A stretch of 45,637 nucleotides of DNA from IMG/VR virus record IMGVR_UViG_3300045988_028519; one strand, 5' to 3'. This document shows, one piece after another, positions 1 to 45,637 of the stretch; within the stretch, counting starts at the first letter, position 1; each line of letters begins with the position of its first letter. The notes under the pieces were generated by a model. It made no database searches. It saw nothing but the letters and a program-made list of their open reading frames with translations, and was not told the DNA's origin. This DNA is from a virus. Both the position numbers and the translations under genes were made by a program.

Positions 1-77
1 CCTGATCGTCGCCCTGCAAAAAGCCCTTGTTCACCAACTTCTGCACGGTGTCTTTCGCCCACGCCGGGCATTCGGCA
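1..77. repeat. Terminal overlap, copy 1 (identical to 45561-45637)
   Basis: Direct reading shows cctgatcgtcgccctgcaaaaagcccttgttcaccaacttctgcacggtgtctttcgcccacgccgggcattcggca at both ends. Confidence 0.95.
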
Positions 78-667
78 ACGCTGTTGTATACTTTCTTTGC
101 GCTTTCCGCTTTGCTGATCTCCTGCTTTGCGATTGCGCGGGTCTGTGCTTCCGTCATATCTTCAACCTCTTTCTCTGTCAGCATGGTTTTGAACTTCTCC
201 CACAACTGAGGATTGCGAATCCACGGTTCGGGACAATTTTTCCTCGTCACATCATAGTGACGGCACACGCGCGATACCGGAATATGGTACTTTGCCATCA
301 GCTCACGGGTCAGCTTCGCGGCACGCTTCATGGTAGCTTCCGGGATAACGTACACGCCGTTTCGGATAACGCTGCACATTTCAATTCCAATAGAATTAGC
401 GTTCCGGCAGTCGTTGTAGTAACTGCCGCCGCGTTCCCTGCCGCAATGCCATGCCGTGTCGCTGTCCTTTACGCTCTGCACAACGCCGTTCGGGTCTACA
501 AAGTAGTGCGCACTGGCACGCAGGCCGCTTTCTCTTGCAAAAAAATCTGCATTGTTCTGTGCCGTATCGCCGTTGTTCGCGGTGAAATGCAGAACAATCC
601 AGTGCACAGGAAACTCTCTGCCCTTGCGGTAGTTGCTTGGGTTACAGCCCTTAAAAATGATTTTCAT
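1..667 (-). CDS. Endolysin, N-acetylmuramoyl-L-alanine amidase (Amidase_2/PGRP type), first 222 codons; continues across the circular junction
   Basis: The minus-strand ATG at 667 overlaps the holin stop (ATGA). My translation is MKIIFKGCNPSNYRKGREFPVHWIVLHFTANNGDTAQNNADFFARESGLRASAHYFVDPNG..WHCG..NSIGIEMC.., a T7-lysozyme-like amidase pattern. There is no stop before position 1. This ORF is missing from the supplied track because it runs off the window edge. Confidence 0.85.
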   Translation of the reverse strand, partial: MKIIFKGCNPSNYRKGREFPVHWIVLHFTANNGDTAQNNADFFARESGLRASAHYFVDPNGVVQSVKDSDTAWHCGRERGGSYYNDCRNANSIGIEMCSVIRNGVYVIPEATMKRAAKLTRELMAKYHIPVSRVCRHYDVTRKNCPEPWIRNPQLWEKFKTMLTEKEVEDMTEAQTRAIAKQEISKAESAKKVYNSVAECPAWAKDTVQKLVNKGFLQGDDQ

Positions 668-1122
668 TTTTCCTCATCTCCGATTTTGTCCACTGCATCC
701 TTTGCGGCGGAAAGTGCCTTTTGCAGCCACGCCGGGACAGGCGCACCGAGGGAAACCGCGTTCTCAACGATAGAGCCGAGTTCCGTCAGCGTGTACCAGA
801 CTACTACCAGAGGGCAAAGCAGAACCGTATATTCAAACGGAAGCGTCACGCCCGGCAGATGGTCACAAATCATACCGATAAGCAAATCCGCGCCGCCTGC
901 GACTGCAACCACTACGATGGAACCGACTTTGTGAAAAATGCCGTCCCTTGCCGCCTTACTCGACCATTTTCCTTTCTGCATTGCCGCCGCCGTGCCGGTC
1001 AGATAGTCCGCCGCCATCGCTGCCACAAACAGCACAACCAGCCAGCCGAACCACCCCCAAAGTGCGGTAAGCACCGCAATGCCCGCCGCAACAGCGGCTT
1101 TGAACTCGTTTACATTATTCAT
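664..1122 (-). CDS. Holin (phage_holin_4_1 / TcdE-like family)
   Basis: 152 aa with several hydrophobic helices (AGIAVLTALWGWFGWLVVLFVAAMAADYLTG..). It lies immediately upstream of the amidase and overlaps its start codon. Confidence 0.8.
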   Translation of the reverse strand: MNNVNEFKAAVAAGIAVLTALWGWFGWLVVLFVAAMAADYLTGTAAAMQKGKWSSKAARDGIFHKVGSIVVVAVAGGADLLIGMICDHLPGVTLPFEYTVLLCPLVVVWYTLTELGSIVENAVSLGAPVPAWLQKALSAAKDAVDKIGDEEK

Positions 1123-1165
1123 TTTATTCTCCTTTGCGCTTTTTCTTTCTCTTTGCGCGTATGAG

Positions 1166-1321
1166 TTACGCTGCCGTCCCGCCGAACTCAGCCGGTACCA
1201 GTTCGGGCATACCGCACTCGTCGATCAGGATTCCCGCTACCTGCTTTTTGAGCTTCTTCGGTACCTGCTCGAACTCACACTTACCAAGAATCACACGTTG
1301 AGAAAATAACATAGCCATCAT
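1166..1321 (-). CDS. Small conserved phage protein between fibre and holin (XkdX-like position)
   Basis: Start chosen at the ATG preceded by GGAG plus 8 nt. The product MMAMLFSQRVILGKCEFEQVPKKLKKQVAGIL.. resembles small proteins commonly found before holins in Firmicute phages. Confidence 0.45.
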   Translation of the reverse strand: MMAMLFSQRVILGKCEFEQVPKKLKKQVAGILIDECGMPELVPAEFGGTAA

Positions 1322-1379
1322 TTCTAATTCTCCTTCTGATAATAAAATGTAGATTTTTAAGGCGATTTCCGCCAACAAC

Positions 1380-1757
1380 TTACGCATAAACTATTTGCGC
1401 CATTTCTGCAATACAGTCCTCATAAAAAGACTGCTGATCGGTCAGCGCCGCGACCTGCTGCTTGAGCGTTGCGTTCTGCGCCGCCAGTTCTTCATTTTCT
1501 GCCACGAGGTCAGCTTTACTTTTCTCGTTCGCCTTGGCTTCCCGCAGCAGATTATCATAGTTGGCTTTTACCTCGTCCATCAGACCGGGCGTATCCTCCA
1601 CCTCAGTAATGTACTCATCGTACACCCAACCGGTATGACCGTCCTTGTCCGTCTCCTGCTTGGCATTCAGTGTCAGCCGCACCCACGCCCGTCCGGGCTT
1701 GTTCGGCATACTGCCTGCGGATATTTTCTCCGGCTTGTTGTCGCCGTGTACCTTCAT
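1380..1757 (-). CDS. Hypothetical coiled-coil protein downstream of the tail fibre
   Basis: 125-aa ORF packed tightly after the fibre gene. The C-terminal half is a heptad-like coiled coil (LVAENEELAAQNATLKQQVAALTDQ). Confidence 0.6.
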   Translation of the reverse strand: MKVHGDNKPEKISAGSMPNKPGRAWVRLTLNAKQETDKDGHTGWVYDEYITEVEDTPGLMDEVKANYDNLLREAKANEKSKADLVAENEELAAQNATLKQQVAALTDQQSFYEDCIAEMAQIVYA

Positions 1758-1773
1758 TTAGGTCACCCCTTTC

Positions 1774-4700
1774 TCAGACTTCGCACAGGAGACGCGCGGA
1801 AACGCTCCGGTTAGGACTCGGAGAATCAAAGATAACATTGAAGTACAAAAGACCCGCAACCGCACCAGCGCCCCAATAGCCACCAACATTCAACACGCGC
1901 CAACCAGAGGACGACCACATTTGGTCCGGAATATACGTCGTTTCCGAACCGCCGGTAGTTTTAGGAATGAGCAGACCATTGTCTGTAACGATCAAATCCT
2001 TAATGTAGCCAGATGCAGGCAGTGTACCAATCTTGGTGTAACCGGTCGAGGTATCGTCCGCGTACTTGCTCGGGTCAGTGCAGTAGTAAGCCGTTGTACC
2101 ATTGGCGTTAAAGCCGTCTACCCACTGGCGCACGTTGCCCCAGAGGTTTTCCAGCCATCTATATTGGACAGCGGTCTTACCATCTGTACCGGATGCGCGT
2201 CCCGTGTGATAGGTCATGCAGTCTGTGCCACCAGAACCGATTGCAGAGGGATTATTGTTAGTGTATCCTTGTCCGATCTTAGACTGACAGTTCCAGTTTG
2301 CAAACTCAACAATGTACAGAAAGATAATTGCACAGTAGGTTGCGAAATCATACAGATGATATTTCGAGCCGAGCGACTTAGCTTTGTTGCGCGCCGTTGC
2401 GCAGGTCATGTTTACATACGGGTCGCTGCCGCTCACGCTCTGACCGCTGCTGTTCATATGGTAGCGGCCAACGTATTTCCCACTGCCCGGATGTTTCGCC
2501 ATACCGATTTGCGGTTTGTCGGACACATAGAAATACTGCTTCGTACCGCTACGCTTCTGAGCCACATAAAACACAGGAATAAACACCATGATATTGCTGT
2601 TCATGGTGGTTTTCACCATGCCATTCCACGGTGCATAACTATCAAACGGACTACTGCCCGAACCGGTACCTACCGCCGGTTTCGGTTCAGTTGATACCGA
2701 CTTCGTAACCAGTCCGTATGGATCAGTGCTCGGTGTTAAGCGCGTCAGCGCCGTGCTCGAATTACTCGTATCCCAACAAACACCGAACACGTTAGCGTAA
2801 ATCAGCATCAAGGACGCGTTCTGCCCGTTCTCGGTAACGCTCACCGTGCCCCTTGCAAGCTGATCGTCAAGTGTCGCCTTGATTGCCCAAGTACCGGCCT
2901 CATCTACTGTAAACGCAACCTCACCAGCGTCGCTTGTTGCGGTCAGCACCATATCTCCCAGTGTAGCCGTAACCGTCGAACCACTGTCCACCATAACGGT
3001 AATCGTCGCCCGGAATGCGGTCAGTCTCACGCTCAGTGCCGTGTAGTACGCCTTGGTCGTAACTTTTGCGGTGTACGTCGTACCGGACAGTGCAGCACTC
3101 AGGGTGTAGGTAGTGTTAATGCCGAGCACGCTTACAGTTGCCGTCTTGCTGCTGTCAACCGTGCCGGTGTAGGTTTCGCTGCCGCCGGAGAGTGTCCATG
3201 CCTGCCCGACAAAATCAGCCGCAAAGCGCATCGTGATGCGGCTGCCTCCAGAGGCCGGTGCATCCACCTCACCCACGGTGTTGTCCGCCGTAAAGCCAAC
3301 AAATTTACCTTTTTTGCCCTTGAGTTTGTCCTGCTTTTCCGCAAACAGCGCACTGTGTGCATCCGCCGCAGCATTGTGCGCGGATACCGCGCTCGCCGCT
3401 GTGCCCTTTGGGTCTGCACCAACCTGTGGCGCCGTCACGCCGTGCGGATTGCTCTTGCTTGCAATATGCGTATTCAAACCGGTTTGTGCAGTATCCGCAA
3501 CACTCTTTGCCTCACCCGCCTTTGCGTCCGCATACTGGAACACATCCTGCGCCTTGCCCTTTGGGTCATAAACGCTTGCCAGCATATCGCCCGCACCCTT
3601 GCCGTCCTCGCCCTTTTGGGCAATCAGCAGCCAGTACGCGGTATCGGTCGGCGCATGTCCGGTTGTTGCAGCTGTGCATACATAAGACGAGCCGTTAAAG
3701 CTGACCTTGTTTCCGGGCACATACGCCTTGTCTGCGCTGTACTCCTCCCACACGTTGCGTGCTTTCTCGGCGGTCTGACGGGCGGTTTCCGCAGCGGCGC
3801 GGCTCTTTTCTGCACTCACGCGGGCGGTCTCGTTCGTCTGACGGGTGCTTTCCGCACTTACTCTTGCGGTTTCGGCGCTCACGCGCTTTGTCTCGGCTGT
3901 TGCTCTCGCGGTCTCCGCATCCGCTCTCTTGCCCTCTGCCGTAGCTCTCGCGCTTTCGGCACTCACACGCTTTGTCTCCGCGTCGGTTCTGCCGGTCTCT
4001 GCGTTCTGTCGAGCAGTTTCCGCAGCAGCTCGCTTACTTTCTGCCGTGGCTCTTGCCTGTTCTGCCGATACTCTCGCGGTCTCCGCGTCCGCGCGTGCCT
4101 TTTCGGCATTTGCTCTTGCCGTCTCTGCACCCACGCGGCTCTGTTCTGCGGTCTGACGGGTGCTTTCCGTGCTTTCTCTCTGCTGTTCCGCACTCGCGCG
4201 TGCCTTCTCCGCAGATTTTCTTGCGTTCTCGCCGCTTTCGCGCACGGTCTCCGCAGAGGCGCGGCCTGTCTCGGCGCTCTTTCGCGCGGCCTCATTGGCG
4301 ATACGCGTATCCTCGGCGCTCACGCGGTCTGCCTCGGCATCCGCTCTGCCGGTCTCGGCAGAAATACGCGCCGCTTCATTCTGTGCACGGACGCTCTCTG
4401 CGTTCGCCCTCTGGCTTTCTGCCGTCACGCGGGCAGATTCGGCGTTCACTCTGCCGGTCTCAGCAGAAACGCGGCTCTTTTCCGCGGTGTCGCGCTTGTT
4501 CTCCGCATTGGCGCGGGCGGTCTCTGCATCCGCACGAAGGTTCTCTGCCAGTACGCGTGCCGCCTCTGCCGCCGCTCTTGCGGTCTCCGCGTCCGCACGG
4601 TCATTTTCTGCCTGCACTCTCAGGTTTTCCGCTGCCACTCGTGCGGCTTCTGCCTGAACGCGCAGCGCTTCCGCGCTCGCCCAGTCCTGTGCTTCATTCT

Positions 4701-4875
4701 CTACGAGAACCATGTGGTCAATCACTGCGTTTACTGCATTTGCTACGCATTCCCGCACAAGGCGGTCAAACTTCGCCTTGTTTTCCTGTGCGTTGCCGGT
4801 CAGCGTGTCCGGCAGACTGACGCAGCCGTATTTTGCAATATCCTCTGCTGTGATCTTGTAATCGGAAATAGCCAA
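1774..4875 (-). CDS. Tail fibre / receptor-binding protein: 44 heptad repeats, a CBM5/12-like motif, and a C-type-lectin/FGE-like C-terminal domain
   Basis: 1033 aa. Fibre hallmarks are present: MLASVYDPKGKAQDVFQYAD and SNPHGVTAPQVGA. The CBM-like motif is YVPGNKVSFNGSSYVCTAATTGHAPTDTAYW. Near the C-terminus are YRWLENLWGNVRQWVDG and GGYWGAGAVAG..SPSPNRSVSARLL. Confidence 0.8.
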   Translation of the reverse strand: MAISDYKITAEDIAKYGCVSLPDTLTGNAQENKAKFDRLVRECVANAVNAVIDHMVLVENEAQDWASAEALRVQAEAARVAAENLRVQAENDRADAETARAAAEAARVLAENLRADAETARANAENKRDTAEKSRVSAETGRVNAESARVTAESQRANAESVRAQNEAARISAETGRADAEADRVSAEDTRIANEAARKSAETGRASAETVRESGENARKSAEKARASAEQQRESTESTRQTAEQSRVGAETARANAEKARADAETARVSAEQARATAESKRAAAETARQNAETGRTDAETKRVSAESARATAEGKRADAETARATAETKRVSAETARVSAESTRQTNETARVSAEKSRAAAETARQTAEKARNVWEEYSADKAYVPGNKVSFNGSSYVCTAATTGHAPTDTAYWLLIAQKGEDGKGAGDMLASVYDPKGKAQDVFQYADAKAGEAKSVADTAQTGLNTHIASKSNPHGVTAPQVGADPKGTAASAVSAHNAAADAHSALFAEKQDKLKGKKGKFVGFTADNTVGEVDAPASGGSRITMRFAADFVGQAWTLSGGSETYTGTVDSSKTATVSVLGINTTYTLSAALSGTTYTAKVTTKAYYTALSVRLTAFRATITVMVDSGSTVTATLGDMVLTATSDAGEVAFTVDEAGTWAIKATLDDQLARGTVSVTENGQNASLMLIYANVFGVCWDTSNSSTALTRLTPSTDPYGLVTKSVSTEPKPAVGTGSGSSPFDSYAPWNGMVKTTMNSNIMVFIPVFYVAQKRSGTKQYFYVSDKPQIGMAKHPGSGKYVGRYHMNSSGQSVSGSDPYVNMTCATARNKAKSLGSKYHLYDFATYCAIIFLYIVEFANWNCQSKIGQGYTNNNPSAIGSGGTDCMTYHTGRASGTDGKTAVQYRWLENLWGNVRQWVDGFNANGTTAYYCTDPSKYADDTSTGYTKIGTLPASGYIKDLIVTDNGLLIPKTTGGSETTYIPDQMWSSSGWRVLNVGGYWGAGAVAGLLYFNVIFDSPSPNRSVSARLLCEV
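3751..4674 (-). repeat. 44 uninterrupted 21-nt (heptad) repeats encoding AExxRxx inside the fibre gene
   Basis: I counted the repeats in the translation from AEALRVQ (aa 68) to AEKARNV (aa 375). Confidence 0.9.
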
Positions 4876-4879
4876 TGTA

Positions 4880-6766
4880 TCACCTCACACTTGTTCCGAT
4901 GGTGTAACGCTTGATGATACCAAAAATACCAAACGCCTCATTGAGCGTATCGTTTTTGATAATCAGCTGCATTGTTTTGTACTTCTTTACCTTGCTGTTG
5001 AACGGCACAACCTGCGGTGCATCATTGGAGAAGAACGTAAACCGGGTAAAGTCGATATCCTCCCAGCTGAAAATGTCGATCAGCTGTTCCCGAATCTGCC
5101 GTCCGAAATCACGTTCTGTCCGGGCGAACACCTTTACCGAGGAACGCGCATACGGCTTCATCATAACGCCGCTGCCGCGCTTTACCATGGTCTTGTACGT
5201 CATAAAATCGCCATCATCGTCCGCCTTGGTGTGCCACTCTGCCGAGATTGCCGTACCGCCGGTAATTCTGCCATCCTCACCGAGCGTGCCGCCGTCTGAA
5301 TACGCCTGCATGGTGTCAATATCCGTATTCAGCTTGCAGATACGTCCGTCCGATGTGCCGAAATACAGGTTTCCCCTGCTTTCCATCATGCGTACCGCCG
5401 GGAAGTTGTCCCAGTAGTAGCACTCGTAAACGTAATCGCCGTAGGACTGTGGCTTGTACGCTACGTTCTGGTTTGTGTCCATAACATAGCAGTGTCCGTT
5501 TACCGCCAGCACATAATAGCCGTTCCACACAACAGCGCAGGCGTTTTCCAGATGATCTTCCTTGGTCAGTGCCGCGTCTACATAGTAGGAACGGTTTCTT
5601 GCCACCTGCAAGGCAGTGATATTGCTGCTTGTTAGCGCAAACACACCGGTTCGGCTGAGGAATACCGGTTCTTCCGGCAGATACGCAAATGCGTGCTTTG
5701 CCACTGCACCGGCACCGGCGGTCGCTCTGCGTACCGGAAACTGAACTGCGCTTGTGTTGTCGTTAATGCTGTAGCCTCTGAAATAGATGGTGGTCTCGCT
5801 GCGGTCATCCGACTTGACGATTGCCTGACTGTCCGAGATTGCCGTATAGCCGACGATTGCCGCGCCGTCCGCGCCCACCTTGGTATAGGAAAGATCGGAA
5901 AAGTACAGCGGATTGTTGCTCTCACACCGCCAGTCCTTGTCCTGCTCGTCCGGGTTGCCCGCAAGGAACACCCTGTCCTGTGACTTGCCGCCGTAGATTG
6001 CGGCAATGGTACACTTGGTGATCTTCTCCTTGTAGCCCTCCACCGGCTTCACAAACGTAATGACCACGTTGTCCTTGCCGGTGATAGCCGGTTTCGGTGG
6101 TGCGCTCGTGAACTTCACCTGTCCCTTGGTCTTGTCCAGCGTGTACTTGCTGCTCTCCCACACCTTGTCATCTACCTTAACCTCTGCAATGCTTTCAATG
6201 TCGGTGGTGTCCAGCTGATACGTCGTTGCCGAACCGTCCGCGCAGAACTCGTTCTTGCGTTTGTTTGACAGCAAATTCACGTCTTCGAAGCTGGTTCCGC
6301 CTCCCGTCGGCTTGTTAGCAATGGTAGTAGTCGGAACGTAAGCATCCACTGTTGCATCCTTGGCGGTCTCGCCGTCGAACACAAGGTACTCGCCGCCCGT
6401 CAGCACATACATTTTGTCGTTCAGCGTAAACGACGTGCCCTGCTTGTTAGTAAGTCCGCTTTTCAGCTCTGTCAAGGTGTTCTCCGTCCACTTGTACAGC
6501 CGTGTGCCGCCATGCACAAGAAAGTATTCCTTGCCCTTGATAATGCCGCGATACAGACCGTTTACCGGCTTTTCGACATTCAGCAGTACGCGCCATCCCT
6601 TGCGCTTTTCGGGAAAGCCGCCGCTGTCCGAAATCAGGTTTACCGTGCCGGAAGCGCCGCGCGTTGAGTCAACCTGTGTAGGGTTGCTCGACAAATCCAC
6701 GCCCTTGAACTTGGAATACTCGGTCTTGTACTTTTTCGGGGAATCGGGAATCTTGTATGTTGCCAT
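4880..6766 (-). CDS. Large tail structural protein (nozzle / tail-tubular-B-like by size and position)
   Basis: 628-aa ORF between the adaptor-like gene and the fibre gene. The function is inferred from gene order only. Confidence 0.55.
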   Translation of the reverse strand: MATYKIPDSPKKYKTEYSKFKGVDLSSNPTQVDSTRGASGTVNLISDSGGFPEKRKGWRVLLNVEKPVNGLYRGIIKGKEYFLVHGGTRLYKWTENTLTELKSGLTNKQGTSFTLNDKMYVLTGGEYLVFDGETAKDATVDAYVPTTTIANKPTGGGTSFEDVNLLSNKRKNEFCADGSATTYQLDTTDIESIAEVKVDDKVWESSKYTLDKTKGQVKFTSAPPKPAITGKDNVVITFVKPVEGYKEKITKCTIAAIYGGKSQDRVFLAGNPDEQDKDWRCESNNPLYFSDLSYTKVGADGAAIVGYTAISDSQAIVKSDDRSETTIYFRGYSINDNTSAVQFPVRRATAGAGAVAKHAFAYLPEEPVFLSRTGVFALTSSNITALQVARNRSYYVDAALTKEDHLENACAVVWNGYYVLAVNGHCYVMDTNQNVAYKPQSYGDYVYECYYWDNFPAVRMMESRGNLYFGTSDGRICKLNTDIDTMQAYSDGGTLGEDGRITGGTAISAEWHTKADDDGDFMTYKTMVKRGSGVMMKPYARSSVKVFARTERDFGRQIREQLIDIFSWEDIDFTRFTFFSNDAPQVVPFNSKVKKYKTMQLIIKNDTLNEAFGIFGIIKRYTIGTSVR

Positions 6767-7387
6767 TTACACCCACCCCGTAACCGAGCGCCACGCGCCG
6801 CCGCTCGAGGTCTGCTGACGGCGGGAAGCCAGCATGGATTTTACGTTCTCGTATTCGTTCAGATACTGCGTCGCCATGGAAATATCATCTTCCTTGAACA
6901 CCTCCGCCGCGATATACAGCGGAATTGCCCGCTGCGCTTCCTCCGGCAGAGAAAACGTCGTGTCGCCCGGCGTGCTCTCGTCGATGTTCTCCGGGTATGC
7001 CTCGTACCAGATCACAAGCGTACCGACGTACTCCGCCGGAACAAACAGCGTGTCCATGCCGTCAAACTGATAGTCGTTCACGCGCATAAACGTGTTGTTC
7101 TCGCCCATGATCGTCAGTCTGTCCGGACAGAACCGCATGAAATCCGGTGCAAGCTCCTTGATATGAAACAGCCGATAGCCTTCTGCATCATCGTCCGGCA
7201 GCTCCACCTCAACGGATTTGTAGATCGGCATGACCTCGGCAAGGTCTACCATTGCAAACCATGCCGCGTGCGGCATTGCCCGCACATAATCCGCCACATC
7301 AGGTGAAGTCAGCGAAACCTCAGTGCCGTAGTTCAGGCGTGAGAAAATCTTGTCCAGCGCTGCTTTCTGGATTTGCTCCCATGTCAT
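6767..7387 (-). CDS. Head-tail adaptor / tail-tubular-A-like protein
   Basis: 206-aa ORF directly after the capsid gene and abutting the next gene (6766/6767). Positional inference. Confidence 0.5.
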   Translation of the reverse strand: MTWEQIQKAALDKIFSRLNYGTEVSLTSPDVADYVRAMPHAAWFAMVDLAEVMPIYKSVEVELPDDDAEGYRLFHIKELAPDFMRFCPDRLTIMGENNTFMRVNDYQFDGMDTLFVPAEYVGTLVIWYEAYPENIDESTPGDTTFSLPEEAQRAIPLYIAAEVFKEDDISMATQYLNEYENVKSMLASRRQQTSSGGAWRSVTGWV

Positions 7388-7441
7388 AAGCTAACACTCC
7401 TTTCAAAAAGGAAAAGGCGGGGTTTCCCCCGCCGCTTGTCC

Positions 7442-8455
7442 TTACAGCTCGGAAGCGTTTGCGAGAGAATCGCCCACAATGGAGATTGCACGCCAGTCGT
7501 TGAAGCCTGCACCAAAACGCGCACGGCCGGACCAGTAGTTCGCATCGGTGTTCTCGTCCACAGAGGAACGAACCGTAAGCGAAACGCGGTCAAGCCACGG
7601 CATACACATTGCATCCTTGTTGTAGTCGCTGTCGAGCAGCATGAAATACTCCTTGCCGCCGATGGTCTTCGGCAGATAGTTCCATACCAGTACGTTCCAC
7701 AGGCCAATCTGGAAGTTGAACGCATTGTTGTTGGTGTTCGGGTCAAGCTCAGAGCCGATCGCCGCGAACAGTGCACGCTTGAGCTTGCCGGAATTCGGGA
7801 TGATGATGGTGTCCGGCTTGATGTTCAGCAGGTTGCCGTCATCGTCGCGGATGTCCTGCATCTGCTCCTGTGCCGCATCCAGAATTTCGGTATACTTGTC
7901 CGTACCGGCGGTGTACTTAAAGCGGTTGGACTGGTTCTTGTAGCCCTTGGTCGCCGAGCCGTGTGCGGTGGAGAACAGAGAAACGCCGTCCGCCGAGGTG
8001 GTATCGTACTTCTTGCCGCCAAAGGTGATAGAAGTGCCGATGCCGCCCGCGATCATGTCTGCCGCGTACTTCTCTCGGGTACGGTTGTACGAAGCGCCGA
8101 ACTTGCGTGCACGAGATTCAGCCAGATTGAACTTGCTGTCCTCGATGAGTTCGCGGGTGACTTCAAAGCGGCTCTTCCAGGTGGTCGGCTCGATGATCTT
8201 GGAGTAGCCCTCCTGTACAGAGGTCAGCGGATACGCGCCGTTCTCGCCAACGTCCTGAAAATCACCCAGCGCGGTAGCCGAGGTGTACTTCTCTGCGTAG
8301 TTGGTGGTGGTATCCATATAGAATACCTTGTCGATCATGCTCTGCTCCTGAAAGCTCTCTACACGATCTGCAATGATCGCCTTGATGGGTGCCTGCGACT
8401 TGCCGAAGAAGGAATCGGCAACGCCGGAAGCCTCAGAAAAAGTAATGCCTGCCAT
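7442..8455 (-). CDS. Major capsid protein (HK97-fold type)
   Basis: 337 aa, located after the scaffold and a small accessory gene. Size and sequence character are typical of major capsid proteins. A long antisense ORF on the plus strand is a GC-composition artefact. Confidence 0.75.
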   Translation of the reverse strand: MAGITFSEASGVADSFFGKSQAPIKAIIADRVESFQEQSMIDKVFYMDTTTNYAEKYTSATALGDFQDVGENGAYPLTSVQEGYSKIIEPTTWKSRFEVTRELIEDSKFNLAESRARKFGASYNRTREKYAADMIAGGIGTSITFGGKKYDTTSADGVSLFSTAHGSATKGYKNQSNRFKYTAGTDKYTEILDAAQEQMQDIRDDDGNLLNIKPDTIIIPNSGKLKRALFAAIGSELDPNTNNNAFNFQIGLWNVLVWNYLPKTIGGKEYFMLLDSDYNKDAMCMPWLDRVSLTVRSSVDENTDANYWSGRARFGAGFNDWRAISIVGDSLANASEL

Positions 8456-8479
8456 AAATTATCTTGTCTCCTCTCTTTT

Positions 8480-8878
8480 TTAGGCGGCAACCGCTGCCGG
8501 ATCAACGAACACGCCGGTAACGGTCGAGTTGGTGGTAGCGCCGTCGGTGGTAAGCACCTTGAACACACCCTTGGTGGTGGTCGCGGTAACGGTCAGCGCA
8601 TCAGCTGCCAGAGTGACAGCCGAGCCGACGACGGTCTGTGCAACGGTTGCGGTCGAGGTAGTCTCAAATACGATGTTGTCGTTTACCTCGATAGCCGGGT
8701 AATTGCCGTCCTCGCGCTTGGGACCCATGATAATGTGAGTCGGCTTGACGGAAGCGGTGCCCTTTGCCAGAGCGCCGGAAGTCAGAGTAGCCGCCATGCC
8801 GAGGGTCAGGCCGTCCGCGCCGGGAAGGTAAACGAACGGGGACACATCAGCCACACGGCGATATGCGATCTTAAACAT
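8480..8878 (-). CDS. Small beta-rich capsid accessory (decoration-like) protein
   Basis: 132 aa, T/V/A-rich, between the scaffold and major capsid genes. Confidence 0.45.
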   Translation of the reverse strand: MFKIAYRRVADVSPFVYLPGADGLTLGMAATLTSGALAKGTASVKPTHIIMGPKREDGNYPAIEVNDNIVFETTSTATVAQTVVGSAVTLAADALTVTATTTKGVFKVLTTDGATTNSTVTGVFVDPAAVAA

Positions 8879-8892
8879 GAAAAAATCTCCTT

Positions 8893-9744
8893 TTACTTGT
8901 ATTTTTTGAACTTAGCCACAAGCTGTGCGTGGGTAAGGTTCGGAAATGCGTGCTTCATCATCTGCATTTCCTGCGGGTCGATTACAATATCGTCACCGCC
9001 CGCATTGCCTGCTGTGGTGGTCAGGTGGCTCTTGCCGTTGACATTGTTCATTGCCTGCTGCTTTGCCGCTGCTGCGCGCTTGCCGGTCAGCTGGTCAAAG
9101 TTCGCAAGGCGGAACGCATCAACGAGCGAATAGCCTCTGTTGACGTACTCGTTAAAAACGGGTGCGTTCGGGTGGTTTGCCAGTGCAGCAACGTCGGTAA
9201 TGGACGGGTCAAGGTGGGAAATCTCCTTGATTGCCTCGTTCATCTGCCGTTCGCCCTCCTCCATCTGCACACGGTCAAGCACTTCCTGCGCCTGCCGTAC
9301 AGTGGGGTTGTTTGCGATCATCTGATCGATCATGGACGGGTCAAGCCCTGCCTGCTGCATCTGGTCGCGCTGATATGCCTGCTGATACGCCTGCAAATCA
9401 GCCTCAGAGGTGATCGGCTTGTTGGTGTACGGGTCAAGCTGACCCTCGTACATCTGCCGAATGACCTCATCCTTTGCCGCCTGACGCTCCTGCTGAATGC
9501 GCTCATTAAACTGCGCTTCCGCTCTGCGTCTTGCAGCGGCAAATCGTGCGTTATCTTCCGCACTCTGTACTCCCTCGGGTGCAGCTTCGGCGGTCTGCTG
9601 CTCGTTTTCGCCTGTTTCCTCGGGTCCGATGGACGCAGTTTCGGCGGTTTCCTGCTCGTTTACGCCTGCCTCGGTGTTTTCCACTTCGGTTTCCATAATT
9701 TCTTCCATTTGGGTGTTCCTTTCCGGATTTTTACGCTGTTCCAT
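8893..9744 (-). CDS. Scaffolding protein
   Basis: 283 aa, very acidic, Q/E-rich and helical. It sits between the portal and capsid genes. Confidence 0.65.
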   Translation of the reverse strand: MEQRKNPERNTQMEEIMETEVENTEAGVNEQETAETASIGPEETGENEQQTAEAAPEGVQSAEDNARFAAARRRAEAQFNERIQQERQAAKDEVIRQMYEGQLDPYTNKPITSEADLQAYQQAYQRDQMQQAGLDPSMIDQMIANNPTVRQAQEVLDRVQMEEGERQMNEAIKEISHLDPSITDVAALANHPNAPVFNEYVNRGYSLVDAFRLANFDQLTGKRAAAAKQQAMNNVNGKSHLTTTAGNAGGDDIVIDPQEMQMMKHAFPNLTHAQLVAKFKKYK

Positions 9745-9758
9745 GCGATTTTGGGCAT

Positions 9759-9783
9759 AAAAAAACCGCCCTTTCGGACGGTT
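9759..9783 (-). terminator. Rho-independent terminator (minus strand) just upstream of the scaffold gene
   Basis: The minus-strand RNA reads AACCGUCC-GAAA-GGGCGGUU: 8 bp including one G-U, which would be a C-A mismatch on the plus strand. It is followed by U7. Confidence 0.65.
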
Positions 9784-9796
9784 CCGCTATTCCCTT

Positions 9797-9937
9797 TTAC
9801 TTGCCGCTCTTAGAGGAGCGCAGATCGCCGCCGGTCTTAACGGTCGGCTTCTTGGTCTTGGTCTGCTGATACAGCGCCTTGACCTCCATGCTGCCGGAGT
9901 TCTTCACCTTGCCGGCCAGAGTTGCACACTTTGCCAT
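9797..9937 (-). CDS. Small basic protein (46 aa)
   Basis: ATG preceded by AAAGGAGGTG. The product is MAKCATLAGKVKNSGSMEVKALYQQTKTKKPTVKTGGDLRSSKSGK. It is below the ORF-track size cutoff. Confidence 0.5.
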   Translation of the reverse strand: MAKCATLAGKVKNSGSMEVKALYQQTKTKKPTVKTGGDLRSSKSGK

Positions 9938-9938
9938 A

Positions 9939-10058
9939 CTATTTCACCTCCTTTACTATCTGCTTATAGTTTGGGCACTGCGGATTTTTGCAGATAAGCA
10001 CGAGCTTACCGTCTACAGTGTCCGTCTTCGTGTCAATCTTACAGATTGGACATACCAA
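9939..10058 (-). CDS. Possible 39-aa zinc-ribbon ORF overlapping the portal 3' end
   Basis: TTG start 7-9 nt after GGAGGGAGG. The product is MVCPICKIDTKTDTVDGKLVLICKNPQCPNYKQIVKEVK (CxxC..CxxxxC). Confidence 0.3.
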   Translation of the reverse strand: MVCPICKIDTKTDTVDGKLVLICKNPQCPNYKQIVKEVK

Positions 10059-11976
10059 GACTGCCGCCTCCCTCCTGATAACTCGGCATATCATCCAGAT
10101 TTACCGCCTGCGTCGGGTCTGCAATCTCGGTCGGCATGCTCTGCTTCATCATTGCCTGCCGCTGTGCCATCATCTGCTGCTGCATCTGCTGCTGTTCCAG
10201 CCGTTCGGAAAGCTGCTGTTTTACTTCGCTTGCCAGCGGGTAGTGCAGCCCCTCCATGATCGTCCAGAACGTCAAGAGGCTCTGCATATCGGTCGGGTCA
10301 CCAAAACAGCCGTTTTCGAGGTTCATTCTCGCCTCCTGCCAGAGGTTTTCGCGGTTGCCCGCAAGCGGCGCGGTCTGGTCGACGCTGAACAGAAATTCAT
10401 CGTTCCAGTACGGTTCGCCCGCCTCATCCACCTTGAGAAAGTCCATCTTGTTAAACGTGCCGTACATCTGCGTGCCGTTGGTGTCCTTGTAAACCATCGG
10501 TCGCGGCTCGTCCGAGTACGCCAGCAGGAACTTAAACATAACCTCGAACAATTCCGCATAGGCGGCGTTCTTCATCACCTTTCGGCTTTCCAGTCGTCCG
10601 GCGGTCTGTGCCGCTGCAAACTGCTTTGCCGTACCAGAGGTTGCGGTGGTATCCTTGCGCCCCTGGAACGAATCCGTAATACCAATCAGATTACGCATTG
10701 CTGTGTAGGTGCTGTCCTCAAACGCCATATCGCGGGAAATATCCGGCTGCAGGGTCAGAACATCGAGCATCGCCTTTTCGCTTGCATCCTCTATCTCAAG
10801 GATTTTGAAGTTCTCGTCCGTGCGCCGTATCTGCTTGCCTCGCGGCAGTGTGATAACCGAGCCGCCGCCCAGCAGCTTTTGCGAAATTGCGCTGTCGAGC
10901 TTGTTTACAAGCATCTGCTGATCCCGTATCATGTCCACGTCTGAGGACCCTAACAGCTTACCGACAACAGATACATTTCGCCGCAGTACCACCGGATACA
11001 CGTCCGGCTTGTAGTACGGTATCATGTCGTTTTCCTCGCGCTGTGTAACGGTAGGGTTGCCCTTCTCATCAAGGCTGATATGTTCAACCATCTTGGTCAT
11101 CGGAATACCGTTCTCATCCGTCCGCGCGAAGTCCTTGACGGTTTTCTGTTCACCGCTCTTACTGCCGCAGTACGGGCAGGTATCGCCCTGCATATCCGCG
11201 CCGCACTTGCTGCACGTCTTAATGCGCCGCGCCTGATAGTCATCCATGTACTCCAGCAGTACGTCATTGCACCACGCCACGCGCCCGATACCGCCGTCAG
11301 CGTTGTGGAAGTATCCGATGTTCTCGGTTACCAGATCATCTACCACGCTTTGCTCAAAGCCTCGTGCGTCCGGCTGTTCCTCGTCCTCGGCGGATACGTC
11401 CTTTCCGTACTTCTTTTTGATGTACTCCTTGCTCTGTGCGAGCTGAATGAAGAAGTAATCCATCTCCGGGATATTGTAAACGCCCGGCTGTGGGATGAAC
11501 TGCTTGGGATGCAGCAGCGTAACACTCAGTGCGCCGCGCGTCGTGTGCGTCCGCTTGGTGTTGTCCCATTCCACAAGGAACAAATCTCCGCCGTGCGTCG
11601 GTGTGGTTCGCTCGTCCTGATCGTTCAAGCGCTCAAAGGGAAGCCGGTCAAGCTCATTGCGGATATAGTCCTCAATGGTTTTCGCAAGCTGTTCGTCTTC
11701 CTCGTGTCTCGGCGTAACCTTGGGCGTTGGAATGTCGCTCGATACTTCCGCCTCGATGATTTCCGCAACCACGTTCCGCGCCACTACTGCATCTTGCGCT
11801 TTCTGGTTCTTGCCGTGCACCTTGTCGATCTTATGCGTTCCCCGATAGATTTCTTCCCGCTCGACCATCAGATTAAGTTCGTCCTGGTACTTGCTCCTCG
11901 CCTTGCTTAGCCTGTCCTGCCACTTCTTCAAAATCGCCTCGTCGCTTTTCCCCGTTTTATCAAACGGATTTTGCAT
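10039..11976 (-). CDS. Portal protein, with an internal CxxC..CxxC zinc-ribbon insertion
   Basis: 645 aa, directly downstream of TerL. The insertion is CSKCGADMQGDTCPYCG at aa 255-270 (nt 11167-11214). Confidence 0.7.
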   Translation of the reverse strand: MQNPFDKTGKSDEAILKKWQDRLSKARSKYQDELNLMVEREEIYRGTHKIDKVHGKNQKAQDAVVARNVVAEIIEAEVSSDIPTPKVTPRHEEDEQLAKTIEDYIRNELDRLPFERLNDQDERTTPTHGGDLFLVEWDNTKRTHTTRGALSVTLLHPKQFIPQPGVYNIPEMDYFFIQLAQSKEYIKKKYGKDVSAEDEEQPDARGFEQSVVDDLVTENIGYFHNADGGIGRVAWCNDVLLEYMDDYQARRIKTCSKCGADMQGDTCPYCGSKSGEQKTVKDFARTDENGIPMTKMVEHISLDEKGNPTVTQREENDMIPYYKPDVYPVVLRRNVSVVGKLLGSSDVDMIRDQQMLVNKLDSAISQKLLGGGSVITLPRGKQIRRTDENFKILEIEDASEKAMLDVLTLQPDISRDMAFEDSTYTAMRNLIGITDSFQGRKDTTATSGTAKQFAAAQTAGRLESRKVMKNAAYAELFEVMFKFLLAYSDEPRPMVYKDTNGTQMYGTFNKMDFLKVDEAGEPYWNDEFLFSVDQTAPLAGNRENLWQEARMNLENGCFGDPTDMQSLLTFWTIMEGLHYPLASEVKQQLSERLEQQQMQQQMMAQRQAMMKQSMPTEIADPTQAVNLDDMPSYQEGGGSLGMSNL

Positions 11977-11991
11977 TTTATCACCTCATTT

Positions 11992-13497
11992 TCAAAACGG
12001 ATTGCCCCATTTAGATAATAGGTACTCCTTACCGCTCTTGTCGGCGTTGTAGTAATCTTCGTACATATCATCTGACCACTTCGCCCGCTTGCCCTTCGGC
12101 TTATCCTCGGTGTAGCTCTGCTGTGTGCGTGCATAGTAGGCAATCGCCAGCGCCATAACGCAGTCATCGTGCGCGCCCTGTTCCGCCTCTGCTCTGCCCT
12201 TCTCATTGCGGACAAAGGTAAGCATTTCGCCCAGCGTGTCCGCATCGTTCAGCAGCTCCACACTCTCGCGCACCACCTCAACCAGTCCGGCGATAATAAC
12301 CGGCCTTGTAACGCTTGTGGTTTTGAAGCCGTAGCTGTCGCGGGGTCTGTGGGTGTAATTGTCCTCGGTCTGCCGGACGTACTGCCGCGGATAACGCAGC
12401 CGTTGCAGCTCCTTGATCGGGTAGCTGCTGTAATTGGCCTCTATCGCAATCAGCGCCTTGTTGTAGTAGATGCCCAGACAATACATCTGCGCCGCATATA
12501 CATCCTCATCAAACTGATGCCGCAGTGTGCACACCTGCCGCCCGTTGGTGTTGTCGAGCACTTGCCCCACAAACCAGTCTGAGCCCTCGCCCGACGTATC
12601 CCCACCGATCACATACGGCACGCCGTCCCGCCGGTCTTGGTAGATCGTGATATATCCGTCCTCAGCGTCCACCCAGCGGATAGACTTATCATCAATCCGT
12701 ACTTGATTGGCTATGCTGTCGTATGTGGTGGAGTATGCAAAGTACCCTCTGCGTTCCGGAGGCGGCAGCTCCGCAAGTCTGCCGTTGACCTTGGCCGCGT
12801 CAAAGATCGTCTTGCCAATAACGCCCCACTGCCCCAGACAATACACCTGGTAATAGTAAGGGTCACTGTCCTTGTACCCCTCAAGCGTCCGCTTGTAGTC
12901 CTCGTCCAACCATGCGTTATCCTTGTAAGTGGTCTTGAGCGTTACCGCCCGCGGGTCCTTGCGGTCAAAAAACCGCTTTTTAAGCCAGTGCAGCACGTTG
13001 ATCGGGTTAAACGAAAGCGTAATCTGTCCGTGTATCCGCTTGCCTCGCAGACGTATGTCAAGCTGGTTGAAATCAGCCTCGGCAATCTCGCTTGCCTCCT
13101 CAATCCATATATCTGTGAGTTCGCCCTTCGGGAAGGTAACAGACTTGATCTTCTCCGGGTCATCCAAACCCTTAAAAATACAGGCGTTGCCGGTCAGCCT
13201 GCATACAATCTTAAGGTCGGTAACGTCAAACAGACTATGCAAGCCCCAGCCGTTAATAACCTGCTGCAGCAGCGCAAACGTAGACGTGCGGTTGGTGTCG
13301 CCAACCTTGCGGACCACAAGCACATTGCACAGCGGCTTGCTCATCATGCGGACAACCAGCCGTTGTGCTGCAAATACAGACTTACCAGAGCCAGCGCCGC
13401 CGTATAACACAATATATCGGTGCTCATCATCCGAGAGAAGCGGCAGATATGCCGCGTTAAACGCCCGTTTGGGGATATTAACTTGCACCCGCCGCAC
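11992..13497 (-). CDS. terL: Terminase large subunit (PBSX / Terminase_3-like)
   Basis: Walker A motif YGGAGSGKS. The size and its position after TerS fit. The true start may be the GTG at 13488, which lies 7 nt after GGAGG. Confidence 0.9.
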   Translation of the reverse strand: MRRVQVNIPKRAFNAAYLPLLSDDEHRYIVLYGGAGSGKSVFAAQRLVVRMMSKPLCNVLVVRKVGDTNRTSTFALLQQVINGWGLHSLFDVTDLKIVCRLTGNACIFKGLDDPEKIKSVTFPKGELTDIWIEEASEIAEADFNQLDIRLRGKRIHGQITLSFNPINVLHWLKKRFFDRKDPRAVTLKTTYKDNAWLDEDYKRTLEGYKDSDPYYYQVYCLGQWGVIGKTIFDAAKVNGRLAELPPPERRGYFAYSTTYDSIANQVRIDDKSIRWVDAEDGYITIYQDRRDGVPYVIGGDTSGEGSDWFVGQVLDNTNGRQVCTLRHQFDEDVYAAQMYCLGIYYNKALIAIEANYSSYPIKELQRLRYPRQYVRQTEDNYTHRPRDSYGFKTTSVTRPVIIAGLVEVVRESVELLNDADTLGEMLTFVRNEKGRAEAEQGAHDDCVMALAIAYYARTQQSYTEDKPKGKRAKWSDDMYEDYYNADKSGKEYLLSKWGNPF

Positions 13498-13643
13498 CTC
13501 CTAATTGTACAAAATGCGTATTTTGCATAATAAGCAACGCCGTCCGTCTCTCCCTCTGGTATTTACCCCGAGAAATCCGGCACTCAGCCCATCGAAAACC
13601 CTTGATTTTGCAAGTCCGAAAAGTCAATCCTGCATATCAGGGT

Positions 13644-13683
13644 AAAAAAACAGACCTGCACCGCTGTTACGCGGCTGCAAGTC
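13644..13683 (-). terminator. Strong Rho-independent terminator immediately after terS
   Basis: The minus-strand RNA reads GACUUGCA(G)CCGC-guaaca-GCGGUGCAGGUC, which is 12 bp with one bulge, followed by UGUUUUUUU. Confidence 0.7.
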
Positions 13684-13684
13684 C

Positions 13685-14065
13685 TTACTCTGTATCTGTC
13701 ATTTCGTCATCATCGAGCAGCTTAACCGTGATCGTCTGCGCTCCTACGATTTCCCGGCGCTCGATAAACGCGCCAATGCTCCGTGCGCGCAGCTCAGACG
13801 CTTTCAGACGGTCTTTTATATCCGCCTTATCATTACGCATGGTATCGCTCCAAAACGCGTTAATCTCCGCCATATCCGCCACACGGGCACGATCTAACAG
13901 CTCGTCGCGGTCTGATACGTATTTGCTTAGTTTTGCTAAGTTTTGCGCGCCTATCGTGTGGTGATTATCTCCCTTGTAACCGGCAAGCCGTGCCGCCTCT
14001 GTAGCTGTCTTGCCTTGCTTGTAATAATCAATCCATGCCCGCTGTTTTGCGGTCAGCTTGTCCAT
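13685..14065 (-). CDS. terS: Terminase small subunit (Terminase_2-like)
   Basis: MDKLTAKQRAWIDYYKQGKTATEAARLAGYKGDNHHTIGAQNLAK.. is the typical N-terminal HTH of small terminases. Start chosen at the ATG after AAGGGGTGA. Confidence 0.8.
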   Translation of the reverse strand: MDKLTAKQRAWIDYYKQGKTATEAARLAGYKGDNHHTIGAQNLAKLSKYVSDRDELLDRARVADMAEINAFWSDTMRNDKADIKDRLKASELRARSIGAFIERREIVGAQTITVKLLDDDEMTDTE

Positions 14066-14093
14066 ACTCTCACCCCTTACTATATATAGACAC

Positions 14094-14130
14094 AAAAAAG
14101 CCGCCCCGGTTACTTGGAGCGGCTTTTGTC
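14094..14130. terminator. Bidirectional hairpin terminator between the RHH gene and terS
   Basis: AAGCCGC (14098-14104) pairs with GCGGCTT (14119-14125). An A-run lies on one side and a T-run on the other. Confidence 0.55.
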
Positions 14131-14146
14131 TGCCTACAATATGTTG

Positions 14147-14329
14147 TCACTTGTCCATGTCTGCCGTTATCAGCTTATAGACGTAGCTGTTCAGGCTCTC
14201 GCCCTTGCTGGCTGCATACTCCTTAATGCGTTCGCGTTCTCCTTTGGGTACTACGATATTAAGCCGATCGTATGCTTTCGCGTTATACTTATTACTCGCC
14301 CGTGTTCGTGCGTTTGGGTCAACTGCCAT
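14147..14329 (-). CDS. Ribbon-helix-helix (Arc/CopG-type) DNA-binding protein
   Basis: 60 aa. YDRLNIVVPKGERERIKEYAASKGESLNSYVYKLI matches the RHH strand-helix-helix pattern. Confidence 0.7.
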   Translation of the reverse strand: MAVDPNARTRASNKYNAKAYDRLNIVVPKGERERIKEYAASKGESLNSYVYKLITADMDK

Positions 14330-14364
14330 GGTATCACCTCCCTGTTATAGTGTACCACAGCCGT

Positions 14365-14448
14365 TATCATTGCTCAATTATACAATTCCACTAAATATCA
14401 TTGCTCAATTATGTTTACTTTACCTATTGCGTATCATTGCTCAATGAT
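14365..14448. promoter_or_regulatory. Three palindromic operator-like sites, TATCATTGCTCAAT(T/G)AT
   Basis: Copies at 14365-14381, 14396-14412 and 14432-14448. The third contains the perfect inverted repeat ATCATTG-CT-CAATGAT. All three lie in the divergent intergenic region next to the RHH gene. Confidence 0.65.
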
Positions 14449-14510
14449 ATATACTGTAATCACAACAAAGGAAAACACAAACCACCGAAAACAAAATGGA
14501 GGTACACACC

Positions 14511-14666
14511 ATGTTAAACACTAAGACCCTTACCGAGAAGAAAACCACAGCGCTCACCATCTACAAGGCAGCCAAAGCCGCTTACCTTGCAGACCAGAGC
14601 AAAGAAAACTGGATCACATTCTGTGACGCTCGCCGCACCTGCATGTTACTCGGTGTACGCATTTAA
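14511..14666 (+). CDS. Small hypothetical protein (51 aa), first gene of a plus-strand cassette
   Basis: ATG 8 nt after GGAGG. The product is MLNTKTLTEKKTTALTIYKAAKAAYLADQSKENWITFCDARRTCMLLGVRI. Confidence 0.5.
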   Translation: MLNTKTLTEKKTTALTIYKAAKAAYLADQSKENWITFCDARRTCMLLGVRI

Positions 14667-14679
14667 GGAGGTAATCACA

Positions 14680-14886
14680 ATGGCCATCATTAACAAGACT
14701 TTCGCCATCGGCGACACCTACCGCGGCACTCGCGGCGATCTCTTTACCGTAACCGCCACCGGCACACGCAAGATCAACGGCACGCGCCGCACGAGCACCG
14801 CAACCGTCACCCTCACGCACGAGGGCGGCAAGGCTTACGAACTCGACCTCTCCCACGCACAGTGCCTCTTGCTTGCCAAGTGCTAA
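14680..14886 (+). CDS. Small hypothetical protein (68 aa)
   Basis: ATG after AAGGAGG. The product starts MAIINKTFAIGDTYRGTRGDLFTV... Confidence 0.5.
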   Translation: MAIINKTFAIGDTYRGTRGDLFTVTATGTRKINGTRRTSTATVTLTHEGGKAYELDLSHAQCLLLAKC

Positions 14887-14944
14887 AGGTTCTTATTAAC
14901 CAACCACCCGCCCCGGAGGAACGAGGGCAGAAAGGAAAACCATC

Positions 14945-15214
14945 ATGACTAAGCTAATCGCCATTATCGCCGCCCTGCTGCAGATCGTACCGGCCACCCG
15001 CACCATCTCCGGCGAGGTGTACCGCATCGACTACCCGACCGGCACGCAGGACGCGCCTATTGTTACCATCGTCACCGAAGACGGCCACGAGTGGATCACA
15101 GATGACTACATCGCACCGCGTCACACGCCGCTTGAGATCACATTCAGCACCAACAGCACCGCGGACGTAACCGACGACGAGATCATCTTCATTACATCCA
15201 CCTGGACGCGTTAA
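14945..15214 (+). CDS. Small protein with an N-terminal hydrophobic (signal/TM) segment
   Basis: 89 aa. The product starts MTKLIAIIAALLQIVPA.. and has an acidic C-terminal part. Confidence 0.5.
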   Translation: MTKLIAIIAALLQIVPATRTISGEVYRIDYPTGTQDAPIVTIVTEDGHEWITDDYIAPRHTPLEITFSTNSTADVTDDEIIFITSTWTR

Positions 15215-15298
15215 GCATGGGAGCCTCACCGCTCCCTCTCATTCTCCCGCCCGGCTCACGCACCCGCGTCAGAGTATTTTCTAAATAGCATAGCAAAC

Positions 15299-15328
15299 CC
15301 CGCTCACCAAAGCCATAAGGTGAGCGGG
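15299..15328. terminator. Perfect 10-bp hairpin, probable bidirectional terminator ending the plus-strand cassette
   Basis: CCCGCTCACC (15299-15308) pairs with GGTGAGCGGG (15319-15328). It is followed by ATTTGCC on the plus strand and GTTTGCTATGCTATTT on the minus strand. Confidence 0.5.
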
Positions 15329-15334
15329 ATTTGC

Positions 15335-16365
15335 CATATTATACGACTGTTTCGGTTTTGCAGGACTCGCACCTGCTTTCAGCACTATGCAAACCGGTAT
15401 ACCTCCACAGGGAGGTATGAACGCTATCGTCGCGTCTGTACGTCGGGCTTTTACCGAGGCTTGCGCCGCTGTCCAGAACGGTTGTATGAAATCCAGAGAG
15501 GTATTACCTCACTTTCGCAAGTTTACTTGTGTTCCGTCCTGTGATTAGGTATGCTTACAAGAGATAAACAGACTGGTGCTCTTTCGCGGCGTGTACTTAG
15601 CCGCCCGAAAGCGCCGTATCGGCTTTGTAACTTTGTACCGGTGGTTTTGCTCTCGGCTCACTAAGTCCGTGTGAGTGCTTATCCGGGCAGCACTCGCCCT
15701 CTCATTATGGGCTGTTCGGCGTTGCTCTCCGTCGTGTCGCAGTTGCTATCGGTCTGTAATCCGGCTGATTTCCTCGTAAGGTTACAGCGGGGAGCGACCC
15801 CGGTCGCGGCGTGCCTGCAAGCACCCGCTGAACTCTGCAAAGCTGTTGCAGCAGCTCCGCATACGTTCGGAAACAGATTGTCCGTCTTTCCGGACCGCCA
15901 GAATATTATCGTCCTCGTTGGAGGCGTTGTGCTCCCTCCGCCTCATGCAGCTTTGGGAACAGATCGCCTTGCACGTCGTCCGTCATGCAAGGCTTGCCAA
16001 AAGTCCGCCACATTTCCCTTGGCTAAAAAGGTTCCATACGTTACCCGTCCGGCCTCATGCAGCCATTCGGGCATGTTTGCGGTGACTGTTGCCCGCAGGC
16101 ACCGCATCCCATTCTCAATTTTTAGCGTGAATATTATTACTCCGTCACCCTCATGCAGGCTTTGGAGCATATCGGCGTGCCGCGCAAAAGACACGCCGAA
16201 AGAATAGAAAGGATAATCAATGCCTTCGTTCCGTGAAAGGCGCTCCGCCGCCCTCATGCAGACTTTGGAGCAGGTCAGCGGCAGGATTTCCCCGCCGCCT
16301 AAAACGGGACTTTGGGTAGAAATGGAGGAACGAAACTCCGTGATTCTGCTCTTACGAGCTTTTAT
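15335..16365. ncRNA. Candidate large structured non-coding RNA or structured leader (strand unresolved)
   Basis: This is about 1 kb without a credible ORF in a tightly packed genome. It has many perfect 5-10 bp hairpins, alternative pairings and four tandem structured units. It is bounded by the 15299-15328 hairpin and an extended -10 at 16375-16383. Confidence 0.4.
15941..16298. repeat. Four tandem imperfect units (112, 96, 103 nt apart): box CCTCATGCAG-NYTTYGGRRCA plus a hairpin 24-26 nt downstream of the box start
   Basis: Boxes start at 15941, 16053, 16149 and 16252. The hairpins are 15966-15993, 16078-16106, 16173-16198 and 16278-16298. Confidence 0.85.
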
Positions 16366-16374
16366 CACAATACT

Positions 16375-16383
16375 ATTATAACA
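16375..16383 (-). promoter_or_regulatory. Extended -10 element (TGTTATAAT) on the minus strand; the -35 is poor
   Basis: The reverse complement of 16375-16383 reads TGTTATAAT. It would fire into the repeat region. Confidence 0.3.
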
Positions 16384-16422
16384 CCAGTTTTTGTGGTATA
16401 GTGTGGTAAGTTTTCCACAGAT

Positions 16423-16779
16423 TCATGCACAATCTGTTAATAACTTCTCCACTTCCCGCAGGGCGCGAACGTGCATCCGTCCGCGCACATGATCCTCGTT
16501 ATAGTGAATCTTTTCGGCGGTCTCTCTCCACGTCCGACCGTTTACATAGTGCTCGATCAGCAGTGCCCGCAGCGCCGCGTCCTGTACTTTAGCCGTTGTG
16601 CTGATGATCTCGGCCTTAATCAGTGCAAGCCGTTCCTGTTCTCTCTGTATCTTCTCGCTGAGTGCAAGGTAAGCATCGGCTTTGTTTGCGGTCACGTCAC
16701 CACCGCCGCCCGGCGTGTCCTTGATCGTCGCCGTTGCGCTTGTCGCCCGCGTCCACGCCCTTACTCTTGCTTCCTCCAA
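16423..16779 (-). CDS. Late-gene transcriptional regulator, sigma-70 region-4 / DUF1492-like
   Basis: The C-terminus LLIEHYVNGRTWRETAEKIHYNEDHVRGRMHVRALREVEKLL fits the sigma-r4 HTH of phage DUF1492/RinA-type activators. The annotated start is TTG, and the true N-terminus is uncertain (see findings). Confidence 0.6.
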   Translation of the reverse strand: MEEARVRAWTRATSATATIKDTPGGGGDVTANKADAYLALSEKIQREQERLALIKAEIISTTAKVQDAALRALLIEHYVNGRTWRETAEKIHYNEDHVRGRMHVRALREVEKLLTDCA

Positions 16780-16825
16780 TGCTGAGATCGACTTTTCCAG
16801 ATCAATCCCGCGTCTGAGCCATTCC

Positions 16826-17041
16826 TTAGTCGTCGTGTGCTGTCACCTCTTCCGTACCAAATTTCGTGTATCTTCTCCGGCGGCTGATCTTATCCGCTTT
16901 TCTTGTGCATTCCGCTCCGGGTTCGCACCCTCTCAGCTTGCCCGTGTCCACCATGTAATGACACGCCCACAGTTTTGACCCATGACTTGTCCCCAGTACC
17001 CGCCAAAATGCGCACCCAGCGCATTCGCTTTTCTTTTTCAT
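16826..17041 (-). CDS. Small Cys-rich protein
   Basis: 71 aa. Cysteine motifs are CAGCAFW..ACHY..RGCEPGAEC. Its start overlaps an upstream open frame via ATGA. Confidence 0.6.
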   Translation of the reverse strand: MKKKSECAGCAFWRVLGTSHGSKLWACHYMVDTGKLRGCEPGAECTRKADKISRRRRYTKFGTEEVTAHDD

Positions 17042-17121
17042 GCTAATGTTATCTCATTCTCCCGCAGTTCTTCAATCAGATCGTCGATTTTAACGTATTT
17101 TCGGGCGATACTGTCTGCGAG

Positions 17122-17307
17122 TTAGTTTGTTTCGTCCCATAGCCGCCGTAATCGGTCATAGTCGTACCCTTCTTTATCCCGTAGAACGCTAAACATAATT
17201 GCCCATGTAGACGCAACCGCCGTGTTCGTTGCGTCTCGTTTGGCTTTTTCTATGTCACCCTGCGTCGCCGGTATTCGGTATGGGTTGACTTTCTTTTTCT
17301 TCGCCAT
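17122..17307 (-). CDS. Hypothetical early protein
   Basis: Start chosen at the ATG 7 nt after GGAGG (MAKKKKVNPYRIP..). Confidence 0.55.
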   Translation of the reverse strand: MAKKKKVNPYRIPATQGDIEKAKRDATNTAVASTWAIMFSVLRDKEGYDYDRLRRLWDETN

Positions 17308-17376
17308 TTCCGTACCTCCAATTTTCATACCGTCGCATCTCGTCCAGATACTGCCGCATCTCCGCGCTGTACTGCT

Positions 17377-17691
17377 TCACTCGTCCATCCGCTCCAACAT
17401 ATCAAGGTACTTTCTCGCCATTGCCGCCACCTGTATAGCCTCGCAAGCCGCAGCTTCGGCGTACTGCCCAACCAGTGCCACCTGCAGCGACGTTGGGATA
17501 CCGTCACGGATTCGGCGCCAGAGCTGCTCCATCGCCATCTCGATACTGTCGCATTCTTTCCGCAGTTCCTCGGCTTCCTCCGTAATGATTGCCCATCCCT
17601 CGTGCTCCGAGTGGAACTGCGGAAAACGCTCATTTGCGCTTTCCAGTTCCTTTTCAACGAGCATCTTTACGTCTTCACTTACTGCATTCAT
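17377..17691 (-). CDS. Hypothetical protein, weakly MazG-like all-alpha (HSEHEGWAIITEEAEEL)
   Basis: ORF with an internal start after AGGAAG. The functional hint is weak. Confidence 0.45.
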   Translation of the reverse strand: MNAVSEDVKMLVEKELESANERFPQFHSEHEGWAIITEEAEELRKECDSIEMAMEQLWRRIRDGIPTSLQVALVGQYAEAAACEAIQVAAMARKYLDMLERMDE

Positions 17692-17704
17692 TATTTTCTT
17701 CCTT

Positions 17705-18070
17705 TCAAACACAAATCATCGGCGGGTGCGGAATCTCCGTATCTACCGGTCTCCACAGGTGCAGGCAGTACGGATGGTTATTGATGTACTCCGACTTAGG
17801 CGGGTGGAATTGCATAACACGCTCGTCCTCGCCGAAAAACATATCCTTAATAGCGCACATCTCGTCCCACGTCGGGCAGCACTTGCGCTGTGCAGAGCCG
17901 GGCGAAACGCTGACGTGCTCCCATCCCATGCCGTTGCTTGCGATCACCCGGAACGACTTGCCGCCGACATACACCTTGAAAACACCGTTTCCGCTGTCGC
18001 CGGTGCATCCGTAAAACTCGCGTTCTCTGTCTTTCAGTCGGAACTTGTCCAGCTTGTGCAGGTCAATCAT
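17705..18070 (-). CDS. Conserved phage protein of unknown function
   Basis: 121 aa. The motif GWEHVSVS..CPTWDEMCAIKDMFFGEDERVMQFHPP..LHLW recurs in many phages. Confidence 0.6.
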   Translation of the reverse strand: MIDLHKLDKFRLKDREREFYGCTGDSGNGVFKVYVGGKSFRVIASNGMGWEHVSVSPGSAQRKCCPTWDEMCAIKDMFFGEDERVMQFHPPKSEYINNHPYCLHLWRPVDTEIPHPPMICV

Positions 18071-18464
18071 ACAGGTTCACTCCTTCAATCTCCGCACGGA
18101 TTTCCAACGTATACAGATAGTCAGACATGTGCTCACGCTGTGCTTTTAGCAGCTCGATAGGGCATTTCAGCGTAAAATCAAGCGTGCCCGCCGCGTGCTT
18201 AACAAGTAGCCGATTCAGCTTTTCATAGCGTTCCTTCGTCTCGTGGTACTCGCGCTTCATGTGCTCCTGCCATGTGTTTGTATCGGGGTCAGGCTCGTTT
18301 GGTTCACTTCCCAGTTTCGTTTTTTCTCCAAGCGTTTTCATTAGATGCAAAGCATCGGCGCAAATCATACCGAACTCGCATCTATCCTCGTCGTTATCAA
18401 AGTCAAACAGTACCATATTGCGCGACATCAATTCCGCGCATTCAATCGCTCCATCAATCGTCAT
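18063..18464 (-). CDS. Hypothetical early protein
   Basis: 133-aa ORF that overlaps its neighbours in the manner of translational coupling. Confidence 0.55.
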   Translation of the reverse strand: MTIDGAIECAELMSRNMVLFDFDNDEDRCEFGMICADALHLMKTLGEKTKLGSEPNEPDPDTNTWQEHMKREYHETKERYEKLNRLLVKHAAGTLDFTLKCPIELLKAQREHMSDYLYTLEIRAEIEGVNLYD

Positions 18465-18828
18465 TTTTCATTCTCCTCATCGCTTTTGCCGTCCATGGTT
18501 CAAATGCCGTGATTTTATCGAGTAATCCGTGCGGATTCCCGTCAAAACAAATAGCTCGGTCGTCAACATACACAATCGCAGGCGGTTTTTCCTTCATCAC
18601 ATCGTCAACAACAATGTCGTGCTTGGCCAGATATTCCTTTACGGCCATAATGCCGTCTGGTGTATCGCAGCGGGTCGATACAACAACTACTCGGTACAAT
18701 TTCCGAATGTCGTTAATTGCCTCTCTGATTCCCTGCACCGGTGGGTCGGGAATAACCGTTTTCCCCTTCCAACCGGAAGTATAACTGTGAATAACGCCGT
18801 CAAAATCAAATACAACAGTTGGTGTCAT
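18454..18828 (-). CDS. HAD-superfamily phosphatase / nucleotidase-like protein
   Basis: The N-terminal motif I is VVFDFDGVIHSY, with a later VYVDDR acidic motif. Confidence 0.6.
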   Translation of the reverse strand: MTPTVVFDFDGVIHSYTSGWKGKTVIPDPPVQGIREAINDIRKLYRVVVVSTRCDTPDGIMAVKEYLAKHDIVVDDVMKEKPPAIVYVDDRAICFDGNPHGLLDKITAFEPWTAKAMRRMKNDD

Positions 18829-19163
18829 TTTTCTGTTCCTCCATAGTGTTCAACAATGAACCGGTTCGCCGTGGTTTCCGGCGCGGTTTTCCATGCAATC
18901 AAGCCGATCACGTTCGTGAGCAACATCACACCGACAAAAATCAATCCGCAGGCAGTGTATAAACCAAACACCGGTACCCCTTCGCTGTTGCATATGACAC
19001 AAGCCAAGAGGATAAAAATTGATAAACCTATCGCCAGTGCGCCCAAAATTACAAGCCATTGAAACTTGACCGATTCCCGCGCAATAACCTCCTGCACCAG
19101 TGTTTCCGGCGTAACGCCCATCTGAGCGGCGATTTCAGCAATGGTCATTGTGGTAATCCTCAA
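18825..19163 (-). CDS. Membrane protein (two TM helices)
   Basis: The hydrophobic segments are WLVILGALAIGLSIFILLACVI and VFGLYTACGLIFVGVMLLTNVIGLIAW. Confidence 0.6.
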   Translation of the reverse strand: MRITTMTIAEIAAQMGVTPETLVQEVIARESVKFQWLVILGALAIGLSIFILLACVICNSEGVPVFGLYTACGLIFVGVMLLTNVIGLIAWKTAPETTANRFIVEHYGGTEK

Positions 19164-19452
19164 TCACATCAATGCCGTATGCAATAGCGCACTCGTTCTC
19201 GATTCTGCATCCGCGGTACTTATCCCAGTCCTTCGCGAAATAAGCGACGTCAGCCGTAGACAGTAGTTCCAGTGACTTAGCCAGATACCAAAGCGGACGC
19301 GCGTCATGTGGCGCGCTCCGGAAGAACGAATCAATCACTTCCACCGGCTCACCAAGTTCACGCTCTGCGGATTCGATAGCTTTTGCGCGGACTGCGAGAA
19401 TTTCCTCATCTGTCTTGTCCTTCATAGGCTGAGAAATAAATAACTTTTTCAT
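19135..19452 (-). CDS. Hypothetical protein (weakly DUF4406 / nucleoside-deoxyribosyltransferase-like)
   Basis: The MKKLFISQPMKDKTDEEI.. start resembles that fold family. Weak. Confidence 0.4.
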   Translation of the reverse strand: MKKLFISQPMKDKTDEEILAVRAKAIESAERELGEPVEVIDSFFRSAPHDARPLWYLAKSLELLSTADVAYFAKDWDKYRGCRIENECAIAYGIDVIEDYHNDHC

Positions 19453-19724
19453 TCTTCTACCCTCTCATACGTCTTTTCAAAAATATCCGGCTTGCAGGGG
19501 TAAAACTCGCCGTTTACACCCTTGATGATGTAGTCGCCGATAGTGGCGTACATCATGCCCTCAAGAGTGCTTATCATCAAATCGTAATTAAGAATCACAC
19601 CATCTGCACGCTGCTTGCGAGCAGTAAAAATTGCTTTGTTTCCACAGAAATTCGCAATTCCTTCGCGGTTCTTACCCGTCCAACGGACGGCCTCAATCTC
19701 CACGGGTTTCTTTCTGTACTTCAT
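19449..19724 (-). CDS. Conserved small phage protein
   Basis: Its ATG overlaps the upstream stop (ATGA). The product is MKYRKKPVEIEAVRW..YPCKPDIFEKTYE. Confidence 0.6.
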   Translation of the reverse strand: MKYRKKPVEIEAVRWTGKNREGIANFCGNKAIFTARKQRADGVILNYDLMISTLEGMMYATIGDYIIKGVNGEFYPCKPDIFEKTYERVEE

Positions 19725-20275
19725 TCCGTTACCCCCTCGCACTCCGCCCCGCAAGCCGCATAGCCTGCAAGATCAATCCAACTGTCAGCCTTTCCGCCGC
19801 CTGCTGCAATGCGTGCAATCTTGAGCAGCGCCATCATCATGGCAACGTCGTTCGCGTCGATATACACACCGCCCGCCTCATCCACGCACGCGCGCCTGAG
19901 GTATGTTTCCCAAAGTTCTGCGATCGTCTCAAAATTATCCTCCGGCGTGCCGTATTCCGTCTCGCGCTGTCCGCATACGCACTTCTCCGCCGCGTGCAGG
20001 ATGTCCGCACGGGTCAGCTTGCGCTTCACGTCCTCACTATTTTCCTCGACTGTCTCGGCAATAGCAGGCGTGTCGTCCTCGATCACCTCATAGCCAAAGT
20101 ATTGCGCCGTTTCTCTTTGGTGCTCGATTGTATAGGCATAGCAACTATCCTGCTCCTTGAGCGCCTTGTCTCTAATCATGCAGCTTCCACAGTGGTAGTG
20201 AGTTCCTGCAAAACAGGTTTCACGCAGCAGTGCGTCGATATTGTCGTACACCTTCCCGTCTTTCTTAAACTTCAT
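19721..20275 (-). CDS. Protein with a C-terminal DUF6378-like phage domain
   Basis: The C-terminus reads RETEYGTPEDNFETIAELWETYL..NDVAMMMALLKIARIA..ADSWIDLAGYAA. Confidence 0.5.
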   Translation of the reverse strand: MKFKKDGKVYDNIDALLRETCFAGTHYHCGSCMIRDKALKEQDSCYAYTIEHQRETAQYFGYEVIEDDTPAIAETVEENSEDVKRKLTRADILHAAEKCVCGQRETEYGTPEDNFETIAELWETYLRRACVDEAGGVYIDANDVAMMMALLKIARIAAGGGKADSWIDLAGYAACGAECEGVTE

Positions 20276-20534
20276 CGTCTGTATCTCCATCCTTTCTCTC
20301 GCCGTAGCTGCAAAAATCGTCTTGCTGCATCGCTTTCATACTTGAAGAGCAAAAGAGAACCCCCGAAGCAGCCGAAAAGCTATTGATATATGCGTACTTG
20401 CAATCCTTGCACCGCACCACCGGCGCAACGTCGGCAGCAGGAATCTTGCGTATCTCAGCAAAAGCTGTTGCATAATCACCGCTTGTACGCTTTACGATTT
20501 CCAACGCCGCATCACGCTCAATATACTCAGCCAT
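20265..20534 (-). CDS. Paralog 3 of the MAEYIER..PAADVAPVV family
   Basis: The product is MAEYIERDAALEIV..IPAADVAPVVRCKDCKY... It shares a 22-nt identical 5' end with the gene at 21295-21573. Confidence 0.65.
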   Translation of the reverse strand: MAEYIERDAALEIVKRTSGDYATAFAEIRKIPAADVAPVVRCKDCKYAYINSFSAASGVLFCSSSMKAMQQDDFCSYGERKDGDTDDEV

Positions 20535-20721
20535 TTTCTGTCCTCCTGTTCCACGCTTCAATCACTTTTTCAACAGCACTGGTTTTGTAACATTCACTGT
20601 CCACCAAAATTTTTGAAGAAGCGTGACATTTAGCACAAAGCACTCTTACGCCGTCATTTACAAACAACCTCGCTTCTCCACCACAGAAAGGACAAGATTT
20701 AAGTTCAATCATTGCCTTCAC
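20527..20721 (-). CDS. Lar-family restriction-alleviation-like protein
   Basis: ELKSCPFCGGEARLF..VLCAKCHASS..AVEKVIEAWNRR matches the Lar family signature (PCPFCGG ... C..C ... A..AWNRR). Confidence 0.65.
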   Translation of the reverse strand: MKAMIELKSCPFCGGEARLFVNDGVRVLCAKCHASSKILVDSECYKTSAVEKVIEAWNRRTENG

Positions 20722-20947
20722 CTCCGTCCATATTCTTCATAATGCTTTGTACGATTGTCTCAATCAAACGGCACTCATCAGCAGAGAAAAGTGACAGATC
20801 GCACGTTGTCTCAATCGGATCAAACATCTTTTCACAGATTAACCCGGCCGCCAAATGCTTGTTTGCTAAATCCATTGTCCGCCTCTCCTCAATTTTTGCA
20901 CGGAGAACAAAACAATCTATCAATCCAAGATACTTTTCCGTCGCCAT
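20705..20947 (-). CDS. Hypothetical small protein (start uncertain: 20947 or 21025)
   Basis: The ORF overlaps the tail of 20889-21302 in another frame. Third-position GC does not discriminate between the two frames. Confidence 0.35.
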   Translation of the reverse strand: MATEKYLGLIDCFVLRAKIEERRTMDLANKHLAAGLICEKMFDPIETTCDLSLFSADECRLIETIVQSIMKNMDGGEGND

Positions 20948-21302
20948 AAGTAGCGCATTTCTTCGATTGGCAAGTTTTATTCTCTTTGTGGAAATAGAGA
21001 TGCAGTCCTTGCACGGATTCCGCATTATCCATCTTTGCGCCGCAGTTGGGGCAGTAAGGCTTGTCGTACTCTTTCGAGAAATTCCGGCAGCGGGTGCACT
21101 GCTCCTCATAGTTTCCCGTTTCTGGATTGAACCGTCCCGTGCCCCACCGCCCATGCACCACCGGGGCCACGTCGGCGGCAGGCGCTTTCAGAACAGTTGC
21201 AACGCAATCGTCATATCCGCGCCGGTACATAGGCGAGACGTTGTATGATTCCATTGCTCTAAGTTGTGCAAGTAATACTTCTCTCGCAATGTATTCAGGC
21301 AT
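20889..21302 (-). CDS. Paralog 2 of the family, with a CPNCGAKM zinc ribbon and a 45-aa C-terminal extension
   Basis: The product is MPEYIAREVL..APAADVAPVVHGRW..CTRC..YCPNCGAKM. GGAGG precedes the ATG at 21302. Confidence 0.6.
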   Translation of the reverse strand: MPEYIAREVLLAQLRAMESYNVSPMYRRGYDDCVATVLKAPAADVAPVVHGRWGTGRFNPETGNYEEQCTRCRNFSKEYDKPYCPNCGAKMDNAESVQGLHLYFHKENKTCQSKKCATYGDGKVSWIDRLFCSPCKN

Positions 21303-21573
21303 TGCCTGTACCTCCGCCCATCTTCGCCCCGCAATTCGGGCAATAGCTATACGAACGATCAACAGACGGGTCAAGTGTCCACCAATTACAAATCGAGCAC
21401 CTTAATTGACCATAAGTGTTGATAGTCGGAAGATCGTATTCCCACCTCCCATGCACCACCGGCACAACGTCGGCGGCAGGAACGTCGCGCAACTCCCAAA
21501 GCGGATTAAGCCCCTTTAGGTGCGCTTCTCCGACTGCATCTTCCGCCGCTTCACGCTCAATATACTCAGCCAT
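21295..21573 (-). CDS. Paralog 1 of the family, with a zinc ribbon
   Basis: The product is MAEYIEREAAEDAV..VPAADVVPVVHGRW..CSIC..YCPNCGAKM. GGGAGGG precedes the ATG. Confidence 0.65.
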   Translation of the reverse strand: MAEYIEREAAEDAVGEAHLKGLNPLWELRDVPAADVVPVVHGRWEYDLPTINTYGQLRCSICNWWTLDPSVDRSYSYCPNCGAKMGGGTGNA

Positions 21574-21623
21574 TCCTAACCCTCCCAAATCTCAATAAAG
21601 CTATCGTACATGGTGTTTCCCTC

Positions 21624-21809
21624 CTATCTCGTCGCAATAACCTTGACTGCACACTCTCCGCGATCTGCTACATACCACGCGCAGCGCTCATTCACACAAC
21701 CACTGTAAAAACGATTTCCCGCGTCCGGCATAAGAAACGGACAATAAGCCTCCCGTTCTTTTTTCTTCTGATCGTCGCTCTTCTCATCATCAATAATCTT
21801 ATTCCACAT
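21624..21809 (-). CDS. Small Cys-rich protein (61 aa)
   Basis: The ATG follows GGGAGG. The product is MWNKIIDDEKSDDQKKKEREAYCPFLMPDAGNRFYSGCVNERCAWYVADRGECAV... Confidence 0.55.
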   Translation of the reverse strand: MWNKIIDDEKSDDQKKKEREAYCPFLMPDAGNRFYSGCVNERCAWYVADRGECAVKVIATR

Positions 21810-21992
21810 CGTTTTCCTCCCATTCCTCGCACGTCTCATCTTCCAACCGAAAATCCGCCCGGTGCTCGCTGTCACCGTTGCAGCAGACACCGCAAAACGG
21901 CTCGTACCACTTGCAATTTCCGCAAGTTAAGGCTAACTTTACCCCCCCCCACAAAACGGCAGGGCTTCAATTTGATTTCGCACATTTTTCAT
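21799..21992 (-). pseudogene. Lar-like / Cys-rich small gene split by a G9 (plus-strand C9) homopolymer; needs a -1 shift or one extra G
   Basis: Frame 0 reads MKNVRNQIEALPFCGGG, then TAA at 21939-21941. The -1 frame continues VKLALTCGNCKWYEPFCGVCCNGDSEHRADFRLEDETCEEWEENDVE and stops at 21799. The span is 194 nt, which is not a multiple of 3. Confidence 0.55.
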
Positions 21993-22675
21993 CCCTCCAT
22001 TTCTTTTCGCAGCGAATCCTTGATGTAGTAGTCAAGCCAAAGCCGCTGGCAGAGCTGTTCCACATCCTGCCCGAACTGCTTCCAGTCGATATTGCTCGGA
22101 TGGTAGTTCAGTTTCCCGATTTTTACCTTGTCGATAATATCGTGACATTCCGAAAGCATTTCTATAACCCCATGAGGGTTCAACACCGGCTCACAGGAAA
22201 CCCATGTGCTGATACCGCATTGTTTCGCAGAGTAGAGGGCAATCAGCCGATCAGATGGGGCATAGAGGCCAATATCGGAGCCATCGTAGGTGATTCCGTA
22301 CCAGTCATTTTTGTCCAGCAGGTCAAAGTCTCGGCTCCCATCACCCTTTGTGAGAATCTGAACATGGTTCCCGCTCTCTTTGATGACTTTGATGACGGCC
22401 CTAGTGGCGGAAGTGTCGTATCCAGTGGGGTACGGGTCACAGACGAAGCAGAGGTGGATAAGCTGTCCCTTGACCTGCTCTTTCTCCAGCTGCCGCTTCA
22501 GCGCCTCCACCAGCCCAGGGCGGGGTGCTACGATGGTGTGAAAGGTCTCACGATCCCGGTGCAGCACATTCGGTGCGAAACAGTAGTAGCACCTGTGGGG
22601 ACAGCCGGTGTAGATATTGACGGCGTAATCGCCGTATTCCTTGGCTTTTCCTTTCGGAATATACAAAGGTTTCAT
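21989..22675 (-). CDS. Radical SAM protein
   Basis: The CX3CX2C cluster motif is GCPHRCYYCFAP near the N-terminus. Start chosen at the ATG after GGAAGGAGAG. Confidence 0.65.
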   Translation of the reverse strand: MKPLYIPKGKAKEYGDYAVNIYTGCPHRCYYCFAPNVLHRDRETFHTIVAPRPGLVEALKRQLEKEQVKGQLIHLCFVCDPYPTGYDTSATRAVIKVIKESGNHVQILTKGDGSRDFDLLDKNDWYGITYDGSDIGLYAPSDRLIALYSAKQCGISTWVSCEPVLNPHGVIEMLSECHDIIDKVKIGKLNYHPSNIDWKQFGQDVEQLCQRLWLDYYIKDSLRKEMEG

Positions 22676-22802
22676 GTTTTTACTCTCCTTCCCGCCCGGA
22701 ACGCCTTTCATACAATCTGCGATTCCTCGCAGGCAATTAGAACTTTCATGCCTGCTGCACCTCATTCTCCGGTGCAGCGTTCAAAACTGCTTCGTCAACC
22801 AT

Positions 22803-23621
22803 TCACACCACACCTTCCAATCCAATCTGTACCGTTTCCGGCTCTTTCAGCATCTTTTCCACCGCATCGTGGTAAAACTCCTTGCAGATTTCAAATCCGT
22901 AACTATCGCGCCCCAGCTCCCGCGCCGCTCTGAGTGTCGAACCGCTTCCGGCGCATGGGTCAATCACCACATCGCCCGGGTCTGTGAAAATCTCAATCAG
23001 CTTTTTCAGCAGCTTCACCGGCTTCTGTGTCGGGTGTAGCTTTGGCACTTCTCTGCCATCGCGTTCCCAGTCGATATGGTCAAACACCATCTTGCCGCTT
23101 CCGCGAACAACCTTGCCGTTCTCGTCATACTGTCTGCCGTTGTTGAACTTCGGCAGCTTGTCCCGGTACAGTACAACCGCAAACTCAGTTGCGCCTACAA
23201 TCCGCATATTCGCTTTAAGCACCTGTGCGGAATACGGCTTCGTGAAAAACAGCGGATAGCTATTCTTAAATCCATATCTCTTTCCATACTCCATCACCGT
23301 CTGCATCTGGTCGAACGCGCAGAATACGATCATCGCCGGTGCAGTGTTGCGTTCCTTTGGTTCTTTCTTCAACAGCCGGTTGCAGAAGTGCATATACTCT
23401 GCAATCTTGAAATATCCGTCAGTCCGAAAGAAGCTGCTCTTTGCCTTCTTGCTCTCGCCGTTCTTGTTATCTCCGCCAACATACCACATCGGGTTGCTCC
23501 CGTAAGCGTCCGCGCCGATGTTATACGGAATATCCGCAATAACAAGCTGCGCTTTCGGGATGCCGTACCGCTTGTAATTCTGGAAATTGTCGTTGAACAG
23601 CTCGCATTTCAGCTCCTTCAT
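22803..23621 (-). CDS. DNA methyltransferase (N6-adenine / N4-cytosine, beta class)
   Basis: A catalytic DIPY motif lies near the N-terminus and the SAM motif VIDPCAGSGST near the C-terminus. Confidence 0.85.
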   Translation of the reverse strand: MKELKCELFNDNFQNYKRYGIPKAQLVIADIPYNIGADAYGSNPMWYVGGDNKNGESKKAKSSFFRTDGYFKIAEYMHFCNRLLKKEPKERNTAPAMIVFCAFDQMQTVMEYGKRYGFKNSYPLFFTKPYSAQVLKANMRIVGATEFAVVLYRDKLPKFNNGRQYDENGKVVRGSGKMVFDHIDWERDGREVPKLHPTQKPVKLLKKLIEIFTDPGDVVIDPCAGSGSTLRAARELGRDSYGFEICKEFYHDAVEKMLKEPETVQIGLEGVV

Positions 23622-23989
23622 TCTTCGTCCCTCCCAATAATCTCGATCTCCACCCGCGGATTTTTTGAATCTACATAAAAGTGATCTTCAAACCCCGCGA
23701 TGTTTTTCCAACCGTCATTCTTGAGATACCGCGCCTTAACAAGCGCATCCTGAATAACCTTGCGCCCGAACGCGCAAATATTATCCTTATCCCTCCGCCG
23801 GTCTTTCTCGTACCAGCGATAAATCATGTACACCGGCTCTTCAAACTCCGCACCACCGAGCTGTCTTGCCGCGTGCATCACAACGGTTTCGCACTGCTTT
23901 TTCAGCCGCGCCCCCTCCTGCCGGTGTCGTCTCTCCGCCTCGATCAACTCATTCAGTCCCGGCAGCGGGCCTTTGATTACAAATTTCAT
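23618..23989 (-). CDS. rusA: RusA-like Holliday junction resolvase
   Basis: EKDRRRDKDNICAFGRKVIQDALVKARYLKNDGW parallels E. coli RusA [28 protein letters not shown]. Confidence 0.75.
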   Translation of the reverse strand: MKFVIKGPLPGLNELIEAERRHRQEGARLKKQCETVVMHAARQLGGAEFEEPVYMIYRWYEKDRRRDKDNICAFGRKVIQDALVKARYLKNDGWKNIAGFEDHFYVDSKNPRVEIEIIGRDEE

Positions 23990-24711
23990 CCTTCACCTCT
24001 GCTGGCTTTCACTCGTGCCGCCCACTCGTTTTCCCAGTCGTGGGCGGCGGGCGCACCGTCAAACATCGGCGTATCTGCTTTGGGTTTCTTCGGCTTGTCT
24101 CCGATTCTGTCCCAAATGATACCCTTCCAACCTTGCGACATACTCAGCCGGATAACCTCGGCTACTGCCTGTTCTCCGTGCTGCTTTACGCGGTTCTCTA
24201 TCATCGTGAGAAGGTTTCTGAGACCAGTTGGCTCGTATGCATCCCTGCGCTCCTTCTTGTATCTAATCCAATCTTGAACCGCCGAACATACCGGCTCCGA
24301 GAATCGTTCTGTTAGGTCGAGTTTCTTATCGGCTTCTTGGACTTTGGGCTTCGGTTTAGGCTTCGGCGAACATTTTGCCGGTGTCGTCACTTCGTCGCGT
24401 TCGGTGCTCTGGTACTCGTCGTACTTGCTGACCGTGATAACTGTATAGTGCCGATTGGTTTCCACCGTGATTTCGCCGGTCTTTTTCAGTTTACCGAGCG
24501 CCGTCCGTACCTGTTGCACAGACAGTCCGCTTTCCGCCGAGAGTGCCGCGTAACTGGTCGCAAACGCACCGCGTGGAATCTCTATGCCCTGCCACTCACA
24601 ATCCTTGTAATTAGCTCTCAGCAGGACATGCAGCCACAGTTTACAGGTGGGGAGGTCTTTGTACCATCCCCACTCCGTAAGCGCACGGTGCAGCTTAATG
24701 TGCCCGTTCAT
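23986..24711 (-). CDS. Replisome organiser / replication initiator (winged-helix N-terminal domain)
   Basis: The N-terminus reads MNGHIKLHRALTEWGWYKDLPTCKLWLHVLLRANY..GLSVQQVRTALGKLKKTGEI. It sits next to SSB. Confidence 0.6.
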   Translation of the reverse strand: MNGHIKLHRALTEWGWYKDLPTCKLWLHVLLRANYKDCEWQGIEIPRGAFATSYAALSAESGLSVQQVRTALGKLKKTGEITVETNRHYTVITVSKYDEYQSTERDEVTTPAKCSPKPKPKPKVQEADKKLDLTERFSEPVCSAVQDWIRYKKERRDAYEPTGLRNLLTMIENRVKQHGEQAVAEVIRLSMSQGWKGIIWDRIGDKPKKPKADTPMFDGAPAAHDWENEWAARVKASRGEG

Positions 24712-24722
24712 TCCCCATCACC

Positions 24723-25112
24723 TCAGAACGGAACGTCCGAATCTTCCTCCGGCATATCCGCAAAATCGCTGTTCTCCTTCGGCTTGCCCTCGTTCTTGCC
24801 TCCGCAGAAGTCGATGCTTTCGCACTGCACTTCCCACGAGCGGCGCTTATTGCCGTTCTTGTCCTGCCAGTCGCGGCTTTCCAAACGGCCGGAAACAATG
24901 CACATATCGCCCTTGTGGAACCATGTGCTTGCGTGCTCCGCCAGCTTGCCCCACAGGACAACGGAACAGAAGTCGCTCTGATATTCTCCGTTGTTATCCT
25001 TTCTGCTGCGTTGTACCGCAATCGTACCGCTTGCTACAGCCGTATTAGACTGCGTGTGTCGCAATTCCAAATTATCTGTTAATCTTCCTTGTAAAACGAT
25101 CTTGTTAAGCAC
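24723..25112 (-). CDS. ssb: Single-stranded DNA-binding protein
   Basis: OB-fold pattern MLNKIVLQGRLT.. with an acidic C-terminal tail ending in DVPF. Confidence 0.9.
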   Translation of the reverse strand: MLNKIVLQGRLTDNLELRHTQSNTAVASGTIAVQRSRKDNNGEYQSDFCSVVLWGKLAEHASTWFHKGDMCIVSGRLESRDWQDKNGNKRRSWEVQCESIDFCGGKNEGKPKENSDFADMPEEDSDVPF

Positions 25113-25677
25113 TTGTATTCCTCCGTTTGTTGCATTTTTTCAATCCATTATGCAATTTCGCATGCTCTGATCGGGTCAGAACCACGATATTTTCTGGATT
25201 GTTGTTTGTCTTATTGCCGTCAATGTGATGTACAATGTCCGAAGATGTCAGCTTTCTTCCGTATTTCTGTTCAGCTACAAGCCTATGTTCCAGCACAAAC
25301 CCGTGTTTATCTGCTAAGTGGTTGTCTGGTCGATATACAAGAATATACCCGCTTGAGTGTTTCTTTCTTCCTCCGGACCAGTGATAATTTTTATCTCCAG
25401 CCATTGCTTCTCTCAGCTTTTGTTTGGTTTCATCTGACATCTTGCGTCCGTACGTCGGGCACAAGCTACCGGTTTTCCCAATGTGCGGATGTTTATGATT
25501 TTTCCACAGGAATTTCACGCTTTCAATTCGCGTAGGAACTCTCATGCCTGCTTTTTTCATCTCTCTTGAGAGTTTTTGTCGCTCAATTCCGATTTCGTTC
25601 TCAAGCATTCGCAAGCTCGCGCCTTCCGCAATCCGGGTTTCGATGTATTTCCGATATTTTTCTAAATCAACTTTCAT
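25105..25677 (-). CDS. HNH homing-type endonuclease
   Basis: The motif is DIVHHIDGNKTNNNPENIVVLTRSEHAKLH. The start at 25677 overlaps the upstream stop (ATGA). Confidence 0.8.
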   Translation of the reverse strand: MKVDLEKYRKYIETRIAEGASLRMLENEIGIERQKLSREMKKAGMRVPTRIESVKFLWKNHKHPHIGKTGSLCPTYGRKMSDETKQKLREAMAGDKNYHWSGGRKKHSSGYILVYRPDNHLADKHGFVLEHRLVAEQKYGRKLTSSDIVHHIDGNKTNNNPENIVVLTRSEHAKLHNGLKKCNKRRNTSA

Positions 25678-25979
25678 CTCCCTGTCTCCTTGGTATACTT
25701 CTGGTTTTTCTCGTCCCAGAGTGGATACATGCTTTGCAGGTACTCCCGCATTTCCCGCTTGATTTCCTTGCCGTCTCCCTGGTCCATTTTCTTGTGACAC
25801 TCCGGGCACAGCATCACAAGGTTTGTCGTGATACCCATGCCTCCGCGTGCTCTCGATACAAAATGGCACGCCTGCAACACGCCGCCCCTTCCGCAGTGGC
25901 GGCAAATTCCGCCGTCCCGCTCCCAGCATTCCCGCCAAACGGCGGGGCTGATGCCCGTGAACTTCGTCTGCCGCCTCAT
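25674..25979 (-). CDS. Small HNH / zinc-finger nuclease-like protein
   Basis: The motif is CRHCGRGGVLQACHFVSRARGG..NLVMLCPECHKKMD. The start overlaps the upstream stop. Confidence 0.6.
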   Translation of the reverse strand: MRRQTKFTGISPAVWRECWERDGGICRHCGRGGVLQACHFVSRARGGMGITTNLVMLCPECHKKMDQGDGKEIKREMREYLQSMYPLWDEKNQKYTKETGR

Positions 25980-26512
25980 ACACCGCGCTCCTCCGGTTTC
26001 CACTTGCTCAACCAGCCGATTACCGTGCTTTCCGGTTCGGTCTCAATGCCCTGCTCCTTGCAGTCCTGCACGATCAGGTTGATAAGCCGTCCCATCTGTA
26101 AGGTGTTGTAGGTGCTCGACCCGTAGAAGCACATCAAGTAACCGCCATTGCAGTCCTGTGTCACCCAGCCGAGCCCTTGCTTCTGCCATAACTCCGCGAT
26201 AAAGTCGCGCTGCTGACCGTTGACATACGGCACAAGTCGGTAATTCTCCCCGATTTCGGGGATGTACTGTCGATAGACTTCCTCCCGCTTGATTCCCAGC
26301 TTTGCAGCCAGTTTTGACAGCATTTGCCAAGCATAGGCATTGGCCCGCCCGGAACGCTTGTCGTACTTCTTCTTCACCTCGGCGATATAGGTCTTGCCCT
26401 CTTTCATCTGTTCGCACTCCGCCCGCGCCATAGGCGCGTTCTTGATGTGCAGACACAGCCAGTTTCCGAGGTCATTGTGCACTACCTGCGCACGGTCAAA
26501 ATCATGCGTCAT
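25976..26512 (-). CDS. NinB/Orf-like recombination mediator
   Basis: RSGRANAYAWQMLSKLAAKLG and YGSSTYNTLQMGRLINLIVQDCKEQGI parallel lambda NinB RSLDQNRKLWACLGDV and GQSTSRMRVGEFAELLELIQAFG. Confidence 0.5.
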   Translation of the reverse strand: MTHDFDRAQVVHNDLGNWLCLHIKNAPMARAECEQMKEGKTYIAEVKKKYDKRSGRANAYAWQMLSKLAAKLGIKREEVYRQYIPEIGENYRLVPYVNGQQRDFIAELWQKQGLGWVTQDCNGGYLMCFYGSSTYNTLQMGRLINLIVQDCKEQGIETEPESTVIGWLSKWKPEERGV

Positions 26513-27149
26513 TGCTCATCGCCTCAATCTGTTTCAGCTTGTCGTTCAACTCAATCAACGCGGCATTCATCTTTACAATGTCGCCCGCATCCGCCTTGTA
26601 CTGCTTTTCCCAAACAGCTTGTGCATTTTCCTTACTGCCCGTTACCTTAACAAGCAGTTTCTTGACCTCGTTCGCCTTGGCTCTAACAGCCTCCACAGCC
26701 GGGTTATCTGTATGCTTGCTCTTCGGCGTTACCTCGTGCACCTCTGCGTCCGGGTCTTTCATTTCCTCGGTCGGAATGCAGAACACCTGAAAGCAGGCAT
26801 ACTTGAACGCAATGCTCATAGCCTTGTTGGTTGCCTTGTCGCCGCTGTCCATGCCCTCGCCGATTACAACGCACTGTACATTGCTACCATCCTTGGCATA
26901 AAACGTATACCGCACCGTGCACACCGAGTAAATCAGGTTCGTGCCGTTCTTGGTCTGCCGCTCCTCGCGCTTCTGGTCGATGATCTCCGGCACAACAAAC
27001 AATCCGTGCTGCACCATAACCGGTTGCAAAGCGTTCATAACGTCGTCAACACCGCGATACTTAAACCCCTGCTGTGTGTTACGCTTTTCTTTTCCGATTA
27101 CGCCAATATCGGACATAACGCCGATAATCGCCTGATAGATTTCCGCCAT
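26502..27149 (-). CDS. ERF-family single-strand annealing protein
   Basis: The pattern is FKYRGVDDVMNALQPVMVQHGLFVVP..NKAMSIAFKYACFQVF. Confidence 0.75.
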   Translation of the reverse strand: MAEIYQAIIGVMSDIGVIGKEKRNTQQGFKYRGVDDVMNALQPVMVQHGLFVVPEIIDQKREERQTKNGTNLIYSVCTVRYTFYAKDGSNVQCVVIGEGMDSGDKATNKAMSIAFKYACFQVFCIPTEEMKDPDAEVHEVTPKSKHTDNPAVEAVRAKANEVKKLLVKVTGSKENAQAVWEKQYKADAGDIVKMNAALIELNDKLKQIEAMSNDA

Positions 27150-27150
27150 A

Positions 27151-27639
27151 TCACTTCACCTGCAAATTCATGTTTTCTACCAGCTCCGCGCCCGGTACGG
27201 CCTCACCGGATTTCAGCAACTTGCCGATTGCCACCTTGTCCGGCTTGCGGTCGATAACCACCTTGCACAAGTCGTCTGGAACCATTACGTCGCTCGTAAT
27301 GTTCACCTGCATACTCTTGCGGAACGACAGCGCAGCCTTCGACGTGCTGATCTTGTCTTTGCCTACAGCAAGCATACTGTCCGCAAGGTGCTGCTTCATG
27401 TACTCCATGCGCTTCTTGGTCGCATCCTCTCGCGCTTTGAGGTTGTCGCGCTCGTTCTTGAGCGCCTTAACCTCCGCGTCAAGGTTCTTGATGGTGACGG
27501 CATACGCCTCGGCCTTGTCCTCAAACGCCGCGTCCAGGCCGTCTACAGCCTCAAAGCCGCTGACCTCGCCGGTCTCCGGGTCTACCGTGATAGCCTGCAT
27601 TGCAGTCGCAAATTCCTGCGTCAATTCGTATAAATTCAT
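27151..27639 (-). CDS. Siphovirus Gp157-like protein
   Basis: The product starts MNLYELTQEFATAMQAI.., has a central coiled coil, and continues KISTSKAALSFRKS.. It sits beside ERF, as is usual for this family. Confidence 0.6.
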   Translation of the reverse strand: MNLYELTQEFATAMQAITVDPETGEVSGFEAVDGLDAAFEDKAEAYAVTIKNLDAEVKALKNERDNLKAREDATKKRMEYMKQHLADSMLAVGKDKISTSKAALSFRKSMQVNITSDVMVPDDLCKVVIDRKPDKVAIGKLLKSGEAVPGAELVENMNLQVK

Positions 27640-27854
27640 GGTTCGTCCTCCTGTTCAAAGTCCTGCACAGCAATCCGTAAATCAAGCAAGAAGTCCTTAA
27701 TCTCGATGCTGAATAGGTGTTTGTAATCCTCCAGATACAGCCCGATAGCTGTTTCCGCATCGCGCATATCCTGCAACCGGTTAAGTCGCTCCTGATCTGC
27801 CCTCTCCGGCGGCTCTAACGCCCGCTCGGGGCATCCTGTAATTGCATCACGCAT
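27636..27854 (-). CDS. Hypothetical acidic early protein
   Basis: The start at 27854 overlaps the upstream stop (AATGCGTGA). Confidence 0.5.
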   Translation of the reverse strand: MRDAITGCPERALEPPERADQERLNRLQDMRDAETAIGLYLEDYKHLFSIEIKDFLLDLRIAVQDFEQEDEP

Positions 27855-28113
27855 TGCGCAGCGCCTCCAAAACGTCCTCATCACACATGATTTCCGTTTT
27901 CCCGTCTTTCGTTCTCACCCATAGACCATCACCTGTGCGGGTGTAATATTCCTTCGCTCCGGTAATCATTCCACCCTCGATGTTCATCAGCCAAACCGAA
28001 GCGGTACATCCCCGCGTAGAAACATTCATGCCAATGCTTGCAACCACTTCGCTACCCTGCTTTCCAAGAACCAGATCAAGCAGGCTGTGGAACAGCTTCT
28101 TGTCTTTTGCCAT
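27847..28113 (-). CDS. Hypothetical early protein
   Basis: 88-aa ORF in operon context. Confidence 0.55.
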   Translation of the reverse strand: MAKDKKLFHSLLDLVLGKQGSEVVASIGMNVSTRGCTASVWLMNIEGGMITGAKEYYTRTGDGLWVRTKDGKTEIMCDEDVLEALRNA

Positions 28114-28201
28114 TGCGTTTTCCTCCGTTCGGTGCTATAATCACCGTGTAATGTTTTGCATGCCGCTGATTGGGTATCCTACCACCCGTCAGCGGCTTTT
28201 C

Positions 28202-28483
28202 TCATGCCTGTTCCGGCATCTCCAAATTCCCACTGATCGGTGCAAAGCACTGCGGGAAAGTGTTGCCGTAGATATCTTTCAGCAGCACAAACCGCCATCC
28301 CATGCGATCTACGGTCTTAACCTGCTGTGTCGGCGGCAGCTTTGCCATCTTCTCGCAGCGCTGTTCCAGTTCGTCCAGCGTGCAAACATCCTCCGGCCGA
28401 AAGTCCAGCCCGTCCTTCTTGCGCGGTGCAAACCGCATCACTCTCTCGGTATCAAACACCGAGCCATTGATTTTTACAATCAT
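28202..28483 (-). CDS. Hypothetical early protein (93 aa)
   Basis: The ATG after GGAGG overlaps the upstream stop (ATGA). The product starts MIVKINGSVFDTERV... Confidence 0.55.
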   Translation of the reverse strand: MIVKINGSVFDTERVMRFAPRKKDGLDFRPEDVCTLDELEQRCEKMAKLPPTQQVKTVDRMGWRFVLLKDIYGNTFPQCFAPISGNLEMPEQA

Positions 28484-29115
28484 TTGATTTCCTCCCACAA
28501 GAATGACCCGTGCGAAGCGTTTCTCCACTGACCGATGCCGCGCAGCGCGCCGTAGTCCAACCACTCACGAACCGCTTTCTCGTGGTTCTCGTCCAGCAGC
28601 AGAACTGTAAGCTCGCAGGTCGTGCCTGCCGGTACTTCCTCGCTGGAACTTAGCGCCACCCGCTCGCCCTGTGCCGTCTGCGCACGCAGCGGACGCTGGC
28701 AGATGGTAATGTCCTTGCCCTCCGGCAGTTCCAGCACAATCTTTCGCGGCTGCACGAAAATCAGTCCGTCGATTACCTTCTTGTACGCCGTCAGCTTGCC
28801 GCTCTCGTTTACCGCCTTTTTCTTTTTCCCGGTTTCGGGGTCCTTGCCGGTCAGACGCGCCAGCATCGAGCAGGCGTCTTTGAAAAACCCCTTTACCTGA
28901 TAGTCGTATACGACCGGATTGCCGTCCTCGTCACGAGGGAATACCGTCGTACCACGCTCTACCACAGCGTCACTGCCTAGCGCCGCGACTTCCTCCGGCA
29001 GCGTTGCCGCGTCCGGTGCCTTACCGCCGATAAAGCGGGTGTAGATTTCCTCGTCTGCCGGACTGGTGCCCAGCAGGCTTTCGGTGAATGTCAGCTTAAT
29101 ATTCAGCTTCTTCAT
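28480..29115 (-). CDS. Conserved early protein of unknown function
   Basis: 211 aa. The C-terminal loop is GIGQWRNASHGSF. No confident family assignment. Confidence 0.6.
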   Translation of the reverse strand: MKKLNIKLTFTESLLGTSPADEEIYTRFIGGKAPDAATLPEEVAALGSDAVVERGTTVFPRDEDGNPVVYDYQVKGFFKDACSMLARLTGKDPETGKKKKAVNESGKLTAYKKVIDGLIFVQPRKIVLELPEGKDITICQRPLRAQTAQGERVALSSSEEVPAGTTCELTVLLLDENHEKAVREWLDYGALRGIGQWRNASHGSFLWEEIK

Positions 29116-29615
29116 GTTTTTTTGCCCTCCTGTTTTTTCTGTTTGTCATTGTGTTGCTTCGCCATTCCCTCGCAGAACTTTGCTCCGTATCGCCATGCCA
29201 TTGCTTTGCCTTGGCAGTTCTCTGCTTTGCTCAGTTGCTCTATGCTCTGCCCTCGCAGTGCGTTGCGTCCTATGCCTCTGCTCTGATTTGCTCCGCCTCG
29301 CCTTGCCTTTGCCATGTTCAGCGTGTCCACGCTTAGCTGTTGCTCTGTTCTTCTCAGCCTTACAGTGCTATGCCCTCGCTACGCTCGGTGATGCTATGCC
29401 TTTCCGTTGCAACGCTGATCTTCTTCGCGCTCTCGCGCATTTGCAAGCCGTACTTAGCAGCGTTCATCGCCTTGCCGATGACCCGTGTCTGCATCGCCTT
29501 AACCGTCAGCGTTTTCTTTCTGCTGTTTGTCATGTCCGTATCATATCCTCTCTCGCGCCAGAATCGACGTTATTCGCTTTTCTTCACGTCATGCGTGTAA
29601 TTTCATGCCCGCAGT

Positions 29616-29849
29616 TCAAAATCGATTGTGGCGCATTTTCGCGTAACGTTCATGCTTCTGCTGTTCATAGGCACACAGCAACATGCTTGCCCTTGCGGCT
29701 ACAAATCCGACTGCCAGCAGCGCCAGCATGATAGCCGCACCGCTGAACAGGTCAATGCGGCCATTCTCAGTCATGCCACCAGAGAGCAGGACACCGAGGA
29801 AACACATTCCTGCAAGCCAGCCACAGCGTTTGTAGGTCATTGGTTTCAA
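29616..29849 (-). CDS. Small membrane protein (two TM segments)
   Basis: The hydrophobic segments are CGWLAGMCFLGVLLSGG and FSGAAIMLALLAVGFVAA. Confidence 0.55.
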   Translation of the reverse strand: MKPMTYKRCGWLAGMCFLGVLLSGGMTENGRIDLFSGAAIMLALLAVGFVAARASMLLCAYEQQKHERYAKMRHNRF

Positions 29850-29880
29850 TCCCCTTTCGCAGTTTCTTGTAACCCTCGAA

Positions 29881-30088
29881 CGTAGTGAGAGGGTTATTCT
29901 TTTCTTTCTTTCTTAGAAAGTTAAATTAATATATATTCGACCGTAGGGAGAATATATATATACTTCTTTTCTTTCTTTGTTACTTTCTTTCTTACGCCTC
30001 GGTGTGTTGATGGTTTGTTATCGGTCTGTTATCGGTTTGTTGATTGTGTGTTATCTGTGTGTTGATGGTCTGTTGTTAGAGTGTTATC
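29881..30088. repeat. Origin-like block: duplicated CGTAG-GAGA..TTCTTTTCTTTCTTT segments with a (TA)n core, then eight TGTTnnn iterons at exact 11-bp spacing
   Basis: The iterons start at 30005, 30016, 30027, 30038, 30049, 30060, 30071 and 30082 (TGTTGAT/TGTTATC/TGTTGTT). Confidence 0.7.
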
Positions 30089-30323
30089 TAACATTGCCGA
30101 TGCGACGCTTTGCAATGTCACTTGCAACGTCGCCCAAATAGTAAACTACCCGTCTCTCACCGGGCACCCTCGGTGCACCGATAATCTTCTTTGCCGCCCG
30201 TTTATCCCGAAATCCGTATACTTTAGCCGCCTGTTCAAGCGTTAAAAGTACGGCTCCCGGAAAGAGCTGTTCAAGGTCGTTTTTGACCTCCCGCCGCAAG
30301 GCTTTGTATGTTCGTTCCTCCAA
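30084..30323 (-). CDS. Small winged-HTH DNA-binding protein (excisionase / MerR-like HTH_17)
   Basis: LLTLEQAAKVYGFRDKRAAKKIIGAPRVPGERRVVYYLGDVASDI fits the Xis-type HTH-plus-wing pattern. Confidence 0.45.
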   Translation of the reverse strand: MEERTYKALRREVKNDLEQLFPGAVLLTLEQAAKVYGFRDKRAAKKIIGAPRVPGERRVVYYLGDVASDIAKRRIGNVR

Positions 30324-30343
30324 ATTTGCACCTCCGTTCTGTG

Positions 30344-30382
30344 TGTTAGTTGCCTGTTAGTTGCCTGTTAGTAGACTGTTAG
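30344..30382. repeat. Four TGTTAG iterons at exact 11-bp spacing upstream of the wHTH gene
   Basis: TGTTAG occurs at 30344, 30355, 30366 and 30377. Confidence 0.8.
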
Positions 30383-30458
30383 CTGCGCGCTGGCTTTCCG
30401 CTGCAACTCCGTGCCGTGCTTTGTCGTTCGCAGCCCTTGCGCTTACACGCTCAAATGT

Positions 30459-30487
30459 TTGCTTTCTTATGCATAAAGTGGTATAAT
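30459..30487 (+). promoter_or_regulatory. Near-consensus sigma-A promoter, antisense to the early operon
   Basis: TTGCTT (30459-30464), a 17-nt spacer ending in TGG, then TATAAT (30482-30487). Confidence 0.65.
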
Positions 30488-30561
30488 GCAAATGCCCGAT
30501 ATGGGTAATTCGATATAAGGGAGGTCATCACCTTGACCAAACTTTTGAATTACCCCGCACC

Positions 30562-30825
30562 GTGAGTTTGCACTCGTGCCTGCGTACCCACCACCGCTGG
30601 GATAGCGTAAAAATCCTTGTGGTTACGGTAGTCTTGTACGCCTGCAAAACTGTATTTGCGTGGGTCCCCTGCTGCTGTCATCAGCACAAGAAATACAATG
30701 CGTCACAGAAGCGCTGCTGCAACAGTGCCCGAAAGGTGCAACGCATTCGCGGTAAACATTTGGCTGTTATAAACTCGGTTTGCAGGCCGGGTTTATTTCA
30801 CCGCGGGAACTCAACTTTAAGTTGA
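30562..30825 (+). CDS. Possible Cys-rich small membrane protein (87 aa), preceded by a 10-codon leader ORF (30533-30565)
   Basis: GGGAGG plus 8 nt precedes a TTG mini-ORF (MTKLLNYPAP) whose TGA overlaps the GTG start (GTGA). The ORF has a hydrophobic segment ILVVTVVLYACKTVFAWVPCCC. I counted 52 of 87 third positions as G/C. Confidence 0.35.
   Translation: MSLHSCLRTHHRWDSVKILVVTVVLYACKTVFAWVPCCCHQHKKYNASQKRCCNSARKVQRIRGKHLAVINSVCRPGLFHRGNSTLS
30811..30825. promoter_or_regulatory. Operator copy TCAACTTTAAGTTGA at the convergent 3' ends of the Cro-like gene and the 87-aa ORF
   Basis: It contains the same 12-mer as the two sites in the switch intergenic region. The arms TCAACT/AGTTGA are inverted repeats. 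Confidence 0.55.
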
Positions 30826-31029
30826 TGCGAAGCACAAAAAAATTTCACCTACCGGAATACCGGTAATCTCAGCAATCTGCTTTGCCTGTGCAACAGTTGC
30901 TTCCTCTGGGTCTTTCTCGATTTTGCGGTAAGTATCACGAGAAATGCCCATTTTTTCTGCCATTTCCACCTGTTTAAGCCCAGCTGCGATGCGCGCTAAC
31001 TTTACTGTGTACATCATTTTTTTCTTCAC
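30817..31029 (-). CDS. Cro-like XRE-family HTH regulator
   Basis: 70 aa. GLKQVEMAEKMGISRDTYRKIEK is a classic XRE HTH. The gene is divergent from the repressor gene. Confidence 0.7.
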   Translation of the reverse strand: MKKKMMYTVKLARIAAGLKQVEMAEKMGISRDTYRKIEKDPEEATVAQAKQIAEITGIPVGEIFLCFAST

Positions 31030-31049
31030 CTCCTCGCTTCTGTGATTAT

Positions 31050-31078
31050 AGTATACTCCACTTTAAGTTGAGTGTCAA
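31050..31078 (-). promoter_or_regulatory. Early (PR-like) promoter
   Basis: The minus strand reads TTGACA (31078-31073), a 17-nt spacer, then TATACT (31055-31050). One operator 12-mer lies in the spacer. Confidence 0.65.
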
Positions 31079-31092
31079 GAACTTTAAGTTGA
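31060..31092. promoter_or_regulatory. Two operator 12-mers ACTTTAAGTTGA
   Basis: The copies are at 31060-31071 and 31081-31092, between and within the divergent promoters. Confidence 0.7.
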
Positions 31093-31110
31093 TTTTTTTA
31101 TGTTTTTCTA

Positions 31111-31139
31111 TTGCAATGCTCAGCCTGTAATGATATACT
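31111..31139 (+). promoter_or_regulatory. Repressor (PRM-like) promoter
   Basis: TTGCAA (31111-31116), a 17-nt spacer, then TATACT (31134-31139). Confidence 0.6.
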
Positions 31140-31165
31140 ATATTCAAACAAGAGGGGGTGATAAA

Positions 31166-31582
31166 ATGAATGACAATGCAACAATAGCGCAAAACATCAA
31201 AGCCCTGCGTGAACACCACAATATATCGCAGGTCGAATTTGCAAAAATGATGGAGGTTACAGATCGAGCGATTTCCGCATGGGAAACCGGAATAAAAGAA
31301 CCTCGCTTGAAGAACATTAACAAAATCGCAGAGATTTTCAACGTCCCCCCACAAGAGATAATATACGGAAATCTCGAAACCTACTATCAAAACAAAAACT
31401 CCCCCACTCCGGCCGCAGCCGAAGCGAGGGAGAACAACCAAGTAACCCGTGAAGATTTACTTGAAGTTTTGCAGAAACTTCACATCATTGAGAGCGGCAG
31501 CGCCGCGATCTCGGATGCCGACCTGCAATTCCTCATGCACATTATCGCGGTGATTGATGACTGGTTCAGCAATCGCGGATAG
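31166..31582 (+). CDS. CI-like repressor (XRE-family HTH)
   Basis: The ATG follows AGAGGGGGTG. The product is MNDNATIAQNIKALREHHNISQVEFAKMMEVTDRAISAWETG... Confidence 0.75.
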   Translation: MNDNATIAQNIKALREHHNISQVEFAKMMEVTDRAISAWETGIKEPRLKNINKIAEIFNVPPQEIIYGNLETYYQNKNSPTPAAAEARENNQVTREDLLEVLQKLHIIESGSAAISDADLQFLMHIIAVIDDWFSNRG

Positions 31583-31651
31583 CGTGTCCAAGATGAGGCG
31601 GGGATTCGAAAACGAATTGATGTAGTTTAACAGCTTGTCGATATTGTCCAT
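31457..31651 (-). CDS. Possible 64-aa ORF, or an antisense RNA, overlapping the repressor 3' end by 126 nt
   Basis: It lies downstream of the candidate promoter at 31685-31714. The RBS (GGCGGA) is weak and the coding status is uncertain. Confidence 0.25.
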   Translation of the reverse strand: MDNIDKLLNYINSFSNPRLILDTLSAIAEPVINHRDNVHEELQVGIRDRGAAALNDVKFLQNFK

Positions 31652-31684
31652 TTTAATTTCCGCCTTTCGTTCTTTGGTTTTAGC

Positions 31685-31714
31685 ATATTACCATTTTGAG
31701 GAAAATGCAATCAA
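31685..31714 (-). promoter_or_regulatory. Possible promoter facing the 3' end of the repressor gene
   Basis: The minus strand reads TTGATT (31714-31709), an 18-nt spacer ending in TGG, then TAATAT (31690-31685). Confidence 0.4.
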
Positions 31715-31815
31715 AACCGTTCGTCAATTTACGCCTAAATTATGCAGAACATTTGTTCGGTTATAAAGGGCAATAAATTGACCAGCATAACCAATGTCCC
31801 ATAAACCGGACAAAT

Positions 31816-31858
31816 AAAAAATGCCCGCCGGTGACGCAACCACCAAACGGGCATTTAT
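31816..31858. terminator. Hairpin terminator, stronger on the minus strand
   Basis: ATGCCCG (31821-31827) pairs with CGGGCAT (31848-31854). It is followed on the minus strand by TTTTTTATTTGT. Confidence 0.45.
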
Positions 31859-31911
31859 ACAAGGGCTTCCCTTGCACACACATTTTACCATAAAGAAAGG
31901 AAGTGTGCAAG

Positions 31912-32433
31912 ATGAACAAATCCAACGTGCAGACTGCTATATCTGCGGTACTTGCGTGCGCTGTAATAGGCGTATCTGTATATTCCTATCAGCTATACAG
32001 AAACAATGTCGCCCTATGCGAACAGATAGACCAAAACGCAGCTACCGTGTCGAAAGCAAAATCACAGATTGCCACTGTTGACGATCTGAATGCACAAATA
32101 GCCGATTTGCAATCCCAGCTTGATTCCAAAACAGCCGAATACAATGAGCTGTCAAACGAGAAAAGCTCCGTTGAGGACCTGACGCAGCAAGCGTATGAAG
32201 AAGGCTGGAACGACGCTTGCTACGAATACGATCTGGAACCCAATTCTGACGATATTCCGGCATACGACTATGTTGCAGAGATCGACAAGGCTAATAGCCC
32301 CACCGCCTACATCACACCATCCGGAAAGCGTTACCACCTGTCGCAGTCCTGCGCCGGTGAAAACGCAATCAAAACAACAATCGCAGAAGCAAGCGAAGAG
32401 GGCTATACGCCCTGTGCAAACTGTGCACAATAA
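31912..32433 (+). CDS. Membrane-anchored coiled-coil protein with a C-terminal YH..C...C..C motif (lysogeny-module moron)
   Basis: The product has a TM helix (MNKSNVQTAISAVLACAVIGVSVYSY), a coiled coil, and GKRYHLSQSCAGENAI..GYTPCANCAQ. It sits between the repressor and integrase genes. Confidence 0.6.
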   Translation: MNKSNVQTAISAVLACAVIGVSVYSYQLYRNNVALCEQIDQNAATVSKAKSQIATVDDLNAQIADLQSQLDSKTAEYNELSNEKSSVEDLTQQAYEEGWNDACYEYDLEPNSDDIPAYDYVAEIDKANSPTAYITPSGKRYHLSQSCAGENAIKTTIAEASEEGYTPCANCAQ

Positions 32434-32537
32434 AAATCCCGCCCCAGCGTTGACAGCACCGAAGCGGGAAACGAGGGTAGAAACTTTGGAACGGAATCTA
32501 CCCTCTTATTATACGACAAAATAGGAGGTTTTTCAAC

Positions 32538-33617
32538 ATGAATAAAAACAAAGATGGATATTATCGTGAATCATTCTCGTTTGCGGGAAAGCGCTACAAT
32601 GTCCGTGCAAAGACGCAACGCGATTTGTGGCGAAAGGTGGAGGAGAAGAAGCACCGTCTTGAACAGGGTATCGACATTATTAACGAAAATACCACAGTTG
32701 ATAAGTGGTTTACAGATTATCTGGAGACCTACAAAAAGACCACGGTAGCAAATAGCACATATCGAAACATGGTTGGCATGCAAAAAAATTATATCTCTCC
32801 GGTCATCGGGAATATGCGGCTGTGCGATGTTAAGTCAGCGCATTTGCAGCGTATTATGAATGAGGTTGCCGGAAAGTCCTTTTCCCTCGCAACCAAACTA
32901 ATCACATTCATTAGAGCTGCGTTTAAGCAGGCTCGTATAGAGCGCATACTCACATTTGACCCTTCCGAGGGAATCACTATGCCAACAGCAGAAAGAGGTA
33001 CACACAGAGCCATTACCGCAGATGAGCGGAAACATATACTCAACGTCTGCAAAACACATCGCGCCGGTTTTTGGGTTTTGTTTATGCTTTACACTGGTGC
33101 GCGTCCGGTTGAAACTCGCAAAGCCAAATGGGAAGATGTGAGGTTGAGTGAAAACAGAATAATCCTGCATTCAGCAAAGACCGACTACGGCGATCGTTCT
33201 GTTCCTATCAATCCTGCATTGCGTCCGTATCTCACCGGAGGCACAGGATATATCTTTACTCAGCCGACAACTGGCGCTCCATATAGCATATCTTCCATGT
33301 ATCACATGTGGCAAACTTTTAAGCGTGCTCTTGATATTGACATGGGTGCAAAGACTTTCCGCAAAACTATTATACCAGAGACATCTAAAGTAGCCGAAGA
33401 CCTCACTCCATACTGTATGCGTCACACTTTTGCAACCGATTTGCAAACCGCAGGCGTACCTATCAATGTAGCAAAAGAACTCATGGGGCACAAAAGCATC
33501 GCTATGACCGCGCGAATTTATACGCACCTCTCTGACGAGGCATTTGCGTCTGCCGCCGCTCGTATTTCGGAATTTCAGCAAGCGCGCGATAGCGGGAAAA
33601 TCGCATCTATTAGGTGA
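32538..33617 (+). CDS. int: Tyrosine integrase
   Basis: 359 aa. C-terminal catalytic-region pattern: ARPVETRKAKWEDV, YCMRHTFATDL, LMGHKSIAMTARIYTH. Confidence 0.9.
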   Translation: MNKNKDGYYRESFSFAGKRYNVRAKTQRDLWRKVEEKKHRLEQGIDIINENTTVDKWFTDYLETYKKTTVANSTYRNMVGMQKNYISPVIGNMRLCDVKSAHLQRIMNEVAGKSFSLATKLITFIRAAFKQARIERILTFDPSEGITMPTAERGTHRAITADERKHILNVCKTHRAGFWVLFMLYTGARPVETRKAKWEDVRLSENRIILHSAKTDYGDRSVPINPALRPYLTGGTGYIFTQPTTGAPYSISSMYHMWQTFKRALDIDMGAKTFRKTIIPETSKVAEDLTPYCMRHTFATDLQTAGVPINVAKELMGHKSIAMTARIYTHLSDEAFASAAARISEFQQARDSGKIASIR

Positions 33618-33634
33618 CACATCAAGTGACACAC
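33612..33634. repeat. 23-bp direct repeat, copy 1 (AGGTGACACATCAAGTGACACAC), spanning the int stop codon
   Basis: It is identical to 33874-33896. Confidence 0.9.
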
Positions 33635-33729
33635 CCAACACCACACAAAACCCCTTTAAAACACATTTATGAGGTAATCGTCGCAATCCCCCGTTTTGTT
33701 TCATACCTTGAATAAATTCGTAAAAACAG

Positions 33730-33770
33730 AAATTCCTCGCCAAATTCAGAGTTTGACGAGGAATTTTATT
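33730..33770 (+). terminator. Possible integrase terminator
   Basis: AAATTCCTCG (33730-33739) pairs with CGAGGAATTT (33757-33766) around a 17-nt loop. It is followed by TATTCGGTTTT. Confidence 0.35.
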
Positions 33771-33873
33771 CGGTTTTATATGCAAGGGTAAAATCATAGC
33801 ATATTGCAGTTGCTTCAATATGTAATTCTTAAAAATCTCAGCTATATCTAACGATTTATGCATTAAAAATCAC

Positions 33874-33896
33874 AGGTGACACATCAAGTGACACAC
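33874..33896. repeat. 23-bp direct repeat, copy 2
   Basis: It is identical to 33612-33634, and 239 bp of AT-richer sequence lies between the copies. Confidence 0.9.
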
Positions 33897-33903
33897 AAAA
33901 GAG

Positions 33904-33929
33904 AAAAAAAGGAGGGCTTCGCGCCCTCC
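33904..33929 (-). terminator. Rho-independent terminator after the 2243-aa gene
   Basis: GGAGGGC pairs with GCCCTCC in a 7-bp stem, followed on the minus strand by a run of seven T. Confidence 0.7.
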
Positions 33930-33935
33930 CTTCTC

Positions 33936-36900
33936 TTATCCGCCATACCCCGGAATAACCGTTCTCGGGTCAATGCTCTGTCCGTTCTTATGCACTCTCA
34001 GGTGTAGGTGCGGAGCGGAGCTGCTGCCGGTGGAGCCGATCACGCCGACCTGCTGACCTGCGCTTACCGTGTCTCCCTGCTTAACCGTAGCCTTCTGCAA
34101 GTGACCGTACAGCGAGGTATAGCCGTCGCCGTGGTCTACCACAACATAGTTGCCGTAGCCGTTCTCGTCGTAGCCAACCTCAGTAACCTTACCGCCGCCG
34201 ATACTGTCCGCCGCCTGACCGTTCAGATTGCCGCCTGTGCCGCCAATATCAATACCGTCATGATTGGTGCTGCTGTAGCCTTTCGAGGTCTTGACCGCGT
34301 TTCTGCCGCCGTATCCGCTGGTTACAACCGAGTTGCTTGCCGTAGTCGGATTAACAAATCCCGCGCTGCTGGTTTTCTGCGAAGCCGATGAACGGTTTAC
34401 ATTGATTCCGGTGTTCAAACCGCTATCTTCCGGCAGCTTGCCGCCGCTGGTGTAATAGCTATCAATCTTCTTTTTGCCGAGCGCGTGCATAACCGCCGCA
34501 TACTGATCGTAACTGGAAACCATTTTGCTTACCACTGCACCCATCGCAGCAATTTTAGCGTTCTTTTCTCCGCTCTTATAAGGTGCTGCATTAGCGGCTG
34601 CCTTAATCTGCGCATACTGCGTAGCGGAAATTCCCACGTTCTTTACCTCACTGATATACTCCTTCTCTGCCTTTGTGCCGTCGGAAGTAAGCATATCAAA
34701 AGTATAATTAGCCGGGTCTGCCTTGACCATGCTATAAAATTTGAACGTGTTTTCAAGAGCTTCTCTCTTCTCTGCGCTGTATCCCTTGGCATCGAGATAA
34801 CGCGAAAACTCCGTAGCCTCCAAAGAAGCGCGTCCCTTCTCGATATCCTCACCTTCCTTGGTGATCGCCTGCTTCTGAATCATTGCATCGACGTATTCCT
34901 CAGCCGTCACCTTGCCGCTGATTTCGGTATACTTATCCCACTGGCTCTGCGACGTACCCTTGATAAGCAGCGAGTGATACAGGCCGTTCTTCTCCTGATC
35001 GGAAAGTGAGCTGTCAGCCTTGATTGCACTGAATACCTGGTCTCGTGCTTCCCAGCCCTCCATATCGTTGTTCAGGCTGTCCTCCATCTCCTTGTAGGCG
35101 TAGTACAAACCCGGCTCAATGCCGCTTTCGCTTACAATCTTCGTTGTGCCGTCCAGTTCCTTCTTGTATACCTTGTTTGCCGCAATCGCCTTGGCATACT
35201 TGTAAATATCCGCAACCGCTTCGATTCTCTCATCGTTCGACATTTGCTTGTACGCCTCGGATTTTGTCAGCTTGTCGATTGCATCCAACGAGATTTTACC
35301 GCTCTGGCTTGTCAGTGTGGAATATTCCTGCGCGGTGAGGAACTTCTTCGTGCCGTCCTCAGCCTTGTAATACTTCTGCGGCTTGCTTGGCAAAACAGAG
35401 TTGTCGCCGGTTGCCTGATACAGCTCTTTGAGCGTCTTTTCTGCCTGTGTGCCCTTTGCATCCGCCAGATAGCCCGGCGAGAAGAAGTTGTACGCCGCGC
35501 GTGCGAACACGTTGTCCGGTCCGTTCTTCTGTTCTCTGCCCCAAACATCCGTATATGCAGGCTGATACTGCGACAGTCCCGGAATTTTGTTCGCCTGCCG
35601 CTGCAAGAACTTCTGCACGCTCGACGGAACAGGACTGTTCTTGTCCGCATAGGTGGTTCTGCGCGTGTTGTCCACCGTCCGCGCAACCTGACCGAACAGC
35701 GTCGGCACGAACTGACCGCCAAAGTTGGTTGCAACGTTGCTTGCAATGCCAAACAACGGATTGCTCTTGCTGTATGCCGCGCTCGTAACCGTCGAGCCAA
35801 TGCCAGACAGCATCGTCATATTGAGCATCGGGTCGAACATGCGGCTGACCGTTGCCATTGCCTGATTGAACGCGGTTTCCTCGTCGTCGTACTTCTGGTT
35901 CAGTGCTTCATACAGCTCGCCGCCCATCGCAAGCGGCACAACAGCCGGAGACGCCCAGTCAATCGTGTACGACTTGCCACCGATGTTGATTGCATACTCC
36001 TGCTGACCCATGCCCGCATCAAAGTTTGCTTCCTTGTCGTCGTCGCTCGAGCCTGCAGAGAACAAACCTTGCGCTGCAAGGAACGCGCCGAGCGCCGCAA
36101 CGCCCGAACCGGTGAGACCCTGTCCGATATGGTCGATCATCTTCGTTGCGTCCATATTGCCCTTCTTGACCTGTACCGCGTCATAAGTGATTGCTTTCAG
36201 CAGACCGACCGGTGACAGCTCAAACGAGCGTTTTGCAACGTTGATTGGCGTGCGTTTGAACGGCACAAGTGAGCCGATAATAACTTCTGTTGCCTTGTTC
36301 TTCTTTTCCAGTCGGCTGAGCGTGTCCGCCAGTGCCGACGCATCCTGAAACGTTGCAATCTTCGCGTCCTGAATCGCGTGCTGACGCGCCTCGTTCAGCT
36401 GTGCTTCCGTGAGGTTGTTTACGTCCCAGCCGCGCGCCGTCAGGAAGTTACCCATGCTGTCAATGTAGGATTTCTTCTTAAAAACCTGATCTTCCGCGTC
36501 AAGCGCCCATGTGTTCGCGTCCATCACCTTTTGCAGCGGCTTCGGAAACAGCTTCTGCCGCTGCTTGATTTCGCTCATTTCGGTTTTGTAGGCATTGCCG
36601 CTGAGTTCCGTCTCGACGTTTGCATAGTCCGCCTTGGCAAACTGCTTTGCCGCCTTGCTTGTATGCAGCGCACGGGTTCGCTTTTCCTTTGGCAAAAACT
36701 TCTGACCTACTGCCGAAACCTTGTGACTGGTATCGAGCGCCGCCGCAGAGGCTACGTTGCCCATAATGTTGCGGATATGTGTTCTCGGATTGCCGAGCAT
36801 CGCAAAATAGCGCCATGCGTTCAGTCTGTCGCCTGCCGTCTTAGGAATCTGCTGCGCAACGTCATTGTAAATCTTGTCTACAACCGCGTCGCGTGCTTCC

Positions 36901-39900
36901 TGCGTCTCCGCGTTCAGAAACTCCTGCACCAAATCCTCGTTCAGCTTGAGGCCATACTGGTCCGCAATATCTTCCGCCGGGACACCCTGCTTTTTCGCAG
37001 CCTTTCCCGCCTGCTTGTCAAACCGCGACTGATACTCCTGCTGAATCTTCTGTACAGCCTTCTGCAAGTAGTAAAGCTGACCTTCCGGCGTGGTCTTTTT
37101 GAGCAGCTTAAACGCATTTACACCGCGTCCGAGTGCCGTGCCCTGCACCGCAAGGTCACCCGCGAGCTTCATTGCCGTCTGCGTGTCGCCCGCTTCGACC
37201 GCCGCCGTATACATCATCTGACCGAGTGCAATATCATCGTCCGTAACGGCTCTGCGGCCGTCCGTCACTTCCTCCCACTGGTCAAACGCGCCCTGCCATC
37301 CCTTCTTCTGAATGGTTTTCGTCGCACCGCTGAGCGTTTTTTTCAGCGACTTCACATCATGTGAAAACAAACCCTCTGCGACGTGGTTTTCCAGTGCCGG
37401 AATGAGGCTGTCAGGTGTCACGCCGCTTTCCATGATCGTTCTTGCAACATTGCTTACTTTGTCCGTGCCGTCCGTACTTTGCGGCACATCCACCATGCGT
37501 GCCGGGTTCATGCCCTCCGGAATCGCGCCGTAATCATTGACCATCTTGGAATACGGGTCAAATCCGGTTTCCGCCGCACCCACCGAGCTTTCCGCATTCA
37601 CTTCCGCTTTTGTCAGCTTGGGGTTAATGTCCGCCTGCTGTGCCGCCGCCTGCGCGTTTTCCTGCATCGGCTGTGTAATTTCCGGCGGTGCAGTCTGAAC
37701 GCCCGTCTGCACCGTCTCAGCCCCCGCACGGGTCAGCTTCGGCATAATGTCGTTCCGCGCCTGCTGCACATCCGCAAGCGTCGGTGCGCTCTGCGTCTGA
37801 CCGGCTCTCTGCATCGGGCTCAGGTTGATCGGAGCCGCCGTCGCGCCCTGCATTACCGGGCTGATAATATTCCGGTCGAGTCTTGCGTTGGTGTCCTGAA
37901 TATTTGCCGTGTGTGCAGGTGTGCCGCGCTGCACCACCAGATTACCATCTACAATCTGTGCAGAGATAACATTTTCGCCCAGTGCATTTGCTGCCGCCTG
38001 AATCTCCAATGCGGTCTGCAAGTCCTGCGCCAGTTCTGCGCTGATAAACTGACCGCCGCCGCGCTGAATATCTGCTTTTACCAGCTGTGCCGCAACCTGC
38101 GCCGCCTCGGCTCTGCTCGGTGCCTTGCCGTTCTTCTTGTAGTAGTCGGAGTACCACTTTTCGTTGTTGCTTGCTCTAAAACTGGTTCCGTCTGCGTTCC
38201 ACACAACAGACGTACCCTGTGGCGTGTAGCCTCTTACATACTGTTCCGCCGACTGCAATGCCTGATTGTATTCCTCAAACGTAGAATCAACAATTTCATG
38301 TGTTACCTGCTGAATGCTGACACCGGTTTTCTCCTGATTAGCCGCAAGAAGCTTCGCCCACTGCATTTCGGCATCGCTCAAACCGCCGTTCGGATTACCC
38401 GCATCATCCACCGAAAACCGTGGAATCGTCTGCGTTTCATCCACCTGTGCCGCAACCTTCGTCAATCCGCTGCGTCCCACTGGCAGATAACCGGTCGGAA
38501 GGGTTTGCGATACCTGTCCGTTCTGGCTTGCATACAATACACTGCCGCTGTCCGGCGCAGACGTGAAATCGCCGCGCAGATTTCCGTACAGTACGTCCGG
38601 TGTATCCGCATTGTTAAATGCACGCAGATTGTTCGCAACACCGCCGTTCTCGTTCGCATACAACGTGTTAGCCGTGCGCGTGTTGCCCTCAGGCAGTGCA
38701 AGCCGCTGTGCCGTCGGGAGTGCCTGCGACGTGTTCGGGTGCAGTCGATTGTCCATCTGCTCTGCCGCCCGCACATCCGCATTTGCGTCATGAATAGAGG
38801 TGGTTGTCTCAGCCGGTGCAGTGCCGTATCTCCGGTTTGCCAGCCGTTCCGATACCGCGTTTGCGCCCTGCATAATGCCTGCAAGCGTCATGCCGCCCTT
38901 TGCACTGTCCCAAAGCTCCTGTGCAGTTGCGTTCTGTGCGTTCTTGTCGTAGGTAGCGCGTTTCAGATAGGGATTGATAAGCGTGCTCGCTGCTTCCTCC
39001 ACGCCCTCACCGAGAATATCAAACGCCTTGTTGAGAATCTTGCTCTTGCTTCCCAGCTTTGCAACGCCCTCGTTCAGTCCAGGAATACCGCCGAACATCT
39101 TCTCTGTGCCGACTTCGGTTAAGCCGCTGCCCGCACCGTAAGCAAGCGCCTGATTGAGACTTGCGCCGTCGTTCAGCGCCTCGCGTGCACCACTCGCCGC
39201 AGAATCGCCAAAGATTGCCGCTAAACTTGCATTCGCAAGAGGTGCTTTATCCAGCAGAGAGGAAACCTTGCTTGCCGTGCCGGTTGCCGCACCAAGCGCC
39301 ATGCCCGGCAGCATACGCGCACCGGAACCAGCAAGCTCCTGCGCTTTCTTTGCCATACCGACAGGCTGTGCCCAGTCGTTCACCTTCTGCATTGCAGAAT
39401 CCGCAAAGCTGGTGTTTGCCGTGTTCTTTGCAACATCTTCCCAGAACTGGCCAGCATCCTGATTGCCCGCCAGTTTCAGCGCGCCGCTCAGTGCGTTTTC
39501 AGCTGCAGAGGTGACATAGCGTGCTCCGTTTTCTACCGCACCCGCTGCATTGAGTGCTGCATTTGCAACGCCGCTTCCCCACGCCTTGCCCGCACTTTGC
39601 TTGCTGATCGCATCCGCTTCATCGTTCAGCCGCTTGTACAGCTGATACATCGCGTCCGCCTGTTTTTTGTTCGTCGTGCTCATCTTGCTGTACTGGTCAT
39701 CGCCGTTAATACCGGCAGCCGCCAGTTTCGGATGAGAAATCAGCCACGGCACCGCAGCCAGCTTTTCTCCTGCATTGCGGTTTTTCATGTCCATAGCGAT
39801 CAGATACGGATACTGCTTCTGCATCCGGTCAATCTCGTTGTTCAGTTCGTCATACCGTGACTGTCTCTGCTCCTGCGTCTGATAGTTCTGCCCAAACGCT

Positions 39901-40667
39901 GCATTTCTCGCCGTCTCAACCACCGGCTTGGAAACATTGGTCTTTCCGCCACTGGCTTTTGGCAGATACGTCGCGCCGGTATCGCCATTGTACGTCATGC
40001 CGAACTTCTTGCGGATACGGTCGTTAGCCGCGTGCAGGCGTGTCTTTTCTGCTTCATCCGACGTGTTGTGCCACGCCATGGAGTTGGCATTCAGCGTATC
40101 AATCGCTTTCTGCCGTTCTTCCTTCTCATTCCACGTCTTTCCGGTGCCGGTTTTCGTCGCCGCCATCTGATTCCGTGTATTGATCGTGCGGTTTGCATCT
40201 GCCGCTCTGCCAGCCCGTGCACGTCTATCGTTTGACCGCAGCGGCGTGTACACCTGCTGTGCCGCAGCATAAGGCGTTGCCTTTCTGGTACTGCCGCCAG
40301 TAAGGTAATTACTGCCCTGTCTCAGCGTCGTGCTCTGCCGTCTCTCCGCATCCGCCTTGCGGGCTGCACTTGCACGGCGGTCTATGGTGGTCTTGGCACC
40401 TCCGTTTTTTGAGCCGCCGAATGAGCTGCCCAGCGAGCTGTTCATCCGCGTTTTGCTTACCGTGCTTCTGGTCGTTCCTGTGCTCTGCCGTGTATTTCGG
40501 CTTCCCGTGCTTCCGCCGCCCTTTGCGGAGATTTTCTGCTTCGGTGCGTTCTTGTGCGTCGCGTTGTACTGCTGAATCAGCGCCTTGTTCTGCTTCTGTT
40601 TTGCTTTGATCTTAGCGTTTTTCTTTGCCTGTTCAAGCTGCTCTCTGCGGCCCTTGCTTAATGCCAT
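33936..40667 (-). CDS. Giant virion-associated multidomain protein (2243 aa) with a C-terminal M23 peptidase; putative ejection/internal-core protein
   Basis: The M23 motifs are HDGIDIGG and SSSAPHLHLRVH at the C-terminus. The N-terminus is extremely basic, and the central region is long and conserved-looking (WRYFAMLGNPRTHIRNIMGN..). Confidence 0.75.
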   Translation of the reverse strand: MALSKGRREQLEQAKKNAKIKAKQKQNKALIQQYNATHKNAPKQKISAKGGGSTGSRNTRQSTGTTRSTVSKTRMNSSLGSSFGGSKNGGAKTTIDRRASAARKADAERRQSTTLRQGSNYLTGGSTRKATPYAAAQQVYTPLRSNDRRARAGRAADANRTINTRNQMAATKTGTGKTWNEKEERQKAIDTLNANSMAWHNTSDEAEKTRLHAANDRIRKKFGMTYNGDTGATYLPKASGGKTNVSKPVVETARNAAFGQNYQTQEQRQSRYDELNNEIDRMQKQYPYLIAMDMKNRNAGEKLAAVPWLISHPKLAAAGINGDDQYSKMSTTNKKQADAMYQLYKRLNDEADAISKQSAGKAWGSGVANAALNAAGAVENGARYVTSAAENALSGALKLAGNQDAGQFWEDVAKNTANTSFADSAMQKVNDWAQPVGMAKKAQELAGSGARMLPGMALGAATGTASKVSSLLDKAPLANASLAAIFGDSAASGAREALNDGASLNQALAYGAGSGLTEVGTEKMFGGIPGLNEGVAKLGSKSKILNKAFDILGEGVEEAASTLINPYLKRATYDKNAQNATAQELWDSAKGGMTLAGIMQGANAVSERLANRRYGTAPAETTTSIHDANADVRAAEQMDNRLHPNTSQALPTAQRLALPEGNTRTANTLYANENGGVANNLRAFNNADTPDVLYGNLRGDFTSAPDSGSVLYASQNGQVSQTLPTGYLPVGRSGLTKVAAQVDETQTIPRFSVDDAGNPNGGLSDAEMQWAKLLAANQEKTGVSIQQVTHEIVDSTFEEYNQALQSAEQYVRGYTPQGTSVVWNADGTSFRASNNEKWYSDYYKKNGKAPSRAEAAQVAAQLVKADIQRGGGQFISAELAQDLQTALEIQAAANALGENVISAQIVDGNLVVQRGTPAHTANIQDTNARLDRNIISPVMQGATAAPINLSPMQRAGQTQSAPTLADVQQARNDIMPKLTRAGAETVQTGVQTAPPEITQPMQENAQAAAQQADINPKLTKAEVNAESSVGAAETGFDPYSKMVNDYGAIPEGMNPARMVDVPQSTDGTDKVSNVARTIMESGVTPDSLIPALENHVAEGLFSHDVKSLKKTLSGATKTIQKKGWQGAFDQWEEVTDGRRAVTDDDIALGQMMYTAAVEAGDTQTAMKLAGDLAVQGTALGRGVNAFKLLKKTTPEGQLYYLQKAVQKIQQEYQSRFDKQAGKAAKKQGVPAEDIADQYGLKLNEDLVQEFLNAETQEARDAVVDKIYNDVAQQIPKTAGDRLNAWRYFAMLGNPRTHIRNIMGNVASAAALDTSHKVSAVGQKFLPKEKRTRALHTSKAAKQFAKADYANVETELSGNAYKTEMSEIKQRQKLFPKPLQKVMDANTWALDAEDQVFKKKSYIDSMGNFLTARGWDVNNLTEAQLNEARQHAIQDAKIATFQDASALADTLSRLEKKNKATEVIIGSLVPFKRTPINVAKRSFELSPVGLLKAITYDAVQVKKGNMDATKMIDHIGQGLTGSGVAALGAFLAAQGLFSAGSSDDDKEANFDAGMGQQEYAINIGGKSYTIDWASPAVVPLAMGGELYEALNQKYDDEETAFNQAMATVSRMFDPMLNMTMLSGIGSTVTSAAYSKSNPLFGIASNVATNFGGQFVPTLFGQVARTVDNTRRTTYADKNSPVPSSVQKFLQRQANKIPGLSQYQPAYTDVWGREQKNGPDNVFARAAYNFFSPGYLADAKGTQAEKTLKELYQATGDNSVLPSKPQKYYKAEDGTKKFLTAQEYSTLTSQSGKISLDAIDKLTKSEAYKQMSNDERIEAVADIYKYAKAIAANKVYKKELDGTTKIVSESGIEPGLYYAYKEMEDSLNNDMEGWEARDQVFSAIKADSSLSDQEKNGLYHSLLIKGTSQSQWDKYTEISGKVTAEEYVDAMIQKQAITKEGEDIEKGRASLEATEFSRYLDAKGYSAEKREALENTFKFYSMVKADPANYTFDMLTSDGTKAEKEYISEVKNVGISATQYAQIKAAANAAPYKSGEKNAKIAAMGAVVSKMVSSYDQYAAVMHALGKKKIDSYYTSGGKLPEDSGLNTGINVNRSSASQKTSSAGFVNPTTASNSVVTSGYGGRNAVKTSKGYSSTNHDGIDIGGTGGNLNGQAADSIGGGKVTEVGYDENGYGNYVVVDHGDGYTSLYGHLQKATVKQGDTVSAGQQVGVIGSTGSSSAPHLHLRVHKNGQSIDPRTVIPGYGG

Positions 40668-40714
40668 TGTACGCCTCCATAAAAGAAGGGGCGGTTAAGC
40701 CGCCCCTGTATTGT

Positions 40715-42223
40715 TTAGTAGTAATTCGAGTTGTAGGTACCCTGACCGTAAACCGCACCGGTAGGAATGCCGAGCACTGCTGCAATCTGTGCCGTTGCAC
40801 CGCGATTGCCCATGCCCTCCCAGAGTTTGAGGTAGTAATCACGCATAGCATTCTGCTGATCGTTCTTAAACGACTGGTCATACTGCGACTGCTGCATATC
40901 CTGCGCACGCTTGTTGTACGCAATGTTCGCAAGCGTCTGCTGTGCATCGAGCGTCGAGTTTACGCCGAAATTGCCGGTTGCGTTGCCGTAGTTGTACAGA
41001 TTGCCGATGACGTTCTGCTTTGCCGCCTCCTGCTGTGCCAGAATGCTCTGCCGCTGCTGATACAGGCTGTTTGCAAGGTCTGCCATGCTCTGCGCCGCCT
41101 GCGTCGAGTTGCCCGCCAGTGCGCTTGCACGGTTGTTCTCCACGCTCTGGATCGCATTTGCGCGTGCAAGCTCGTTCTGGTTATACGCCGAGTTGTAAGC
41201 GGCGTTCTGTGCCACCAGTGAGCTTTCCGCAGCGCCCTGACCCGAAATGCCCGCCGCCGCAAGCTGAGAGGGAAGGTCTCTCTGTGCTGTGCGGTAGTTG
41301 ATGTACGCCTGCCGCGCCGCCTCGTCGTAGCTCTGGTTTAAACCCGGCAGCATCGCGGAATACTGCTGGTTGATCTGGTCTGCCATCCGGTCATAGTACG
41401 CCTGCTGCTGCTGTTTGATTTGCTCCTGCCGGTCAAGCTCGGCCTGATACTGCTCCTCAACCTGTTTCATCTGGTTGATGTAGTTCTTGGCGTTCTGCGC
41501 TGTCGCATCGTTGCTGTACTGGTCGAGTTTGCCGCCGTTGAGAAGGATTTTCTCATTGCGGTTGTTCAGCGAATCTTCAACGTCCTGCCACCGTCCGCCG
41601 CTTGCAATCTGGCCGCCGATCACCGTAGACCAATCCGTGTTGTTCAGGCTGTTCTTTCGCTGCTGCTGTTCCGCACTCAGTGGAGCGCTCCATGTGCCGG
41701 TTTTGCCGTTGTAGGTGTAGCCGTGTGCCGTGTACAGGCGCTGGTTTTCCTCCTGCAGGCGCTTTCTCGTTGCAGCATCCGCCGTGTGCCACGCATTGGA
41801 GTTTGCCTGCGCCTGTTTCAGCCAGTCATTCGACGAACCGCCGGAAGAATTACCGTAAGACGAGCCGCCGGAGGAACCGCCGTAAGACGAACCGCCGCCG
41901 GAAGAACCATACGTCCACGTCTGCCCGCCCTTGGTGATTGTGGTGGTGCCGTCGTTGTTCTTCTTCCAGACCGAGCCGTCACCGCCGGTCATGGTCGAGC
42001 CTGCCGCCGCACCGCTTACAAAGTTCTTGCCTTTGTCACTGCTGATGTTGTAGCTGCCGCCCGAACCGGAAGCCGTATAACCGCCGGAAGAACTGCTGCT
42101 GCCGCGATTCGACGAGCTCGAAGAAGAACTGCTCGTGTTGTTCTTCTTTGTGTTTGCCGCAATGGTGTTCTTAATGCCTGTTCCAAGCGCCTTTCCGATT
42201 GCGCCCCACGCACTTTTCGCCAT
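40715..42223 (-). CDS. S/G-rich then Q/N-rich structural-type protein (502 aa)
   Basis: The ATG follows AAAGGAGAG. The N-terminus is poly-Ser/Gly and the C-terminal half is rich in Q, N and A. It shares an AWH..TYNG.TG motif with the giant protein. Confidence 0.6.
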   Translation of the reverse strand: MAKSAWGAIGKALGTGIKNTIAANTKKNNTSSSSSSSSNRGSSSSSGGYTASGSGGSYNISSDKGKNFVSGAAAGSTMTGGDGSVWKKNNDGTTTITKGGQTWTYGSSGGGSSYGGSSGGSSYGNSSGGSSNDWLKQAQANSNAWHTADAATRKRLQEENQRLYTAHGYTYNGKTGTWSAPLSAEQQQRKNSLNNTDWSTVIGGQIASGGRWQDVEDSLNNRNEKILLNGGKLDQYSNDATAQNAKNYINQMKQVEEQYQAELDRQEQIKQQQQAYYDRMADQINQQYSAMLPGLNQSYDEAARQAYINYRTAQRDLPSQLAAAGISGQGAAESSLVAQNAAYNSAYNQNELARANAIQSVENNRASALAGNSTQAAQSMADLANSLYQQRQSILAQQEAAKQNVIGNLYNYGNATGNFGVNSTLDAQQTLANIAYNKRAQDMQQSQYDQSFKNDQQNAMRDYYLKLWEGMGNRGATAQIAAVLGIPTGAVYGQGTYNSNYY

Positions 42224-42278
42224 ATACTTCTCTCCTTTTCGTAAAATAAAAGCAGGTGTTTCCACCTGCTTTTTGTGT

Positions 42279-43013
42279 TTAGTTGTGTTTTACAACGTTT
42301 TCGTAGTATGCCGCCAGTTTGTCTTCCACGGCATCCTTGTCGCACAGCCAAAACGACTTTGCCATATCCGCGTAAAATTCATCATTGCCTACGCCGTGGC
42401 GCTCTGCAACCTCGCTGAGGTCGCTGTACACCGCGTTCATCGCAACCCAGAATTTCACCGGATTGCAGTTTATTCCGCGCCGCTGCATCAATTCCGTGGT
42501 CTGATCCAGTGTCCAGTGCGCGCCGGTCGAGCCGTCGGCGTTCTTCATGCCGCGCACCCAGCGTTCCGCCATTTCGCGGTTGAGCTTCGCGCCGCTGCCG
42601 CGTGCATAGCCGAGCTGTTTGTCGCTGCCGCGTGTCTTATCCCCTACATACGAAGTATCCCCCATACGCATAGGTTCATCACGAAACCCAATCGGGCGCA
42701 TACCCTCGTCATGGTATGTCGGCATCTCGTCATACTCGGGATATTCCGCGCTGCTGTGCGGGGCAAATCTGCCGTTGGAATAGCGCGTATAACCGCGCAT
42801 CTCCGGTTCTCTGCCGCCGTGGAACCGTTCGTCGTAGTAGCTCTGCGGCTCATCATAACCGTAAGGATCGATATAACGGTTACGCGGCATTTCATAACGC
42901 ACGCCGTAATGCTCACGGTTTTCCGGATATGCCTTGCGGTTTCTCCATTCCTCCGGTGTAAAGTCGCTTCTGCGGTTTCGCTGCATCAGCAGCATCATAG
43001 TACCTCTTTTCAT
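42279..43013 (-). CDS. Hypothetical protein with a Y/E/R/P-rich N-terminal half and a globular C-terminal domain
   Basis: 244 aa. The C-terminal domain reads ..AERWVRGMKNADGSTGAHWTLDQT..FWVAMNAVYSDL.., and no family is assigned. Confidence 0.6.
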   Translation of the reverse strand: MKRGTMMLLMQRNRRSDFTPEEWRNRKAYPENREHYGVRYEMPRNRYIDPYGYDEPQSYYDERFHGGREPEMRGYTRYSNGRFAPHSSAEYPEYDEMPTYHDEGMRPIGFRDEPMRMGDTSYVGDKTRGSDKQLGYARGSGAKLNREMAERWVRGMKNADGSTGAHWTLDQTTELMQRRGINCNPVKFWVAMNAVYSDLSEVAERHGVGNDEFYADMAKSFWLCDKDAVEDKLAAYYENVVKHN

Positions 43014-43025
43014 GCCGTCACCCCC

Positions 43026-43412
43026 TTACGTTGTCGGTGCAGTCCCGTTGATGGACCGCAGCGCGTTAGAGTGAGAGCAGCAGGAATTACCGAGCATACG
43101 GAAACTGCCGCCGTTTGCCGAAGTGACCACCCGGCACAGGTACTTGTGACGGGTATCCAGATTAAACACTGTCGCCTGAGCGCCGTTGCATTTCAGCAGC
43201 GGATACGTTACCGTTCCGTCCCCGATGGTGATTACCACCGGCGCGCCGATGATCGTTGTTGACGGAATGTTCTGCGCGATTACGATTCCGTAAACGCAGC
43301 CGTTCTGGTAATCTCCCGCCGGAATGTTCACCGTCAGCACGCCGCTTGTGTAAGTGACCGCCTGTGAGATACGCAGGTTCGGACACAGTTTTTGTACAGG
43401 CTTGCAAGCCAT
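43026..43412 (-). CDS. Cys-containing beta-rich small protein (128 aa)
   Basis: The ATG lies 8 nt after AGGAGG. The product starts MACKPVQKLCPNLRISQAVTYTSGVLTVNIPAGDY... Confidence 0.6.
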   Translation of the reverse strand: MACKPVQKLCPNLRISQAVTYTSGVLTVNIPAGDYQNGCVYGIVIAQNIPSTTIIGAPVVITIGDGTVTYPLLKCNGAQATVFNLDTRHKYLCRVVTSANGGSFRMLGNSCCSHSNALRSINGTAPTT

Positions 43413-43465
43413 AATCAAAACCTCCTATCAAAGCCGGGGGAATGTCCCCCGGCTGAACGTATCTC

Positions 43466-44266
43466 TCACATGCCGCAGCAAGTGTTGCAGCCGCAGCCGG
43501 AAAACTGGTAAGGTGCCGGAACCGGGAACGCCGGTACCGGAGCCGGACGCAGAGCGTTTACAAGGTAGTTGTTCTGCGCCTCCTGAGAAGCCGTGAACTT
43601 CAAGGTCTGGTTCTCGTTCTGGAGTGCCGCGATCTTCTCTGCCTGACGGGTGTTCTCCATTGCATCCAGTCGTGCAATGATACGGTCGGTGTCGTTGTGG
43701 GTAGACTGGATAATGTCGCGTGCGTTGGTTGCCGCGTTGTAATTGGTGTCGCAGAATCCGCGTTCTACCTGACGCTGCGTATCGCAGCAGCAAGAAGCCA
43801 TCTGCGTGCCCAGAGCAGTAAGGCCAGCAGTTACGCCGTTAAAGCCGTTGTTCATGTTGGTGTTTACGCCGTTGATAAGCTGGGCGTTCTGATAGCCGAG
43901 CTGGCAAACCGAATTGTCCACGCCGTGGAAGCCGTTAGAAACCGCGCTGCCGAGCGTGTTGAAGCCGGTCAGCATACCGTTGTTCATGCTGTAAAAGCCG
44001 TTGCACAATCCGTCCTGAATGCCGAGAACGGAACGGGAAAGGTTGTTGAAATTAAACTCACTGCACAGGTCAGAACGAGTTACTGCACCCTGATAGCCTG
44101 CGCCGTTGCCGCCGTTGTTGCCCCAGCCCCAGCCGTTGCCGCCGAAGATCAGCGCAATAATCAGAAATGCAAAAATCCACGAGCCGTTGCCGCCCCACAT
44201 ACCGTCATTGCCGCCGCCGTTGTTGTCAGAGCCAAGAGCATAGCCGGTTGCAAAATCGTTATCCAT
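43466..44266 (-). CDS. G/N-rich membrane protein with Cys clusters (CCC, C-terminal CGCNTCCGM)
   Basis: 266 aa. It has one TM helix (WIFAFLIIALIF), GN-rich repeats, and the motifs SCCCDTQRQVERGFC and SGCGCNTCCGM. Confidence 0.6.
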   Translation of the reverse strand: MDNDFATGYALGSDNNGGGNDGMWGGNGSWIFAFLIIALIFGGNGWGWGNNGGNGAGYQGAVTRSDLCSEFNFNNLSRSVLGIQDGLCNGFYSMNNGMLTGFNTLGSAVSNGFHGVDNSVCQLGYQNAQLINGVNTNMNNGFNGVTAGLTALGTQMASCCCDTQRQVERGFCDTNYNAATNARDIIQSTHNDTDRIIARLDAMENTRQAEKIAALQNENQTLKFTASQEAQNNYLVNALRPAPVPAFPVPAPYQFSGCGCNTCCGM

Positions 44267-44374
44267 TTGAAAATCTCCTTTTCAGTTATATTTGATCGGA
44301 ACCGTACGCTTTCCGAACATGACAAATTCACGTCGGATTTTCATCAAGATTCCGTCAAAACTGAAAATGGATAT

Positions 44375-44602
44375 TTACTTGATGTTCATGCCGAACTGCT
44401 GTGCAAACTGATCGAGGTCGATTCCTCGTTCCTTTGCAATGTTCATTGCCATCTGCCGCAGCGCGTCCGGGCTTTTGCCCTGCATGGATTTCATTAGGGT
44501 GCTTACCATGGGATTATTGCCGGTCATTTGGTTCAGCATCATCATAGGATTTCCGCCGTTCCTCATAAGCTGCAATACCTGCATCATCGGATTATTTACC
44601 AT
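44375..44602 (-). CDS. Met-rich small protein (14 Met in 75 aa)
   Basis: The ATG follows GGGAGG. The product starts MVNNPMMQVLQLMRNGGNPMMMLNQMTGNNPMV... Confidence 0.55.
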   Translation of the reverse strand: MVNNPMMQVLQLMRNGGNPMMMLNQMTGNNPMVSTLMKSMQGKSPDALRQMAMNIAKERGIDLDQFAQQFGMNIK

Positions 44603-44990
44603 CGTTTGCACCTCCCAGTTGTTCACATAACTTGTTAAACCGTCGGATAAGCTCGTTGAATTCCGTTCTCGGAACATAATCTGACAAATCTATTTCCGCA
44701 GGTTTATTCGTTTCCGGCTCCTGTGCTCTGCGATACATCACAAAGTCGGCACAGCCGGTTTGCAAATTAAGCTGTTTGGTGTAAATCGCGCCGTGCGCCG
44801 TGTCCGGCATGATAGTAAGCGCACCGGAAAAGTCCGTCTGTACCGCACGCGCTTCCTCCACGCTTGCCACAGGTCGAACAATATGCTGTGGAGATTGCAC
44901 CTGCTGTTGCATTGGTGTCTGCATTGGCTGTTGCGGGTACTGCTGTTGATACTGCGGCGTGTAGCCGGTGTAACCATAAGGATATGCCAT
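44592..44990 (-). CDS. Protein with a Q/P/Y-rich N-terminus
   Basis: 132 aa. The product starts MAYPYGYTGYTPQYQQQYPQQPMQTPMQQQVQSPQ and is followed by a globular part. Confidence 0.6.
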   Translation of the reverse strand: MAYPYGYTGYTPQYQQQYPQQPMQTPMQQQVQSPQHIVRPVASVEEARAVQTDFSGALTIMPDTAHGAIYTKQLNLQTGCADFVMYRRAQEPETNKPAEIDLSDYVPRTEFNELIRRFNKLCEQLGGANDGK

Positions 44991-45160
44991 TATCCCAGCA
45001 CCTCCGTTGCGTGTTCGCTGATGGATTTACTTACCGCCTCTTTGTAGGATATATACTCCTCCAAGCAATCTGTGTTGCCTGCGTTGCGGTAAACTGCTAC
45101 AATACGACGAGCGCACTCAGGGTCATACCCCATGCGTTCAAGTCTCTGTTCGTAACTCAT
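44990..45160 (-). CDS. Small hypothetical protein (56 aa)
   Basis: The ATG follows AAGGAAG. The product is MSYEQRLERMGYDPECARRIVAVYRNAGNTDCLEEYISYKEAVSKSISEHATEVLG. Its TAA overlaps the next ATG (TAATG). It is below the track size cutoff. Confidence 0.5.
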   Translation of the reverse strand: MSYEQRLERMGYDPECARRIVAVYRNAGNTDCLEEYISYKEAVSKSISEHATEVLG

Positions 45161-45170
45161 GCGATCACTT

Positions 45171-45238
45171 CCTTATACTTTCAGTATAAGGTCTGCCGGG
45201 CGTGACAACCTGTCACAAATCTGTCAACTTGCTGTCAC
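45171..45238. promoter_or_regulatory. Regulatory cluster: SD-sequestering hairpin, a GTGACA-ACC-TGTCAC palindrome, and two further TGTCA(A/C) copies
   Basis: CCTTATAC (45171-45178) pairs with GTATAAGG (45184-45191). The palindrome is at 45202-45216. TGTCAA is at 45222 and TGTCAC at 45233. Confidence 0.5.
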
Positions 45239-45435
45239 AGCACGCGCAGCATTTTGCATTTGATGCTGTTCAACCGACGATGCACCGTGCTTTCGCTCAT
45301 GTGCAACGTCATGCAAATCTGAGTAATAGAGCGCGCCGATGTTCGCAGATCAAACACAGCGCGCTCTTCTGGTGTAAAATTGCACTCACGCCGGAAGTAT
45401 TCCACCTCCGGCCTTGTAAATTCCGTTAATTTCAT
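45235..45435 (-). CDS. Small sigma-70 region-4 / LuxR-type HTH regulator
   Basis: 66 aa. FTPEERAVFDLRTSARSITQICMTLHMSESTVHRRLNSIKCKM fits an r4-type HTH. Confidence 0.6.
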   Translation of the reverse strand: MKLTEFTRPEVEYFRRECNFTPEERAVFDLRTSARSITQICMTLHMSESTVHRRLNSIKCKMLRVL

Positions 45436-45441
45436 GCGGTA

Positions 45442-45481
45442 TCCCCTCGTTATGGTGTCACCGCATATCTTTCCCCTCGTT
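45442..45481. promoter_or_regulatory. Two 10-bp direct repeats TCCCCTCGTT (minus strand AACGAGGGGA), 30 bp apart, upstream of the HTH gene
   Basis: The copies are at 45442-45451 and 45472-45481. An inverted repeat TGCGGT/ACCGCA (45435-45440 / 45460-45465) brackets the first copy and the start codon. Confidence 0.45.
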
Positions 45482-45489
45482 TTTTTCTC

Positions 45490-45637
45490 TTAGTCGTACA
45501 AATGTGCGCGGTCGTTGATAACCAGCAGGCGCAGCAGGTCGGTCGTCAGTGCCAGCTTGCCCTGATCGTCGCCCTGCAAAAAGCCCTTGTTCACCAACTT
45601 CTGCACGGTGTCTTTCGCCCACGCCGGGCATTCGGCA
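45490..45637 (-). CDS. Endolysin C-terminal end (same gene as 1..667; 245 aa in total)
   Basis: The frame continues through the 77-bp overlap: ..LQGDDQGKLALTTDLLRLLVINDRAHLYD, with stop TAA at 45490-45492. The C-terminal part (AWAKDTVQKLVNKGFLQGD) resembles an SLH-like wall-binding motif. Confidence 0.8.
   Translation of the reverse strand, partial: AECPAWAKDTVQKLVNKGFLQGDDQGKLALTTDLLRLLVINDRAHLYD
45561..45637. repeat. Terminal overlap, copy 2 (identical to 1-77)
   Basis: Same 77-mer as positions 1-77. Confidence 0.95.

What the first reader, a model, noticed from the sequence alone, without database searches (positions are those of the whole stretch)
15931..16365. Tandem array of ~100-nt units: a conserved 25-nt box plus a position-locked hairpin whose stem sequence covaries
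- **Box positions:** the box CCTCATGCAG-NYTTYGGRRCA starts at 15941, 16053, 16149 and 16252, with spacings of 112, 96 and 103 nt.
- **Hairpins at a fixed offset:** a 7-8 bp hairpin begins 24-26 nt after each box start, and the stems differ in sequence.
  - Unit A: GCCTTGCA/TGCAAGGC (15966-15993).
  - Unit B: TGCGGTG/CACCGCA (16078-16106).
  - Unit C: CGGCGTG/CACGCCG (16173-16198).
  - Unit D: GCGGC(A)GG/CC(C)GCCGC (16278-16298).
- **Compensatory change:** units B and C differ at three stem positions and every difference is matched on the opposite arm.
- **Flanking features:** each box is preceded by a CTCCG-like element. A degenerate fifth unit may follow at about 16335-16365 (ACTCCGTGATTCTGCTCTTACGAGC).
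- **Against coding:** two of the three spacings are not multiples of 3, so the box falls in different frames of the only ORF here (15943-16368, minus strand).
- **Against other known classes:** the hairpins have no U-tracts, so they are not terminators. The repeats are imperfect and the 'spacers' share structure, so this is not a CRISPR array or a ToxI-like array.
- **Interpretation:** I know of no described element with this architecture. Possibilities are repeated protein-binding RNA modules (a boxA/boxB-like or put-like antitermination leader, or a decoy/sponge RNA), or a DNA-level array for TerS or the late activator upstream of the packaging genes.
Basis: partly seen in the sequence, partly recalled or inferred. 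Interest (0 to 1): 0.85.

Follow-up and report, generated by a model that had tools for sequence, protein, structure and literature searches.

The report
Large phage RNA with hairpin modules
The repeat array is the front third of an undescribed, roughly 1.1-kb structured non-coding RNA that sits beside the late-gene regulator of many human-gut Clostridia phages and ends in a decayed tRNA; its function is still unknown.

Summary
Four boxes lie at the stated coordinates (0.02 expected by chance), each next to a position-locked hairpin.

- **Strand and unit.** The array is RNA from the minus strand. Each unit has a variable hairpin (Hp1), a 3-5-nt A/U-rich linker, and a second hairpin (Hp2) formed by the box and the "CTCCG" element. 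Hp2 has two covarying stems, a 3x3 internal loop, an invariant U.G closing pair and a GCRYGA hexaloop.
- **Whole element.** The array is the 5' third of an RNA of about 1.08 kb (about 16368 to 15285, minus strand). It has its own extended -10 promoter just after a sigma-region-4/Q-like regulator gene, a conserved 5' stem-loop, a structured central domain, a tRNA-like acceptor/T-arm minihelix and an intrinsic terminator.
- **Distribution.** 79 of 80 phage loci chosen only by regulator homology carry the hairpins, always on the sense strand. Hosts include Agathobaculum/Butyricicoccus; all metagenome hits are from human gut.
- **tRNA link.** Distant relatives have a real tRNA-Met where the window has the minihelix. 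In some, the orthologous Hp1 is followed directly by tRNA-Met instead of Hp2, and terS follows the terminator.
- **Known families.** No Rfam family matches. The region is not coding, not a DNA site array and not CRISPR or ToxI.

It is a new large tRNA-linked phage RNA family. Its function is inferred, not shown.

The parts
15285..16368 (-). Whole inferred non-coding RNA (about 1.08 kb), from the predicted start to the end of the terminator tail
   Evidence: The stretch is conserved as a block at 87-96% identity in about 70 viral contigs, with lengths of 815-1199 nt. Substitutions show no codon periodicity. Public gene callers call no conserved gene here. Fold z-scores on the sense strand are -4.5 for the array and -5.5 for the 3' part.
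16392..16406 (-). Conserved upstream motif CCACACTATACCACA (core ACACWATA) around -35; candidate regulator binding site
   Evidence: The core is conserved in the near, far and L314 groups at the same distance from the -10. The combined motif plus -10 pattern occurs once in the window against 0.00 expected. The binding role is inferred.
16375..16386 (-). Extended -10 promoter TGGTGT-TATAAT with no good -35; predicted start at about G16368
   Evidence: Read directly from the sequence. Equivalent TRTGnTATAAT/TATACT elements occur in every group. Transcription has not been shown experimentally.
16340..16368 (-). 5'-terminal stem-loop module (outer stem GUGAU/AUCAC, inner hairpin GCUC-GUAA-GAGC).
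   Evidence: The stems are compensated between groups: GCUC/GAGC, GCCC/GGGC, GCUCC/GGAGC, GCCCC/GGGGC, and GUGAU/AUCAC versus GUGG/CCAC. The Hp2 model does not match here.
16277..16299 (-). Unit D, hairpin Hp1
16242..16271 (-). Unit D, hairpin Hp2 (box): GCUCC AAA GUCU GCAUGA GGGC GGC GGAGC
   Evidence: Covariance model hit of 47 bits. Pair counts.
16172..16199 (-). Unit C, hairpin Hp1
16139..16168 (-). Unit C, hairpin Hp2: GCUCC AAA GCCU GCAUGA GGGU GAC GGAGU
   Evidence: Covariance model hit of 49.8 bits. Pair counts.
16078..16106 (-). Unit B, hairpin Hp1
16043..16072 (-). Unit B, hairpin Hp2: GCCCG AAU GGCU GCAUGA GGCC GGA CGGGU
   Evidence: Covariance model hit of 52.2 bits. Both stems are compensated relative to units C and D.
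15966..15993 (-). Unit A, hairpin Hp1
15931..15960 (-). Unit A, hairpin Hp2: GUUCCC AAA GCU GCAUGA GGC GGA GGGAGC
   Evidence: Covariance model hit of 52.3 bits. Pair counts.
15419..15930 (-). Structured central domain. It includes the hairpin GUCCG-GAAAGA-CGGAC at 15880-15895, the island best conserved between groups
   Evidence: RNAalifold helices with compensatory changes. z = -5.5. Islands are shared with the far group. The stems of the GAAAGA hairpin covary between groups (GUCCG, GCCCG, GCUCG, GCGUG).
15399..15418 (-). 3' hairpin AUACCUCC-CUGU-GGAGGUAU, which precedes the tRNA-like element
   Evidence: Conserved base AUACC/GGUAU with a covarying top. The same hairpin precedes the real tRNA-Met in L426, L430 and L431.
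15353..15396 (-). tRNA-like minihelix: an acceptor-like stem (CGGUUU/AAACCG) and a T-arm at 15360-15376 (GCAGG-UGCGAGU-CCUGC), joined by a 14-nt linker. This is a degenerate tRNA
   Evidence: Model R2, built on the near group only, finds it in all far-group loci, L314 and L425. 94.3% of cells are paired; 6 of 6 acceptor pairs and 3 of 5 T-stem pairs covary. Relatives carry tRNA-Met(CAU) at this position. Neither ARAGORN nor Rfam calls a tRNA in the window.
15290..15337 (-). Intrinsic (bidirectional) terminator hairpin with a 19-bp stem, followed by a U-rich tail
   Evidence: 9 covarying pairs. Equivalent terminators occur in all groups.
16423..16779 (-). Regulator gene. The conserved N-terminus extends to about 16832. 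It is a sigma-70 region-4-like HTH protein of the RinA/DUF1492/Q-like kind
   Evidence: PHROG 36, E = 4.5e-10. Sub-threshold matches to Phage_antitermQ (7 of 7 members), DUF1492 and Sigma70_r4. In 79 of 80 loci it is followed by the Hp2 array.

Best explanation
**Shown**
- The boxes and hairpins are four tandem two-hairpin modules of a non-coding RNA read from the minus strand.
- Each module has Hp1 (7-10 bp, free sequence, often a GNRA or UUCG loop), a 3-5-nt A/U-rich linker and Hp2.
- Hp2 is a rod of 12-13 layers: outer stem, 3x3 internal loop, inner stem, an invariant U.G closing pair and the hexaloop G-C-R-Y-G-A.
- The modules form the 5' third of a transcription unit of about 1.08 kb. It begins at an extended -10 promoter about 40 nt after the stop of a sigma-region-4/Q-like regulator gene and ends at an intrinsic terminator.
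- Just before the terminator it carries an acceptor/T-arm minihelix.
- In more distant phages the same position holds a genuine tRNA-Met(CAU).
- The orthologous Hp1 is followed directly by tRNA-Met in some relatives and by Hp2 in others.
- In some relatives terS starts about 20 nt after the terminator.

**Inferred: what the element is**
- It is the promoter-proximal, terminator-bounded, tRNA-linked leader RNA of the late/packaging operon. This is the position of the lambda PR'-6S RNA-tR' leader and of the tRNA genes of Stx phages.
- In the window's lineage it grew by unit duplication while its tRNA decayed.
- It was also uncoupled from terS by a convergent gene cassette and a separate RHH/terS promoter region.
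- It therefore now behaves as a stand-alone late RNA gene.
- Hp2 is a positional substitute for the tRNA and is probably derived from it.

**Inferred: how it works (my commitment, about 0.4-0.5)**
- The RNA acts in trans as a multivalent scaffold. It displays 2-6 copies of one invariant loop/helix to a partner.
- The partner may be a tRNA- or hairpin-binding protein that is titrated, or identical loops on other copies of the RNA.
- The 3' tRNA-like element gives it a defined, protected or RNase P-processed end.
- Copy number is tuned by gain and loss of units.
For: **RNA, and which strand**
- Hp2 pairing holds in 90.7% of cells, against 77% in shuffles (0 of 500 reach it) and 32-61% when the register is slid.
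- Pairs 8:33 (UA/CG), 10:31 (CG/GC) and 15:26 (CG/GC/UG/AU) covary.
- There are 44 of 44 U.G closing pairs and 18 G.U pairs at 6:35, possible only on the minus-strand RNA.
- 76 distinct Hp2 variants fold to the same shape.
- Hp1 is at least 6 bp in 95% of copies against 25% of shuffles.
- Fold z-scores for the array are -4.48 on the sense strand and -1.65 on the antisense strand.

**Not coding**
- The peptide-like motif sits in three frames, and TGA/CGA/GGA alternate at one in-frame codon in relatives.
- Substitutions show no 3-periodicity (p = 0.77-0.88), and there are 13-15 stops per sense frame.
- There is no Pfam or PHROG hit.

**Extent**
- The conserved block is 815-1199 nt.
- Promoter and terminator are conserved in every group.

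**Linkage to the regulator**
- 79 of 80 loci picked by regulator homology alone carry 1-5 Hp2 copies on the sense strand and none on the antisense strand.

**tRNA link**
- A model of the 3' module built on the near group finds the module in all other groups. 94.3% of cells pair and 10 of 19 pairs show changes on both sides.
- tRNA-Met(CAU) lies at the equivalent place in L426, L428, L430 and L431.
- L425 and L426 have regulators each 99% identical to the same query. One has the minihelix and the other has tRNA-Met after the same hairpin.
- Hp1 of the CCCGUCCNGC type is followed by tRNA-Met in L428 and L429, by a tRNA-like element in L430, and by Hp2 in L431, L425 and L426.

**Leader position**
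- terS (Terminase_2, E = 4e-10) starts 23 nt after the terminator in L431 and at about the same distance in L430.

**Stand-alone status in the window**
- The next genes are convergent.
- RHH/terS has its own promoter region with three operator-like repeats.

**Trans-acting scaffold**
- The loop is invariant at G1, G5 and A6 over 350 copies.
- Units per locus range from 1 to 5 or more, with frequent gain and loss.
Against: - No transcript, processing site or binding partner has been observed. Every functional statement is inference.
- Minimal relatives (L427, L431) have a single Hp2, for which multivalency cannot be the point.
- Relatives L428-L430 have the same regulator-leader-tRNA-terminator-terS layout without any Hp2. 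The modules are therefore an accessory, not the core of the element.
- The co-conserved Zn-ribbon/Arg-rich protein is absent from distant Hp2-bearing loci, so it is not an obligate partner.
- Derivation of Hp2 from a tRNA rests on position, size and linker similarity, not on demonstrable sequence homology.
- Covariation counts come partly from paralogous copies and, for the 3' module, from a model-fitted alignment.
Confidence: 0.45

Rival explanations
1. Cis-acting processive antitermination leader (put-like, or nut/N-like). Each two-hairpin module, as it emerges, binds the transcribing RNA polymerase, alone or with a phage protein. The polymerase then reads through the element's own terminator and later ones into terS and the late genes. 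Repeated modules raise the chance of modification.
For: - The element lies between the regulator-adjacent promoter and the packaging genes, in the same orientation, in all loci.
- In relatives terS starts about 20 nt after a strong terminator with no room for a promoter, so read-through is required.
- The window also has a strong terminator just before terS.
- The module is two hairpins of about 65-70 nt, like put of HK022 (from my own knowledge).
- The regulator gives weak Phage_antitermQ matches in 7 of 7 members.
- An Arg-rich Zn-ribbon protein is encoded just upstream in three groups.
Against: - L428-L430 have the same terminator-then-terS layout and no Hp2, so Hp2 is not needed for read-through there.
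- In the window and all eight close contigs examined, the element is followed by convergent genes. In the window, RHH/terS also has its own promoter-like region.
- There is no boxA-like linear element on the sense strand.
- The Arg-rich protein does not co-occur with Hp2 in distant loci.
- The 600-nt central domain and the tRNA-like end are unexplained by this model.
- The Q-like matches are below Pfam thresholds and overlap generic HTH and sigma region-4 matches.
Confidence: 0.2
2. Self-assembling 'ornate' RNA of the ROOL/GOLLD kind. The Hp2 loops (C-R-Y-G core flanked by purines) form kissing contacts with identical or compatible loops of other copies, building an RNA-only multimer.
For: - The loop cores are CAUG, CGUG, CACG and CGCG, a set closed under reverse complement.
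- The orthologous unit B shows CAUG, CGUG or CGCG and never CACG. This is the path expected for a self-complementary loop passing through a G.U intermediate.
- The RNA is large and rich in GNRA and UUCG loops, is phage-borne and is linked to a tRNA. ROOL and GOLLD are likewise large ornate RNAs, which form homo-oligomeric complexes (PMC12286853 abstract); that they are phage-borne and often lie next to tRNA genes is from my own knowledge.
Against: - The far group has two CACG loops and no CGUG partner among its Hp2 loops.
- All loop variants are single transitions, so the R-Y pattern may be only mutational.
- There is no match to the ROOL or GOLLD models.
- There is no experimental sign of multimerisation.
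Confidence: 0.12
3. Relic of a tandem tRNA array. The units are decaying copies of 'spacer hairpin + tRNA' with no present function.
For: - The unit period of 84-112 nt is close to a tRNA plus spacer.
- Hp2 replaces the tRNA after the orthologous Hp1.
- The terminal tRNA is visibly degenerate.
Against: - The Hp2 loop and closing pair are invariant, and both stems keep pairing through compensatory changes in at least five diverged groups.
- Units are duplicated as well as lost.
- The minihelix stems covary, which points to purifying selection.
Confidence: 0.05
4. DNA-level array of protein-binding sites: a pac site for TerS, or operator sites for the late activator.
For: - Direct repeats of about 20 bp, spaced about 100 bp apart, lie upstream of the packaging genes.
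Against: - Conservation follows base pairing, including G.U pairs that are A.C on the other strand.
- Folding is asymmetric between strands.
- Far-group elements are linked to two different terminase types.
- Hits occur on one strand only in 80 loci.
- The box is 1.8 kb from terS, and other genes intervene.
Confidence: 0.03
5. Frameshifted or decayed protein-coding gene with an A-D-L-L-Q-S-L-H-E-G-G repeat, or a set of small ORFs.
For: - Five peptide-like copies appear on the minus strand, and some differences between copies C and D are synonymous.
- There is a 141-aa ORF at 15943-16368.
- Some public gene calls place a 64-aa ORF here.
Against: - The copies lie in three different frames.
- An in-frame TGA occurs in 7 relatives.
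- There is no codon periodicity.
- Unit spacings and indels are not multiples of 3.
- There are no family matches.
- The ORF is not conserved among relatives.
Confidence: 0.02

Closest known systems
ROOL and GOLLD large 'ornate' RNAs (Rfam; Weinberg et al. 2009 and 2017, PMC5737381; cryo-EM PMC12286853)
   Same: - Large size (0.6-1 kb class).
- Highly structured, non-coding and of unknown function.
- Carried by phages and prophages of Bacillota (for ROOL/GOLLD, from my own knowledge).
- Physically linked to tRNA genes (for ROOL/GOLLD, from my own knowledge). Here a tRNA-Met or its remnant is the 3' end of the same unit.
   Different: - No sequence or structure match to either model.
- Built from tandem, copy-number-variable two-hairpin modules.
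- Fixed position directly downstream of a late-regulator gene, with its own promoter and terminator.
Lambdoid late leader: Q gene, PR', 6S RNA, tR', with tRNA genes at this place in Stx phages (from my own knowledge)
   Same: - The order is regulator gene, then a constitutive-looking promoter, then a short terminated leader RNA, a terminator and the late genes.
- tRNA genes and morons are inserted at the same place.
- terS lies directly behind the terminator in relatives.
   Different: - The leader is 0.3-1.2 kb and under clear structural selection.
- The regulator is a small sigma-region-4-like protein with only sub-threshold Q matches.
- The host is a Gram-positive Clostridia member.
- In the window the leader is separated from terS by convergent genes.
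HK022 put RNA and lambda N/nut (boxA-boxB) antitermination elements (from my own knowledge)
   Same: - Promoter-proximal RNA hairpin modules in a phage operon that contains terminators.
- put is a two-hairpin element of about 70 nt.
   Different: - Present in 2-6 tandem copies, and absent from relatives with the same layout.
- No boxA.
- The loop is a GCRYGA hexaloop rather than a GNRA-like pentaloop.
- No N-like partner that co-occurs throughout.
Protein-sponge RNAs with repeated hairpins (CsrB/RsmZ type) (from my own knowledge)
   Same: - Several tandem hairpins display one conserved loop motif.
- Copy number varies between relatives.
   Different: - The loop motif is GCRYGA, not GGA.
- The array is embedded in a larger structured RNA with a tRNA-like end.
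- The target is unknown.
tRNA-like 3' elements that define or protect RNA ends (MALAT1 mascRNA; tRNA-like structures of plant viruses; the tRNA-like domain of tmRNA) (from my own knowledge)
   Same: - An acceptor stem stacked on a T-arm lies at the 3' end of a long structured RNA.
- ARAGORN even calls a 'permuted tmRNA' over it in L056.
   Different: - There is no CCA in the window copy.
- The T-loop is UGCGAGU rather than UUCGAAU.
- Processing has not been shown.
DUF3800-VIII RNA motif (Rfam RF03075; Weinberg et al. 2017)
   Same: - In relative L425 a DUF3800-VIII hairpin (57.7 bits) occupies the place of Hp1 immediately before an Hp2.
- It is also a phage-associated motif of unknown function.
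   Different: - There is no match in the window or in the near and far groups.
- It is one interchangeable hairpin, not the array or the whole RNA.

Membership tests
Any Rfam 15 family (4227 models, including ROOL, GOLLD, OLE, HEARO, T-box, tmRNA, Y RNA, 6S) | Match to the family covariance model at or near the gathering score | tested here: not met
   There were no hits at gathering score over the whole window. At E<=10 over 15150-16500 only two chance miRNA hairpins appeared. Nothing reached E<=1 in L007, L024 or L003.
ROOL / GOLLD | Phage or prophage location and adjacency to tRNA genes | tested here: met
   All loci are viral contigs or prophages. tRNA-Met or its remnant lies at the 3' end. 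This is a resemblance only: the model-match feature above is not met, so I do not file the element as a member.
tRNA gene | Cloverleaf recognised by ARAGORN or the Rfam tRNA model | tested here: not met
   The window has no tRNA, only an acceptor/T-arm minihelix. Relatives L426, L428, L430 and L431 have tRNA-Met(CAU) at 48-58 bits in the equivalent place.
HK022 put RNA | A single cis-acting two-stem-loop element just downstream of an early promoter that makes RNA polymerase terminator-resistant without protein factors | not testable with these tools
   Two-hairpin modules and downstream terminators are present, but the activity cannot be tested here. I did not check whether Rfam holds a put model, so a specific comparison with put was not possible. 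Relatives without Hp2 but with the same layout argue against necessity.
Lambda N / nut | boxA linear element (CGCUCUUUA-like) followed by a boxB hairpin with a GNRA-like pentaloop | tested here: not met
   There is no GCTCTT-type boxA on the sense strand. The Hp2 loop is a hexaloop, GCRYGA.
Lambdoid Q-dependent late leader | A Q-family antiterminator gene immediately upstream of the late promoter, and a terminator before the late genes | tested here: inconclusive
   The layout fits. The Phage_antitermQ matches have E = 1e-4 to 5e-4, below the gathering score, and overlap DUF1492 and Sigma70_r4 matches.
Type III toxin-antitoxin antitoxin array (ToxI-like) | Near-identical tandem repeats of about 34-45 nt next to an endoribonuclease toxin gene | tested here: not met
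   The units are 84-112 nt and divergent. TRF finds no tandem repeat. The neighbours are a regulator and small ORFs without family matches.
CRISPR array | Identical short repeats separated by unique spacers of constant length | tested here: not met
   The repeats are 66-84% identical, the spacing is irregular, and the 'spacers' are conserved and structured.
Protein-coding gene | An open frame kept in relatives, with substitutions concentrated at third codon positions | tested here: not met
   The evidence is: three frames, in-frame TGA, and a chi-square p of 0.77-0.88 for periodicity. Searches give no family match.
DUF3800-VIII RNA (RF03075) | Match to the covariance model | tested here: not met
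   It is absent from the window. It is present only in relative L425 at 3196-3261, replacing an Hp1.

The most novel reading that the evidence does not exclude
The Hp2 hairpins are reduced tRNA-Met-derived mimics, a coaxial acceptor-like stem plus arm that keeps a C-A-U/A-U-G-containing loop. The phage amplifies them to intercept a factor that handles initiator or Met tRNA. Candidate factors are a tRNA-targeting defence nuclease, MetRS or the formyltransferase, RNase P or the CCA-adding enzyme. Alternatively the hairpins pair with the CAU anticodon itself. On this reading the RNA is a late-expressed multivalent tRNA decoy or sponge that took over from the phage's own tRNA-Met as that gene decayed.
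Probability: 0.12. Interest if true: 0.92.

Novelty: categorically new. Interest (0 to 1): 0.8.

Why it matters
- **A new large RNA class.** If the RNA is made as predicted, it would be an undescribed class of large (0.3-1.2 kb) structured RNA. Very few such classes are known in bacteria and phages (ROOL, GOLLD, OLE, HEARO, raiA), and each has opened new biology.
- **It is common.** The exact regulator protein next to it is recorded in 708 blocks of the public assembly collection. The array turns up in about 100 IMG/VR contigs and in 48 human-gut metagenome contigs. It lies in prophages of the butyrate producers Agathobaculum and Butyricicoccus.
- **It has a visible evolutionary series.** The series runs from regulator - short leader - tRNA-Met, to a 1-kb modular RNA with a tRNA stump. 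That gives an experimentally tractable route to the long-standing question of why large phage RNAs sit next to tRNAs.
- **It is a practical annotation trap.** The box translates to a plausible peptide repeat, and gene callers place spurious ORFs on it.

Tried and rejected
1. **Coding reading.** The A-D-L-L-Q-S-L-H-E-G-G motif looked like a protein repeat with synonymous differences. I rejected it after finding three frames, in-frame TGA in relatives and no periodicity.
2. **Genome-contig scan.** The pattern CTGCRTGAGG-N{80,110}-CTGCRTGAGG was too loose.
3. **Viral scan with TTCTG-N7-GGAAAGAC-N3-C.** This was also too loose. Only one true locus turned up, and it was already known.
4. **GenBank phages.** There is no DNA match to the element. 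There is no close TerL or regulator relative either, only distant Oscillospiraceae phages.
5. **MAFFT/RNAalifold on the mixed near and far 3' modules.** The stems were mis-registered and only the T-arm was recovered. I solved this by building a model on the near group and aligning the others to it.
6. **AlphaFold2 of the 71-aa Zn-ribbon/Arg-rich protein.** Mean pLDDT was 50, which is unusable, so I ran no fold search.
7. **N-like partner idea.** The Arg-rich protein is absent from distant loci that carry Hp2.
8. **Codon/anticodon reading of the loop (AUG or CAU).** The loop census weakens it: the middle two positions are simply R-Y, and GCGCGA occurs.
9. **Metatranscriptome evidence.** The metagenome scan returned only DNA assemblies from human gut.
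10. **Literature.** Searches found no description of this element. Fremin et al. 2023 (PMC10690425) list thousands of short viral motifs, but no supplement text is held, so overlap could not be checked.
11. **PDB sequence search with the regulator profile.** No meaningful hit.


Full report
**1.

- The box pattern matches four times on the + strand (15941, 16053, 16149, 16252) and nowhere else in 45.6 kb, against 0.02 expected.
- The repeat finder gives the same copies, spaced 112, 96 and 103 nt, together with the inverted repeats of units A and B.
- Tandem Repeats Finder sees nothing, because the units are only 66-84% alike.
- The genes around the array run on the minus strand:
  - a regulator at 16779-16423;
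  - an RHH gene at 14329-14147;
  - terS at 14095-13685;
  - terL at 13497-11992.
- The array lies in an ORF-poor gap from 16422 to about 15280.

**2. The array is RNA from the minus strand, and the box is itself a hairpin**

On the minus strand each unit reads Hp1, then a 3-5-nt A/U-rich linker, then Hp2.

- In unit C, Hp2 is GCUCC AAA GCCU GCAUGA GGGU GAC GGAGU.
- I collected 44 distinct Hp2 copies from the window and 104 related viral loci, aligned them (A1) and counted pairs for the two-stem structure:
  - 90.7% of cells pair, against 77.2% in shuffles (0 of 500 reach it) and 32-61% with the partner slid;
  - three or four pairs change on both sides (UA/CG, CG/GC, CG/GC/UG/AU);
  - the loop-closing U.G pair is invariant (44 of 44), and the outermost pair is G.U in 18 sequences. 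These would be A.C on the other strand.
- All but a few of the 76 variants fold to this shape on their own.
- Hp1 is an uninterrupted helix of at least 6 bp, ending 3-7 nt before Hp2, in 95% of 146 distinct unit copies. The figure for shuffled flanks is 25%. Its loops are often GNRA or UUCG.
- The array folds at -175.7 kcal/mol with z = -4.48 on the minus strand, against z = -1.65 on the plus strand.
- A covariance model of Hp2 (R1) finds exactly four copies in the window.

**3. It is not coding**

- Hp2 translates to A-D-L-L-Q-S-L-H-E-G-G. Five such peptides occur, which at first looked like a protein repeat.
- Against coding:
  - the copies lie in three frames;
  - seven relatives have TGA where others have CGA or GGA;
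  - variable alignment columns show no 3-periodicity (p = 0.77-0.88), and each sense frame carries 13-15 stops;
  - unit indels such as +5 and -2 nt occur;
  - neither the 141-aa minus-strand ORF nor the 178-aa plus-strand ORF matches Pfam or PHROGs;
  - public gene callers leave the region empty or place a non-conserved 64-aa ORF in it.

**4. The array is one part of a promoter-to-terminator unit of about 1.1 kb**

- A box-pattern scan of IMG/VR returned 113 loci.
- About 70 of them share the entire stretch from about 16316 to about 15290 at 87-96% identity (the 'near' group).
- About 22 share only islands (the 'far' group).
- Element length ranges from 815 to 1199 nt, because whole units are gained and lost. 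Many relatives have an extra 72-nt unit inserted at about 16317.
- Every group shows the same five features:
  1. an extended -10 promoter of the Gram-positive TRTGnTATAAT type, 30-50 nt after the regulator stop, with a conserved ACACWATA motif near -35. In the window these are at 16386-16375 and 16406-16392, and the combined pattern is unique in the window;
  2. a 5'-terminal nested stem-loop whose stems are compensated between groups;
  3. one to six Hp1/Hp2 units;
  4. a structured central domain with GAAAGA-loop hairpins;
  5. a hairpin AUACC..GGUAU, then a stem enclosing a T-arm-like hairpin, then an intrinsic terminator.
- The 3' half folds with z = -5.5.

**5. The element is linked to the regulator, not to the terminase**

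- The regulator is a protein of about 135 aa with a sigma-70 region-4-like HTH.
  - It matches PHROG 36 at E = 4.5e-10.
  - Its matches to Phage_antitermQ (7 of 7 homologues), DUF1492 and Sigma70_r4 are consistent but below threshold.
- I fetched 80 viral loci by regulator homology alone (54-100% identity).
  - 79 carry structure-checked Hp2 hairpins that begin about 130-170 nt after the stop codon.
  - All are on the sense strand and none on the antisense strand. The one exception is a locus truncated just after the gene.
- Far-group elements occur with two different terS/terL types.
- The exact regulator protein is recorded in 708 blocks of the assembly collection and on 354 contigs.
  - Sources name Agathobaculum butyriciproducens and Butyricicoccus sp. 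(Butyricicoccaceae, Clostridia).
- All 48 metagenome contigs found with an Hp2 pattern are from human gut.

**6. The 3' end is a degenerate tRNA**

- I built a model on the near group only (R2: the AUACC hairpin plus the stem-enclosed T-arm).
  - It finds the module in every far-group locus tested, in L314 and in L016, all on the sense strand at the expected place.
  - On that alignment 94.3% of cells pair.
  - All six pairs of the acceptor-like stem, and three of five T-stem pairs, change on both sides. The alignment is model-fitted, which flatters the structure.
  - The loop is UGCRAKU, which is T-loop-like.
- I then reached more distant regulators, about 36% identical to the window's, through an exhaustive profile search (3863 representative clusters) and fetched their loci.
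  - R1 finds Hp2 downstream of the regulator in L425, L426, L427 and L431.
  - ARAGORN and Rfam find a genuine tRNA-Met(CAU) on the same strand in L426, L428, L430 and L431. They also find a tRNA with an odd anticodon in L429.
- L431 has this order: promoter, 5' stem-loop, one Hp1/Hp2 unit, hairpins, AUGCCCC-GCAA-GGGGCAU hairpin, tRNA-Met, terminator.
- L425 and L426 have regulators each 99% identical to the same query. After the same AUACCCGC hairpin, L426 has tRNA-Met. L425 has only a minihelix, GGGGACA..GCCGG-UUCGAUU-CCGGC-UGUCCCC.
- L430 carries a tRNA-like element with an encoded ACCA end. Its T-arm (GCAGG-UGCGAAU-CCUGC) and its GCAUAGUGC segment match the window's minihelix.
- The window's 15396-15353 is therefore a tRNA remnant kept under selection.

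**7. Hp2 stands where a tRNA stands**

- The orthologous Hp1 (CCCGUCCNGC...GCNGGGCGGG) is followed by different elements in different loci:
  - AUAU plus tRNA-Met in L428 and L429;
  - AAAUAU plus the tRNA-like element in L430;
  - GACAU or AUAU plus Hp2 in L431, L425 and L426.
- The terminal AUACC hairpin is likewise followed by 1-4 A/U residues and then the tRNA or minihelix.
- Hp2 has 12-13 stacked layers (5-6 bp, a 3x3 loop and 4 bp). That is the length of a coaxial acceptor stem plus T-stem.
- I infer that the repeated unit is 'hairpin + tRNA surrogate'. Homology of Hp2 to tRNA is not demonstrated.

**8. The element occupies the position of the late-operon leader**

- In L431 terS (Terminase_2, E = 4e-10) starts 23 nt after the terminator, and in L430 at about the same distance. 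In L425, L426 and L429 the next same-strand gene also starts within about 30 nt.
- In those phages the late genes can therefore only be reached by read-through. The layout recalls lambda Q-PR'-6S RNA-tR', and the tRNA genes found there in Stx phages (from my own knowledge).
- In the window and its eight closest contigs the element is followed by convergent genes.
- The window's RHH/terS region has its own promoter-like region: three ATTGAGCAATGATA repeats and TGTATAAT. A strong terminator sits just before terS.
- In this lineage the RNA looks like a separate transcription unit.

**9. How it may work**

No experiment is available, so what follows is inference.

- *Points favouring a trans-acting multivalent scaffold or sponge, with a tRNA-like end for stability or RNase P processing:*
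  - G1, G5, A6 and the U.G closing pair are invariant over about 350 loop copies (GCAUGA 236, GCGUGA 83, GCACGA 20, GCGCGA 11);
  - the stems are free to vary provided they pair;
  - copy number varies;
  - the unit has its own promoter and terminator.
- *Rival: cis-acting put- or nut-like antitermination modules.*
  - For: position, and the terminator-then-terS layout.
  - Against: relatives L428-L430 have that layout without Hp2; there is no boxA; the convergent cassette intervenes in the window's lineage; the Arg-rich Zn-ribbon protein encoded upstream in three groups is absent from distant Hp2-bearing loci.
- *Kissing-loop self-assembly.*
  - For: the C-R-Y-G loop cores, and the CAUG/CGUG/CGCG series in orthologous unit B.
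  - Against: the far group's CACG loops. All variants are also single transitions.

**10. Comparison with known elements, and novelty**

- No Rfam family matches the window or the near and far relatives, even at E<=10.
- The only Rfam matches in distant relatives are tRNA and one DUF3800-VIII hairpin, which replaces an Hp1 in L425. DUF3800-VIII is itself a motif of unknown function (PMC5737381).
- Literature searches found no description of this element.
- The nearest kinds are ROOL and GOLLD, the lambdoid late leader, put/nut elements and CsrB-type sponges. The element resembles each in one respect and fails the defining test of each.
- I rate it a new family of large, tRNA-linked phage RNA with a modular architecture not described before. 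Its identity is well supported. Its function is open.

Noticed in passing
window 16779-16835 (minus strand): The regulator's conserved N-terminus (TTKEWL...) extends upstream of the listed TTG start and has no ATG, GTG or TTG. Homologues begin MTAKEWL. In the window the ATG is ACG, 7 nt after a GGAGGTG Shine-Dalgarno sequence, and it overlaps the stop of the upstream ORF. Public gene calls vary accordingly (90, 118, 125 and 164-167 aa). This may be a non-canonical ACG start.
   Followed up: partly
window 16826-17041 (minus strand): A 71-aa protein with four Cys (Zn-ribbon-like) and an Arg-rich tail (SRRRRYTKF) is conserved directly upstream of the regulator in the near, far and L314 groups. 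It has no family match, and the AlphaFold model is unusable (pLDDT 50). It is absent upstream of the distant regulators in L425-L431.
   Followed up: partly
window 14365-14445 (minus strand): Three direct repeats of ATTGAGCAATGATA (14445-14432, 14409-14396, 14378-14365) and an extended -10 TGTATAAT (14384-14377) lie upstream of the RHH/Arc-like gene. They look like an operator and promoter region for the RHH-terS genes.
   Followed up: partly
window 14096-14127 (minus strand): A strong intrinsic terminator (12-bp stem plus a T tract) lies between the RHH gene and terS, about 30 nt before the likely terS start. terS expression may therefore need read-through or a promoter overlapping the T tract.
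   Followed up: no
window 14496-15214 (+ strand): Three small ORFs on the opposite strand (56, 99 and 89 aa, with no family match and reversed AT skew) converge on the RNA's bidirectional terminator. This is a moron-like cassette. Relatives carry different cargo here.
   Followed up: partly
window 29999-30088 and 30344-30386: Iteron-like tandem repeats (11- and 33-nt units TCGGTGTGTTGA..., and TGTTAGTTGCC x 3.9). They may mark a replication origin or a regulatory region.
   Followed up: no
L056 3264-3979: ARAGORN calls a 'permuted tmRNA' with tag peptide ASALVIASAAVSRLYA, overlapping the 3' tRNA-like module of the far-group element. It is not called in four sister loci. It is probably a false positive triggered by the acceptor/T-arm minihelix.
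   Followed up: partly
L425 3196-3261: The Rfam DUF3800-VIII motif (57.7 bits, above the gathering score) sits exactly where Hp1 of one unit would be, immediately before an Hp2. This suggests Hp1 is an exchangeable slot, and it links the element loosely to the unexplained DUF3800 RNA motifs.
   Followed up: partly
L007, L024 (far group), just after the element's terminator: Three or four tandem 11-nt repeats (GATGTTGCTTA) lie between the terminator and the next genes. They have helical-turn spacing and may be a protein-binding site.
   Followed up: no
L431 2016-2090 (also L428, L430): By my reading, the phage tRNA-Met(CAU) has a G1/A72 mismatch at the top of the acceptor stem and a C instead of U before the anticodon. 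These are initiator-like or otherwise unusual features.
   Followed up: no
window 15943-16368 (minus strand); L235, L237, L239 and L241 at 3171-3365: The Hp2 sequence translates to a plausible peptide (…LLQSLHEGGG…), and 'CTGCATGAGG' is also the P-L-H-E core of ankyrin repeats. Gene callers place spurious ORFs on the array, and loose DNA patterns pull in ankyrin genes.
   Followed up: yes

What the first reader, a model, noticed from the sequence alone, without database searches (positions are those of the whole stretch)
15335..16420. About 1.05 kb of ORF-poor, hairpin-dense sequence in an otherwise tightly packed genome: candidate large structured RNA
- **Context:** almost everywhere else in the genome genes abut or overlap by 1-11 nt. 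This region lies between the late regulator and the packaging genes and has no ORF with an RBS.
- **Boundaries:** a perfect 10-bp hairpin at 15299-15328 on one side and a minus-strand extended -10 (TGTTATAAT, 16375-16383) on the other.
- **Perfect local helices in the left 600 nt:**
  - ATACCTCC-ACAG-GGAGGTAT (15399-15418).
  - CTTTCG..CGAAAG plus a 4-bp extension (15581-15611).
  - GTGAGTGC/GCACTCGC (15671-15697).
  - CTGTAA/TTACAG (15754-15787).
  - GCGAC-cccg-GTCGC (15794-15807).
  - GCGG-C-GTGC/GCAC-CCGC (15806-15828).
  - CTGCAA-agctg-TTGCAG (15835-15851).
  - GTCCG/CGGAC (15880-15895).
- **Alternative pairings:** GGAGGTAT at 15411 could instead pair with TACCTC at 15505, and CGGCG at 15587 with CGCCG at 15612.
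- **Known precedent:** large ornate RNAs (ROOL, GOLLD) are known to reside in Firmicute prophages. I cannot say from memory whether this matches either. It is longer than both.
- **Strand is unresolved:** the G-U pair in 15671-15697 works only on the plus strand, and the one in 16278-16298 works only on the minus strand.
Basis: partly seen in the sequence, partly recalled or inferred. Interest (0 to 1): 0.7.

Follow-up and report, generated by a model that had tools for sequence, protein, structure and literature searches.

The report
New 1-kb structured phage RNA gene
The gap is a real, conserved gene for a roughly 1.07-kb non-coding, heavily folded RNA carried by a common family of human-gut temperate phages; it matches no described RNA family, and its function is unknown.

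Summary
Window 15295-16383 is non-coding, hairpin-dense and sharply bounded.

- **Boundaries:** an invariant extended -10 promoter (TGTTATAAT, 16383-16375, minus strand) and a 14-bp intrinsic terminator (15332-15295).
- **Conservation:** the block is 90-94% identical in more than 70 related IMG/VR phage contigs, even where the adjacent regulator gene is only about 70% identical. A diverged second clade keeps the same architecture.
- **Not coding:** variable sites show no codon periodicity (98/105/96), against 34/31/95 in the neighbouring gene. Indels of 1-2 nt dominate, and open frames are not conserved.
- **Strand:** the RNA sense is the minus strand, judged from fold z-scores, consensus folding energy and G·U usage.
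the 5' half holds 4 copies (5 in most relatives, 2-5 overall) of a roughly 100-nt module. Each module is a variable hairpin followed by a second hairpin whose loop carries the invariant CUGC-RY-GAGG. The second hairpin pairs in 94% of cells, against 31-48% in slid controls, with compensatory changes.
- **3' half:** it contains covarying hairpins, including a tRNA T-arm-like hairpin.
- **Known families:** Rfam 15 gives no match, so it is neither ROOL nor GOLLD. No tRNA genes lie nearby.
- **Function:** unknown. My best guess is a multivalent scaffold or decoy RNA.

The parts
16375..16383 (-). Extended -10 promoter, TGTTATAAT. Clade A consensus is TGGTATAAT and clade B is TGATATACT. The inferred transcription start is near 16368.
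   Evidence: Sequence. The TATAAT is invariant in 61 variants, and clade B has an equivalent. The start site is inferred, not mapped.
16340..16368 (-). 5' hairpin P1: outer stem GUGAU/AUCAC, inner stem GCUC/GAGC.
   Evidence: The inner stem covaries: GCUC/GAGC, GCCC/GGGC, and GCUCC/GGAGC in clade B. The outer stem is GUGAU/AUCAC in clade A and GUGG/CCAC in clade B.
16324..16339 (-). Small hairpin GGAG-UUUCGUU-CCUCC. In most relatives a further repeat unit (R0, 72 nt) sits directly 3' of it, between 16317 and 16316. This window lacks R0.
16242..16299 (-). Repeat unit R1: hairpin Pa 16277-16299, hairpin Pb 16242-16271, decaloop CUGCAUGAGG 16252-16261.
16198..16241 (-). Hairpin GCCUUUC-ACGGAAC-GAAGGC followed by a pyrimidine-rich tract, AUUGAUUAUCCUUUCUAUUCUUUC. 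Together these look like a terminator.
   Evidence: Conservation profile: identity 0.997 for 16240-16211. Terminator-like hit.
16139..16198 (-). Repeat unit R2: Pa 16173-16198, Pb 16139-16168, decaloop 16149-16158.
16043..16105 (-). Repeat unit R3: Pa 16079-16105, Pb 16043-16072, decaloop 16053-16062.
   Evidence: One Pa pair takes C-G, U-A and A-U in different relatives.
15931..15993 (-). Repeat unit R4: Pa 15966-15993, Pb 15931-15960, decaloop 15941-15950.
15865..15903 (-). Second hairpin type, UUCUGGCG-GUCCG-GAAAGA-CGGAC-AAUCUGUUUCCGAAC. It is conserved in both clades and duplicated or triplicated in clade B.
   Evidence: Two pairs switch U-A/C-G and C-G/U-A, 16 against 16 sequences.
15754..15860 (-). 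Central helices: 15835-15860, 15806-15828, 15794-15807, and CUGUAACC/GGAUUACAG at 15754-15787.
   Evidence: Hairpin 15836-15861 has 3 pairs with compensatory changes. Clade B has CCUGC/GCAGG at the place of the 15754-15787 stem.
15480..15753 (-). More variable middle segment, partly replaced or deleted in clade B. It contains hairpins at 15671-15697, 15581-15611 and 15498-15510.
   Evidence: Highest density of variable sites: 77-93 per 150 nt. Helices kept. Clade A/B alignment.
15399..15467 (-). 3' domain hairpins: GNRA-loop hairpin 15458-15467; 15443-15457; 15421-15435; AUACCUCC-CUGU-GGAGGUAU 15399-15418.
   Evidence: pair 53-62 is GC24/CG18/UA16, pair 55-60 is CG21/GC19/AU18, pair 63-77 is UA43/CG15. 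Clade B has AUACCGC/GCGGUAU.
15349..15396 (-). Outer stem CGGUUU/AAACCG (15391-15396 with 15353-15358) enclosing a T-arm-like hairpin, GCAGG-UGCGAGU-CCUGC (15360-15376).
   Evidence: Clade B has UGCAGCC/GGCUGCA enclosing CRCGG-UGCRAUU-CCGYG. Three stem pairs are compensated between the clades, and the loop UGCRAKY is conserved.
15283..15332 (-). Intrinsic terminator: a 14-bp stem, a 10-nt loop, then GUUUGCUAUGCUAUUU. It can also terminate the converging plus-strand genes 14496-15214.
   Evidence: (inverted repeat I1). Conservation of the block ends here, and variable cargo begins just beyond it.

Best explanation
**What is shown.** Window 15295 to about 16368, minus strand, is a stand-alone gene for a roughly 1.07-kb non-coding structured RNA (about 1.14 kb in most relatives).
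- It has its own host-type (sigma-A, extended -10) promoter and its own intrinsic terminator.
- It sits between the late-regulator gene and the packaging genes of a temperate phage. A closely related prophage lies in a Subdoligranulum variabile MAG, which suggests an Oscillospiraceae host.
- The RNA is modular. It starts with a 5' hairpin.
- Next comes an array of 2-5 units of about 100 nt (4 in this window). Each unit is a variable-sequence hairpin plus a second hairpin that presents the invariant loop CUGC-RY-GAGG above a purine-rich internal loop.
- A central multi-helix region follows.
- The conserved 3' domain holds several hairpins, one of which looks like a tRNA T-arm stacked on a 6-7-bp stem.
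- Non-coding evolution, conservation, the sense strand, and base pairing of many helices are all shown here.

**What is inferred.** The RNA acts in trans as a multivalent scaffold or decoy.
- The repeated identical loops would bind several copies of one partner: a host or phage protein, an RNA, or other copies of the same RNA.
- The 3' domain would give stability or a second function.
- Because the promoter needs no obvious phage factor, the RNA may already be made in the lysogen.
For: **Conservation**
- The block is 90-94% identical in 70+ contigs, including those whose regulator gene is only 68-70% identical. Homology ends at the terminator.
- The same architecture occurs in a diverged clade B.

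**Non-coding**
-.

**Sense strand**
- Fold z-scores are -3.1 and -3.8 on the minus strand, against -0.5 and -2.3 on the plus strand.
- Consensus folding energy is -361.8 kcal/mol for the minus sense and -300.8 for the plus sense.
- Helices hold many G·U cells and few A·C cells.

**Pairing**
- In hairpin Pb, 94.1% of cells pair, against 31-48% when the partner columns are slid. Three of 7 pairs have compensatory changes, and 0 of 500 shuffles reach the observed covariation score.
- In the 3' domain, 13 of 32 predicted pairs have compensatory changes.
- Further compensated helices are listed.

**Loop motif**
- The core occurs only in this region of the phage, 4 copies against 0.47 expected.
- In about 1000 unit occurrences only AU, GU, AC and GC are seen at the two central loop positions, and the eight fixed positions rarely vary.

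**Unit number**
- It varies from 2 to 5, with clean unit hybrids. This fits redundant, additive binding sites.

**Promoter and terminator**
- Both are conserved in both clades.
Against: - There are no expression data, so the transcript, its ends and its abundance are all inferred.
- No partner is identified. No complementary target exists in the phage genome. The loop lacks the GGA motif of CsrA-type sponges.
- The family is confined to one phage lineage in two clades, so many helices are invariant and untested. The long-range helices may be spurious.
- Most pairs come from local hairpins. The RNA may be less ornate than ROOL or GOLLD.
- The gene always follows the regulator gene, and its first 50 nt change together with the regulator allele. 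This also fits a cis-regulatory role.
Confidence: 0.6

Rival explanations
1. The region is a cis-acting leader of the late operon, analogous to lambda PR'-6S RNA-tR'. A constitutive promoter just after the regulator gene makes a terminated RNA. The regulator then modifies RNA polymerase at or near this promoter, so that it reads through the terminator into the packaging genes. On this view the structured RNA is mainly the by-product or the platform of that switch.
For: - Gene order is regulator, promoter, RNA, strong terminator, then late genes on the same strand.
- The regulator's best Pfam hit is Phage_antitermQ, E = 3.9e-4.
- The promoter and first 50 nt co-vary with the regulator allele.
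- In L286 the RNA is followed on the same strand by a small ORF and then terS/terL.
Against: - The Q hit is below Pfam's threshold (20.8 against 26 bits) and covers only the HTH. NCBIfam and PHROGs point to a sigma-70 region-4-like activator.
- A read-through switch does not need 1 kb of conserved, covarying structure or 2-5 repeated loops.
- In this window and most relatives, opposite-strand cargo genes lie between the terminator and the late genes. A promoter-like divergent region lies at 14330-14495.
Confidence: 0.15
2. The region is a precursor that is cut into several small RNAs, one per repeat unit, and/or released at the tRNA-like 3' element by RNase P or RNase Z. The loop sequence would be a shared seed.
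For: - The units are modular and separated by short conserved linkers.
- There is a T-arm plus acceptor-like stem near the 3' end.
- ARAGORN takes this element in L049 for part of a permuted tmRNA.
- There is an internal terminator-like hairpin with a U-rich tract after R1.
Against: - No complementary target for the loop exists in the phage.
- There is no CCA end, and no tRNA call in the window or in 56 other loci.
- Processing cannot be judged from sequence.
Confidence: 0.12
3. The region is a DNA-level site: an array of protein-binding sites at about 100-bp spacing for the small terminase (a pac region), for a replication protein or for the regulator. On this view the hairpins are incidental palindromes.
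For: - The repeat spacings of 96-112 bp are close to whole numbers of helical turns.
- The region lies upstream of terS.
- Inversions of hairpin loops show DNA-level palindrome dynamics.
Against: - The substitutions keep pairing through G·U, which is valid on one strand only.
- Stems covary while their sequences differ between units.
- A promoter and a terminator frame the block exactly.
- The core lies in a loop rather than in a palindrome.
- The pac sites of the best-studied headful phages (SPP1, P22) lie inside the small-terminase gene (from memory).
Confidence: 0.05
4. The region is a decayed protein-coding gene, with repeats of about 33 aa that read xLxxLHEG on the minus strand.
For: The repeat cores translate to similar peptides in minus-strand frames (reading).
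Against: - The repeats fall in different frames (spacings 112, 96 and 103 nt).
- There is no codon periodicity, and 1-2-nt indels are common.
- There are no family hits.
- No relative carries an intact long ORF in a consistent frame.
- The block is more conserved than real genes nearby, which is the opposite of decay.
Confidence: 0.02

Closest known systems
GOLLD RNA (Rfam RF01998) and ROOL RNA (RF03087)
   Same: All are large (over 500 nt), conserved, structured non-coding RNAs of unknown function carried by prophages and phages (PMC5737381, PMC12286853).
   Different: - There is no sequence or structure match to either model, at gathering score or at E <= 10.
- There are no neighbouring tRNA genes.
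- It is longer: about 1.07-1.14 kb, against an average of 581 nt for ROOL and over 800 nt for GOLLD.
- It is built largely from a variable number of tandem hairpin modules, not from multistem junctions and pseudoknots.
- It is so far known from one gut-phage lineage only.
Multi-hairpin sponge RNAs (CsrB/RsmZ type) and prophage-encoded anti-sRNA sponges (from memory)
   Same: Several copies of one short motif are displayed in hairpin loops along one transcript. The copy number varies, and the RNA has its own promoter and terminator.
   Different: - The loop motif is CUGC-RY-GAGG, not A(N)GGA.
- The RNA is three to five times longer and carries a large non-repetitive 3' part.
- No partner is known.
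Lambda PR'-6S RNA-tR' late leader
   Same: It lies directly after the late regulator gene. A constitutive-looking promoter is followed by a strong terminator upstream of the late genes.
   Different: - It is 1 kb rather than 194 nt (lambda figure from memory), and has conserved covarying structure.
- The regulator is not a demonstrable Q-family protein.
Type III antitoxin repeat arrays (ToxI) and phage pseudo-ToxI (from memory)
   Same: It is a tandemly repeated non-coding RNA in a phage, with variable copy number.
   Different: - The units are about 100 nt, only 66-84% alike over the 38-nt core and separated by unique sequence.
- There is no adjacent endoribonuclease gene.

Membership tests
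ROOL RNA (RF03087) | Match to the Rfam covariance model | tested here: not met
   No Rfam hit in the window at gathering score, none in 15100-16600 at E <= 10 apart from two chance miRNA hits on the terminator, and none in four related loci.
GOLLD RNA (RF01998) | Match to the Rfam covariance model | tested here: not met
GOLLD/ROOL | Frequent location next to tRNA genes | tested here: not met
   No tRNA in the window or in 57 related loci.
Large structured non-coding RNA (operational class) | Non-coding evolution of a conserved block of more than 500 nt | tested here: met
Large structured non-coding RNA (operational class) | Base pairs supported by compensatory substitutions | tested here: met
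   Support covers many local hairpins. Long-range pairs and pseudoknots are not established.
Large structured non-coding RNA (operational class) | Expressed as a discrete transcript | not testable with these tools
   Only the promoter and terminator sequences are available.
CRISPR array or CRISPR-repeat mimic | Near-identical 28-37-nt repeats with 30-40-nt spacers | tested here: not met
   The repeats are 66-84% alike over 38 nt and are spaced 96-112 nt apart. Tandem Repeats Finder finds no array.
Type III toxin-antitoxin (ToxIN-like) | Directly abutting repeats followed by a toxin endoribonuclease gene | tested here: not met
CsrB/RsmZ-type sponge | GGA motif in the repeated hairpin loops | tested here: not met
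   The conserved loop is CUGCRYGAGG. GGA occurs only irregularly in the flanking stem.
tRNA or tmRNA | Cloverleaf or tRNA-like domain with a CCA end, recognised by ARAGORN or Rfam | tested here: not met
   None in the window. The only call is one implausible permuted-tmRNA call of 716 nt in L049. Only a T-arm-like hairpin on a 6-7-bp stem is present.
Lambda-type Q antitermination module | Q-family protein encoded directly upstream | tested here: inconclusive
   PF06530 scores 20.8 bits, below the 26-bit cut-off. Other hits are sigma-70 region-4-like. No PDB relative was found.

The most novel reading that the evidence does not exclude
The RNA is a self-assembling or multivalent particle-forming RNA, in the manner of the ROOL and GOLLD nanocages. 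Its 2-5 identical loops would mediate loop-loop contacts between units or between molecules. Alternatively they would capture several copies of a host RNA or protein, such as a tRNA anticodon loop or a ribosomal component.

The loop centre C-RY-G is CAUG, CGUG or CGCG in clade A, each of which can pair with itself. That would make this the third, and longest, class of phage ornate RNA, and one that is abundant in the human gut. The CACG loops fixed in clade B do not fit simple self-pairing.
Probability: 0.15. Interest if true: 0.9.

Novelty: new variant of a known kind. Interest (0 to 1): 0.72.

Why it matters
Very few bacterial or phage non-coding RNAs exceed 500 nt. When ROOL was described, only ribosomal RNAs, GOLLD and group II introns were said to be longer and more structurally complicated (PMC5737381). 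ROOL and GOLLD have since turned out to form RNA-only cages (PMC12286853).

This RNA is longer than either and unrelated to both. It is built on a different plan: a variable number of tandem hairpin modules followed by a unique 3' domain.

It sits in a phage lineage that is common in human gut metagenomes. The neighbouring regulator protein, with exactly this sequence, is recorded in 708 blocks of the assembly collection. The RNA motif itself was found in 83 metagenome contigs, most of those with a source label being human-gut assemblies.

It gives a defined, testable candidate for what large phage RNAs do. The repeated invariant loop is an obvious handle for pull-downs and mutagenesis.

Tried and rejected
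- **Rfam.** Searches of the window, of the region at E <= 10 and of four related loci found nothing real.
- **tRNA/tmRNA search.** Nothing in the window.
- **Tandem Repeats Finder.** Nothing, because the units are too diverged and unevenly spaced.
- **blastn against 50,697 GenBank phages.** No match. The closest cultured-phage TerL match found (tblastn) is under 50% identical over about half the protein.
- **Protein family searches of the two long ORFs.** Nothing.
- **Search for an RNA target of the loop, or of any part of the RNA, in the phage genome.** Only chance-level matches.
- **Triple-core pattern scan of IMG/VR for further clades.** The only new loci (L180-L190) are repeat-protein genes, nearly all with a 15-nt (pentapeptide) period, and are false positives.
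- **Genome scan for the host.** There was one real hit, a Subdoligranulum variabile MAG (L178). None of the other five matched the window by blastn; at least three (Puniceibacterium, Pseudomonas, Arthrobacter) are unrelated taxa.
- **Palindromic kissing-loop idea.** It is only partly consistent, because CACG loops are fixed in clade B.
- **Pairing between the linker and the loop.** Checked by eye and found inconsistent between units.
- **MAFFT alignment of clade A with clade B.** It is out of register in part of the 3' domain, so the T-arm and the AUACC hairpin were compared by explicit parsing instead.
- **Global alignment folding.** It proposes long-range helices, for example 16317-16330 with 15933-15945. 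I do not rely on these.
Full report
**1. What is in the sequence**

Genes around the region run on the minus strand.
- A 118-aa protein at 16423-16779 is a sigma-70 region-4-like phage transcriptional regulator. It hits phrog_36 at E = 4.5e-10, has weak sub-threshold hits to Phage_antitermQ and sigma-70 families, and has no PDB relative.
- The small terminase is at 13685-14095 (Terminase_2), preceded by an Arc-like gene at 14147-14329.
- Between them lie the 1.05-kb gap and a small plus-strand gene set (14496-15214). That gene set converges on the hairpin at 15299-15328.
- The window is a temperate phage. It has a tyrosine integrase, a CI-like repressor, an ERF recombinase, a PBSX-type large terminase and a P22-like portal. 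It has no close cultured relative.

**2. More than chance**

- As RNA, the minus strand folds much better than shuffled sequence: z = -3.10 for 15920-16330 and z = -3.76 for 15335-15930.
- The plus strand does not: z = -0.54 and -2.26.
- Their core, CTGCRYGAGG on the minus strand, occurs four times in the 45.6-kb window. All four are here, against 0.47 expected.

**3. Conserved and not coding**

- The repeat core and the regulator protein each retrieved about 75-100 IMG/VR contigs.
- In those contigs the stretch 16316-15282 is 90-94% identical to the window. This holds even in the 17 loci whose regulator gene is only 68-70% identical. Homology stops at the terminator, beyond which the cargo differs from phage to phage.
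- Column identity is 0.98-0.997 across 16300-16180.
- Among 61 distinct variants, the longest open frames change strand, frame and length from one relative to the next.
- Variable sites are spread evenly over the three phases: 98/105/96, p = 0.8. No 150-nt window shows periodicity. In the same loci the regulator gene gives 34/31/95, p = 2e-11.
- One- and two-base indels are the commonest.
- The two long ORFs have no Pfam or PHROG relatives.
- Gene callers on independent assemblies leave the gap empty or call only short, inconsistent ORFs.
- A decayed or hidden protein gene is therefore very unlikely.

**4. A transcription unit on the minus strand**

- The extended -10 element (TGTTATAAT in the window, TGGTATAAT in the clade consensus) has an invariant TATAAT. 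It lies 40 nt after the regulator's stop codon.
- The block ends in a 14-bp G+C-rich hairpin followed by GUUUGCUAUGCUAUUU.
- A diverged clade B has an equivalent promoter (TGATATACT) at one end. At the other end it has a different terminator hairpin that is just as strong.
- The consensus folding energy of 32 full-length sequences is -361.8 kcal/mol for the minus sense and -300.8 for the plus sense.
- Helices hold many G·U cells, which would be A·C mismatches on the other strand. The count is biased, because the structure was predicted on the minus sense.
- The start site near 16368 and the existence of the transcript are inferred, not observed.

**5. Anatomy**

*(a) 5' end.* Hairpin P1 (16340-16368) has inner and outer stems that differ compensatorily among the window, the clade A consensus and clade B.

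*(b) The repeat array.*
- Each unit has a hairpin Pa whose stem sequence is different in every unit, then a 4-6-nt linker, then hairpin Pb.
- Pb is a 5-6-bp stem, a purine-rich internal loop, 1-3 further pairs, and the ten-base loop.
- In a gap-free alignment of 53 distinct units from both clades, 94.1% of cells pair, against 31-48% when the 3' partners are slid by 1-3 columns.
- Three of the seven pairs show changes on both sides: U-A/C-G/U·G, C-G/G-C, and G-C/C-G/U·G/A-U. None of 500 shuffles reaches the observed covariation score.
- Pa also keeps its pairing. One position in R3 is C-G, U-A or A-U in different phages.
- Most relatives have five units. The window lacks the first one (R0, 72 nt, between 16317 and 16316). 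Other relatives lack R2 or R3 through clean unit-to-unit recombination.
- Among distinct clade A sequences the copy numbers are 5 (31 sequences), 4 (19), 3 (5) and 2 (6). Clade B has 2-4.
- A census that left the two central loop positions free found only AU, GU, AC and GC there, at 658, 228, 41 and 30 occurrences. The eight flanking loop positions rarely vary.

*(c) After R1.* A short hairpin is followed by a pyrimidine-rich tract (16198-16241). Column identity is 0.997 across 16240-16211, the highest in the block.

*(d) Centre.* A second conserved hairpin type (15865-15903) occurs once here and two or three times in clade B. It is followed by a set of central helices, several with compensatory changes.

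*(e) Middle.* A more variable segment at 15480-15753 is partly replaced in clade B.

*(f) 3' domain (15349-15467).*
- A GNRA-loop hairpin has two pairs that each take three Watson-Crick forms. Overall, 13 of 32 predicted pairs are compensated.
- The hairpin GCAGG-UGCGAGU-CCUGC has a 5-bp stem and a 7-nt loop of consensus UGCRAKY. It differs from a tRNA T-arm consensus (GG-UUCRANY-CC, from memory) at one loop position.
- It is enclosed by a 6-bp stem here and a 7-bp stem of different sequence in clade B. Three stem pairs are compensated between the clades.
- ARAGORN mistakes this element in one clade B locus for part of a permuted tmRNA.

**6. Distribution and host**

- The genome scan found the element in a Subdoligranulum variabile MAG. 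That prophage shares 77-93% identity with the window over several kb.
- The metagenome scan returned 83 contigs. Most of those with a source label are human-gut assemblies, and many are 42-50 kb.
- The regulator protein, with exactly this sequence, is recorded in 708 blocks of the assembly collection.
- A looser triple-loop scan of IMG/VR found no further clade.
- So the family is abundant but phylogenetically narrow.

**7. What it most likely does**

- Shown: it is a conserved, non-coding, base-paired, strand-specific element framed by a promoter and a terminator.
- Inferred: it is a trans-acting RNA whose array of identical loops binds several copies of one partner.
- The reasoning has three parts.
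  - The stems are free to change, whereas the loop is fixed.
  - The number of units varies without loss of the element.
  - The motif occurs nowhere else in the phage.
- I found no complementary target in the phage genome. The partner would therefore be a protein, a host RNA, or other copies of the loop.
- The promoter looks like a host sigma-A promoter, so expression in the lysogen is plausible.
- I put about 0.85-0.9 on a structured non-coding RNA gene and about 0.3 on the multivalent scaffold/decoy mechanism.

**8. Rivals**

- *Lambda-like late leader with antitermination.* This fits the gene order and the co-variation of the first 50 nt with the regulator allele.
  - It does not explain 1 kb of conserved structure.
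  - The regulator is not demonstrably a Q protein.
  - Opposite-strand cargo usually separates the terminator from the late genes.
- *Processing into small RNAs.* It cannot be excluded from sequence.
- *A DNA-level site.* It is disfavoured by the strand-specific wobble pattern and by the loop position of the motif.
- *A decayed gene.* It is essentially excluded.

**9. Comparison with known RNAs**

- The closest kind is the large phage-borne RNAs GOLLD and ROOL (PMC5737381, PMC12286853), but every membership test failed. There is no covariance-model match and no tRNA neighbourhood. The modular hairpin-array build is also different.
- It works, at most, like a multi-hairpin sponge, but it lacks the CsrA-type motif.
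- I found no description of it in the paper library.
- I rate it a new variant of a known kind: a new class of large phage non-coding RNA.

**10. Caveats**

- There are no expression data.
- Narrow phylogeny leaves many helices invariant.
- The relatedness of the sequences inflates shuffle-based statistics. The slid-partner control is the fairer test.
- Tertiary structure, pseudoknots and long-range pairs are unresolved.

Noticed in passing
window 15268-15282, just 3' of the terminator on the minus strand; compare L104, L105, L113, L117, L277-L286: This is an insertion hot spot. In relatives, 0.8-1.6 kb of differing cargo sits exactly here, mostly on the opposite strand. The cargo includes weak DnaJ-like and HTH_3 proteins and a 485-aa protein with a faint (unconfirmed) double-zinc-ribbon hit. 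The flanking sequence 15243-15268 stays 100% identical.
   Followed up: partly
window 15399-15418 and 15295-15332; L105/L172 and L158 in alignment A2: Hairpin loops are inverted in some relatives while the stems are kept. Examples are CCUCC-CUGC-GGAGG against CCUCC-GCAG-GGAGG, and the terminator loop UUAUGGCUUU against AAAGCCAUAA. This suggests palindrome-mediated template switching.
   Followed up: no
window 16198-16221 (minus strand): This pyrimidine-rich tract, AUUGAUUAUCCUUUCUAUUCUUUC, is highly conserved. Its CCUUUCUA resembles the 3' tail of Firmicute 16S rRNA (from memory). Clade B keeps UUCCUUUCG at a similar place. The meaning is unknown.
   Followed up: no
L049 3264-3979: ARAGORN calls a permuted tmRNA that starts in the T-arm-like 3' domain of the clade B RNA and runs 560 nt past its terminator. 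The call as a whole is implausible, but it independently flags the tRNA-like element.
   Followed up: partly
window 33936-40667 (minus strand): A 2243-aa ORF with a C-terminal M23 peptidase domain, probably a tail or injection protein. It lies next to the integrase gene.
   Followed up: no
L180-L190: The pattern CTGCRYGAGG repeated three times also picks up repeat-protein genes in unrelated viral contigs, nearly all with a 15-nt (pentapeptide) period. This is a trap for pattern searches with this motif.
   Followed up: yes
window 16324-16480 compared with L157-L173: The recombination breakpoint between regulator alleles falls inside the RNA gene, at about 16316-16324. As a result the promoter, P1 and the GGAG/CCUCC hairpin travel with the regulator gene, and the rest of the RNA does not.
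   Followed up: partly
window 14330-14495: This region looks like a divergent promoter. It lies between the plus-strand cargo genes and the minus-strand Arc-like and terS genes, with promoter-like hits on both strands. It may be where the late operon starts.
   Followed up: no
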